Assembly: GCA_964498955.1 (NCBI GenBank) | Contig: CAZCIE010000002.1 | Coordinates: forward strand, 1-28,508 | Source: an uncultured Candidatus Saccharimonas sp. | GTDB taxonomy: Bacteria; Patescibacteriota; Saccharimonadia; Saccharimonadales; Saccharimonadaceae | Direction: 5' to 3' | DNA: 28,508 bases | In this document: piece after piece, positions 1 to 28,508 of the stretch | How the letters are laid out: the number at the start of each line of letters is the position of its first letter | Position numbering within the stretch: position 1 is the stretch's first letter | The notes under the pieces: generated by a model | Told to the model about the DNA's origin: nothing | What the model saw: the letters and a program-made list of their open reading frames with translations, nothing else | The model's database searches: none | Translations under genes and position numbers: made by a program

Positions 1-28
1 TAATACCCCGCAACTAGGCGGGGTATTA
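1..28 (-). terminator. Probable intrinsic terminator of the MIP channel gene
   Basis: Perfect 11-bp inverted repeat TAATACCCCGC (1-11) / GCGGGGTATTA (18-28) with a 6-nt loop, 20 nt beyond the MIP stop. Any U-tract on the minus strand would lie outside the window. Confidence 0.75.
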
Positions 29-48
29 AAGTAATCAGATTAAGGATT

Positions 49-903
49 TTATTTCTCTTCTTTAACAGAAATATCAATTTGTGAATGAAGAATGTCTTGG
101 ATAACAAAACCTAGGATGGCACCGATAATTGGAGCGACAATATAGACCGCAATTGGCCATAGTTTGAATGTGATGCCCGCTGCTGCAAATGCAACTGCTG
201 GGTTAAAGAACACCAAGCCCGTGCCCATTGAGGACAACATTATGTATGTGATAAACATCGCAATGTATAATGCAAAACCGTAGGCTAAGGCACCATTAAT
301 TGCTGGCTGATTGTTCTTTTTAAATTTTAATGCGGCTGCAAGCCCGAATGCTAAAATTGCTGCGCCTAAAATTTCTGCAAAAAATACAAACCATTCTTTG
401 CCAGTTGTAAGCGCGGTTGCCTTAAACACTGATGGTGCTGATGTCATAGCTGCATTTGCTGCGACTGTGCCTTTTGCATAAGCTGAAACTACAGTCCAAG
501 CAGCGGCTGCCCCTAACAGTTGGGCTAGTAAAAAACAAACGGCTTGCGCTGATTTTATTTTGCGTGTTACCCAAGCAGCGATTGTCAAAGCTGGGTTGAC
601 TGCTGCACCGGTAATACCACCAATTATTAGCGCAATACCAATTAGCGCAAACATTGCATATCTTGGATCACCTTGAGTGCCCATATAAAATGCGACAAAC
701 ATAAATGTGCCGATAAACTCTGCAATAAATGCTGCAATTAGTTTACTGTTTTTAAAGTTTACTGTTTTGTACTTGTTTAGCAATGCTTGACCTCTGCTGA
801 CTTTAGCTACTTTCGATGATGCAGCTGTCTTTGAAGTTACTATTGATACAGGTTTTTTAACAGTCGTTTTTTTAACCGACTTTTTGGCTGATTTTTCTGC
901 CAT
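49..903 (-). CDS. MIP/aquaporin family channel (284 aa)
   Basis: AEFIGTF helix 1, AAVNPALT, FFAEILG helix 4, FFNPAVAF and six hydrophobic segments. Start moved from 945 to ATG 903 because AAGGAGG (complement of 912-918) precedes it. Confidence 0.93.
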   Translation of the reverse strand: MAEKSAKKSVKKTTVKKPVSIVTSKTAASSKVAKVSRGQALLNKYKTVNFKNSKLIAAFIAEFIGTFMFVAFYMGTQGDPRYAMFALIGIALIIGGITGAAVNPALTIAAWVTRKIKSAQAVCFLLAQLLGAAAAWTVVSAYAKGTVAANAAMTSAPSVFKATALTTGKEWFVFFAEILGAAILAFGLAAALKFKKNNQPAINGALAYGFALYIAMFITYIMLSSMGTGLVFFNPAVAFAAAGITFKLWPIAVYIVAPIIGAILGFVIQDILHSQIDISVKEEK

Positions 904-935
904 AGATTTTTCCTCCTTAAGTGAAATATGTTTAT

Positions 936-944
936 AGTATAACA
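936..944 (-). promoter_or_regulatory. Extended -10 promoter (TGTTATACT) for the MIP gene
   Basis: The minus strand reads TG-T-TATACT, upstream of the SD at 912-918. Confidence 0.6.
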
Positions 945-969
945 CAAAATAAAAAACTTAAAATACTAG

Positions 970-978
970 TGATATAAT
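970..978 (+). promoter_or_regulatory. Extended -10 promoter (TGATATAAT) for the 79-aa membrane protein
   Basis: Consensus TGnTATAAT, back-to-back with the MIP promoter. SD AAGGA at 991-995. Confidence 0.65.
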
Positions 979-1001
979 AAAATACATTGAAAGGACAAAA
1001 A

Positions 1002-1241
1002 ATGGCGTTATTTATTAAACAACAAGATGATCGGACAGAGTTACAAAATCGATTAGCGACAGAGTTGCAAGAAAGGGCTAGGCAGCGTGCAAAAGATACT
1101 GATATGCCAGATGGTGTTAGTGATTCTCAGTATATTAAGGGCACAAAACAAACAACGAGTTTGGCATGGGTTTGGGTAATAATAATAATTGTTGCTGCTG
1201 TCCTGGTAATTTGGCTAATATCAATTGGGGTGGCAAAATAA
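1002..1241 (+). CDS. Small hypothetical protein with C-terminal transmembrane helix (79 aa)
   Basis: ATG 1002 follows AAGGA. Helical charged N-terminus and hydrophobic tail LAWVWVIIIIVAAVLVIWLISIGV. Confidence 0.75.
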   Translation: MALFIKQQDDRTELQNRLATELQERARQRAKDTDMPDGVSDSQYIKGTKQTTSLAWVWVIIIIVAAVLVIWLISIGVAK

Positions 1242-1254
1242 CCATCATTTAGCG

Positions 1255-1260
1255 TATAAT
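1255..1260 (+). promoter_or_regulatory. -10 box for pheST
   Basis: TATAAT 11 nt upstream of the pheS ATG, with no SD. Confidence 0.55.
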
Positions 1261-1271
1261 ATAAAACAGTT

Positions 1272-2282
1272 ATGCAAAATATTGAAGATGTTCGAAGTGA
1301 CTTGATAAAGAAAATTAATGTTAGCGATAATCCTCGTGAACTATTAAAGTCGCCAGAATTAAAACAACTCTACGGGGCAATTACTACTTTGCCGATCGAA
1401 GATCGAGGCTCATACGGAAAGCAAATCAATGAACTAAAGATTGACTTGAATGTTTATATTGATAAAAGAGAGCAGGAGCTACAAGATTCTGAGATTGAAG
1501 CAATCGACATAACTGCGCCTTGGGATATTAATTCTGAGAAACCCGCGCTGTTGCCAGTTGAAAGCGGATCTTTGCACCCATTAATGACAGAACTCGAGAA
1601 CGTTATCGATATATTTACTAGAATGGGGTTTGAGGCAATTGAGTCAAGGCAGCTAGATGACGATGACCATATGTTTGGTACGCTAAATTTTCCAGACAAT
1701 CATCCAGCAAGGGACGGCTACGATACTTTTAGGACAGAGGAAGGCTTTATATCCCCAGCTCATACATCGACAATGCAAAACCGTATATTGAAAAGCGGCA
1801 AAGCAAAACTAGAAGCTGGCGGCCAAATTGCTGCCATTAGTTACGGCAGGGTATTTCGAAATGAGGATATTGATGCTACCCATGAACATACGTTTTATCA
1901 GTATGAAGGTGTTTTTGTTAGTTCAGACGCATCGCTTGGCCAGATGATAGGGACGTTGCGTAATTTTTTTGAATCTTATTACGGACAAAAAATATTAACC
2001 AAAACACAGCCGGCATATTTTCCATTTGTTGAACCAGGATTAGAATTTGTAATTGAAAAACCAGCAGTAATTGGCGGAAAACCAGGAGATTGGCTTGAGA
2101 TGCTGGGATGTGGTATGATCCATCCAAATGTTTTAAGCGCTGCGGGTATAGACCCAGCAAAATACCGAGGTTTTGCCTGGGGTGGTGGAATTGAACGATT
2201 AGTTATGTTGAAATATGGCATCGAGGACATCCGCAACTTTGAATCAGGGAAGCTTTCATTTATGAGGGAGTTTATATGCTAG
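1272..2282 (+). CDS. pheS: Phenylalanine-tRNA ligase alpha subunit
   Basis: SLHP, NFPDNHPARD, GRVFRNEDIDATH, YFPFVEPG, EMLGCGM and FAWGGGIERLVM class II aaRS motifs. Confidence 0.98.
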   Translation: MQNIEDVRSDLIKKINVSDNPRELLKSPELKQLYGAITTLPIEDRGSYGKQINELKIDLNVYIDKREQELQDSEIEAIDITAPWDINSEKPALLPVESGSLHPLMTELENVIDIFTRMGFEAIESRQLDDDDHMFGTLNFPDNHPARDGYDTFRTEEGFISPAHTSTMQNRILKSGKAKLEAGGQIAAISYGRVFRNEDIDATHEHTFYQYEGVFVSSDASLGQMIGTLRNFFESYYGQKILTKTQPAYFPFVEPGLEFVIEKPAVIGGKPGDWLEMLGCGMIHPNVLSAAGIDPAKYRGFAWGGGIERLVMLKYGIEDIRNFESGKLSFMREFIC

Positions 2283-4765
2283 TATCATTAAATTGGTTAA
2301 AGAAATTTGTTGATATTGACGTATCGGCCCAGCAGTTAAAAGTTTTAATTGGTTCACGATTGGTTGAAGTCGAAAATATTGTTGATATTGGTCAAAAGTA
2401 CAAGGACGTAGTTATAGTAAAAGTGATTGAATCTAGTAAAATGGAAGGTTCTGACCACTTAAGTGTAATAAAAATCGATGATAATGGCGTCGTCTCAGAC
2501 ATCGAACGAGACGAAAAAGACTTGGTCCAGGTTGTTTGTGGTGCACCAAACATGAGAGCAGGAATAACAGTCGCATGGCTACCTCCAAAATCGGTCGTGC
2601 CTGACACATACGGCACTGCCGACCCATTTGTATTAGACGCCAGGAAACTACGTGGAGTAATGAGCAATGGCATGATTGCTAGCGCAAAAGAGCTCGACAT
2701 ATCAGACGACAATGAAGGAATACTTGAGATTGATGAATCTGTGGGCGCAGGTGTATCATTTGCTAAACAGTATGAGCTGGATGACTATTTGTTTGATATC
2801 GAAAATAAATCATTAACCAGCCGGCCTGATTGTTTTGGTATCATAGGCTTTGCTCGAGAAGTATCGGCGATATTAGGAAAAAAATTTACAAATCCTGATT
2901 GGTTTTTAAACACAAACATACAAGACGTAGGTCAATCTCGTGACACTCCCATTAATGTGACTATCGAAGATGAGACTCTTTCTTCTCGCTATTTGGCAGT
3001 TGTCATGGACGGCATTTCGGTCTTGAAGCAGTCGACTTTAATTATTCAAACTTATTTATCGCGTATGGGCGTAAGGCCAATTAATGCAATTGTTGATGTA
3101 ACAAATTACTTAATGTTATTAACTGGTCAGCCGCTTCATGCTTTTGATTATGATAAATTGGTAAATCTATGCGGCGAGGTTATTAATATCCATGTACGTT
3201 TAGGGAAAGAAGGCGAAAAACTTGAACTTCTTGATGGAAAGACAATTGAACTTTCGACTGAGGATATCGTAATCTCAGCTGGTAAAAATGCGATAGCCCT
3301 AGCCGGAGCAATGGGTGGTTTAAATACTACAATTGACGAAAATACTAAAAGAATTGTCATTGAAAGTGCTTCATTTGACCTTTACCGTTTACGTGCGACT
3401 CAGATGAGGCATGGGATATTTAGTGAGGCTATAACACGATTTACAAAAGGTCAGACCGCTGGCTTAACGGCGCCGGTAATAGGACAGGCGACTCAAATGA
3501 TTTCAGAACTTACAGGTGCAAAATGTGCTAGCCCAATTGCTGAAGATTACCCGGTTGTCCAGTTACCAATTAAAATTGACCTTGACGTATCAAAGATTAA
3601 TACAGTTCTTGGTAGCAACTTTGAAAAGGATACAGTACAAAAAGTTCTTGAAAATGTAGGTTTTTCTATTACTCATAAAATTAGTGGACTAATGACGACA
3701 ACTGTGCCATATTTTAGAAGTGACGTTCATATCCTTGAGGATATTATTGAAGAGGTTGGACGTATTGCTGGCTTTGATAATATTAAACCAACGTTACCGG
3801 TTCGTGAATGCATTGGCGTTAAGCCAGACGATTTTGATATTTTTAGGTCAAATCTTCGAAGGACTTTAGCGAAAGCTGGTGCAAACGAAGTACTGTCGTA
3901 TAGTTTCGTGAATGCTGATAATATTAAAAAAGCAGGTCAGGATCTAACAAACTCTTATCGAATAATCAATTCAATTAGTCCTGATCTTCAATATTACAGA
4001 CAATCATTATCTCCGAATCTTTTGGGATTCGCATATTCAAATGTGAAACAAGGATACGACAACTTTGCATTATTCGAGATTAATAAAGTCCATCAAAAGG
4101 ATATTGGTTTAAATGATGAAAGTGTGCCAAATGAGATAGAATCGCTTGCTTTGGTAATTACAAATAAAAACCCAGGGTCTGGTGCTGCATATTACCGAGC
4201 AAAAAGATTACTTGACATGTTGTCCAAGACGGCTGCGGTCGACTTAGTATACGAGACAATAGAAGAGGGCTGCAATGACCCATCGGCAGTAATTTTTGAC
4301 CCAAATAGGTCGGCGAAAGTTATTAACAAATTAACCAATGCAATAGTTGGTTATGTAGGAGAGTATAAAAAATCTGTCATTAATGGGTTCAAGATTCCAG
4401 AATATAGTTCAGGTTTCGAAATAAATTCAAGGACATTGTTTGTGCCAACAAACAAGATAATTAGCTCATATTCACATATGAGTAAATATCCTGGCACGGA
4501 AAGAGATATGTGTTTTAAGGTAGCTGACGATATTTGCTATAATCAGGTCAATGATGCGATTTACCGAGTATTGTCAAAGACAAATTACAAAACAGAGGTT
4601 CTACCGGTCGATATTTATAAGCAGCTTGAAACAACTACGAAAAATATTACGGTTCGTGTAAAAATTACGGCGTTTGACCATACACTAACCAGAGATGAAA
4701 TTGCTGAAGTTATAGATAATGTCTGCAAGTCAGTAATATCAGCAACAAATGCCGTTATTGTTTGA
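2276..4765 (+). CDS. pheT: Phenylalanine-tRNA ligase beta subunit
   Basis: MLVSLNWLK start, VVCGAPN tRNA-binding OB fold, SRPDCFGIIGFARE, B3/4 domain, DILEEVGR-like motif (DIIEEVGR) and C-terminal YPGTERD ferredoxin-like domain. Overlaps pheS. Confidence 0.98.
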   Translation: MLVSLNWLKKFVDIDVSAQQLKVLIGSRLVEVENIVDIGQKYKDVVIVKVIESSKMEGSDHLSVIKIDDNGVVSDIERDEKDLVQVVCGAPNMRAGITVAWLPPKSVVPDTYGTADPFVLDARKLRGVMSNGMIASAKELDISDDNEGILEIDESVGAGVSFAKQYELDDYLFDIENKSLTSRPDCFGIIGFAREVSAILGKKFTNPDWFLNTNIQDVGQSRDTPINVTIEDETLSSRYLAVVMDGISVLKQSTLIIQTYLSRMGVRPINAIVDVTNYLMLLTGQPLHAFDYDKLVNLCGEVINIHVRLGKEGEKLELLDGKTIELSTEDIVISAGKNAIALAGAMGGLNTTIDENTKRIVIESASFDLYRLRATQMRHGIFSEAITRFTKGQTAGLTAPVIGQATQMISELTGAKCASPIAEDYPVVQLPIKIDLDVSKINTVLGSNFEKDTVQKVLENVGFSITHKISGLMTTTVPYFRSDVHILEDIIEEVGRIAGFDNIKPTLPVRECIGVKPDDFDIFRSNLRRTLAKAGANEVLSYSFVNADNIKKAGQDLTNSYRIINSISPDLQYYRQSLSPNLLGFAYSNVKQGYDNFALFEINKVHQKDIGLNDESVPNEIESLALVITNKNPGSGAAYYRAKRLLDMLSKTAAVDLVYETIEEGCNDPSAVIFDPNRSAKVINKLTNAIVGYVGEYKKSVINGFKIPEYSSGFEINSRTLFVPTNKIISSYSHMSKYPGTERDMCFKVADDICYNQVNDAIYRVLSKTNYKTEVLPVDIYKQLETTTKNITVRVKITAFDHTLTRDEIAEVIDNVCKSVISATNAVIV

Positions 4766-4771
4766 TATAAT
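4763..4771 (+). promoter_or_regulatory. Extended -10 promoter for FKBP-trxB-ppa
   Basis: TGATATAAT overlapping the pheT stop. SD-like AGGGGG before ATG 4803. Confidence 0.6.
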
Positions 4772-4802
4772 TAAATAAATTTGTAAATACACAGGGGGTA
4801 AT

Positions 4803-5396
4803 ATGTCAACACCGCGCTCGCAACGAATCGGAATTTGGATTATAGCAATTGTTTTAACTATTGGTACATTAGGATCATTTTTAGTAATGGTCTTAAGCAT
4901 CCAGAATCAGTCAATTGATCAGGCTGAACAGAAAAAACAGTATGATAGTTATCTGGAAGAACAAAAGAAGGCTGCCAAGCTAAATGCAGACAATTCGGAG
5001 TCATTTTCACCAGATTATTCTGCCGCCTCATTTGATCCAAGTACGGTCACAGGATTAAAAGTCGAAACTATTATTCAGGGTACTGGACCTGCGGTTAAGG
5101 CAACAGATTCAATAAATGCCAGTTATTTTGGGTGGGCATCTGATGGAAAAATATTTGATAGTAGTAAAAAGAAGGACGCGGCAGTAGATAACCCAACGAC
5201 ATTTTCGCTTGATGGTGTGATTGCTGGATGGACAGAAGGGCTTACTGGCGTGAAGGTCGGCAGCACTGTTAAATTAATTATTCCAGCCGAAAAAGCATAC
5301 GGGGCCGAGGGTTCGGGTATTATTACAGCAAACTCACCGCTTCAATTTATTGTTCAGATTCATAAAATTGATAATAGTGCGGCAAAATCTTCATAA
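4803..5396 (+). CDS. Membrane-anchored FKBP-type peptidyl-prolyl cis-trans isomerase
   Basis: N-terminal TM helix, then GTGPAV, YFGWASDGKIFDSS, VIAGWTEGL and LIIPAEKAYG FKBP motifs. Confidence 0.93.
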   Translation: MSTPRSQRIGIWIIAIVLTIGTLGSFLVMVLSIQNQSIDQAEQKKQYDSYLEEQKKAAKLNADNSESFSPDYSAASFDPSTVTGLKVETIIQGTGPAVKATDSINASYFGWASDGKIFDSSKKKDAAVDNPTTFSLDGVIAGWTEGLTGVKVGSTVKLIIPAEKAYGAEGSGIITANSPLQFIVQIHKIDNSAAKSS

Positions 5397-5397
5397 T

Positions 5398-6327
5398 ATG
5401 ACAGAAAAAGTACGTGATTTGGTTATTATTGGTGCCGGCCCAAGTGCTTTGACAGCCGCACTGTATTCAGCGCGCGAAAATATAGAAACCGTTTTGTACG
5501 AAAAATCAACAGTGGGTGGATTAGCCGCAATTACAGATATGATTGATAATTATCCAGGATTTCCTGATGGAGTAAGTGGCTATGAGATTGCTGATAGGAT
5601 GCAAAGGCAGGCCGAAAGATTTGGCGCAAAAATTGAGTATGGCGAAGTCACGTCTATTAGTAAAAAAGGTAAAGAGTTAGATATTGAAGTTGGTGGCAAG
5701 TCTATTAAATCAAAATCAGTATTAATTGCGACTGGATGTAGCTATATAAAAATTGGAGTGCCAGGAGAGTCCGAATACTACGGCCGAGGCGTTCATTATT
5801 GTGCAACATGTGATGGTGCGTTTTATAAAAATAAAAACGTTGTTGTGATTGGTGGTGGAAACTCTGCAGTGCAAGAGGCAATATTTTTAACTCGTTTTGC
5901 AAAACATGTTGATATCATATCTTTATTTAATATATCAGCTTGTGAAGTATTACAAAATGAAGTTAAGAATTTTGTAAAAAACGGCACAATCTCGATATAT
6001 ACAAACACAAACACTAAAGAAATTGTTGCTAGTGATAACAAAGTTATCGGAGTACGCGTGGATCAGAATGGAAAAGAGCTTGTTATAAATACTGACGGTG
6101 TTTTTGTGTTTATTGGGCTAAAGCCAAATACACAGTTTATAAATAATAGTAATATTAAACTAGACGATAAAGGTTTTATAAAAACTGACTGCAATTTTCA
6201 GACAAGTATGGCTGGTGTTTTTGCGAGTGGTGATGTGCGAAGTGGTGCAACTATGCAAGTCGCAAGTGCCGTTGGTGAAGGTGCAACTGCCTCAATTAGT
6301 ATCCGCGAATATTTAGACAATAATTAA
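5398..6327 (+). CDS. trxB: Thioredoxin-disulfide reductase (low-Mr TrxR family, 309 aa)
   Basis: IIGAGPSA FAD motif, HYCATCDG redox CxxC, GGGNSA and GVFASGD. Start moved to ATG 5398, 1 nt after the FKBP stop. Confidence 0.95.
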   Translation: MTEKVRDLVIIGAGPSALTAALYSARENIETVLYEKSTVGGLAAITDMIDNYPGFPDGVSGYEIADRMQRQAERFGAKIEYGEVTSISKKGKELDIEVGGKSIKSKSVLIATGCSYIKIGVPGESEYYGRGVHYCATCDGAFYKNKNVVVIGGGNSAVQEAIFLTRFAKHVDIISLFNISACEVLQNEVKNFVKNGTISIYTNTNTKEIVASDNKVIGVRVDQNGKELVINTDGVFVFIGLKPNTQFINNSNIKLDDKGFIKTDCNFQTSMAGVFASGDVRSGATMQVASAVGEGATASISIREYLDNN

Positions 6328-6339
6328 TAGGAGTGATTC

Positions 6340-6858
6340 GTGACTGATTATAACCAAGACATTAAACCTGGAAATATACAATCTGGTGCTGTAAATGTTG
6401 TTATTGAAATACCGCTTGGAAGCACTGAAAAAATTGAATGGAATCGTGGTAATGGTCAGATGGAAGTTAATAGAGTTGAGCCTTCTATCTTTCCTGAACC
6501 AGTTAATTATGGTTTTGTGCCACAAACTACAGGTGGTGACGGTGATAATTTAGATGCTATTGTCATTTCTAATAACCCTATTCCGACCTCATCTGTCTTA
6601 GAGACAAAGATTATTGGGATTATGAAATTTATTGATGAAGGCGAAGTTGATGACAAAATTGTTGTTACTTTGCCAGATTCAACAATTAATGAAATAGCAG
6701 ATCTACCCAAAGAGACTATTGAAATTATCGTGCAATACTTTAATCATTATAAAGACTACATTAAACCTGGCATTACGTCGATTGTGGGATGGGGAAGTGT
6801 TAATGATGCCAAGGTTGTAATAGAGCAGTCGATTAATCGTTTATTGGCAGAAAAATAA
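6340..6858 (+). CDS. ppa: Family I inorganic pyrophosphatase
   Basis: IEIP, NYGFVPQT, DGDNLD, DEGEVDDK and HYKD motifs. GTG start after AGGAGTG. Confidence 0.93.
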   Translation: MTDYNQDIKPGNIQSGAVNVVIEIPLGSTEKIEWNRGNGQMEVNRVEPSIFPEPVNYGFVPQTTGGDGDNLDAIVISNNPIPTSSVLETKIIGIMKFIDEGEVDDKIVVTLPDSTINEIADLPKETIEIIVQYFNHYKDYIKPGITSIVGWGSVNDAKVVIEQSINRLLAEK

Positions 6859-6863
6859 CAATG

Positions 6864-8336
6864 CTACTCGTTTTCTTTTAATTGACTGCGTAATTTATTT
6901 TTTGCATGAGTTGTAGTGACTAAATCTAGCCAACCATGTTTAGGCATGGATTGTTTTCGTGTTATTACTTCAATAACGTCACCGTCAGCAAGTGATTTAT
7001 TAAAAGAATGGATCTTTCCATTAACGCGAAAACTGTAAGCATGCATAGCAATGTCGCTATGAACTAAGTATGCAAAATCAAGTGGCAAAGACCCTTCTGG
7101 TAAGTTAAAAATATCGCCTTTTGGGGAATAGACAAATATTCGGCTTTTAAATAGGTCAATATTTAATTGATCTTTTGATATTTCTTCTCCTTCTTTTAAT
7201 TTAGCAGCGATTTCTTGTAATTGAGTAATCCATTGCATATTTGCTGGCAAAGTTGAGGTACCGGTTTTATTGATATATTCTTTTGAAGATTTTTGTTCAT
7301 TGTAATGGAAGCTAGCTGCTAGCCCTCGTTCGGCAAATTCATGCATATCATGAGTCCTAATTTGAAATTCGACAATTTGTTTTGTGGGCGTGATAACTGT
7401 TGTATGAAGACTTTGATAACCATTTGGTTTTGGCGCAGCTATGTAGTCTTTGATACGACTTATCATTGGCTGATAAAGGCTATGAACAACACCAAGTGCA
7501 CGGTAACAATCATCTTTATCATTAACAAGAATTCTTAAAGCAATTAGATCATAAATATCGTTAATGTTGCCACCAACTTTTGCTAATTTTCGATATAAAC
7601 TGTAGGCACTTTTCACCCGTCCGTTAATTTCGGAATTGACGTTTTGTTTTTGTAACTCTTTTTCGACTTCAAGTCGAATTACCCCAAGTTTTCGAGCACT
7701 TTTGCCAAGACGTTTTTTTATCATTATTTCGGTTTTTTTATATTCTGCAGGGTCAAGAAAGCTAAAGGCTAGTTCTTCAATTTGGACACGAACTCGACCC
7801 ATACCAAGTCTGTCGGCCATCGGTCCAAAGACTTCTAGTGACTCGCGAGCAATTTTTAACTGTTTTTCAACAGGTAAAAACTGTAAAGTTTGTAAGTTAT
7901 GTAACCTGTCGGCAAGTTTGATTATTATTACTCGTATGTCTTGGCCGACAGCTATTAATAATTTTGATAAATTATCTTTAGTTTTTGGCAAATAACCTGA
8001 CAGGTCTTTCATACCGGACCTGGCCTTTGAGACCTTTGTAACCCCATCAACTAAAAAGGCCACATCGTGGCCAAAAACGCTCTCAATTTTTTCCAGACGG
8101 AGGCCAGTGTCTTCGACTGTATCGTGTAGTACCCCTGCTATAATGCTATCAATATCCATACCCCAAGAGATTAAAGTGTTAGCCACAGCAATAGGGTGGG
8201 TGATATATGGATCACCATTGGCTCGTTTTTGATTTGAATGGGCTTCAGTTGCGATGTCAATAGCATTACTAAATTTTAGTATTTGATTCTTTTTATAGTA
8301 TGGTTTGGCTTCGTTTAGTAGTCCAACTTTGTCCAT
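6864..8336 (-). CDS. rel: RelA/SpoT-family bifunctional (p)ppGpp synthetase/hydrolase with HD, synthetase and TGS domains only
   Basis: PYITHP, LHDTVED, KLADRLHN, GRVK, RIKDY, NGYQSLHT, EFQIRT and TGS domain (YSPKGD...DFAYLVH). Confidence 0.95.
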   Translation of the reverse strand: MDKVGLLNEAKPYYKKNQILKFSNAIDIATEAHSNQKRANGDPYITHPIAVANTLISWGMDIDSIIAGVLHDTVEDTGLRLEKIESVFGHDVAFLVDGVTKVSKARSGMKDLSGYLPKTKDNLSKLLIAVGQDIRVIIIKLADRLHNLQTLQFLPVEKQLKIARESLEVFGPMADRLGMGRVRVQIEELAFSFLDPAEYKKTEIMIKKRLGKSARKLGVIRLEVEKELQKQNVNSEINGRVKSAYSLYRKLAKVGGNINDIYDLIALRILVNDKDDCYRALGVVHSLYQPMISRIKDYIAAPKPNGYQSLHTTVITPTKQIVEFQIRTHDMHEFAERGLAASFHYNEQKSSKEYINKTGTSTLPANMQWITQLQEIAAKLKEGEEISKDQLNIDLFKSRIFVYSPKGDIFNLPEGSLPLDFAYLVHSDIAMHAYSFRVNGKIHSFNKSLADGDVIEVITRKQSMPKHGWLDLVTTTHAKNKLRSQLKENE

Positions 8337-8342
8337 AAAAAC

Positions 8343-8371
8343 ATTGTATACTTTTTTAAAGATAATGTCAT
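8343..8371 (-). promoter_or_regulatory. Sigma70 promoter for rel (probably leaderless)
   Basis: ATGACA (8366-8371), 17 nt, TACAAT (8343-8348), 6 nt, ATG. Confidence 0.6.
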
Positions 8372-8386
8372 CTGTAATTATTAAAC

Positions 8387-8415
8387 TTGATAACTTGCCA
8401 CATTACGCTTATACT
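8387..8415 (+). promoter_or_regulatory. Sigma70 promoter for the sugar-phosphate operon (probably leaderless)
   Basis: TTGATA (8387-8392), 17 nt, TATACT (8410-8415), 8 nt, ATG. Confidence 0.65.
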
Positions 8416-8423
8416 TAAACTAT

Positions 8424-8876
8424 ATGAAAATATATCTTGGAAGCGATCACCTGGGTTTCTATTTAAAAGAAAAGATTTTTGTATATTTAGCTAAACATGG
8501 GTATGATGTCGAAGACATTGGTGGTCAGACACTCAACCCTAGCGACGACTTTCCTGAATTTGCTCAATCGGTTGCGTTCAAGATTATTAGCGATGAAGAC
8601 TCTGACCCAAGAGGAATTTTGCTTTGTGGCGGAGGTCAGGGTATGGCTATCGCTGCAAATCGATTTAAGGGTATTCGAGCAACTGTAATTTGGGATGCTT
8701 ATGAGGCTAAAATGGCAAGAAATGATAATGACAGCAATGTTCTTTGTTTACCTTCGCGAATTCTTGAGGATGACGACAAGGCTTGGCAAGGTATTGTCGA
8801 GACTTGGCTAAATACACCATTTGCTGATGCTATTAGATATAGACGCCGAAACGCTCAAATGGATGAATTATCATGA
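8424..8876 (+). CDS. rpiB: RpiB/LacA/LacB family sugar-phosphate isomerase
   Basis: GSDHLG, GILLCGGGQGMAIAANRFKGIRA and NDSNVLCL motifs. Confidence 0.9.
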   Translation: MKIYLGSDHLGFYLKEKIFVYLAKHGYDVEDIGGQTLNPSDDFPEFAQSVAFKIISDEDSDPRGILLCGGGQGMAIAANRFKGIRATVIWDAYEAKMARNDNDSNVLCLPSRILEDDDKAWQGIVETWLNTPFADAIRYRRRNAQMDELS

Positions 8877-9517
8877 GTATTATTGCGCCTTGTATTACTG
8901 TCGAGACAGAGGAAGAGTATAAATTATTAGTTGAGAAATATCAAAAATTTGCTCAGCGTGTTCAAGTTGATATAAGTGATGGAAAATTTGCACCCGTATT
9001 TTTGTTATCTATTGAAAAAGTTTGGTGGCCGAAAGAATGGATGGTTGATATTCATGCAATGGTTTCAAACCCGGCAGAATATTTGGACGAAATAATATCT
9101 AAAAAACCACATTTAATTATTTTACATGCCGAGACCGGAATTGACTTGAAGCCATTAATAGAGAAAATTCATAAATATGGCATTAAGGCAGGTGTAGCAT
9201 TACTAAAAACTACTGTACCAGATATGATTTCTTCTGTAATTAAAATAGTTGACCATGTCTTAGTTTTTTCAGGTGATCTGGGCCATTATGGGGGCAGGGC
9301 AAGTTTAATGCAGCTTGAAAAAGTCCGATTAATCAAAGCGATTAACCCAAACGTTGAAGTAGGATGGGATGGAGGAATAAGTCTTGATAATGCTTTTACT
9401 CTGTCGCAAGGTGGTGTAAATGTGCTTAATGTTGGCGGTGTGTTAGCCAAATCTGACGACCCAATAACTGTTTTCAATAAGTTAATTGTTGAGATAAATA
9501 AACAGGGAGTGATATAG
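8873..9517 (+). CDS. rpe: Ribulose-phosphate 3-epimerase family
   Basis: DISDGKF, DIHAMV, ILHAE, WDGGI and NVGG motifs. ATGA overlap with rpiB. Confidence 0.88.
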   Translation: MSIIAPCITVETEEEYKLLVEKYQKFAQRVQVDISDGKFAPVFLLSIEKVWWPKEWMVDIHAMVSNPAEYLDEIISKKPHLIILHAETGIDLKPLIEKIHKYGIKAGVALLKTTVPDMISSVIKIVDHVLVFSGDLGHYGGRASLMQLEKVRLIKAINPNVEVGWDGGISLDNAFTLSQGGVNVLNVGGVLAKSDDPITVFNKLIVEINKQGVI

Positions 9518-9521
9518 CTAA

Positions 9522-10385
9522 ATGAGTAATACTCTATCTTTAATTCAGTTGCAACAAAAAGCAAACGTTGTTCGGGAAGATATTATTAAAATGCTTGAGA
9601 ATGCCGGTAGTGGACATAGCGCTGGCTCACTTGGGTTGGCAGATATTGTCACTGCATTATATTTCAATATTATGAACATCGATCCTAAAAATCCTACTTG
9701 GCCAGATCGTGACATCTTTATCCTTAGTAATGGGCACACTGTACCAGTGCAATATGCAGCAATGGCCGAGGCAGGTTTTTTTGATAAAGATGAGCTTAAA
9801 ACATTACGCAAATTAGGTAGTAGACTTCAGGGTCACCCAGAGCGCGACCGTTTACCTGGACTTGAAAACACCAGTGGCCCACTTGGGTCAGGGCTTTCTC
9901 AGGCTGCTGGCTATGCATACTCATTGCAATATTTGGATAATATAAAGCATCGATTTGTTTATGTAATCATGGGCGACGGAGAACTAGACGAAGGAAACGT
10001 CTGGGAGGCCGCGATGTTTGCAGGTAAATATAAGCTGTCACAGTTGGTAGCAATAATTGACCGTAATAATATTCAAATTGACGGCAACACAGAGGATGTT
10101 ATGCCACTTGAAGATTTGCACAGTAAATGGGAATCATTTGGTTGGCACGTGATTGAAGTTGATGGCCATAATATAGAAAGTATTATTGACGCTACTAGCA
10201 CGGCTCGCGCGATTACAAATCGTCCAAGTGTCATAATTGCTCATACAATCCCTGGTAAAGGAGTTGATTTTATGGAATATGATTATAAATGGCATGGCAT
10301 TGCGCCAAATAGTGATCAAGCTAAAGACGCATTACAAAAACTACAAACACTTAATGGGAAAATAACACCAGGAGATAAATCTTAA
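9522..10385 (+). CDS. tkt: Transketolase, N-terminal (TPP-binding) subunit
   Basis: SGHSAGSLG, RDIFILSNGH, LQGHP, SGPLGSGLS, MGDGELDEG..WE TPP motif and TIPGKG. Confidence 0.95.
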   Translation: MSNTLSLIQLQQKANVVREDIIKMLENAGSGHSAGSLGLADIVTALYFNIMNIDPKNPTWPDRDIFILSNGHTVPVQYAAMAEAGFFDKDELKTLRKLGSRLQGHPERDRLPGLENTSGPLGSGLSQAAGYAYSLQYLDNIKHRFVYVIMGDGELDEGNVWEAAMFAGKYKLSQLVAIIDRNNIQIDGNTEDVMPLEDLHSKWESFGWHVIEVDGHNIESIIDATSTARAITNRPSVIIAHTIPGKGVDFMEYDYKWHGIAPNSDQAKDALQKLQTLNGKITPGDKS

Positions 10386-11383
10386 TGAACGAATATTACT
10401 TAAATCAGAAAGTTTTTGATGATGATGTCCTGCAAGAACCGATTCGACTTGGTTTTGGGCGTGGTTTATTGTCTGTTGGTTCGGATGATAATCGCATAGT
10501 GGCATTATGCGCTGATTTGACTGAAAGTACACAGGTAAATCTTTTTAGTGAAAAATTTCCAGAAAGATTTATTGAAGTTGGTATTGCTGAACAAAACTTG
10601 GTGGCAGTTGCCAGCGGCTTGGCACATGCCGGTAAGATTCCATTTGCGAGTAGCTATGCGGCATTTAATCCAGGCCGTGACTGGGAGCAAATTAAAACAA
10701 CAGTATGCTTAAATGACCAACCTGTGAAAATTATTGGTTGTCATGCAGGAATTGGGGTTGGCCCAGATGGTGCTACTCATCAGATGTTAGAAGATATTGC
10801 ATTAATGCGAGTATTACCAAATATGGTCGTAATTGCGCCTGGCGACAGTATTGAGGCTGAAAAAGCGACAAAAGCAATTGCGTTTAATGGTCTACCATCG
10901 TATTTAAGGCTTGCTCGACCAAAAACTCCGGTTTTCAGTACAAATGAATCGCCTTTTGAGATTGGAAAAGCCTATGTGTTACGTAACGGGGCTGACGTTA
11001 GTTTGTTTGGCACGGGTGCAATGACATATCAATTATTGGTTGCTGCAAATATTTTGGAAACAATTGGGATAAACGCCGAAGTAGTTCATGTCCCAACAAT
11101 AAAACCTCTTGACGAGGAAACTATACTGGCAAGCGCAAGAAAAACTGGGCGAGTTGTATCAGCCGAAGAAGCTCAAATTTCTGGTGGCTTTGGTGGTGCA
11201 ATAGCCGAGTTGCTTTCAGAAAAGCTGCCAACACCTTTGCTGAGGTTTGGTATATTTAATAGGTTCGGTGAAAGTGGCGAACCAATAGAATTGTTTGAAT
11301 ATTTTGGATTGACAGGAGATAAAATTGCAAAAAAGGTCCAAGAATATATCAGCAATACACCACAATACCATAGGGAATATTAA
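10385..11383 (+). CDS. tkt: Transketolase, C-terminal (pyrimidine-binding) subunit
   Basis: ADLTES, EVGIAEQN, GPDGATHQMLED, YLRLAR and TIKPLD. TAATG coupling to the N-terminal subunit. Confidence 0.95.
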   Translation: MNEYYLNQKVFDDDVLQEPIRLGFGRGLLSVGSDDNRIVALCADLTESTQVNLFSEKFPERFIEVGIAEQNLVAVASGLAHAGKIPFASSYAAFNPGRDWEQIKTTVCLNDQPVKIIGCHAGIGVGPDGATHQMLEDIALMRVLPNMVVIAPGDSIEAEKATKAIAFNGLPSYLRLARPKTPVFSTNESPFEIGKAYVLRNGADVSLFGTGAMTYQLLVAANILETIGINAEVVHVPTIKPLDEETILASARKTGRVVSAEEAQISGGFGGAIAELLSEKLPTPLLRFGIFNRFGESGEPIELFEYFGLTGDKIAKKVQEYISNTPQYHREY

Positions 11384-11392
11384 GGAGGAAAA

Positions 11393-12310
11393 ATGACATT
11401 ATCAATTAACCAAATTCGAGATAACAACATTAGAGCAAGACACTTGATGCAGCGTTCAAGAACTCAACATTTTGCTGTTGGAGCATTTAATATTGATAAT
11501 CAAGAGACTTTGATTGCAGTAGCTAGAGCTGCCCAAAAGTTAAATTCACCAGTAATGGTAGAGCTTAGCAAAAATGAAGTTGCGTCGCTTGGGCTCGAAA
11601 ATGTTCGCGACTTAGTAGATAATTACAAAGCTGAATATGGAATTGAAATGTACATAAACCTAGACCACAGCCCGACAGTTGATGATTGTAAGCGAGCTAT
11701 TGATGCAGGTTTTGAATTTATTCATATAGATATTAGCCAAGCTGATCATAATGCAACTCGAGAACAAATTGTTAAAAGTACTCAAGAAGTAGTTGAATAT
11801 GCAAAATTTACTGGAGCGATCGTCGAAAGCGAGCAACATTATTTTGGTGGTTCGTCAGATGTATTTGATACAGATATCGATTACGAAGAGGTTAAAAAGA
11901 CATTTACAAAACCAAATGACGCTAAAAAGTTTATTGAAGAAACTGGTATTGACACTTTTGCGGCTGCAGTAGGTAATTTGCATGGTAAATATAATGTTCC
12001 AAAAATTTTAGACCTTGAACTTTTACAAAAGATTAGGGATACGATTGATAAAAAAGTGTTTATTAGTTTACATGGTGGCAGCGATACGCCATTGCAGTAT
12101 TTTAAAGATGCAGTAAAAATTGGTGTAAGCAAAGTAAATGTAAATAGTGATTTGCGTTACACTTTCCGTACCACACTAGAAAAGGCGCTTGCCGAGAACC
12201 CTGATGAATATGCTGTAGTTAAATTAATGCCCCAAGTATACGAGGCGGTTCAGGCGGTCGTTGAAGAAAAAATAAGCGCGTTTAATAGCGCTGGTAAGGC
12301 AGTCGTATGA
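11393..12310 (+). CDS. fba: Class II fructose/tagatose-bisphosphate aldolase
   Basis: AVGAFNI, NLDH, VGNLHG, LHGGS and KVNVN Zn-aldolase motifs. SD AAGGAGG. Confidence 0.92.
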   Translation: MTLSINQIRDNNIRARHLMQRSRTQHFAVGAFNIDNQETLIAVARAAQKLNSPVMVELSKNEVASLGLENVRDLVDNYKAEYGIEMYINLDHSPTVDDCKRAIDAGFEFIHIDISQADHNATREQIVKSTQEVVEYAKFTGAIVESEQHYFGGSSDVFDTDIDYEEVKKTFTKPNDAKKFIEETGIDTFAAAVGNLHGKYNVPKILDLELLQKIRDTIDKKVFISLHGGSDTPLQYFKDAVKIGVSKVNVNSDLRYTFRTTLEKALAENPDEYAVVKLMPQVYEAVQAVVEEKISAFNSAGKAVV

Positions 12311-13275
12311 CACTAAAAATGCTTACTATTGGAGCGGCCGTTCAAGATGTTTTTTTAAGTAATAGCGATGAGTTTAAGCCTGTTACGGATATTCCTTCTC
12401 ATGAAGTGTTTTTAAAATTAGAGCTAGGGTCTAAGGCAGATGTAAATAATATTAATTTTAGCACGGGTGGTGGGGCTACAAATGCGGCTGTCACATTTGC
12501 GCGTCAAGGTATTGATGTCGAATTTATGGGCACAATTGCTGATGATCCTGCAGGTAGGGCGATATTAGATGAACTTGACAAAGAAAACGTCGGTACAAAG
12601 CACCTAAGTTATTCGAAGCGACACCATACGGGTTACTCGGTACTATTACTTGCTCCAAATGGTGAGCGAACAATACTAACTTATCGTGGTGCATCGACTC
12701 ATTATGATGCTAATAATTTTGATATTTCTAAGGTAGACGCACAGTGGTTGTATTTGTCAAGTATGGCTGGCGAAATGGCGTTGCTTGAAAACATTTTTTC
12801 AACCGCAAAAGAAAAGAAAATTAAGATATTCTTTAATCCTGGTAAAAACGAACTTAAAAATATCGACCAACTTAAGGCATTACTTGAAGATGTTGATGTG
12901 CTATTGGTTAATAAAGAAGAGGCAAAACAAATAGTCTCTGGTAATAGTTTAGTTGAACTAATACGACGATTAGAACATCTTGTCCCTGTGGCGATTATTA
13001 GTGATGGTCCAAATGGTGTGATTGCAAGTGACGGTAAGACTATTGTAAGAGCTGGAATGTACGAAGATGTCAAAGTGACAGATAGAACCGGCGCAGGAGA
13101 CGCTTTTGGGTCTGGATTTATTAGCTACTGGGCAAGCGGAAAATCGCTCAAAGATTCTATAGTATTTGCAAGTGCAAACTCGACATCTGTTGTGCAACAA
13201 ATTGGTGCCAAGGCAGGAATATTATATAAAGGCGCGAAGCTGCATGCAATGCCTCTTAACGAGGAGCCTTTTTAG
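12307..13275 (+). CDS. PfkB-family carbohydrate/nucleoside kinase
   Basis: GGGATNAA, GERT, VNKEE and DRTGAGDAFGSG PfkB signatures. ATGA overlap with fba. Confidence 0.92.
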   Translation: MTLKMLTIGAAVQDVFLSNSDEFKPVTDIPSHEVFLKLELGSKADVNNINFSTGGGATNAAVTFARQGIDVEFMGTIADDPAGRAILDELDKENVGTKHLSYSKRHHTGYSVLLLAPNGERTILTYRGASTHYDANNFDISKVDAQWLYLSSMAGEMALLENIFSTAKEKKIKIFFNPGKNELKNIDQLKALLEDVDVLLVNKEEAKQIVSGNSLVELIRRLEHLVPVAIISDGPNGVIASDGKTIVRAGMYEDVKVTDRTGAGDAFGSGFISYWASGKSLKDSIVFASANSTSVVQQIGAKAGILYKGAKLHAMPLNEEPF

Positions 13276-13289
13276 GCAAAAGATCAATC

Positions 13290-13820
13290 ATGGCTTATAT
13301 ACTACAGAAACTTTTGGGAATAAAAGACGATGAAACGTTGTTTGGTGATGGCATAAAAAAACTTGAAAAATCTGTTGGTATGAGCGGAGTTGATACGCGA
13401 TTAATTGCCGATATTATTACTAAATCTAATGATGTAACCCGTAAATTGGGCTTAAAGACAAATGACACGACTGGCAAAGAATTGTATTATTCGTTAATTG
13501 CGGCTGTTTGGAGTAGCGATGCCGAGACGATACTTAAAGACACCGACTACGTGTTAAAAATAATTGATAATAAAATTATATCTTTTAATCTTATTGATGT
13601 GATTGAAAATGCTCATCATGAACTTCCATATGGCAAGCAACATGTCTATCATGGGCGAATGAGTTTACGCGGTGAAATTGTGAATCGTTATTGTTCACAT
13701 ACACGTACGGATAATAAAACTACTTGCCAAGTCGCCAGTGAAATGGGTATTTTAACGGCTTCAGATGCGTGGTACACTATTAGTAAACATAACCATAATA
13801 AGTTGGAGAAGAAATCTTGA
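13290..13820 (+). CDS. Hypothetical soluble protein (176 aa)
   Basis: Long ORF in the operon orientation, overlapping the next gene (TTGA). No recognised motif. Confidence 0.8.
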   Translation: MAYILQKLLGIKDDETLFGDGIKKLEKSVGMSGVDTRLIADIITKSNDVTRKLGLKTNDTTGKELYYSLIAAVWSSDAETILKDTDYVLKIIDNKIISFNLIDVIENAHHELPYGKQHVYHGRMSLRGEIVNRYCSHTRTDNKTTCQVASEMGILTASDAWYTISKHNHNKLEKKS

Positions 13821-14425
13821 AGTATCAAATCTGTGTATCAGGGGCTGCTATCGGTGATACAGTTGAGGCATCACATCAGCTAGCATACGATTTAGGGAAA
13901 GCAATTGCAAAACAGGCGAAAACACTAACGACTGGTGCGACAGTTGGTTTGCCGTGGTGTGCCGCCAAAGGTGCATTTAGTGTTAAAAATAGGGTTGGTG
14001 CATGTGTTGGCTTTTCGCCAGCAAGTTCATTTAAGCAACATGTTGTTACATATAAACTACCGACTGTTGAGTTTGATTACATTAATTTTACTGGCCTTGA
14101 CTACGTTGGTCGTGATATTTATCTAATACGAAGTAGCGATGCTGTTATAACAGTTGGTGGAAGGATCGGCAGTTTGCATGAATTTACGACTGCACTTGAA
14201 GCCCAAAAAGTGATTGGGGTTTTACTTGGTAGTGGTGGTCTAGCAGATTATATCCCAGAATTAGTTACAAAAATTGATGTTCCTGGTGCTCGTGATATTA
14301 TTTATGACACTATTCCCGATAGACTAGTCAAAAAAGTAGTTGAAGCTCTTGATAAAAAATATGCTGGTTTTGAGCATGATGGTACCGACGATAATGTTAA
14401 AAGAAGGGTATCTCACAAGGGCTAG
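13817..14425 (+). CDS. SLOG/LOG-superfamily Rossmann-fold nucleotide-binding protein (TIGR00725-like)
   Basis: ICVSG, LGKAIA, TTGA..G, GR....RSSDAVITVGG..GSLHE and GVL.GSGG pattern. TTG start after GGAG (13805-13808). Confidence 0.82.
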   Translation: MKYQICVSGAAIGDTVEASHQLAYDLGKAIAKQAKTLTTGATVGLPWCAAKGAFSVKNRVGACVGFSPASSFKQHVVTYKLPTVEFDYINFTGLDYVGRDIYLIRSSDAVITVGGRIGSLHEFTTALEAQKVIGVLLGSGGLADYIPELVTKIDVPGARDIIYDTIPDRLVKKVVEALDKKYAGFEHDGTDDNVKRRVSHKG

Positions 14426-14449
14426 TTCAAATATTAACGAAAGGATCAT

Positions 14450-15115
14450 ATGTACAAAAAAAGTAAAATATCAAGCAAGGTAATTATAGCAATTGTAATT
14501 ATTTTAGTTGTGGCTGTTGTCGGTATATTTACTGCTATGGCGTTTAATAGCTCTGGGAAAGTTAAAGAACAGGATGCAGCCGACACAGAAGACGTTTTTG
14601 AGACTGAAGATATTGTTGATCAGGAAGAGGTAGCGGTGGAACCTGCTGCGAGCGAGGCAACAGAAAAGTCAGATGCGACTACAACCACTACTGCAACTAC
14701 GACGCCAACAACAAGCGCAAAAACTGGTAACGAGAATCTTCCAATTACGCAATGGGGAGTCACAGGATACTATAAGGGCCTACGTGCCGTTGATTATGAT
14801 GTAACCGCAAGCTCGAGTGTTCTGTTTGATTCAAGTGACATTACTTGCCCGGGCACTCGTATCTCTTCTTTAAGGCGATATCTTGGGACTGACGAGATAT
14901 ATAGTAATGTAGGGGAAGACGTTCTAGGTATTGCATCAGTTCTATACGCTACAGATAAGTTGAACGGTGTGGGAGGCTTAAATAAAAAAGTTGGGGATTA
15001 TTATTACGTATTTACAGGCCCACTACAACAATGTGCCGATTCTTCCCAGACAGAGATCCAGCAGCAAATTTACAGTGACCTAAAAGAATATTTTGCATCA
15101 CTAGTATTAATTTAG
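14450..15115 (+). CDS. Hypothetical membrane-anchored surface protein with acidic and Thr-rich linker
   Basis: Basic N-terminus, TM helix (VIIAIVIILVVAVVGIF), D/E-rich and poly-Thr stalk, and a C-terminal domain with two Cys. SD AAAGGA. Confidence 0.8.
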   Translation: MYKKSKISSKVIIAIVIILVVAVVGIFTAMAFNSSGKVKEQDAADTEDVFETEDIVDQEEVAVEPAASEATEKSDATTTTTATTTPTTSAKTGNENLPITQWGVTGYYKGLRAVDYDVTASSSVLFDSSDITCPGTRISSLRRYLGTDEIYSNVGEDVLGIASVLYATDKLNGVGGLNKKVGDYYYVFTGPLQQCADSSQTEIQQQIYSDLKEYFASLVLI

Positions 15116-15134
15116 CCCAGGTATGTACAAGTAG

Positions 15135-15140
15135 TATAAT
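15135..15140 (+). promoter_or_regulatory. -10 box for uvrB (probably leaderless)
   Basis: TATAAT 7 nt before ATG 15148, with no SD. Confidence 0.65.
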
Positions 15141-15147
15141 AGTTTAG

Positions 15148-17118
15148 ATGGACCAAAAATTCGTACTAGAATCCGACTATGAGCCAACTGGCGATCAGCC
15201 AACAGCTATTGCCCAATTAATAGCTGGTTTAAATGCGGGCGAACGCGAGCAGACACTGTTGGGCGTAACTGGGTCTGGTAAAACTTTCACGATGGCCAAT
15301 ATTATTGTTGATCGGCAAGTACCGACATTGGTATTGGTGCATAACAAGACCTTGGCAGCCCAACTGTACAGCGAGTTTAAATCATATTTTCCAAATAACG
15401 AAGTTCATTATTTTGTTAGCTATTTTGACTATTATCAGCCCGAAGCCTATATGGCTAGCAGTGACACATATATTGAAAAAGACAGTAAGATTAATGATGA
15501 GATTGATAAGTTGCGCCATGCAGCGACGACTGCGCTACTTACTCGGCGCGACACGATTATTGTTGCCAGTGTTAGTTGTATCTATGGCATCGGGTCACCT
15601 GATGATTATTCGGACATGTCTATTCACGTCAAAAAAGGCGAACGACGTTTGCAAGATAAATTTGTCCGATTATTAACGGACATCCAATATCATCGAAATG
15701 ATATAGATTTTCACCGAGGATCTTTCAGGGTCCGTGGTGATGTAGTTGATGTTTTTCCGGCCGGCAGTGACGTTGCGTATAAAATTGAATTTTATGGTGA
15801 CATAGTCGAACGATTAACGCGAATTGACCCATTGACTGGCGAGATTCTGGCCGAACCAAGTGAAATTACGATTTTTCCATCTAGTCATTATGTCACGCCC
15901 AAAGAAAAACTTGAACATGCGTTGGTTGGCATTAAAAAAGAGTTTGACGAGCGGCTGCAATATTTTGAAAAGAACGATAAGTTTTTAGAAGCGCAGCGTT
16001 TGGCGCAACGTACGAAATTTGATATCGAAATGATGGAAGAAACAGGATTTGTCAAAGGAATCGAAAACTATAGTCGATATTTAACAGATCGAGAGCCTGG
16101 CGAACAACCTGCAACATTATTGGACTATTTTCCAGACGACTTTTTGTTATTGGTTGATGAAAGCCACATGTCACTGCCGCAAGTTCGCGGAATGTACAAT
16201 GGTGATCGAGCGCGCAAGGAAGTATTGGTGGAATATGGTTTTCGTTTGCCGTCAGCATTGGACAATCGACCACTTAAGTTTGAAGAATTTTATAACCATA
16301 TTAACCAAGTTATTTATGTTTCGGCCACACCTGGCGAATTTGAATTGTCGCATAGTCCTGCTCCTGCTCAGCAAGTCATTCGACCAACTGGTCTAGTTGA
16401 TCCAGAAATTATTATTCGTCCAACTAAAAACCAGATTGATGATCTGATTGCTGAAATTCGTGAACGAGTTACAAAAGGTCAAAGAGTTCTGGTGACAACA
16501 TTGACCAAAAGAATGGCCGAAGACCTGGCAGCCTATCTGCAAGATTTACAAATCAAAACTGCCTACATTCACAGTGAAGTCGATACGATGGAGCGCGGTG
16601 ATATTTTAAAGGATTTACGAATGGGTGTATATGACGTACTGGTTGGCATCAACTTGCTACGTGAAGGCTTGGATTTACCAGAAGTTAGCATGGTTGCGAT
16701 ACTCGATGCAGATAAAGAAGGCTTTTTGCGCAGTGCCGGTGCGCTGATCCAGACAATTGGCCGCGCATCGCGCCACGTTGAAGGGAAAGTGTATATGTAC
16801 GCTGATAGGATGACTGATTCGATGAAGCAAGCGATTGATGAAACAAATCGTCGCCGAGAAATTCAGATTAAATACAATCAAGATAATAACATCACGCCTG
16901 TAGGAATTGATAAAGAGATTGGCGAGGGTCTGCGGGCAATCGTGCCGAAAAAGCCTGGCGATGAGCATAAATTGAATCTAAATAAGATTCCGAAGGATGA
17001 ATATCCATCATTAATCAAAGAATTGACAAGTCAAATGTTACTTGCCAGTGCCAATTTGCAGTTTGAACAAGCCGCTGAACTTCGTGATCAAATTGCTGCA
17101 ATTCAAGATAAACTTTAA
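15148..17118 (+). CDS. uvrB: Excinuclease ABC subunit B
   Basis: GVTGSGKT, HNKTLAAQLY, FVSYFDYYQPEAY beta-hairpin, DESH, GINLLREGLD, QTIGRASR and a C-terminal UVR domain. Confidence 0.99.
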   Translation: MDQKFVLESDYEPTGDQPTAIAQLIAGLNAGEREQTLLGVTGSGKTFTMANIIVDRQVPTLVLVHNKTLAAQLYSEFKSYFPNNEVHYFVSYFDYYQPEAYMASSDTYIEKDSKINDEIDKLRHAATTALLTRRDTIIVASVSCIYGIGSPDDYSDMSIHVKKGERRLQDKFVRLLTDIQYHRNDIDFHRGSFRVRGDVVDVFPAGSDVAYKIEFYGDIVERLTRIDPLTGEILAEPSEITIFPSSHYVTPKEKLEHALVGIKKEFDERLQYFEKNDKFLEAQRLAQRTKFDIEMMEETGFVKGIENYSRYLTDREPGEQPATLLDYFPDDFLLLVDESHMSLPQVRGMYNGDRARKEVLVEYGFRLPSALDNRPLKFEEFYNHINQVIYVSATPGEFELSHSPAPAQQVIRPTGLVDPEIIIRPTKNQIDDLIAEIRERVTKGQRVLVTTLTKRMAEDLAAYLQDLQIKTAYIHSEVDTMERGDILKDLRMGVYDVLVGINLLREGLDLPEVSMVAILDADKEGFLRSAGALIQTIGRASRHVEGKVYMYADRMTDSMKQAIDETNRRREIQIKYNQDNNITPVGIDKEIGEGLRAIVPKKPGDEHKLNLNKIPKDEYPSLIKELTSQMLLASANLQFEQAAELRDQIAAIQDKL

Positions 17119-17126
17119 CATTATGC

Positions 17127-17155
17127 TTGCGTTATCATCAAAAGTGTGCTATTAT
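17127..17155 (+). promoter_or_regulatory. Sigma70 promoter upstream of the structured leader / DEAD-box helicase
   Basis: TTGCGT (17127-17132), 17 nt, TATTAT (17150-17155) preceded by an extended-10 TG. Confidence 0.65.
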
Positions 17156-17161
17156 TAAGAT

Positions 17162-17463
17162 ATTGCATTCGAAATGCTAGGGCCTCTTTCAAAGATGAGC
17201 GCACCCTTTACTCTAAGGTAATATTTAGGCGCTACCACCGAATTAATCTCTTATTTTCCAAAGTGCATATAGTCATCGCAAAACAAAACATATGCTTTTC
17301 GCTGTGCTCCAGCGGCTAGTAAAGTCCTAACCTCACTCAGTATATCTACGGATATCCTTCAATCGGTTTGACCATTACTAGCTTGCTGTTTCACTACCGA
17401 AAAGACACATGTTTTGCCTTGTGATGACTATAAATATCTACCTAACAGAAAGGCTATTTTATA
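17162..17463 (+). ncRNA. Putative structured RNA (5' leader of the DEAD-box helicase, or an independent ncRNA)
   Basis: Long-range stem 17268-17301 / 17398-17432, inner stem 17315-17322 / 17375-17382, and hairpin ATATC-TACG-GATAT (17342-17355). Confidence 0.65.
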
Positions 17464-18675
17464 ATGGCATATCAACAAAGAAGTGGCGGACGCCCAGGTG
17501 GCAGCCGTCCAAGTTTTAACAGAGGCCGCAGTGGCGGTTCTCGTCGAGGTCCTGTTAAAAAATATATCAATCCAGCTAAGTTTATTAATCATGCAACTGC
17601 AAAGATTGATGAAGTTCCTTATGTATCCGAAAATACATTTGCCGACTTTGGTTTTAGTGAGAAATTAAAAAATAACATTGTCAAAAAAGGCTATGAAAAG
17701 ACTACGTCTATCCAAGACCAAGCAATTAAGTCAATTATGGAAGGCAAAGATCTAATTGGTCTTGCTAACACCGGTACTGGTAAGACGGCAGCCTTTTTAT
17801 TGCCGATTATTGACCATCAAATAGGTGAAAACCTGCGGCCAAGTGTCCTAATTATTGCTCCAACTCGCGAACTTGCTCAGCAAATTGATGACGAGTTTCG
17901 TTCGTTTGCTTTTGGCTTAGATTTATATTCGTCACTCGTCGTCGGTGGTGTACCTGCTGATCGACAAATCCGTGAGTTAAAACGTCGCCCACATTTTATA
18001 ATTGGAACACCGGGACGATTAAAGGATATGATGACTCGTCGATATATTGATTTGCGAAACATTAATACATTAGTATTAGACGAAGCTGACCGAATGCTAG
18101 ATATGGGCTTTTTGCCTGATATTCGCGCCATTGTTGGTCAAACTCCTGAAAACAGGCAAACGCTACTTTTTAGCGCTACTACGACCCCAGAGATTATGGG
18201 AATTGTAAGCAATTTTACCAAAGATCCTGTCACTGTATCTGTGCGAACTAGCGAAACAAATGAGCATATTGAACAAGATGTTATCGAAGCTCGTGATAAA
18301 GCTCATAAAATTGAGCTATTAACCGAGATGTTAAGCGACAGCCAAAAATACGATAAAGTTTTGGTTTTTGGTGAAACAAAATTTGGCGTTCAGCGATTGT
18401 CAGATCATTTAGATAATTCTGGTATTAGCTCGATCGCGATTCACGGCAATAAAAACCAATCTCAACGACAACGTGCTTTAAAGCAATTTAAAGACGGCAA
18501 TGTGCGAGTAATGGTTGCAACAGATGTTGCTGCAAGGGGCCTAGATATTCCAAACGTATCTCACGTTATCAACTTTGATACTCCACAATGTTACGAAGAT
18601 TATATTCACCGAATTGGCCGTACTGGCCGTGCTGGTGCCGCTGGTCACGCCCACACATTTATTGACAGACGATAA
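17464..18675 (+). CDS. DEAD-box ATP-dependent RNA helicase
   Basis: Q motif, TGTGKT, PTRELAQQ, TPGRL, DEAD, SAT, ATDVAARGLD and HRIGRTGR. SD AGAAAGG. Confidence 0.97.
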   Translation: MAYQQRSGGRPGGSRPSFNRGRSGGSRRGPVKKYINPAKFINHATAKIDEVPYVSENTFADFGFSEKLKNNIVKKGYEKTTSIQDQAIKSIMEGKDLIGLANTGTGKTAAFLLPIIDHQIGENLRPSVLIIAPTRELAQQIDDEFRSFAFGLDLYSSLVVGGVPADRQIRELKRRPHFIIGTPGRLKDMMTRRYIDLRNINTLVLDEADRMLDMGFLPDIRAIVGQTPENRQTLLFSATTTPEIMGIVSNFTKDPVTVSVRTSETNEHIEQDVIEARDKAHKIELLTEMLSDSQKYDKVLVFGETKFGVQRLSDHLDNSGISSIAIHGNKNQSQRQRALKQFKDGNVRVMVATDVAARGLDIPNVSHVINFDTPQCYEDYIHRIGRTGRAGAAGHAHTFIDRR

Positions 18676-18685
18676 AATATTTATT

Positions 18686-18714
18686 AACAAGAGGCTATAA
18701 CAACCTCTTGTTTT
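18686..18714 (+). terminator. Intrinsic terminator after the DEAD-box helicase
   Basis: AACAAGAGG (18686-18694) / CCTCTTGTT (18704-18712) inverted repeat ending in TTTT. Confidence 0.75.
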
Positions 18715-18718
18715 GATG

Positions 18719-18724
18719 TATAAT
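18719..18724 (+). promoter_or_regulatory. -10 box for the gat operon (probably leaderless)
   Basis: TATAAT 8 nt before gatC ATG 18733, with no SD. Confidence 0.6.
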
Positions 18725-18732
18725 ATCTGCAT

Positions 18733-19023
18733 ATGACACAAATAACCCGCGAGGATGTGCTGCATCTGGCACAGTTATCTAGCTTGAAGCTAACAGATGA
18801 AGAAATTTCTAGATTGCAAAATGACATTACCAATATTTTGGGATATGTTGATCTGTTGAAAAGTTTGAATACAGAAGGTGTTGAGCCAACTTATCAAGTA
18901 ACAGGCCTATCGAATGTATGGCGAGAAGATAAGATTATTGATTATGGCCTATCGCGTAATGATTTGCTAAGTCTTGCACCCGAAATTGCAGATAACTCGG
19001 TGAAGGTTCCGAAGGTATTATAA
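18733..19023 (+). CDS. gatC: Asp/Glu-tRNA amidotransferase subunit C
   Basis: ITREDVLHLAQLSSL, ILGYVDLL, TEGVEPT, WRED and VPKVL. TAATG coupling to gatA. Confidence 0.95.
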   Translation: MTQITREDVLHLAQLSSLKLTDEEISRLQNDITNILGYVDLLKSLNTEGVEPTYQVTGLSNVWREDKIIDYGLSRNDLLSLAPEIADNSVKVPKVL

Positions 19024-20408
19024 TGACTACAATTTCAGACATACTTGACCAAATTAAATCGACCTCGGCTCGGTCGGTTGTTGAGCAATCAATTAAAAAA
19101 GCCAAAGACTACAAAGATTATCATGCGTTATTGTGCATGACTGAAAAACGAGCATTAGAGCGTGCAGATGCTGTCGATACTGGCAAAATCACTGGAAAAC
19201 TTGCTGGTGTGCCATTTGTTGTAAAAGATAATTTTTTGGCATTTGGCGCTCCAACATCGGCTGCCAGTAAAATGTTAGAAAATTTTAATGCTCCACTTCA
19301 AGCGACTGCTGTTGAAAAGCTAGAGGCCGAAGGTGCTATTTGTATAGGTAAATCAAACTTAGATGCATTTGCTCATGGTGGAAGTACCGAAAACTCATAT
19401 TTTGGACCCACAAAAAACGCCATAGATGAGTCAAAAGTCGCCGGTGGCTCAAGTGGTGGTTCGGCTGTTGTGACAGCGCTTGATATCGTGCCATTTGCAC
19501 TTGGTAGTGATACGGGCGGTTCAATTCGTCAGCCCGCTAGTTATAATGGTGTTATTGGCATAAAACCAACATATGGCACAGTTAGTCGATACGGTGTTGT
19601 AGCGATGGCAAGCAGTACGGATACAATTGGTGTTTTTTCGAATAATGTTGCTGATGGTGCAACAGTTTTGGATATAATAGCTGGACGTGATAATAATGAT
19701 ATGACAACTTTACCTGATTATTTTAAAGTTTTGCCAGATTCTGTGATTCCGCAAAAAATTGGGTTAATTCGTGATTGGATGACCGAGTCAGTTGATTCTG
19801 ATGTACGCGCGCGAGTTAATGAATACGCTGACAAATTGCGATCAGCCGGCCACACGGTAATCGAAGTCGATTTGCCAATGGCTGAATATGCATTGGCAAT
19901 ATATTATATTGTTACACCTGCTGAAATTTGTAGTAATTTGGCGCGCTATGACGGCATCCGTTATACTCATCGTTCTAATGATGCAAAGTCGCTTACTGAA
20001 TTGTATGGAAAAAGCCGAGACGAAGGTTTTATGACCGAAAACAAGCGTCGAATAATGATCGGCAGCTACGTCTTGTCGAGTGGCTTCTTTGATGCATATT
20101 ACTTGAAGGCTCAAAAAGCCAGAACGTTGTTAATAAATGAATTTGATAAATTATTCGAGAATTTTGATGTTTTAATAGGACCAGTCGCTCCAACAACTGC
20201 CTTTGGTATGGGTGAAAATACAGCTGACCCAATAAAAATGTATCTTGAGGATATTATGACAGTCCCGGCTTCTCTTGCCGGACTGCCAGCAATTAGTGTG
20301 CCTGCTGGTCTGGGCAAAAACGGGTTACCAGTTGGTGTCCAGTTTGTCGGTCCACGTCAAAGTGACTCTAAAATTTTGGCATTAATTAAATCGATGGAGA
20401 ATAAATAA
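19023..20408 (+). CDS. gatA: Asp/Glu-tRNA amidotransferase subunit A
   Basis: VVKDN, GGSSGGSA and GSDTGGSIRQPA amidase signature, NLARYDG. Confidence 0.97.
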   Translation: MTTISDILDQIKSTSARSVVEQSIKKAKDYKDYHALLCMTEKRALERADAVDTGKITGKLAGVPFVVKDNFLAFGAPTSAASKMLENFNAPLQATAVEKLEAEGAICIGKSNLDAFAHGGSTENSYFGPTKNAIDESKVAGGSSGGSAVVTALDIVPFALGSDTGGSIRQPASYNGVIGIKPTYGTVSRYGVVAMASSTDTIGVFSNNVADGATVLDIIAGRDNNDMTTLPDYFKVLPDSVIPQKIGLIRDWMTESVDSDVRARVNEYADKLRSAGHTVIEVDLPMAEYALAIYYIVTPAEICSNLARYDGIRYTHRSNDAKSLTELYGKSRDEGFMTENKRRIMIGSYVLSSGFFDAYYLKAQKARTLLINEFDKLFENFDVLIGPVAPTTAFGMGENTADPIKMYLEDIMTVPASLAGLPAISVPAGLGKNGLPVGVQFVGPRQSDSKILALIKSMENK

Positions 20409-20410
20409 AT

Positions 20411-20830
20411 ATGAACGGCTCAATTATTTTTATGTTTGCTGGAATCTTAACTTTAGGTGCTTTATTTTTTGCAATAATTTGCTTAAACAAAAAAGGTGTA
20501 AGGCGTATTAATGTCGAATATTATCGCACAAAATGCCTAGAGATTGAGCATCAACTTAAACGTGATGAGTCATCCAGCTATTCGATGTGTGTGATTAATG
20601 CCGATAAATTGGTTGATCAGGCGCTTCGCGAGCGTGGTTTCAAAGGAAAAACAATGGCTGAGCGTATGAAAAACAGCGCATCTGTGTTTAGTGATCGAAA
20701 CGGAATCTGGAAAGCTCATATATTACGAAACAAGATATCTCATGAAGTAAATTTTCATGTAACCTACGAAGACGCTTTATATGCACTTGCTGATTTTCGC
20801 AAGGCCCTAAAAGACATCGGAGCAATATAA
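20411..20830 (+). CDS. Hypothetical single-pass membrane protein with HEPN/DUF4145-like RxxxxH motif
   Basis: N-terminal TM helix, then an all-helical domain with ADKLVDQAL, GKTMAERMK and AHILRNKISHE. Starts 2 nt after gatA and is TAATG-coupled to gatB. Confidence 0.8.
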   Translation: MNGSIIFMFAGILTLGALFFAIICLNKKGVRRINVEYYRTKCLEIEHQLKRDESSSYSMCVINADKLVDQALRERGFKGKTMAERMKNSASVFSDRNGIWKAHILRNKISHEVNFHVTYEDALYALADFRKALKDIGAI

Positions 20831-22287
20831 TGAGTCTTGATGATATTACAAGCAAATATGAAATGACAGTTGGAGTTGAATGCCATGTTCAGTTGTCAAC
20901 CAACACAAAATTATTTAGTGGCGCAGATAACGACGAGCGAAACCAGTCACCAAATGCTGTTGTCAGTCCGATTGATTTTGCGCTGCCAGGCATGTTGCCA
21001 GTGTTAAATCGTGGCGCAGTTGATTTAGCAATCAAAGCCGGAAAAGCGTTAAATTGTAAGATTGCAAATATTAGTCGATTTGACCGAAAGCATTATTTTT
21101 ATCCTGATTTACCAAAAGGTTATCAAACGACTCAGATGTACCAACCGATTATTGGTGCTGGTATAATCAATGTGCCGCTTGACGATGGCGGTTCGATTGA
21201 TGTGCGTATAAATCATGCTCACCTAGAAGAGGACGCAGGTAAATTGACCCATTTTAGTGATTATAGTCTAGTTGATATTAACCGTGCAGGTACACCTCTT
21301 ATCGAAATTGTATCCGAACCAGATATTCATTCGGCCGTTCAGGCAAAAGCTTATGCAGCAGAATTGTATCGGTTAATGACTTACGCCGGAGTTACGCGCG
21401 GTGATTTATACCATGGCAATATGCGTTTTGATGTTAATGTATCGGCGGCTTTAAAAGGTTCATCAACACTCGGAACTCGGACTGAAGTAAAAAATCTTAA
21501 TTCATTTAAAAGTGTTGAACGAGCTGCTGAATTTGAGTTTCGTCGTCAAATTGAGATTCTTGAAAAAGGCGAAAAAGTTGTTCAAGAAACACGCGGCTGG
21601 GATGATAACAAGCAAAAAACTACGTCTCAACGCAGTAAAGAGGATGCCCAGGATTATCGTTATATGCCCGATGCAGACATTCCGCCAATTATTTTAACAG
21701 ATGAAGAAATAAAAAAGATTCAATCAACTGTCCCAGCACTACCATCATTTTACAGGGTTGAATGGAAAGATTTTGGCTTAGACAGCACCGTTGTTAACGC
21801 ATTATTATTGTGTCGAGAAAACGCCGAAAAGCTCCAAAGAATTTATAAAAAAGTTAAAGATACACAGGTAGCTAGACGAATTGGGCTTTGGATATCAAAG
21901 ATTGCTGGGAAGCAAAATATTGATGATTTATCGGCAAAATCAGTCACAGTAACTGACCAACAGTTGATTGAACTATCAGAAATGGTTAAAGCCGATGAAT
22001 TAAATTCAAATGCCGTCGATGAAGTATTGTTCGCCATGATGTCGTCTGGTGATAGTCCTAAACAGATTGCAAACGCCAAAAATTTATTACAAGTTAGTGA
22101 CGAAAGTCAAATAACCAAAATTGTCGATGAAATCTTAGGTCTGCCAGAATCAGCCAAAGCTGTCGAGGACATAAAATCTGGAAATGAAAAAGCCATAGGA
22201 TATTTAGTCGGCCAAATTATGCGAAAATCTGCAGGTAAAGCAAACCCTTCAACTGTTCAAAAAATAATTAAAGAAAGGATTAAATAA
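20830..22287 (+). CDS. gatB: Asp/Glu-tRNA amidotransferase subunit B
   Basis: GVECHVQL, RKHYFYPDLPKGYQ, HLEEDAGK, NRAGTPLIEIVSEP, EVKNLNS, YRYMPD and a C-terminal YqeY domain. Confidence 0.98.
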   Translation: MSLDDITSKYEMTVGVECHVQLSTNTKLFSGADNDERNQSPNAVVSPIDFALPGMLPVLNRGAVDLAIKAGKALNCKIANISRFDRKHYFYPDLPKGYQTTQMYQPIIGAGIINVPLDDGGSIDVRINHAHLEEDAGKLTHFSDYSLVDINRAGTPLIEIVSEPDIHSAVQAKAYAAELYRLMTYAGVTRGDLYHGNMRFDVNVSAALKGSSTLGTRTEVKNLNSFKSVERAAEFEFRRQIEILEKGEKVVQETRGWDDNKQKTTSQRSKEDAQDYRYMPDADIPPIILTDEEIKKIQSTVPALPSFYRVEWKDFGLDSTVVNALLLCRENAEKLQRIYKKVKDTQVARRIGLWISKIAGKQNIDDLSAKSVTVTDQQLIELSEMVKADELNSNAVDEVLFAMMSSGDSPKQIANAKNLLQVSDESQITKIVDEILGLPESAKAVEDIKSGNEKAIGYLVGQIMRKSAGKANPSTVQKIIKERIK

Positions 22288-23166
22288 ATGCGCCAACCAA
22301 CAAAAGCAATTATATTAGCAGCAGGTTTTGGGACTAGGTTCTTGCCAGCATGCAAATCAATTCCAAAAGAGATGTTTCCGGTTATTGACAAGCCTGTAAT
22401 TCAGTTAATTGTTGAGCAGGCAGTCGCGTCTGGTGTCAAAGATATTATTATTGTTACTAGCAGCCGAAAACATGCAATTGAAGACCATTTTGATCGTGAC
22501 GAAACACTTGAAAGACAGTTACGAGATAATGGCAAAGACCAAATTGCTGATGAAATTAAAGACATTGCCGAAATGGCCAACTTTATTTATGTGCGGCAAA
22601 AAGGCACCCCAAAAGGAACTGCCAGGCCAATCCTTAACTGCGCACATTTGATTGACGATGACGAGCCATTTTATGTATTCTTTGCGGATGATTTTTATGT
22701 TACCAAAGGCACACCTTGGCCGGCACAATTACAAGAAGCATATAATAAGACTGGTAAAACAGTCATTTCAATGATGGAGATCGACAAAAAAGACGCTGAC
22801 AAATATGCAATTGCTGTATTTGGTGAAAAAATTAATGATCGAGTCTTCCAAATCGAAGAATTAATCGAAAAACCAGGCGCCGATGCTGCCAAGTCAAACT
22901 TTGCTTCAATTAGCGGTTTTTTGTTAACTCCAGACATTTTGCCAATTCTTGAAAAGATTCCAGTTTCAAAAAGTGGTGAAATCTTTCTGGCAGATGGTTT
23001 AAACGAACTTGCAAAAAAAGACAAGATTTATGGTTGCTTTGTCGACGGGGTGCGATATGATACTGGTGACAAATTACTGTATATCAAGGCGATTGTTGAT
23101 TTGGCACTAAATGATGTTCGTTTTAAGGACGATTTGAAACAATATTTAAGAGATAAAATAGCTTAG
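22288..23166 (+). CDS. galU: UTP--glucose-1-phosphate uridylyltransferase
   Basis: AAGFGTRFLPA.K..PKEM, DHFD, VRQ...KG, EKP and RYDTG motifs. Confidence 0.92.
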   Translation: MRQPTKAIILAAGFGTRFLPACKSIPKEMFPVIDKPVIQLIVEQAVASGVKDIIIVTSSRKHAIEDHFDRDETLERQLRDNGKDQIADEIKDIAEMANFIYVRQKGTPKGTARPILNCAHLIDDDEPFYVFFADDFYVTKGTPWPAQLQEAYNKTGKTVISMMEIDKKDADKYAIAVFGEKINDRVFQIEELIEKPGADAAKSNFASISGFLLTPDILPILEKIPVSKSGEIFLADGLNELAKKDKIYGCFVDGVRYDTGDKLLYIKAIVDLALNDVRFKDDLKQYLRDKIA

Positions 23167-23170
23167 CCTA

Positions 23171-23200
23171 TTGCTTTTTCTATACAGCTTGTGGTATAAT
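23171..23200 (+). promoter_or_regulatory. Sigma70 promoter for the DUF948-like/YtxH pair
   Basis: TTGCTT (23171-23176), 18 nt, TATAAT (23195-23200) with TG extension. Confidence 0.6.
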
Positions 23201-23243
23201 AAAAATATAAGGTACGTAATCAAATAAAAAAGAAAAGGAAAAT

Positions 23244-23498
23244 ATGAACTTTGCAGCAGAAATACTAGTAATAATTTTATCAATCTTTTTAGCGATATTT
23301 TTAATACTGGCAATTATATTGTCAGCTTATCTGATATCGTTAACACGCCAAATTCGTCGCATAACGAATTCGGCTGAACGAACAGTCGACAATATCGGTT
23401 CAGTTGTAAGTGACGTTTCAAAAATCACAACTCCGATGTTTATTGCAGACATGGTTAGTAAATTTGTTAATAAAATGAAGAAAGAAAAAAAGGAGTAA
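23244..23498 (+). CDS. Small membrane protein, DUF948/YtxG-like (84 aa)
   Basis: N-terminal TM helix followed by an amphipathic coiled coil. SD AAAGGA. Adjacent to a YtxH-like gene, the usual pairing. Confidence 0.7.
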   Translation: MNFAAEILVIILSIFLAIFLILAIILSAYLISLTRQIRRITNSAERTVDNIGSVVSDVSKITTPMFIADMVSKFVNKMKKEKKE

Positions 23499-23502
23499 AT
23501 AT

Positions 23503-23811
23503 ATGTCAAAAGGTAAATTTGCATTAGGCGCAATTCTTGGGACAATAGCAGGAGTTGTAACAGGCATATTAACAGCACCAAAAAGCGGAAAAGAAACAAG
23601 GGCGGATATAAAAGCTAAGGCTGCAGAAGTCAAAGAAGATATAACAGAAAAGGCTGAAAAATATTCAGATGAGGCCGAACAAATGTTAGACAAAGCCAAA
23701 GATAAGGCTAAAGAAGTTATAACCGATGTTCAAAAAAGTGCCGAAGATTTAAAAAAACGAACTGAACGAGCCGTCGAAGGCGCGAAAAAAGGCTTTTCTG
23801 ATAAAAATTAA
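23503..23811 (+). CDS. YtxH-domain protein
   Basis: GAILG..AG...GIL.APKSGKETR motif followed by a K/E/A coiled coil. SD AAGGAG. Confidence 0.88.
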   Translation: MSKGKFALGAILGTIAGVVTGILTAPKSGKETRADIKAKAAEVKEDITEKAEKYSDEAEQMLDKAKDKAKEVITDVQKSAEDLKKRTERAVEGAKKGFSDKN

Positions 23812-23825
23812 TTTATTTTGAAAAT

Positions 23826-23857
23826 AATAGCACACAACTTGATTTGTGTGCTATTTT
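23826..23857 (+). terminator. Intrinsic terminator after the YtxH gene
   Basis: 12-bp inverted repeat AATAGCACACAA (23826-23837) / TTGTGTGCTATT (23844-23855) ending in a T run. Confidence 0.8.
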
Positions 23858-23878
23858 AGTTATAGGAGCATAAGTAAA

Positions 23879-24160
23879 ATGATTAGAAAAATTAATGAAA
23901 TGGTAGCGAACACTGTTAAAGAAAGCAGCGAACGAGCAGCCCGCCGAAAGCTACTTGAGGAGCTTTTTTATGATTTTTATAGAAGTCGAGGCCAAATCTA
24001 TTGGCTAAATTTTGTACGAGGGATTTTTTTTGGGTTTGGCACAATTGTTGGTGGTACTGTAATAGTCGCCATATTAATTTGGGTTTTAAGCCTTGTCGCC
24101 AATTGGTTCCCATGGATAGGTGCATCAATTTCAGAATTAATTGAGACGATCAAAAAATAA
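23879..24160 (+). CDS. DUF5665-like small membrane protein (93 aa)
   Basis: NFVRGIFFGFGTIVGGTVIVAIL pattern, recalled as typical of DUF5665. Start moved to ATG 23879 after AGGAG. Confidence 0.75.
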   Translation: MIRKINEMVANTVKESSERAARRKLLEELFYDFYRSRGQIYWLNFVRGIFFGFGTIVGGTVIVAILIWVLSLVANWFPWIGASISELIETIKK

Positions 24161-24207
24161 AATTTTTAATAAGTCCATTTTACTACATAAAAGTGGTAAA
24201 TATTCGC

Positions 24208-24213
24208 TATAAT
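24208..24213 (+). promoter_or_regulatory. -10 box for dnaE (probably leaderless)
   Basis: TATAAT 8 nt before ATG 24222. Confidence 0.6.
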
Positions 24214-24221
24214 TAGAGTGT

Positions 24222-27200
24222 ATGGGAGTAAAATTAAAGCCATCTGATTTTGTGCATTTGCATAATCATACACATCATAGTCTGTTAGATGGCTTGACAA
24301 AGATACCCGATCTTATTGGTAAGGTTAAAGAAATGGGCATGGGTGCTGTTGCAATAACTGATCATGGGACAATGTCAGGCGCGATTGAGTTTTATAAAGC
24401 AGCAACTGATCTAGAGATAAAACCGATAATCGGTCTTGAGGCTTACGTTGCGTCCAGAACGCGTCATGATCGTGACCCCGCCAAGGATAAATTGCGCTAT
24501 CATCTGACAATTTTAGCCATGAATAATAAGGGCTATCAGAACTTAATGCAATTAAGCACGATTGCCAACCTGGAAGGTGTTTATTATAAGCCAAGGATTG
24601 ATCATGAATTAATTGAAAAATATAATGAAGGTTTAATAGTGCTTTCCGGTTGTTCGGGTGGCGAACTTGGACGGAATATTCAAGATGATAATTATGATGA
24701 AGCAAAACGAATAGCTGGTTGGTATAAATCAATTTTTGGTGATCGATATTATTTAGAAATGCAAGACCATGGCCACCCAGATCATCCGACACATTGGGCA
24801 GTTCAGGAAAAGGTGAACAAAGGGCTAGCCAAGATATCCAAAGAGCTTGATATCCCATTAATTGTTAGTAATGATGCTCATTATCTGTTAAAGGAAGACC
24901 AAGATGCCCATGAAATTTTATTATGTGTTGGGACGGGTGCTTTTTTAAGTGATGAAAATAGAATGTCATTCAAGGATCTTCAGCTTTATGTTACTGACCC
25001 AATAGATTTAATTAAACGATGGGGTAAAGATTACCCAGAAGCTATATCAAACACCAAATTAATTGCTGACAGGTGTAATGTCGACTTAAAATTAGGTGAC
25101 ATTTTAATTCCACGTTTTCCAACTCCTGACGACGAGACTGAAAAATCATATTTAGAAAAATTAGTTTTTCAAGGCTTGGTATGGCGCTATGGTGATATGG
25201 AACGTAACGAAGTGGGTGATTTATCTATCAAGGAAGCCAGAAAGCATTTGCCCGAAGAGGTTTTAGAACGAGCTGACTATGAGCTTAGTGTTGTTGATGG
25301 TATGGATTTTAACGGATATTTTTTGTTGGTTCAAGATTTTATTAATTGGGGAAAGGACAATGGTATAATCTTTGGGCCTGGACGAGGTAGCGGCGCTGGG
25401 TCAATTTTGGCCTATGGCTTAAGGATTACCGAACTTGATCCATTGCAATATAATTTACTATTTGAGCGGTTTTTAAACCCTGATCGAATTAGTATGCCAG
25501 ATTTTGATATTGACATTCAGGATACTCGGCGTGATGAAGTTATTGCACATTGTACTGAAAAATATGGTGCCAATAGGGTTGCTAATATCGTGACTTTTGG
25601 AAGGATGGCAGCAAGAGCGGCTGTGCGTGATGTTGCAAGGGTCTTGCAGGTCCCATATGCCGAAGCTGATCGTTGGTCAAAAATGGTTCCACCACCTCAG
25701 CAGGGTCGTCATATTCCGCTGCAAAAGAGCGTCGAAGACGATGCTGATTTAAGAAACGAATATCAAACAAACCCGGTTGCAAAAAAGGTGTTCGATTTTG
25801 CGTTCAGACTAGAAGGCACAATTCGTTCACATGGTGTTCACGCTGCAGGTGTAGTGATTGCACCTGATGATATTGTAAAATTTATTCCACTTGAAATGGC
25901 TCAAAAAGGCGTCGTTTCGACTCAATACCCAATGGGACCTGTTGAAGAATTAGGGCTGCTAAAAATGGACTTTTTGGGACTTTCAAATCTTACGACTATT
26001 AATAATGCTTTGCGAATTATAAAAAAAGTAAATAAAGTAAAGATTAATCTGGACGATTTGGATTTGGATGATGCTGAATCATATAAATTAATGCAGCGTG
26101 GCGACACAACAGGCGTTTTTCAGATTGAATCAGCTGGCATGAAACGATATTTGCGCGAGCTTAAACCAACAGAATTTGATGATATTATTGCAATGGTTGC
26201 TCTTTATCGTCCTGGCCCTATGCAGTTCATTGATAGTTTTATTAAACGAAAACATGGCCTTGAAGAAATTACATATTTACATCCAAAATTTGAAAATGCG
26301 CTAAAAGGCACCTACGGCATACTAGTTTATCAAGAGCAATTTATGCAAATATCCAAAGATTTTGCTGGCTTTACTGGTGGCCAAGCCGACACGCTTCGTA
26401 AAGCTGTCGGAAAGAAAAAGATTGATTTAATGCGCAAAGTTAAGGTTGATTTTGTGGAAGGTGCAGTAAAACATAGCGGTGCAGATCCAAAGCTAGCCGA
26501 AAAATTTTGGGCACAGTTGGAAGAGTTTGCAAATTACTGTTTTAATAAATCTCACGCCGCTTGCTATGCTTTAATATCTTATTGGACAGCATATTTGAAG
26601 GCTCATTATCCAGAGGCCTTTATGGCGGCATTGATGACAAGTGATCAAGATGATATTGATAGGTTAGCGATTGAAATAAATGAGTGCAAACATATGGGGA
26701 TAACAGTGTTACCGCCAGATATTAATGAAGGCTTCATTGAATTTGCAGTAGTGCCTGGTAAAAAACAGGTTAGATTTGGGATGGCAGCTGTAAAGGGGGT
26801 TGGAGTTGGTGCTGTCGATGAGATTCTTCGTGCTCGCGCTGATGGAAAGTTTACATCTATCGAAGATTTTGCAAAACGAGTGTCGACATCAAAGTTTAAT
26901 AAAAAAGCTTGGGAATCGTTAATTAAATCTGGCGGGTTTGATAGTTTAGGTGATAGGTCTGATTTATTATTCAATCTTGAGACCATTCAAGCGTTTGCTA
27001 GTAAATTACAAAAAGAAGCACTAAGTGGTCAAACTGATTTGTTTGGAGATATGGGTGACATCGCTAACGTCCAGCCTACATTAGCTTTGCAAAAATCTCC
27101 AACTAAATATACTGATCGAGAGCGCTTGTCTTGGGAGCGAGAATTAATGGGATTGTATATTAGCGCGCATCCATTAGATAATTACGATAAATATTTCGAA

Positions 27201-27866
27201 GAGCAAACGATTCCATTGTCACATTTGTCTCCGGACATTGATGGCAAAAAGGCCACAATTGGTGGTTTAATTTCCAAAGTCCGAACAATTGTTACAAAAA
27301 GTGGGTCCAAGATGGCATTTGTTGGTATCGAGGACAAAACTGGTGAGTCAGAAATAGTCGTTTTCCCAAACTTGTTTGAACAATATGGGGCAAAGTTGGT
27401 CCAAGATGCAGTAATTAAAGTAACAGGCAAAATCAGTGCTAGGGACCGCGATGGCAATGTCGGCACCGAGGCAAAAATGATTGCCGATGACATTCAGTTC
27501 ATTTCTGATCAGGAATTAAATGATTATCAATCAACTGGTCGCAAAATGGACAAACCAAAGACAAACAGCAAGATTACTGCGACCCGTGTAAAGAACGCAA
27601 AAACAACCTCAGTACCAAACAGGAAACCAGTAGAAAATGAAAAATTAGAACAGCTTTTCATTCATATTAGTGATCCAGACGACCATCAGTCATTATTGTC
27701 ACTAAAACAAATTTGTGGCGATTTTGCTGGTCCATCAGATGTGATATTAGTTTTAGGATCTGACAAAAAATCAGCTGTAAAGTTACCTTTCAAGGTTAAC
27801 ATTAGTAAAAGTTTGACTGATTTATTGGCAAAGACCTTGGGCAAAGAAAGTGTTGTTGTTAAGTAG
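24222..27866 (+). CDS. dnaE: DNA polymerase III alpha subunit
   Basis: PHP domain (HLHNHT..SLLDG, TDHG, NDAHY), GPGRGSGAGS, PDFDID, KMDFLGL, YCFNKSHA, HhH and OB fold. Confidence 0.99.
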   Translation: MGVKLKPSDFVHLHNHTHHSLLDGLTKIPDLIGKVKEMGMGAVAITDHGTMSGAIEFYKAATDLEIKPIIGLEAYVASRTRHDRDPAKDKLRYHLTILAMNNKGYQNLMQLSTIANLEGVYYKPRIDHELIEKYNEGLIVLSGCSGGELGRNIQDDNYDEAKRIAGWYKSIFGDRYYLEMQDHGHPDHPTHWAVQEKVNKGLAKISKELDIPLIVSNDAHYLLKEDQDAHEILLCVGTGAFLSDENRMSFKDLQLYVTDPIDLIKRWGKDYPEAISNTKLIADRCNVDLKLGDILIPRFPTPDDETEKSYLEKLVFQGLVWRYGDMERNEVGDLSIKEARKHLPEEVLERADYELSVVDGMDFNGYFLLVQDFINWGKDNGIIFGPGRGSGAGSILAYGLRITELDPLQYNLLFERFLNPDRISMPDFDIDIQDTRRDEVIAHCTEKYGANRVANIVTFGRMAARAAVRDVARVLQVPYAEADRWSKMVPPPQQGRHIPLQKSVEDDADLRNEYQTNPVAKKVFDFAFRLEGTIRSHGVHAAGVVIAPDDIVKFIPLEMAQKGVVSTQYPMGPVEELGLLKMDFLGLSNLTTINNALRIIKKVNKVKINLDDLDLDDAESYKLMQRGDTTGVFQIESAGMKRYLRELKPTEFDDIIAMVALYRPGPMQFIDSFIKRKHGLEEITYLHPKFENALKGTYGILVYQEQFMQISKDFAGFTGGQADTLRKAVGKKKIDLMRKVKVDFVEGAVKHSGADPKLAEKFWAQLEEFANYCFNKSHAACYALISYWTAYLKAHYPEAFMAALMTSDQDDIDRLAIEINECKHMGITVLPPDINEGFIEFAVVPGKKQVRFGMAAVKGVGVGAVDEILRARADGKFTSIEDFAKRVSTSKFNKKAWESLIKSGGFDSLGDRSDLLFNLETIQAFASKLQKEALSGQTDLFGDMGDIANVQPTLALQKSPTKYTDRERLSWERELMGLYISAHPLDNYDKYFEEQTIPLSHLSPDIDGKKATIGGLISKVRTIVTKSGSKMAFVGIEDKTGESEIVVFPNLFEQYGAKLVQDAVIKVTGKISARDRDGNVGTEAKMIADDIQFISDQELNDYQSTGRKMDKPKTNSKITATRVKNAKTTSVPNRKPVENEKLEQLFIHISDPDDHQSLLSLKQICGDFAGPSDVILVLGSDKKSAVKLPFKVNISKSLTDLLAKTLGKESVVVK

Positions 27867-28344
27867 TCAGTTGAAAAAGCGCAATTCCTGCGGCCACGCT
27901 AACATTAAAAGATTCCTTTTTGCCAACCATTGGTATTTCGATAATGTCGTCACATTGATCAATTAAATCCTGGGTTATACCATGGACTTCCTCTCCTAAT
28001 AATAAGGCGATTTTTTGCGGAGCTTTGTAGTCCTTCAGATTAATACTTTTGTCATTTTGTTCTAGTGCTACAATTTTGTAGCCTTTACTCTTTAAAAACG
28101 CTAGATCTGGTGTGTCCATATGTTCAAATGGGACCATTAATTCGGCACCAAGCGCGGTTTTATGAATCTGGTTGGTTAGTTTTTCGCGTATGTGTGGCAG
28201 CCGGGCGTCATTTGGAACTGTTGGGTATGGGCTATAGCCGCTAATAATCAATTTTTCAATCCCAAACCCCTCGCAAGTACGAAAAATAGACCCAATATTG
28301 TGTGTGGATCGAATGTTATGGGCTATGACAATTATTTCTTTCAT
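27859..28344 (-). CDS. SpoU/TrmH-family RNA 2'-O-methyltransferase (no N-terminal substrate-binding domain)
   Basis: IRSTHNIGSIFRT, LLLGEEVHG and IPMVGKKESFNVSVAAGI SPOUT motifs. Confidence 0.93.
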   Translation of the reverse strand: MKEIIVIAHNIRSTHNIGSIFRTCEGFGIEKLIISGYSPYPTVPNDARLPHIREKLTNQIHKTALGAELMVPFEHMDTPDLAFLKSKGYKIVALEQNDKSINLKDYKAPQKIALLLGEEVHGITQDLIDQCDDIIEIPMVGKKESFNVSVAAGIALFQLTT

Positions 28345-28351
28345 TATATAT

Positions 28352-28360
28352 ATTATAGCA
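28352..28360 (-). promoter_or_regulatory. Extended -10 promoter for the SpoU gene (probably leaderless)
   Basis: TGCTATAAT followed by 7 nt and then ATG on the minus strand. Confidence 0.7.
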
Positions 28361-28367
28361 CATAGTA

Positions 28368-28396
28368 TTGACTAAATAAAGGAAGTATGCTATAAT
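28368..28396 (+). promoter_or_regulatory. Near-consensus sigma70 promoter
   Basis: TTGACT (28368-28373), 17 nt, TATAAT (28391-28396) with TG extension. Confidence 0.7.
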
Positions 28397-28438
28397 CAAA
28401 ATGTAGGGCCAAAAATCTATTTGAATGGAGGTGAGAAC

Positions 28439-28508
28439 ATGTATAACACAGACTTAGTATCTGGGTCGTTTTCAAAAACGGCTCAAAACCCGGAAGGCGC
28501 TCTCTATT
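28439..28508 (+). CDS. 5' fragment of a gene running off the window (MYNTDLVSGSFSKTAQNPEGALY...)
   Basis: GGAGGTG SD (28427-28433), ATG 28439, open to the window end, downstream of a strong promoter. Confidence 0.5.
   Translation, partial: MYNTDLVSGSFSKTAQNPEGALY

Follow-up and report, generated by a model that had tools for sequence, protein, structure and literature searches.

The window is a 28,508-nt stretch of DNA from an uncultured Candidatus Saccharimonas sp. Saccharibacteria are very small and live on other bacterial cells. The locus contains eight ORFs on the + strand in the order rpiB-rpe-tktN-tktC-fba-pfkB-hypothetical-SLOG, together with two promoter-like sites:

8387..8415, +, promoter-like site TTGATA-17-TATACT, a consensus match only, 8 nt 5' of the rpiB start
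8424..8876, +, rpiB, ribose-5-phosphate isomerase B (PF02502, E 7e-41; NF004051 above cut-off)
8873..9517, +, rpe, divergent ribulose-phosphate 3-epimerase (PF00834, E 2e-25; under NCBIfam cut-offs)
9522..10385, +, tktN, transketolase N-terminal subunit (PF00456, E 3e-63)
10385..11383, +, tktC, transketolase C-terminal subunit (PF02779 and PF02780)
11393..12310, +, fba, class II ketose-bisphosphate aldolase, putatively acting on FBP and SBP (PF01116, E 5e-66)
12307..13275, +, PfkB-family kinase, most likely an F6P/S7P 1-kinase (PF00294)
13290..13820, +, 176-aa gene, apparent remnant of a ~415-aa Saccharimonadia protein (no Pfam family)
13770..13778, +, internal extended -10 (TGGTACACT) 5' of SLOG, with an equivalent motif in relatives
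13817..14425, +, SLOG cluster-4 protein, candidate nucleoside-monophosphate phosphoribohydrolase (PF18306, LDcluster4, 91.6 bits; fold; residues)

The successive gaps are -4, 4, -1, 9, -4, 14, and -4 nt. No convincing terminator separates the genes; the few + strand hairpin matches sit within ORFs, and their total is close to the shuffle level. The original prediction of eight co-oriented genes with overlaps or gaps of at most 14 nt and no visible terminator is thus borne out. The site at 8387..8415 is oriented divergently from relA. The promoter scan as a whole performed near chance (36 versus 29.3). The internal extended -10 at 13770-13778, earlier proposed as a separate promoter, is probably a real element: 15 of 35 related loci carry an equivalent motif 33-54 nt 5' of their SLOG start, and almost all of these loci come from this genus. 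On the 3' side, a 221-aa membrane protein follows SLOG after 24 nt, and uvrB lies 32 nt further. The 3' end at 14425 is a choice and not a sequence feature, because the tight-spacing test continues past SLOG.

The eight-gene cluster is a conserved Saccharimonadales operon. Its genes, order, and flanks match the gap-rpiB-rpe-tkt-fba-pfkB-LOG operon of Saccharibacteria (Southlakia epibionticum SEML1_0546-0553; TM7x_02415/02420), except that gap is missing and the 176-aa remnant is present. A literature search found no paper that assigns a role to the LOG gene of this operon. In genomes G035 and G039, a class I FBA substitutes in place for the class II fba.

The SLOG protein passes the Pfam cut-off of SLOG cluster 4 (PF18306, 91.6 vs 26.3 bits) and scores 59.2 against TIGR00725, below the curated cut-off of 106.9. 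Against the LOG/PpnN profiles, it gives no PF03641 match and scores of 19.9 vs 96.35 (TIGR00730) and 21.3 vs 300 (NF058542). The PGGxGTxxE motif of LOG and PpnN is absent; the variant VGGRIGSLHE keeps GG, G, and E. The protein is a cluster-4 protein and not a classical LOG or PpnN. It has the SLOG Rossmann fold and the Arg/Glu spacing in common with LOG phosphoribohydrolases and E. coli PpnN (PF03641, TIGR00730), and may also share their products, base and ribose 5-phosphate (R5P). However, it carries a GGRxGSLHE motif, lacks alarmone domains, and is encoded inside a pentose-phosphate operon. The archaeal LOG SiRe_0427 carries a GGGxGTxxE variant, according to a review.

All 21 sequences compared have both R99, located before the SDA strand, and E122; the two align with the catalytic Arg/Glu of PpnN (R241/E264). 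Their 23-residue spacing equals that of R99/E122 in CgLOG (PMC8234997). Position 74 corresponds to PpnN E223 (10.1101/2025.04.13.648610), the ribose-binding Glu (cf. PaLOG E74), by sequence register only, as an hhalign comparison of the SLOG alignment with PpnN covered the Arg-to-Glu stretch alone and stopped short of this region. Position 74 is probably a third catalytic position. Of 120 close homologues, 118 have Glu there, and S. epibionticum SEML1_0546 is one orthologue with E74; this genome's copy has Gln, a private change that may weaken the enzyme. The original comparison with LOG and PpnN is right about the Arg and the variant motif and overlooked the third catalytic Glu, apparently Gln here. 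The Arg/Glu pair itself does not discriminate function, because both residues are also present in Moco carriers.

The closest solved structures are TM1055 and the Moco carrier proteins (Z 23.6-24.6, with 23.6-24.2 to Moco carriers), followed by LOGs at about 18-20. These cluster-4 proteins (TM1055, 1rcu; Moco carriers, 6y01 and 2iz7; TIGR00725) give the best Pfam, sequence, and fold matches, with an rmsd of 1.8-1.9, but share only 23-29% identity with the SLOG protein. No Moco context was seen, the genome's molybdoenzymes lying outside the search. A DprA/Smf identity, which would have counted against the original prediction, was rejected, with no PF02481 match and lower Z scores (16.6-18.8). 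PADLOC matched neither SLOG nor the hypothetical protein in its short or full-length form, so a defence role has no backing.

The nearest folds, the missing PF03641 match, the degenerate motif, and a neutral mutant (see below) would also suit a non-catalytic protein that binds nucleotides or sugar phosphates, in the manner of a Moco carrier or as a sensor, and regulates the operon or travels with it. Such a role appears unlikely. In other lineages, SLOG is replaced in place by true type-II LOGs that carry the complete motif, and in genus g20 of this family one occupies the same position. In addition, relatives of the SLOG clade carry fusions to a cytidine-type deaminase or a beta-CASP nuclease, which fit nucleotide processing. 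The SLOG protein probably splits nucleoside monophosphates (NMPs) into base and R5P, as its residues and relatives suggest.

Within Saccharimonadales, uvrB-gatCAB-dnaE is syntenic to the same degree as SLOG. Synteny within the order was dropped as stand-alone evidence, because unrelated neighbours are equally conserved. Outside Saccharimonadia, a SLOG/LOG gene lies within 10 kb of tkt in 22 of 77 transketolase-bearing genomes, from 11 families; 18 of these loci were read. Many of the genes are placed between rpe and tktN, and in one case SLOG is fused to Rpe. Across Patescibacteria, members of about four separate SLOG/LOG clades adjoin pentose-phosphate genes, and the tkt-adjacent SLOGs are not monophyletic (AU p 5e-7). 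The original prediction is supported on this point: the tie of SLOG to pentose-phosphate genes is far above chance and exceeds inherited gene order. Two genomes that have lost tkt, G291 and G292, strengthen this link: they retain rpiB-rpe-pfkB-SLOG, phosphoketolase, and class I FBA, whereas tkt, tal, zwf, gnd, prs, deoABCD, and xylAB are all missing. Among 120 Saccharimonadales genomes, 19 yielded no SLOG orthologue; in those of the 19 that were read, the operon is otherwise intact.

These patterns make it improbable that SLOG is an unrelated passenger, a uvrB-linked house-cleaning enzyme for damaged nucleotides held by conserved gene order and served by its own promoter: the whole ppa-to-dnaE block and the internal -10 are indeed conserved and SLOG lies apart from tkt in the rearranged family f40, but independent SLOG clades sit within rpe-tkt operons of other classes with uvrB not adjacent, one is fused to Rpe, and in family f79, which belongs to another class, a gene of the same SLOG clade comes after pfkB.

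The PfkB kinase has TGYS, in the place where TRxN would be, and GERT, as noted originally. It scores 52.6 against the phosphosugar kinase profile TIGR03168 (cut-off 216.4), with no TR/RxN motif, and 116.6 against ribokinase TIGR02152 (cut-off 299.65), with GGGA in place of GGKG and hence no XGKG lysine. K43 is invariant in both PfkB clades and aligns with K27 of Pfk-2 and of YihV, where an in-trans lid Lys27 occurs together with a Gly in motif I (PMC6429617, PMC8006165). The pfkB of TM7x, which adjoins fba, is a predicted PFK induced by glucose (PMC12815258).

The original prediction took PfkB for a free-sugar or nucleoside kinase yielding NMP or R5P, and joined it with SLOG into a nucleoside-to-carbon module feeding lower glycolysis. 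This version is unlikely. The missing TRxN agrees with it, as do the best NCBIfam scores, for ribokinase and ribose-1-phosphate kinase, although both are far under cut-off. Two PfkB clades occur in some congeners, one of which could act as a nucleoside or ribose kinase. Moreover, pfkB stays beside rpiB-rpe-SLOG after the loss of tkt and class II fba, and G291 retains it alongside a canonical PFK. However, both tkt-less genomes read gained a class I FBA, G292 has no other PFK, and the kinase shares its lid lysine with Pfk-2 and YihV and lacks the XGKG lysine of ribokinases. The proposed route itself requires an F6P/S7P kinase, because transaldolase is nearly always absent. PfkB is more likely this missing kinase than a free-sugar or nucleoside kinase, as its conserved residues suggest.

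GAPDH also bears on this question. The gap gene is missing from its conserved place in the operon, and searches for GAPDH came up empty in this genome (76% complete) and in 11 of 20 congeners; a non-phosphorylating GAPDH of the aldehyde dehydrogenase family was likewise not found here or in four near-complete congeners. This speaks against routing into lower glycolysis in this organism. ATP would therefore come from phosphoketolase and acetate kinase; the genome encodes phosphoketolase (XFP) and AckA motifs, away from the operon. Transaldolase was not found in this genome, at 76% completeness, and occurs in 2 of 81 Saccharimonadales genomes, among which Prs occurs in 17 and PFK in 3. No alternative R5P source or anabolic sink emerges from this survey and the gene losses of G291 and G292.

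Published Tn-seq data for S. epibionticum (PMC10633639, Table S1; normalised reads, T0 to T2) separate the genes of the operon. Reads fall from 118 to 3.7 for rpiB, 295 to 10 for rpe, 815 to 46 for pfkB, 782 to 19 for fba, and 2847 to 508 for tktN, and rise from 8707 to 10621 for xfp and from 2084 to 3748 for LOG, which shows no defect. The pfkB mutant thus resembles the fba mutant and not the LOG mutant, a further point against a nucleoside kinase. S. epibionticum, in which the LOG mutant is neutral, encodes a second SLOG (SEML1_0423). Sick rpiB, rpe, pfkB, and fba mutants beside a healthy LOG mutant fit a toxic build-up of pentose phosphates. The healthy LOG mutant, together with the essential ROK kinase and PGI/PMI (PMC10633639), speaks against the earlier idea of NMPs as a main carbon source.

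The best explanation, which we favour by a narrow measure, is an ancestral Saccharimonadales sugar-phosphate operon in which SLOG is the entry enzyme for pentose phosphates, PfkB/FBA and phosphoketolase provide the exits, and the route has eroded in this genome. SLOG would hydrolyse surplus or scavenged NMPs to base and R5P, which RpiB and Rpe would convert to xylulose 5-phosphate (X5P). The conversion of R5P to X5P via these two enzymes is established chemistry. One exit for X5P would be phosphoketolase and acetate kinase, giving acetyl-P and ATP. The other, transaldolase-free, would form S7P by transketolase, phosphorylate it to SBP by PfkB, and cleave SBP by FBA. PfkB and FBA would also fill in for the absent PFK when glucose is used. 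The route would serve recycling or disposal of nucleotide ribose and not the main carbon supply. Its erosion here would comprise the loss of gap, the decay of the partner gene to a remnant, and the Glu74-to-Gln change in SLOG. The broader proposal, that several independently recruited LOG/SLOGs free R5P from host-derived NMPs with phosphoketolase or a PfkB-driven SBP bypass as exits, is plausible at slightly less than even chances.

[quoted passage not shown] The clostridial kinase is a PPi-dependent PFK of the PfkA family, whereas here a PfkB-family ATP kinase is the candidate for S7P. In this genome, the kinase and FBA are present and transaldolase was not found. CPR pentose-phosphate genes have been described as a workaround for missing PFK and, without PRPP synthase, as of no use for nucleotide synthesis (PMC6031116, PMC7143001, PMC9530719). 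An R5P-releasing SLOG, a PfkB-type F6P/S7P kinase, and phosphoketolase would supply these genes with input, direction, and exit. If true, this scheme would explain why Saccharibacteria retain pentose enzymes that otherwise seem unfed, answer the puzzle of 'no PFK, no transaldolase, no PRPP synthase', and give this SLOG cluster-4 clade its first catalytic function. The idea lends itself to direct tests in a species open to genetic manipulation.

The full-length ~415-aa protein has no Pfam, atlas, or Foldseek match, and a zincin-like reading was set aside because the VIA matches were weak (best Z 6.2). Its gene is absent in 24 of 80 related loci, and its dN is above that of the neighbouring genes. 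The 176-aa gene keeps about residues 1-75 and 338-400 of this conserved Saccharimonadia protein and is a deletion remnant.

The names of its nearest relatives place the organism in Saccharimonadales. All eight predicted ORFs are present, with intergenic gaps of −4 to 14 nt. In gene order, Pfam assigns them to RpiB, Rpe, a split transketolase, class II FBA, PfkB, no family (a 176-residue protein), and SLOG cluster 4. A promoter-like site lies directly 5′ of rpiB. The 3′ limit of the operon is arbitrary, since the close spacing runs on beyond SLOG into a membrane protein gene and then uvrB. The operon itself has been described before and the chemistry involved has precedent; no paper giving SLOG an NMP-hydrolysis role in the operon was found in the literature.

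6864–8336, divergent from rpiB: short RelA/SpoT protein of 490 residues (HD, synthetase, and TGS domains)
8424–14425, + strand: operon from rpiB to SLOG
13817–14425, + strand: SLOG, a candidate NMP phosphoribohydrolase
14450–15115, between SLOG and uvrB: membrane-anchored protein of 221 residues with a Thr-rich linker, found only in a few close relatives

Alarmones regulate the E. coli enzyme PpnN. Of 35 related loci, 15, almost all from the same genus, have a counterpart 5′ of SLOG to the internal extended −10 element at 13770, so SLOG may have its own promoter in addition to read-through transcription.

The SLOG orthologue was found in 101 of 120 Saccharimonadales genomes. By manual count of genomes with the orthologue and tktN on one contig, it lies 4–10 kb downstream of tktN on the same strand in 89 of 91 cases. 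By itself, this linkage within the order carries little weight, because uvrB, gatCAB, and dnaE hold their places just as well. Outside the class, a SLOG/LOG gene lies within 10 kb of transketolase in 22 of the 77 Patescibacteria genomes with a transketolase match (11 families), where a rough estimate expects 2–3 by chance and the genomes are not independent. Eighteen out-of-class loci were read individually. One SLOG type is encoded between rpe and tktN; in one genome this type is fused to Rpe. In family f79, a Saccharimonadales-type SLOG follows pfkB, while type-II LOGs adjoin tkt, tal, or gnd-zwf in other lineages. In genus g20, a type-II LOG replaces the SLOG orthologue in the same slot. 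The pentose-phosphate-linked SLOG/LOGs form about four separate clades in a tree, and a single clade was rejected (AU test, p = 5e-7; PpnN is a long branch). Such recurrent recruitment suggests that they are functionally linked to the pentose-phosphate genes.

SLOG matches PF18306 with 91.6 bits, has no match to PF03641 in Pfam, and scores below the cut-offs of both TIGR00725 and TIGR00730. Its predicted structure is confident (pLDDT 91) and best resembles TM1055 and Moco carrier proteins (Z 23.6–24.6), followed by LOGs (Z ~20), PpnN (Z 18), and DprA (Z 16.6–18.8). R99 and E122 are invariant in the alignment and correspond to R99/E122 of CgLOG (PMC8234997). The pair is needed but does not decide the matter, as Moco carrier proteins possess it as well. 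LOG and PpnN require a third residue, PaLOG E74 or PpnN E223 (10.1101/2025.04.13.648610). At the position in register, 118 of 120 close homologues carry Glu, one carries Asp, and Gln occurs in this protein alone; Glu is also found in the closest named relative. Selection on the gene is otherwise purifying, as on its neighbours (dN 0.11, dS near saturation). The Gln substitution may weaken this copy, and the conclusion on the family is independent of it.

Two cluster-4 relatives, P0330 and P0320, carry a fused β-CASP nuclease and a fused cytidine-type deaminase. Some Saccharimonadales have a second cluster-4 paralogue remote from the operon (L046:6615–7148, L047:7165–7722, and L048:881–1420); that of Southlakia epibionticum, SEML1_0423, adjoins a PRTase-like gene.

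Searches of 81 genomes from the order found PRPP synthase in 17, transaldolase in 2, and PfkA-type PFK in 3. In most cases, an anabolic sink for R5P is lacking. The operons of three relatives retain rpiB-rpe-pfkB-SLOG but no longer include tkt and fba; all three encode phosphoketolase. Two tkt-less genomes were read in detail, G291 entirely and G292 over ~624 kb. Both encode class I FBA, and neither yielded tkt, tal, zwf, gnd, prs, deoABCD, or xylAB, so RpiB and Rpe could work there only from R5P to X5P. SLOG would be the obvious R5P source, and a NUDIX enzyme or PfkB could supply R5P too. We infer NMP hydrolysis by SLOG and this direction of pentose-phosphate flux, whereas the data directly show the gene anatomy, the families, the recurring linkage, and the patterns of gene loss. 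In part of the genus and family, a transaldolase gene lies antisense between fba and pfkB (L057:6115–7188, L049:7022–8104, L060, L061, L065, and L107), and three genomes with this insert additionally have zwf.

The original prediction led pentose carbon into lower glycolysis, a route not supported in the genome under study, G000. The gap gene, 5′ of rpiB in most relatives, is missing from the intact junction in the window. It was not found in G000 (76% complete) nor in 11 of 20 congeners, six of these >90% complete; a GapN candidate was likewise not found in G000 or four near-complete congeners. The PGK ORF has only 201 residues (G000:C29:4380–4985, in an unbroken pyk-pgk-tpi series), in keeping with the gap loss. 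G000 also encodes ROK kinase, PGI/PMI, phosphoketolase, and acetate kinase motifs. Pentose-derived ATP would come via acetyl-phosphate instead of lower glycolysis.

PfkB indeed lacks the TRxN motif, but its reading as a free-sugar or nucleoside kinase is challenged by K43, a residue conserved without exception across the two Saccharimonadales PfkB clades and aligned with Lys27 of Pfk-2 and YihV. Lys27 touches the substrate phosphate or sulfonate and stands in for the ribokinase XGKG lysine (PMC6429617, PMC8006165). Without transaldolase, the transketolase product S7P would be a dead end unless removed by a kinase and FBA, as has clostridial precedent (PMC7029132). The TM7x pfkB adjoining fba is a PFK by prediction (PMC12815258), and in two families class I FBA occupies the slot of the class II gene. 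F6P and S7P as the PfkB substrates are inferred. One clade could still be a pentose or nucleoside kinase: G291 retains pfkB although a canonical PFK is present, and two PfkB clades coexist in some congeners. In many other families, the second clade is the sole occupant of the pfkB slot.

The genetically tractable S. epibionticum has the same gene block (PMC10633639 Table S1). In its published Tn-seq, insertions are strongly depleted in rpiB, rpe, pfkB, fba, and tpi, mildly in tkt, and not in gap, xfp, or the LOG gene SEML1_0546 (PMC10633639). Its annotated genes include no zwf, prs, or transaldolase. On our reading, the pattern reflects toxic sugar-phosphate build-up below an entry step, with two redundant exits for X5P. 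ROK kinase and PGI/PMI are essential (PMC10633639), so the required input in this species is hexose, not NMP.

The 176-residue protein corresponds to a conserved protein of ~415 residues minus its central ~260 residues. Its family is missing from 24 of 80 loci, and in some congeners (L057:8196–9722 and four others) it is fused to the second, divergent PfkB. The full-length partner (L035:8438–9679) has a confident core model with weak structural matches, nearly all to zincin-type metallopeptidases (best Z 6.2), and conserves HYxNE in place of HExxH.

Follow-up and report, generated by a model that had tools for sequence, protein, structure and literature searches.

The window, which is the whole 28,508-nt stretch of DNA analyzed here, is carried by a 592-kb genome with a completeness of 76%. 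The region of interest lies between uvrB and a gene for a DEAD-box RNA helicase. The features of this locus are listed below by position.

15148-17118, + strand: uvrB, the upstream neighbor (Pfam UvrB_inter, UvrB and UVR)
17119-17463: intergenic gap of 345 nt between UvrB and the DEAD-box helicase
17127-17155, + strand: promoter read from the sequence, with the -35 box TTGCGT (17127-17132), a 17-nt spacer and the extended -10 box TGcTATTAT (17147-17155)
17162-17269, + strand: conserved leader RNA of the DEAD-box gene, a rod of about 108 nt (models R2 and R3, 103-110 bits)
17268-17271, no strand assigned: left TATA, a probable 4-bp target-site duplication (TATA is found at both element ends)
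17272-17428, + strand: body of a MITE-like palindromic element, 157 bp, with the inverted ends GTCATCGCAAAACAAAAC and GTTTTGCCTTGTGATGAC (model R1, 157 bits)
17331-17366: apex of the element, made up of CCUCACUCA, the hairpin at 17342-17355 and CCUUCAAUCGG
17429-17432, no strand assigned: right TATA, a probable 4-bp target-site duplication like the left copy
17433-17466, + strand: spacer, SD AGAAAGG (17447-17453) and start codon ATG (17464-17466)
17464-18675, + strand: DEAD-box RNA helicase gene, 403 aa (Pfam DEAD 1.7e-48, Helicase_C 1.4e-33)
18686-18714, + strand: terminator-like inverted repeat AACAAGAGG / CCTCTTGTT followed by Ts, read from the sequence just past the helicase stop

The helicase, which has an Arg/Gly-rich N-terminus, was the sole canonical DEAD-box protein found in a scan of its own assembly. 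The layout of its gene contrasts with that of uvrB and gatC, in which a TATAAT box lies 7-8 nt before the ATG with no SD (15134-15150 and 18719-18735, respectively), as is expected of a leaderless layout. The helicase gene has its own promoter, a long leader, an SD and a terminator-like repeat, and this combination fits post-transcriptional control of the helicase. The promoter was part of the original prediction, with a TSS at about 17162, and this was upheld. Both boxes were read from the sequence, and they recur at 19 congeneric loci and in a further 11 genera. A simple promoter scanner did not call the helicase promoter. The inverted repeat behind the helicase stop was also not called by a scanner because its loop is 9 nt long; with this repeat, the helicase gene would be monocistronic. 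The SD block, GAAAGGCTATT..ATGGC, is kept in all relatives. The adjacency of uvrB and the leader is not universal, and several congeners have a different gene upstream of the leader.

The gap in front of the helicase gene had been described as 345 nt long and as the only long gap in the window. The length was correct, and two more gaps of similar size were seen at 946-1271 (326 nt) and 23167-23502 (336 nt) with crude ORF calling. Neither of these two gaps contained an ORF of at least 90 aa, a tRNA or an Rfam match, and a tRNA gene search of the entire window found none.

A conserved leader RNA of the helicase gene

The first part of the 5' UTR, 17162-17269, showed 73-87% identity across the genus by BLAST. 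Each of the 18 sequences tested from the genus, which were the window and 17 congeners, contained the leader. With model R2, one copy per genome was found, both in the window's genus and in 11 further genera of its family, and none in approximately 147 genomes from other families. A second-round leader model yielded no additional members. In each of the 11 other genera, the leader is located 30-66 nt upstream of the orthologous helicase ORF and begins directly after a TGnTATAAT-type -10 box. No Rfam family was matched by the leader, either at the gathering cut-offs or at E <= 10.

The same rod was folded in each species. Its closing helix is UUGCA/UGCAA, and the inner helices are GAUGAAAU/GUUUUC, AGGG/CUCU, UUC/GAA and AGCGC/GCGCU, with two conserved internal loops, CCUCUUUCAAAGA and CACCGAA. 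The apical hairpin (about 17208-17221) has sequences that are unrelated between species with pairing always kept, and two genera have no hairpin at this position. In an alignment of 29 sequences fitted to the model, 88.8% of the cells were paired, compared to 36-60% with slid partners. Two-sided changes were seen at 10 pairs in this model-fitted alignment, compared to 5.4 ± 1.5 after shuffling, and 0-1 of 500 shuffles were equal. The covariation is modest, and inside the genus alone there was almost none. A local 5' hairpin at 17165-17177 in place of the long-range closing helices is just as compatible with the data, and the two could be alternative states of the leader.

Two other possible functions of the leader were rejected. 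A conserved leader peptide would require a small ORF, and the one in the window's leader is broken in relatives, which have no conserved small ORF. Pairing of the leader sequence CCUCUUUC with the SD (GAAAGG) was examined in partition-function folds of 17 relatives, and no consistent partner of the SD was seen.

A second variable hairpin was observed downstream of the leader core in other genera (L089, L090, L091, L092, L093, L094 and L096). These same seven loci have a conserved CUGCAUACAGCUAU block between the second hairpin and the SD, and their full leader extends beyond the length of the model, which was built on sequences of the window's genus.

An undescribed cis-element had been proposed for the region, with a comparison of the upstream regions of orthologous helicases as one of the checks. 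This comparison divided the proposal: the leader, which spans both of the "smaller hairpins" of the original prediction, was conserved and retains the status of an undescribed element, and the large hairpin downstream of it was absent from the 19 congeners. Positions 17162-17269 are very probably an ancestral, clade-specific leader RNA that occurs in front of the helicase gene only. Judging from its conservation and position, the leader most likely controls helicase expression after transcription initiation. Autoregulation by the helicase, temperature-dependent refolding or both would be candidate mechanisms by analogy with crhR-type systems.

The large hairpin and its absence from related loci

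Next to the leader, positions 17262-17438 had a minimum-free-energy fold of -68.1 kcal/mol. Dinucleotide shuffles gave -31.0 ± 3.5, so that the hairpin lies far below the shuffled energies (z -10.7; 0 of 200 as good), and the shuffle control named in the original prediction was passed. All of the helix pairings named there were recovered in this fold; the apical ATATC-UACG-GATAT hairpin was present, as was the SD at 17447-17453. The description of the region as one multi-branch RNA has to be replaced by two separate domains, the 108-nt leader rod and an unbranched 165-nt rod. On the + strand, this second rod is nearly continuous from 17268 to 17432 and has no large central bubble. For the hairpin, Rfam scans with the gathering cut-offs and with E <= 10 gave nothing beyond miRNA and snoRNA matches at the level of chance. 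The suggested Rfam check for 6S RNA, riboswitches and thermometers thus returned no family for either domain.

The arms at the ends of the rod are 32 nt long and 81% complementary, that is, they form terminal inverted repeats. The junctions read gtgca-TATA-GTCATC...GATGAC-TATA-aatatc. As TATA is itself palindromic, a 2-bp TA duplication is also possible for the window copy. By analogy with the variable 4-bp duplications of subfamily C (described below), the invariant TATA would be the duplicated target, and the body would then span 17272-17428. Neither a promoter, including an outward one, nor a terminator was seen at the element ends with a simple scanner.

Comparison with related genomes gave a clear picture of where the hairpin begins and ends. 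When the whole gap was searched by BLAST against 36 congeneric genomes, only its first 150 nt and last 20 nt were matched. A MAFFT alignment of 19 congeneric loci contained the same promoter, leader, SD and start codon with a clean 165-nt gap at 17268-17432, and none of these 19 genomes had the 165-nt hairpin in the leader region. BLAST of the window's own genome revealed no second copy of the hairpin. The insertion point falls in the spacer that separates leader and SD, the only part of the UTR whose length differs from one relative to another. Two congeners, G023 and G002 (L011:1520-1705 and L012:1520-1704), have a small hairpin unrelated to the element, AACCTGGCA..TGGCAGGTT, in the same spacer, suggesting that insertions are tolerated here.

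The filled site was also found in public metagenome contigs from wastewater and digesters (runs X1, X4 and X6). Bioreactor run X4 contained both a filled contig and a related contig without the element, i.e., an empty site. DNA contigs from two runs belonging to two different studies span the retained insertion.

Metatranscriptome contigs covered 17140-17289 (the leader and the left junction) and 17398-17670 (the right junction and the coding sequence); these are assembled contigs only, possibly derived from DNA, and the middle of the hairpin is uncovered. One of the RNA contigs begins 22 nt upstream of the predicted TSS. No contig over uvrB was found in the same run. The contigs are weakly suggestive of a transcript that starts at the helicase promoter and runs through the element. 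In run X8 (record 15), a metatranscriptome contig matched leader positions 17171-17206 and then continued into the variable hairpin of another species, so the leaders of congeners are in the RNA library as well.

These data suggest a course of events in which the element inserted 14 nt ahead of the SD, in the variable spacer that follows the leader. There it would probably be co-transcribed with the helicase mRNA and fold on itself. Self-folding joins the two ends of the element, and the distance between leader and SD would thus be little changed, which would explain why the insertion was tolerated. The effect on helicase expression was probably neutral or mildly modulating. The element, as a long imperfect duplex, could be a target of RNase III cleavage or could stabilize the mRNA.

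A superfamily of palindromic elements in Saccharimonadales

Eight genomes, belonging to at least seven further families of the order, contain full-length relatives of 165-169 nt. These relatives have TATAG...CTATA ends and arms like TATAGCCATCCCAAAACAAAAC in common, and their apex resembles CCTCACTCA-cc-GTATCTACGGATAT-gc-TTCACTCGG. In the family alignment (A1), compensatory two-sided changes were seen in 33 of 52 predicted pairs. A covariance model, R1, was used for all superfamily counts. The highest number was obtained for genome G047 (0.8 Mb), with 132 matches among the 150 candidates scored, both strands counted; further matches were found in G234 (38), G183 (29), G284 (11) and G054 (5). 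A 120-kb sample of G047 contained 43 distinct loci, or about one per 3 kb, most of them intergenic, and elements made up as much as ~5% of the sampled DNA. The end motif occurred 109 times in G047, compared to once for a reversed control, and many contigs of this genome break within a copy of the element.

Several subfamilies are present in G047, which differ in their ends and have the same apex plan and a rod of 157-168 nt. Of 14 copies of subfamily C, a sister of the window's subfamily, 9 lie between perfect 4-bp direct repeats (TTTA, TATA, TAAA, TAGA and TGTA are found), and most of the remaining copies have flanks that are one base off. Since they differ from copy to copy, these flanking repeats are, as read from the sequences, true target-site duplications. 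The flanks of the window's subfamily are always TATA, which is consistent with a target duplication and is not decisive. One copy, at L080:1975-2136 (G047 contig 7), is contained entirely within an open frame of 1024 aa that runs on the other strand (965-4039); it may be an in-frame insertion in a gene, similar to those of Rickettsia palindromic elements (RPE).

The superfamily was detected in 51 of 151 sampled Saccharimonadales genomes. Among other genomes of the window's genus, 9 of 40 carry it at unrelated sites, with 58-63% identity to the window copy. Single copies in 16 other genomes were not syntenic, and a phylum-wide sample of other orders had the superfamily in only one genome. Phage carriage was considered and rejected, as the apex motif was absent from viral contigs. 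Transfer between phyla was likewise considered for a "Candidatus Limnocylindria bacterium" (DATHJH01), whose contigs carry the element at L044:6768-6992 and L048:3338-3503. These coordinates correspond to contigs 36 and 10 of G183, a genome of the window's order, so the public name looks mislabelled and transfer was rejected. In the library searched, no relevant paper on MITEs of Saccharibacteria or Patescibacteria was found, and none that describes this family.

Some traits of the superfamily are unlike those of a textbook MITE. A comparison of 36 diverse members showed a conserved apex, arms that differ from genome to genome and a length that stays at 157-169 nt. The conserved apex consists of two pyrimidine-rich loops, CUCnCUCA and CUUCnCUC, flanking a covarying 5-6-bp stem, GUAnC...GnUAC. 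The apical UACG loop is not kept (UAAU, UAAG, UAUG and others occur). All 69 elements that were folded on both strands were more stable as the complement of the window's + orientation, with a mean strand difference of ~17-18 kcal/mol (46 elements); for the window's hairpin, the - strand had -78.6 kcal/mol (z -11.0). The G-U pair and the UNCG loop had been taken to favor the + strand, and this argument fails because the - strand folds better and the UACG loop is not found family-wide. On the opposite strand, the loops are purine-rich GAGUGA motifs in which tandem G.A and G.U pairs are possible. The better-folding strand had no bias with respect to neighboring genes in G047 (11 same, 14 opposite). 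A conserved apex, variable ends and a better-folding strand hint at a single-stranded intermediate or a role as RNA.

The search for a mobilizing enzyme included several candidates. Matches to the transposase families PF01609, PF13358, PF13546 and PF13612 were absent from the high-copy genomes G047, G063 and G476. The IS5/IS982-like elements of G183 and G234 were rejected as autonomous partners, since their ends are unrelated and score no better than shuffles. The list of G047 end motifs contained no long-range inverted pairs, and the search of these genomes did not reveal a related autonomous IS that encodes a transposase and shares the ends of the element. MAGs often miss repeated IS copies; an autonomous copy may therefore simply be missing from the assemblies. 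Distant RAYT-like Y1_Tnp ORFs were present in all five genomes tested, including the window's own genome:

L104:709-1326 (contig 61) and contig 84:1538-1762: Y1-like ORFs of the window's own genome, 205-208 aa (Y1_Tnp 41 bits)

Against NF047646 (REP-associated tyrosine transposase), the own-genome ORF scored 41 bits, compared to a cut-off of 80. A linkage to RAYT was rejected, as the 1.5-kb surroundings of six Y1-like genes were free of R1 matches, and the number of Y1-like genes does not follow the copy number of the element.

Origin of the hairpin and comparison with known systems

Taken together, the 302-nt 5' UTR of the helicase gene very likely consists of two unrelated parts, an ancestral leader and a lineage-specific MITE-like insertion. 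Of the characteristics of a MITE, dispersed copies, terminal inverted repeats, a variable target duplication (in subfamily C), and filled and empty sites were observed; an autonomous IS to go with the element was not found in the genomes searched. The position of the hairpin in a 5' UTR, its end 14 nt before the SD, its high stability and the presence of both junctions in RNA-library contigs are what one would expect of a dedicated cis-regulatory RNA of the helicase gene, either autoregulatory or cold-responsive. This is highly improbable, as 19 congeneric leaders in front of an otherwise same helicase gene do not have the hairpin and copies of the same element are found next to unrelated genes elsewhere, in numbers from tens to hundreds. 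With the hallmarks of a transposon in addition, the large hairpin is not a conserved helicase element. The least credible of the explanations considered is a separate gene for a small RNA, for example 6S RNA, which had been suggested for a rod with a central bubble. With its length of about 165 nt and its internal loops, the rod is loosely similar to 6S RNA in size and shape; the hairpin lacks a large central bubble as well as its own promoter and terminator, it matched neither RF00013 nor another Rfam family even at E <= 10, and it is not conserved in relatives and is multi-copy elsewhere.

The explanation as a MITE-like insertion does not exclude that the inserted copy has since been co-opted. 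In that case, the mRNA duplex would be cut by RNase III or would block decay from the 5' end, setting the helicase level or uncoupling the leader from the coding part. An RNase III gene is present in the genome, and Correia-type processing of the inserted hairpin is therefore possible by analogy (PMC2649163); the RNase III substrate suggested in the original prediction is still plausible for this hairpin. The insertion has also been kept in DNA contigs of two runs from two studies, but this retention across samples may reflect one clonal lineage, and we consider co-option rather unlikely.

A further question is whether the element moves as a cut-and-paste MITE. It could instead be mobile as single-stranded DNA or RNA moved by an enzyme that reads structure, either REPIN-like (RAYT/Y1) or apex-recognising. 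The conserved apex with variable arms and constant length, the same more stable strand in all members folded, the lack of a DDE transposase among the findings from high-copy genomes and the distant Y1_Tnp/RAYT-like ORFs in every genome tested all point in this direction. The variable 4-bp duplications, however, point to staggered double-strand cuts, which are not made by Y1 enzymes. The Y1 version is further weakened by Y1-like genes that do not adjoin elements, are unrelated in number to element copies and score 41 bits against a RAYT cut-off of 80. We consider mobility of this kind slightly less probable still than co-option. In a more general form, which we rate about as low as co-option, the superfamily would consist of mobile elements defined by their structure, and an as yet unrecognised enzyme would read the conserved apex of a single strand in the form of ssDNA or RNA. 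Such an enzyme might read CUCnCUCA, the GUAnC stem with its tetraloop and CUUCnCUC, or GAGUGA-type loops with tandem G.A pairs on the opposite strand, and would cut at a fixed distance from the apex, ~80 nt along the stem. The constant length, the free arm sequences, the strand asymmetry and the lack of a known transposase in genomes with more than 100 copies would all be explained in this way.

On the reading as an ancestral leader with a MITE-like insertion, the most striking RNA structure in the window is a hitch-hiking transposon and not a regulator, and a tempting misreading is corrected. The very small genomes of host-dependent Saccharibacteria can be heavily colonised by palindromic mini-elements, and such elements can occupy the 5' UTRs of essential-looking genes. 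To our knowledge, almost no RNA regulators are known in this phylum. The compact leader RNA, which has no Rfam match, is a tractable candidate for feedback by the helicase or for temperature control. What is new here is the position of the element in a conserved helicase leader, and the leader motif.

Small palindromic elements have spread in other bacteria as well. The bcr1-type repeats of the Bacillus cereus group and the enterobacterial ERIC/IRU elements are ~125-155 bp long, have short AT-rich target duplications and form stable rods. G-U pairs make one strand of these repeats fold better, which has been read as a sign of structure at the RNA level. The Saccharimonadales element differs from them in sequence and host, and it has no strand bias relative to genes. 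RPE are also selfish palindromes that spread in the very small genome of a host-dependent bacterium, and at least one G047 copy is, like them, inside a long ORF. Unlike RPE, the window copy is in a 5' UTR and not in a coding sequence, and there is no sequence relationship. REP/REPIN sequences (RAYT, Y1) are similarly abundant intergenic hairpin repeats, and distant RAYT-like genes are present in these genomes. In contrast to REPINs, the element has target duplications, is not linked to RAYT-like genes, is about twice as long and has no GTAG head motif that we could see.

The Correia elements of Neisseria (CREE) are similar in more respects. Both they and the Saccharimonadales element are small (~100-160 bp) non-coding palindromes with inverted ends that start with TATAG and with TA-containing targets; they are dispersed over intergenic regions, are frequently transcribed along with genes and form long hairpins in mRNA. 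Correia hairpins in transcripts bind RNase III, are cleaved or protected, and alter the expression of neighboring genes (PMC2649163). The two have no sequence relationship, and in the Saccharimonadales element the ends differ between genomes and the apex is conserved. Furthermore, CREE duplicate TA, whereas a sister subfamily here has a 4-bp duplication, and the ends of the window copy showed no outward promoter.

The leader has a different set of counterparts. In cyanobacteria, crhR is an example of an autoregulated or temperature-regulated DEAD-box helicase gene (bioRxiv 10.1101/2021.03.26.437152), and plant helicase genes carry a "DEAD" RNA structure (bioRxiv 10.64898/2026.01.23.701338). 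In both, as at the locus described here, a helicase gene has a conserved structured RNA in its own transcript, which fits feedback by the helicase or by temperature. The Saccharimonadales leader has no sequence or structural relationship to either of them, and its proposed role in regulation follows from its conservation and its position in front of the helicase gene.

Follow-up and report, generated by a model that had tools for sequence, protein, structure and literature searches.

The window analysed here is the whole 28,508-nucleotide stretch of contig CAZCIE010000002.1 (positions 1 to 28,508, forward strand; GenBank assembly GCA_964498955.1) from an uncultured Candidatus Saccharimonas sp. 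On its plus strand lie gatC, gatA and gatB, with one additional open reading frame, here called X, placed between gatA and gatB. The first gene, gatC (18733 to 19023, 96 aa), was called as an open reading frame and lies in synteny with gatC in all related loci (tblastn). The amidase-signature subunit gene gatA (19023 to 20408, 461 aa) encodes a protein 44 to 73% identical to that of the gene 5' of X in related loci. X itself (20411 to 20830, 139 aa, protein P0001) is followed by gatB (20830 to 22287, 485 aa), recognised from its reading frame and synteny, and the source genome contains one GatB_N match (E 1.2e-109). Directly 3' of gatB is an NTP-transferase (GalU-like) gene (22288 to 23166), named from its reading frame and the gene order in Southlakia epibionticum, where its counterpart carries the annotation "NTP transferase domain-containing protein."

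The junctions on both sides of X are tight. The gatA stop codon (20406 to 20408) is separated by two bases (20409 and 20410) from the X ATG at 20411, and a Shine-Dalgarno-like GGAG (20396 to 20399) is located 11 nt ahead of that start, within the 3' end of gatA. The X stop codon TAA (20828 to 20830) shares base 20830 with the gatB ATG (TAATG, 20828 to 20832), a one-base overlap. An earlier note on this DNA had described the 2-nt gap, the TAATG overlap and the motif R106-N-K-I-S-H111 (20726 to 20743), and its coordinates were all correct when compared with the reading frames and the sequence.

A promoter-like site (ATAACA-16-TATAAT, 18697 to 18724, plus strand) lies just 5' of gatC; it is a consensus match only, and the count of such sites in the region was not above that in shuffled sequences. 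The first strong terminator-like hairpin on the plus strand past the gene block (12-bp stem and T-run, 23826 to 23855) is placed 3' of a YtxH-like gene, suggesting that gatC through the YtxH-like gene may form a single transcription unit, as judged from consensus matches only. In the RNA data, two runs contained 5% of the sampled words, and a single exact contig joined gatA to X. This contig (224 nt, from a wastewater RNA library) is identical to positions 20272 to 20495 without mismatch and bridges the gatA/X junction; because an RNA library may carry DNA, it supports co-transcription of the two genes weakly. X is translated from a coupled message with GatC, GatA and GatB, and this co-expression is firmly conserved.

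X belongs to a large family of short proteins. A word-indexed search returned 172 homologues, nearly all 132 to 142 aa long and 55 to 88% identical, and nearly all named "hypothetical" and from Saccharibacteria or Patescibacteria. When 1.84 billion cluster representatives were searched exhaustively, 1,814 X-family clusters (50% identity) matched at E ≤ 1e-3, of which 364 also matched at E ≤ 1e-10. The matched proteins were nearly all 125 to 190 aa in length and aligned from end to end. X is a real gene under constraint, far beyond a chance open reading frame. Conservation was counted in 145 representatives, each taken from a different 50%-identity cluster.

An AlphaFold2 model of X (30-sequence alignment; pLDDT, 91; pTM, 0.74) consists of a transmembrane (TM) helix and five further helices. 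The putative N-terminal TM helix (residues 2 to 25, 20414 to 20485) is followed by a basic juxtamembrane stretch, KKGVRR (residues 27 to 32, 20489 to 20506), and by a helical domain of the HEPN fold (residues 35 to 139, 20513 to 20827), delimited from the model, structural matches and hhalign (residues 54 to 136). In the model, the helices of this domain span residues 35 to 47, 55 to 75, 82 to 88, 96 to 111, and 119 to 136. Of the 145 representatives, 134 contain a strongly hydrophobic 19-mer, preceded by a median of 4 residues, and the TM sequence is poorly conserved across the family. Lysine and arginine averaged 4.3 in the 15 residues past the TM helix versus 0.3 before it, and 140 of the 145 obey the positive-inside rule. 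This charge bias predicts a cytoplasmic location for the helical domain, an orientation that the earlier note had proposed from the N-terminal helix and KKGVRR of this one protein and that the family bears out. X is thus predicted to have one N-terminal TM helix, about 4 residues outside the cell, and a cytoplasmic HEPN domain.

The model was compared with known structures using Foldseek and VIA-align. The best Foldseek match in the PDB was 2hsb, the HEPN protein AF_0298 (E 0.025, probability 1.00), followed by further HEPN toxins and homologues (7ae6_B, 1wty, 7bxo, 1o3u, 1wol and 1ufb). VIA-align, run against 48,161 chains, also placed 2hsb first (Z 11.3), ahead of 5yep_B (the HepT SO_3166, 10.2), 1wwp (10.2) and 1ylm (10.0), with the HEPN toxins 8xdj and 7ae2 at 9.9 and 9.7. 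Among models of Swiss-Prot proteins, matches were AF_0298, the putative toxin MJ0142, the putative RNase AF_2433 and TM_1000, and AlphaFold DB clusters gave 141-aa matches (35% identity, TM 0.82) automatically named "DUF4145 domain-containing." Helical bundles give middling Z-scores by chance, and this applies to the VIA-align scores of X; the assignment to the HEPN fold was made because the top matches are uniformly HEPN and because the motif sits on the penultimate helix, as it does in HEPN proteins. The fold proposed in the earlier note is thereby upheld. Lower VIA-align matches were the HEPN domains of Roquin and sacsin, the HEPN-like C-terminal domains of ANT(4'), and GlnE domains. The ANT(4') and GlnE matches would suit another reading of X, as a non-catalytic adaptor or regulator that binds a nucleotide, tRNA or GatCAB and tethers or tunes transamidation at the membrane, since HEPN folds serve as substrate-binding modules in nucleotidyltransferases.

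Sequence profiles placed X less directly. X alone had no match in Pfam, NCBIfam or PADLOC. When family members were scanned singly against Pfam, the recurrent weak matches were all to HEPN-clan families: RiboL-PSP-HEPN in 12 of 30 members (best, 6.7e-4), Hypoth_Ymh in 9 of 30 (best in the diverse set, 1.9e-4), Swt1-HEPN in 12 of 53 and Cthe_2314-HEPN in 3 of 53. A profile search of PDB sequences gave no HEPN match; its best hit, a cytochrome chaperone over 37 residues (E 0.06), was treated as chance.

The earlier note had named DUF4145 among the HEPN RNase types with this signature, a label that held in part. The Pfam DUF4145 model (PF13643) gave no match to X at E ≤ 10 in the source genome. 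It matched 16 of 151 phylum genomes (about 10%) in a patchy, non-syntenic pattern, at loci other than X wherever X coordinates were also listed (G018, G178, G215, G219 and G258). An hhalign comparison of the X family with 10 genuine DUF4145 domains, by contrast, gave a probability of 89.5% (P 2e-6) over 83 columns (residues 54 to 136), versus 0.1% for a reversed-template control. In that alignment, N107 and H111 of X fall on the DUF4145 (G/R)N-x3-H motif, and D69 pairs with the Glu that is conserved in the first helix. Because the Pfam model misses X, the label holds at the profile-profile level only. By these comparisons of sequence, X is a HEPN-superfamily protein nearest the DUF4145-like branch, forming its own family without a curated model.

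HEPN proteins are recognised in sequence by Rx4-6H, in which the Arg is followed by a polar residue, and by a further acidic residue within Ex3[KR] (Anantharaman et al. 2013, PMC3710099). All have counterparts in X, the model of which is an all-alpha up-down bundle in keeping with the HEPN length of about 110 residues. The predicted active-site helix, W100-x-A-H103-x-L-R106-N107-x-x-x-H111-E112 (20708 to 20746), holds the Rx4H with Asn as the polar residue (R106-N107-K-I-S-H111), N, D or H being the residues expected after the Arg. The acidic element is D69-x3-K/R73, with Asp replacing Glu, and lies within a helix-2 motif, D65-K-L-V-D69-x3-R73 (20603 to 20629).

These residues are strongly conserved. 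In 30 Saccharibacteria sequences, W100, A102, H103, L105, R106, N107 and H111 were invariant. Across the 145 representatives, RNxxxH was kept in 135, confirming the conservation of R106 and H111 on which the earlier note had made its proposal depend. Residue by residue, the counts out of 145 were 144 for D65, 143 for G79, 142 for H103, 141 for W100, 138 for R106, 137 for N107, 135 each for H111 and E/D112, 132 for D69 and 108 for K/R73. HEPN families without catalysis typically also lack Rx4-6H (PMC3710099), so the retention of RNxxxH, together with H103, W100 and D65, argues against the adaptor reading.

The structures closest to X are the minimal HEPN proteins AF_0298 (2hsb)/UPF0332 and HepT (SO_3166, 5yep; 7ae2 and 8xdj) of Pfam clan CL0291, which are of equal size and share the up-down bundle (Z 9.7 to 11.3) at an identity of only 8 to 18%. 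They have in common with X the Rx4H, the Asn after the Arg, the location of the motif on the penultimate helix and an acidic-x3-basic element in an earlier helix; the AF_0298 group also has an extra conserved His N-terminal to the motif (H103 in X) (PMC3710099). Unlike these proteins, X has an N-terminal membrane anchor and lacks both an MNT partner and the Tyr of RX4HXY. As the earlier note had observed, no MNT gene adjoins X, the neighbours being gatA and gatB, and PF01909 had no match in the 76%-complete genome. In HepT, the Tyr of RX4HXY is adenylylated by MntA (Yao et al. 2020, PMC7641770). In the X family, Tyr at the corresponding position (H111+2) is outside the eight commonest residues (V, A, L, T, P and others), and the site adenylylated by MntA is therefore missing.

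The kinship with HepT bears on a suggestion of the earlier note that X might be a membrane-gated dormancy or defence effector. In such a reading, a toxin-like RNase for abortive infection, dormancy or defence would be held inactive at the membrane until envelope stress or phage attack freed it. Among the closest structures are indeed HepT toxins of HEPN-MNT systems (5yep_B, 7ae2 and 8xdj), conflict systems are the setting in which most prokaryotic HEPN families act (PMC3710099), and a membrane anchor could serve as a sensor. HEPN-MNT (type VII) systems are, however, mobile two-gene toxin-antitoxin modules that are patchy and often multi-copy, whereas X is a core gene in single copy with fixed synteny in a housekeeping operon. 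The MNT gene and the H+2 Tyr are both wanting, and PADLOC had no hit for X. Genuine DUF4145 domains likewise contrast with X: they occur in restriction-modification, helicase or Abi contexts (PMC3710099, Table 1), and their patchy occurrence at other loci is a conflict-gene pattern, the opposite of that of X, which is core and linked to gatCAB. The resemblance between the two is one of profile, with the (G/R)N-x3-H and the conserved acidic residue aligned, and of automatic names, since those in AlphaFold DB and from ProtNLM extend to relatives of X.

Membrane-associated bacterial HEPN domains have been predicted before, as processors of RNA at the inner membrane face (Anantharaman et al. 2013, PMC3710099, section 15). 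Those groups resemble X in having a single TM helix and a cytoplasmic, motif-bearing HEPN domain. Their TM-anchored DUF4145-like group has a strictly conserved WP in the TM domain (PMC3710099), a signature that the X family does not share, with WP in the first 40 residues of 1 of 145 representatives. None of the three membrane-HEPN groups in that paper is described with a gatCAB context, and the word "amidotransferase" is absent from it; the literature that we searched contained nothing joining HEPN with gatCAB, nor transmembrane HEPN with Patescibacteria. The HEPN fold, and the notion that some HEPN RNases are associated with the membrane, are thus already known (PMC3710099, section 15), while the distinct family, its status as a phylum core gene, its fixed place in gatCAB and its apparent essentiality appear to be undescribed in the literature searched.

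The distribution of X was surveyed in samples of the class and the phylum. A single copy is present in the source genome (592 kb in 105 contigs, 76% complete). In the class, X was found in 143 of 151 genomes, nearly always exactly once, and in 118 of 124 high-quality genomes, a near-universal, single-copy presence within an essential operon that further argues against a toxin. In the phylum sample, whose 301-genome tallies of X and GatB_N include one unpublished genome (G293) that no individual claim depends on, X was found in 192 of 301 genomes and 156 of 248 genera, some families having two copies. A locus search with a narrow X alignment returned only Saccharibacteria and was uninformative on the range beyond the phylum. 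A second X-like copy in a GC-rich locus (L053, 7721 to 7996) did not resolve into an open reading frame.

Gene order was followed by tblastn with the GatC, GatA, X, GatB and GalU-like proteins of the window. The order gatA-X-gatB, the conservation of which the earlier note had left to be checked, was present in 29 of 29 loci from the same and neighbouring families and in 20 of 20 more distant class genomes, X being visible in one of the latter via a profile match only. In other families of the phylum, 20 loci were compared, and X followed gatA in 17 of them, with gatB next in 13; gatB was not within 4 kb in the other 4 of these 17 (L055, L057, L061 and L063). The remaining 3 of the 20 had no gat gene nearby, one of them being truncated where its contig ends. 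X and gatB were on one contig in 64 genomes outside the class; the two were no more than 150 nt apart in 42 of these, up to 2.5 kb apart in 16 and more distant in 6. X is a single-copy core gene whose position after gatA is kept across much of the Patescibacteria.

This phylum-wide synteny, together with the translational coupling of X to gatA and gatB, speaks for the reading of X as a non-catalytic adaptor of GatCAB, as does its staying with gatA where the operon is split, in the four loci just listed. On the other hand, GatCAB is able to function where X is missing, as in one relative and a third of the phylum sample. GatB_N was found in 296 of 301 phylum genomes versus 192 of 301 for X in the same sample; a third of the phylum therefore runs GatCAB without detectable X. 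In G044, a complete genome of the same order from which X has been lost, gatA directly overlaps gatB (L151). In nine other X-less genomes, gatC-gatA-gatB were together in two, and gatB was unlinked from gatA in seven. X is accordingly not present wherever GatCAB occurs, as an obligate subunit would be. With the catalytic residues retained as well, we regard the adaptor reading as unlikely, although it is the chief rival to the reading that we prefer.

Gene order has further limits as evidence for a shared function. In several classes, gatA and X are separated by the gene for a membrane-anchored isomerase of the cyclophilin type (PF00160, E 1e-43 to 1e-49). Since this gene and the GalU-like gene, both plainly unrelated in function, are also in the operon, gene order alone is no proof of a functional tie. 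We consider a direct functional tie of X to GatCAB possible, with the balance leaning somewhat against it, and any tie to the mechanism of transamidation is one that we infer.

A counterpart of X has been included in a transposon-sequencing (Tn-seq) study of the saccharibacterium Southlakia epibionticum ML1 (Wang et al. 2023, Cell, PMC10633639). Between gatA (SEML1_0536) and gatB (SEML1_0534) of this strain lies SEML1_0535, a gene of 420 bp that is annotated as a "hypothetical protein" and flagged as "core family" and "Patescibacteria enriched" (PMC10633639, Table S1). Its length of 420 bp, its position between gatA and gatB and its neighbourhood (uvrB ... gatC-gatA-X-gatB-NTP transferase-small gene-YtxH) agree with those of X; it was equated with X by position, length and annotation alone. 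[quoted passage not shown] SEML1_0535 is known from the supplementary tables only, as a "hypothetical protein," and the main text of the study contains neither "HEPN" nor "gatA" (PMC10633639).

SEML1_0535 was scored as growth-defect, growth-defect and essential (GD/GD/ES) at T0, T1 and T2, with normalised reads of 126.6, 5.9 and 2.8 (PMC10633639). The downstream NTP-transferase gene was non-essential, with about 1,600 to 2,000 reads (PMC10633639). A polar effect on the essential gatB is a possible cause of the depletion in SEML1_0535. Insertions in the counterpart were depleted rather than tolerated, which, with the single-copy core status, the fixed synteny and the missing RX4HXY Tyr, leaves the dormancy or defence effector of the earlier note largely refuted; we disfavour it as very improbable.

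Our preferred reading, which we hold with about even confidence, is that X serves as a housekeeping HEPN endoribonuclease, tethered to the membrane with its domain towards the cytoplasm and co-expressed with GatCAB. HEPN enzymes are dimers with a composite active site and leave 2',3'-cyclic phosphate ends. The full HEPN signature of X (R106-N107-x3-H111, H103, W100 and D69-x3-K/R73) leads us to infer an active, metal-independent endoribonuclease. The protein would be anchored by its single N-terminal TM helix, with the HEPN domain of about 105 residues on the cytoplasmic side. By analogy with other HEPN enzymes, it would dimerise, with R106, N107 and H111 building a composite active site and H103 on the same helical face, and would cut RNA independently of metal, leaving 2',3'-cyclic phosphate ends. 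Its job would probably be the processing, turnover or surveillance of RNA at the inner membrane face. The leading guess for its substrate would be tRNA or another translation-linked RNA, because X is co-expressed with a tRNA transamidation enzyme.

A narrower form of the endoribonuclease reading makes X a dedicated partner of indirect aminoacylation, a membrane-tethered HEPN tRNase produced in step with GatCAB that cuts or holds tRNA-Gln or tRNA-Asn, which we think doubtful. Its targets could, as part of the same doubtful reading, be tRNAs that are missed by transamidation, such as mischarged Glu-tRNA-Gln or Asp-tRNA-Asn. If true, Patescibacteria would have an RNA-level safeguard on translation fidelity; we know of no other bacteria with such a safeguard.

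The prokaryotic HEPN RNases studied so far are nearly all weapons or suicide switches, found in toxin-antitoxin systems, abortive infection and CRISPR accessories. X behaves instead as a phylum core gene, in single copy, under strong constraint and in the essential gatCAB operon, and its counterpart is depleted in the sole available Patescibacteria Tn-seq. Should it prove to be an active RNase, X would be a rare housekeeping HEPN enzyme of bacteria and a component, specific to this lineage, of RNA metabolism or translation in ultra-small episymbiotic bacteria. About half of the essential genes of these bacteria are without known function. The protein is small, its soluble domain should express easily, and a genetic system exists in Saccharibacteria, making the question directly testable. 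A role for X as the replacement of a missing membrane RNase was also considered and is unlikely: S. epibionticum possesses RNase J and RNase III as well as RNase Y, the last of which is non-essential, and X is therefore no simple stand-in.

Several other classes of Patescibacteria showed the order gatA-cyclophilin-type peptidyl-prolyl isomerase-X, where X encodes the membrane-anchored HEPN-fold protein (139 aa in the window; isomerase matches to PF00160, E values 1e-43 to 1e-49; locus-local coordinates L051:3230-3985, L056:3366-3986, L060:4726-5475 on the minus strand, L066:3270-3926, and L068:4455-5357 on the minus strand). Because the inserted cyclophilin has a basic N terminus and one transmembrane (TM) helix, its enzyme domain is probably oriented outward; besides X, it is the second membrane protein within the gatCAB operon. 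In two lineages, a protein of ~195 aa replaced the cyclophilin between gatA and X (L057:3370-3954 and L063:3360-3947); the two proteins were similar at their C-terminal ends and matched no Pfam family.

Where gatB did not follow X (L055, L061, and L063), the next gene encoded a multi-pass membrane protein of ~240 to 265 aa, followed in L055 and L061 by a thioredoxin-reductase-like flavoprotein (both identified by eye). Two of the loci with no gat gene near X carried related ~200-aa membrane proteins immediately before it (L065:3372-3980, starting MSHKKKK, and L069:4399-5010, minus strand, starting MLQNFFFGRH); in L065 the contig stops 0.6 kb downstream. This ~200-aa membrane protein may be an alternative conserved neighbor of X.

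In seven X-less Patescibacteria genomes (L152 to L155 and L158 to L160), gatB lay away from gatA. In this small sample, loss of X seems to accompany a broken-up gatCAB operon. In one complete genome from the order that includes the window's source (L151; G044:C1:343911-350262), X has been lost and gatA (2388-3803) directly overlaps gatB (940-2391); the genes for the small TM protein and the YtxH-like protein remain in place downstream.

One GC-rich genome had, besides its gatCAB copy, a weak X-like match 3.3 kb farther downstream (L053:7721-7996; 23% identity); genomes from several of the phylum's families gave two matches each. Genuine DUF4145 (PF13643) proteins were present in ~10% of the Patescibacteria genomes sampled. 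Their loci (L161 to L170) are unrelated to gatCAB, and their motif is variable, R-x2-G-N-x3-H or R-N-x3-H.

At the downstream end of the window's gene block, two genes after the GalU-like gene (together at 23244-23811) encode a small TM protein of 84 aa and a YtxH-like protein of 102 aa. Gene order was identical in Southlakia epibionticum (SEML1_0531 to SEML1_0533), in which all three genes were non-essential by Tn-seq (Wang et al. 2023, PMC10633639).
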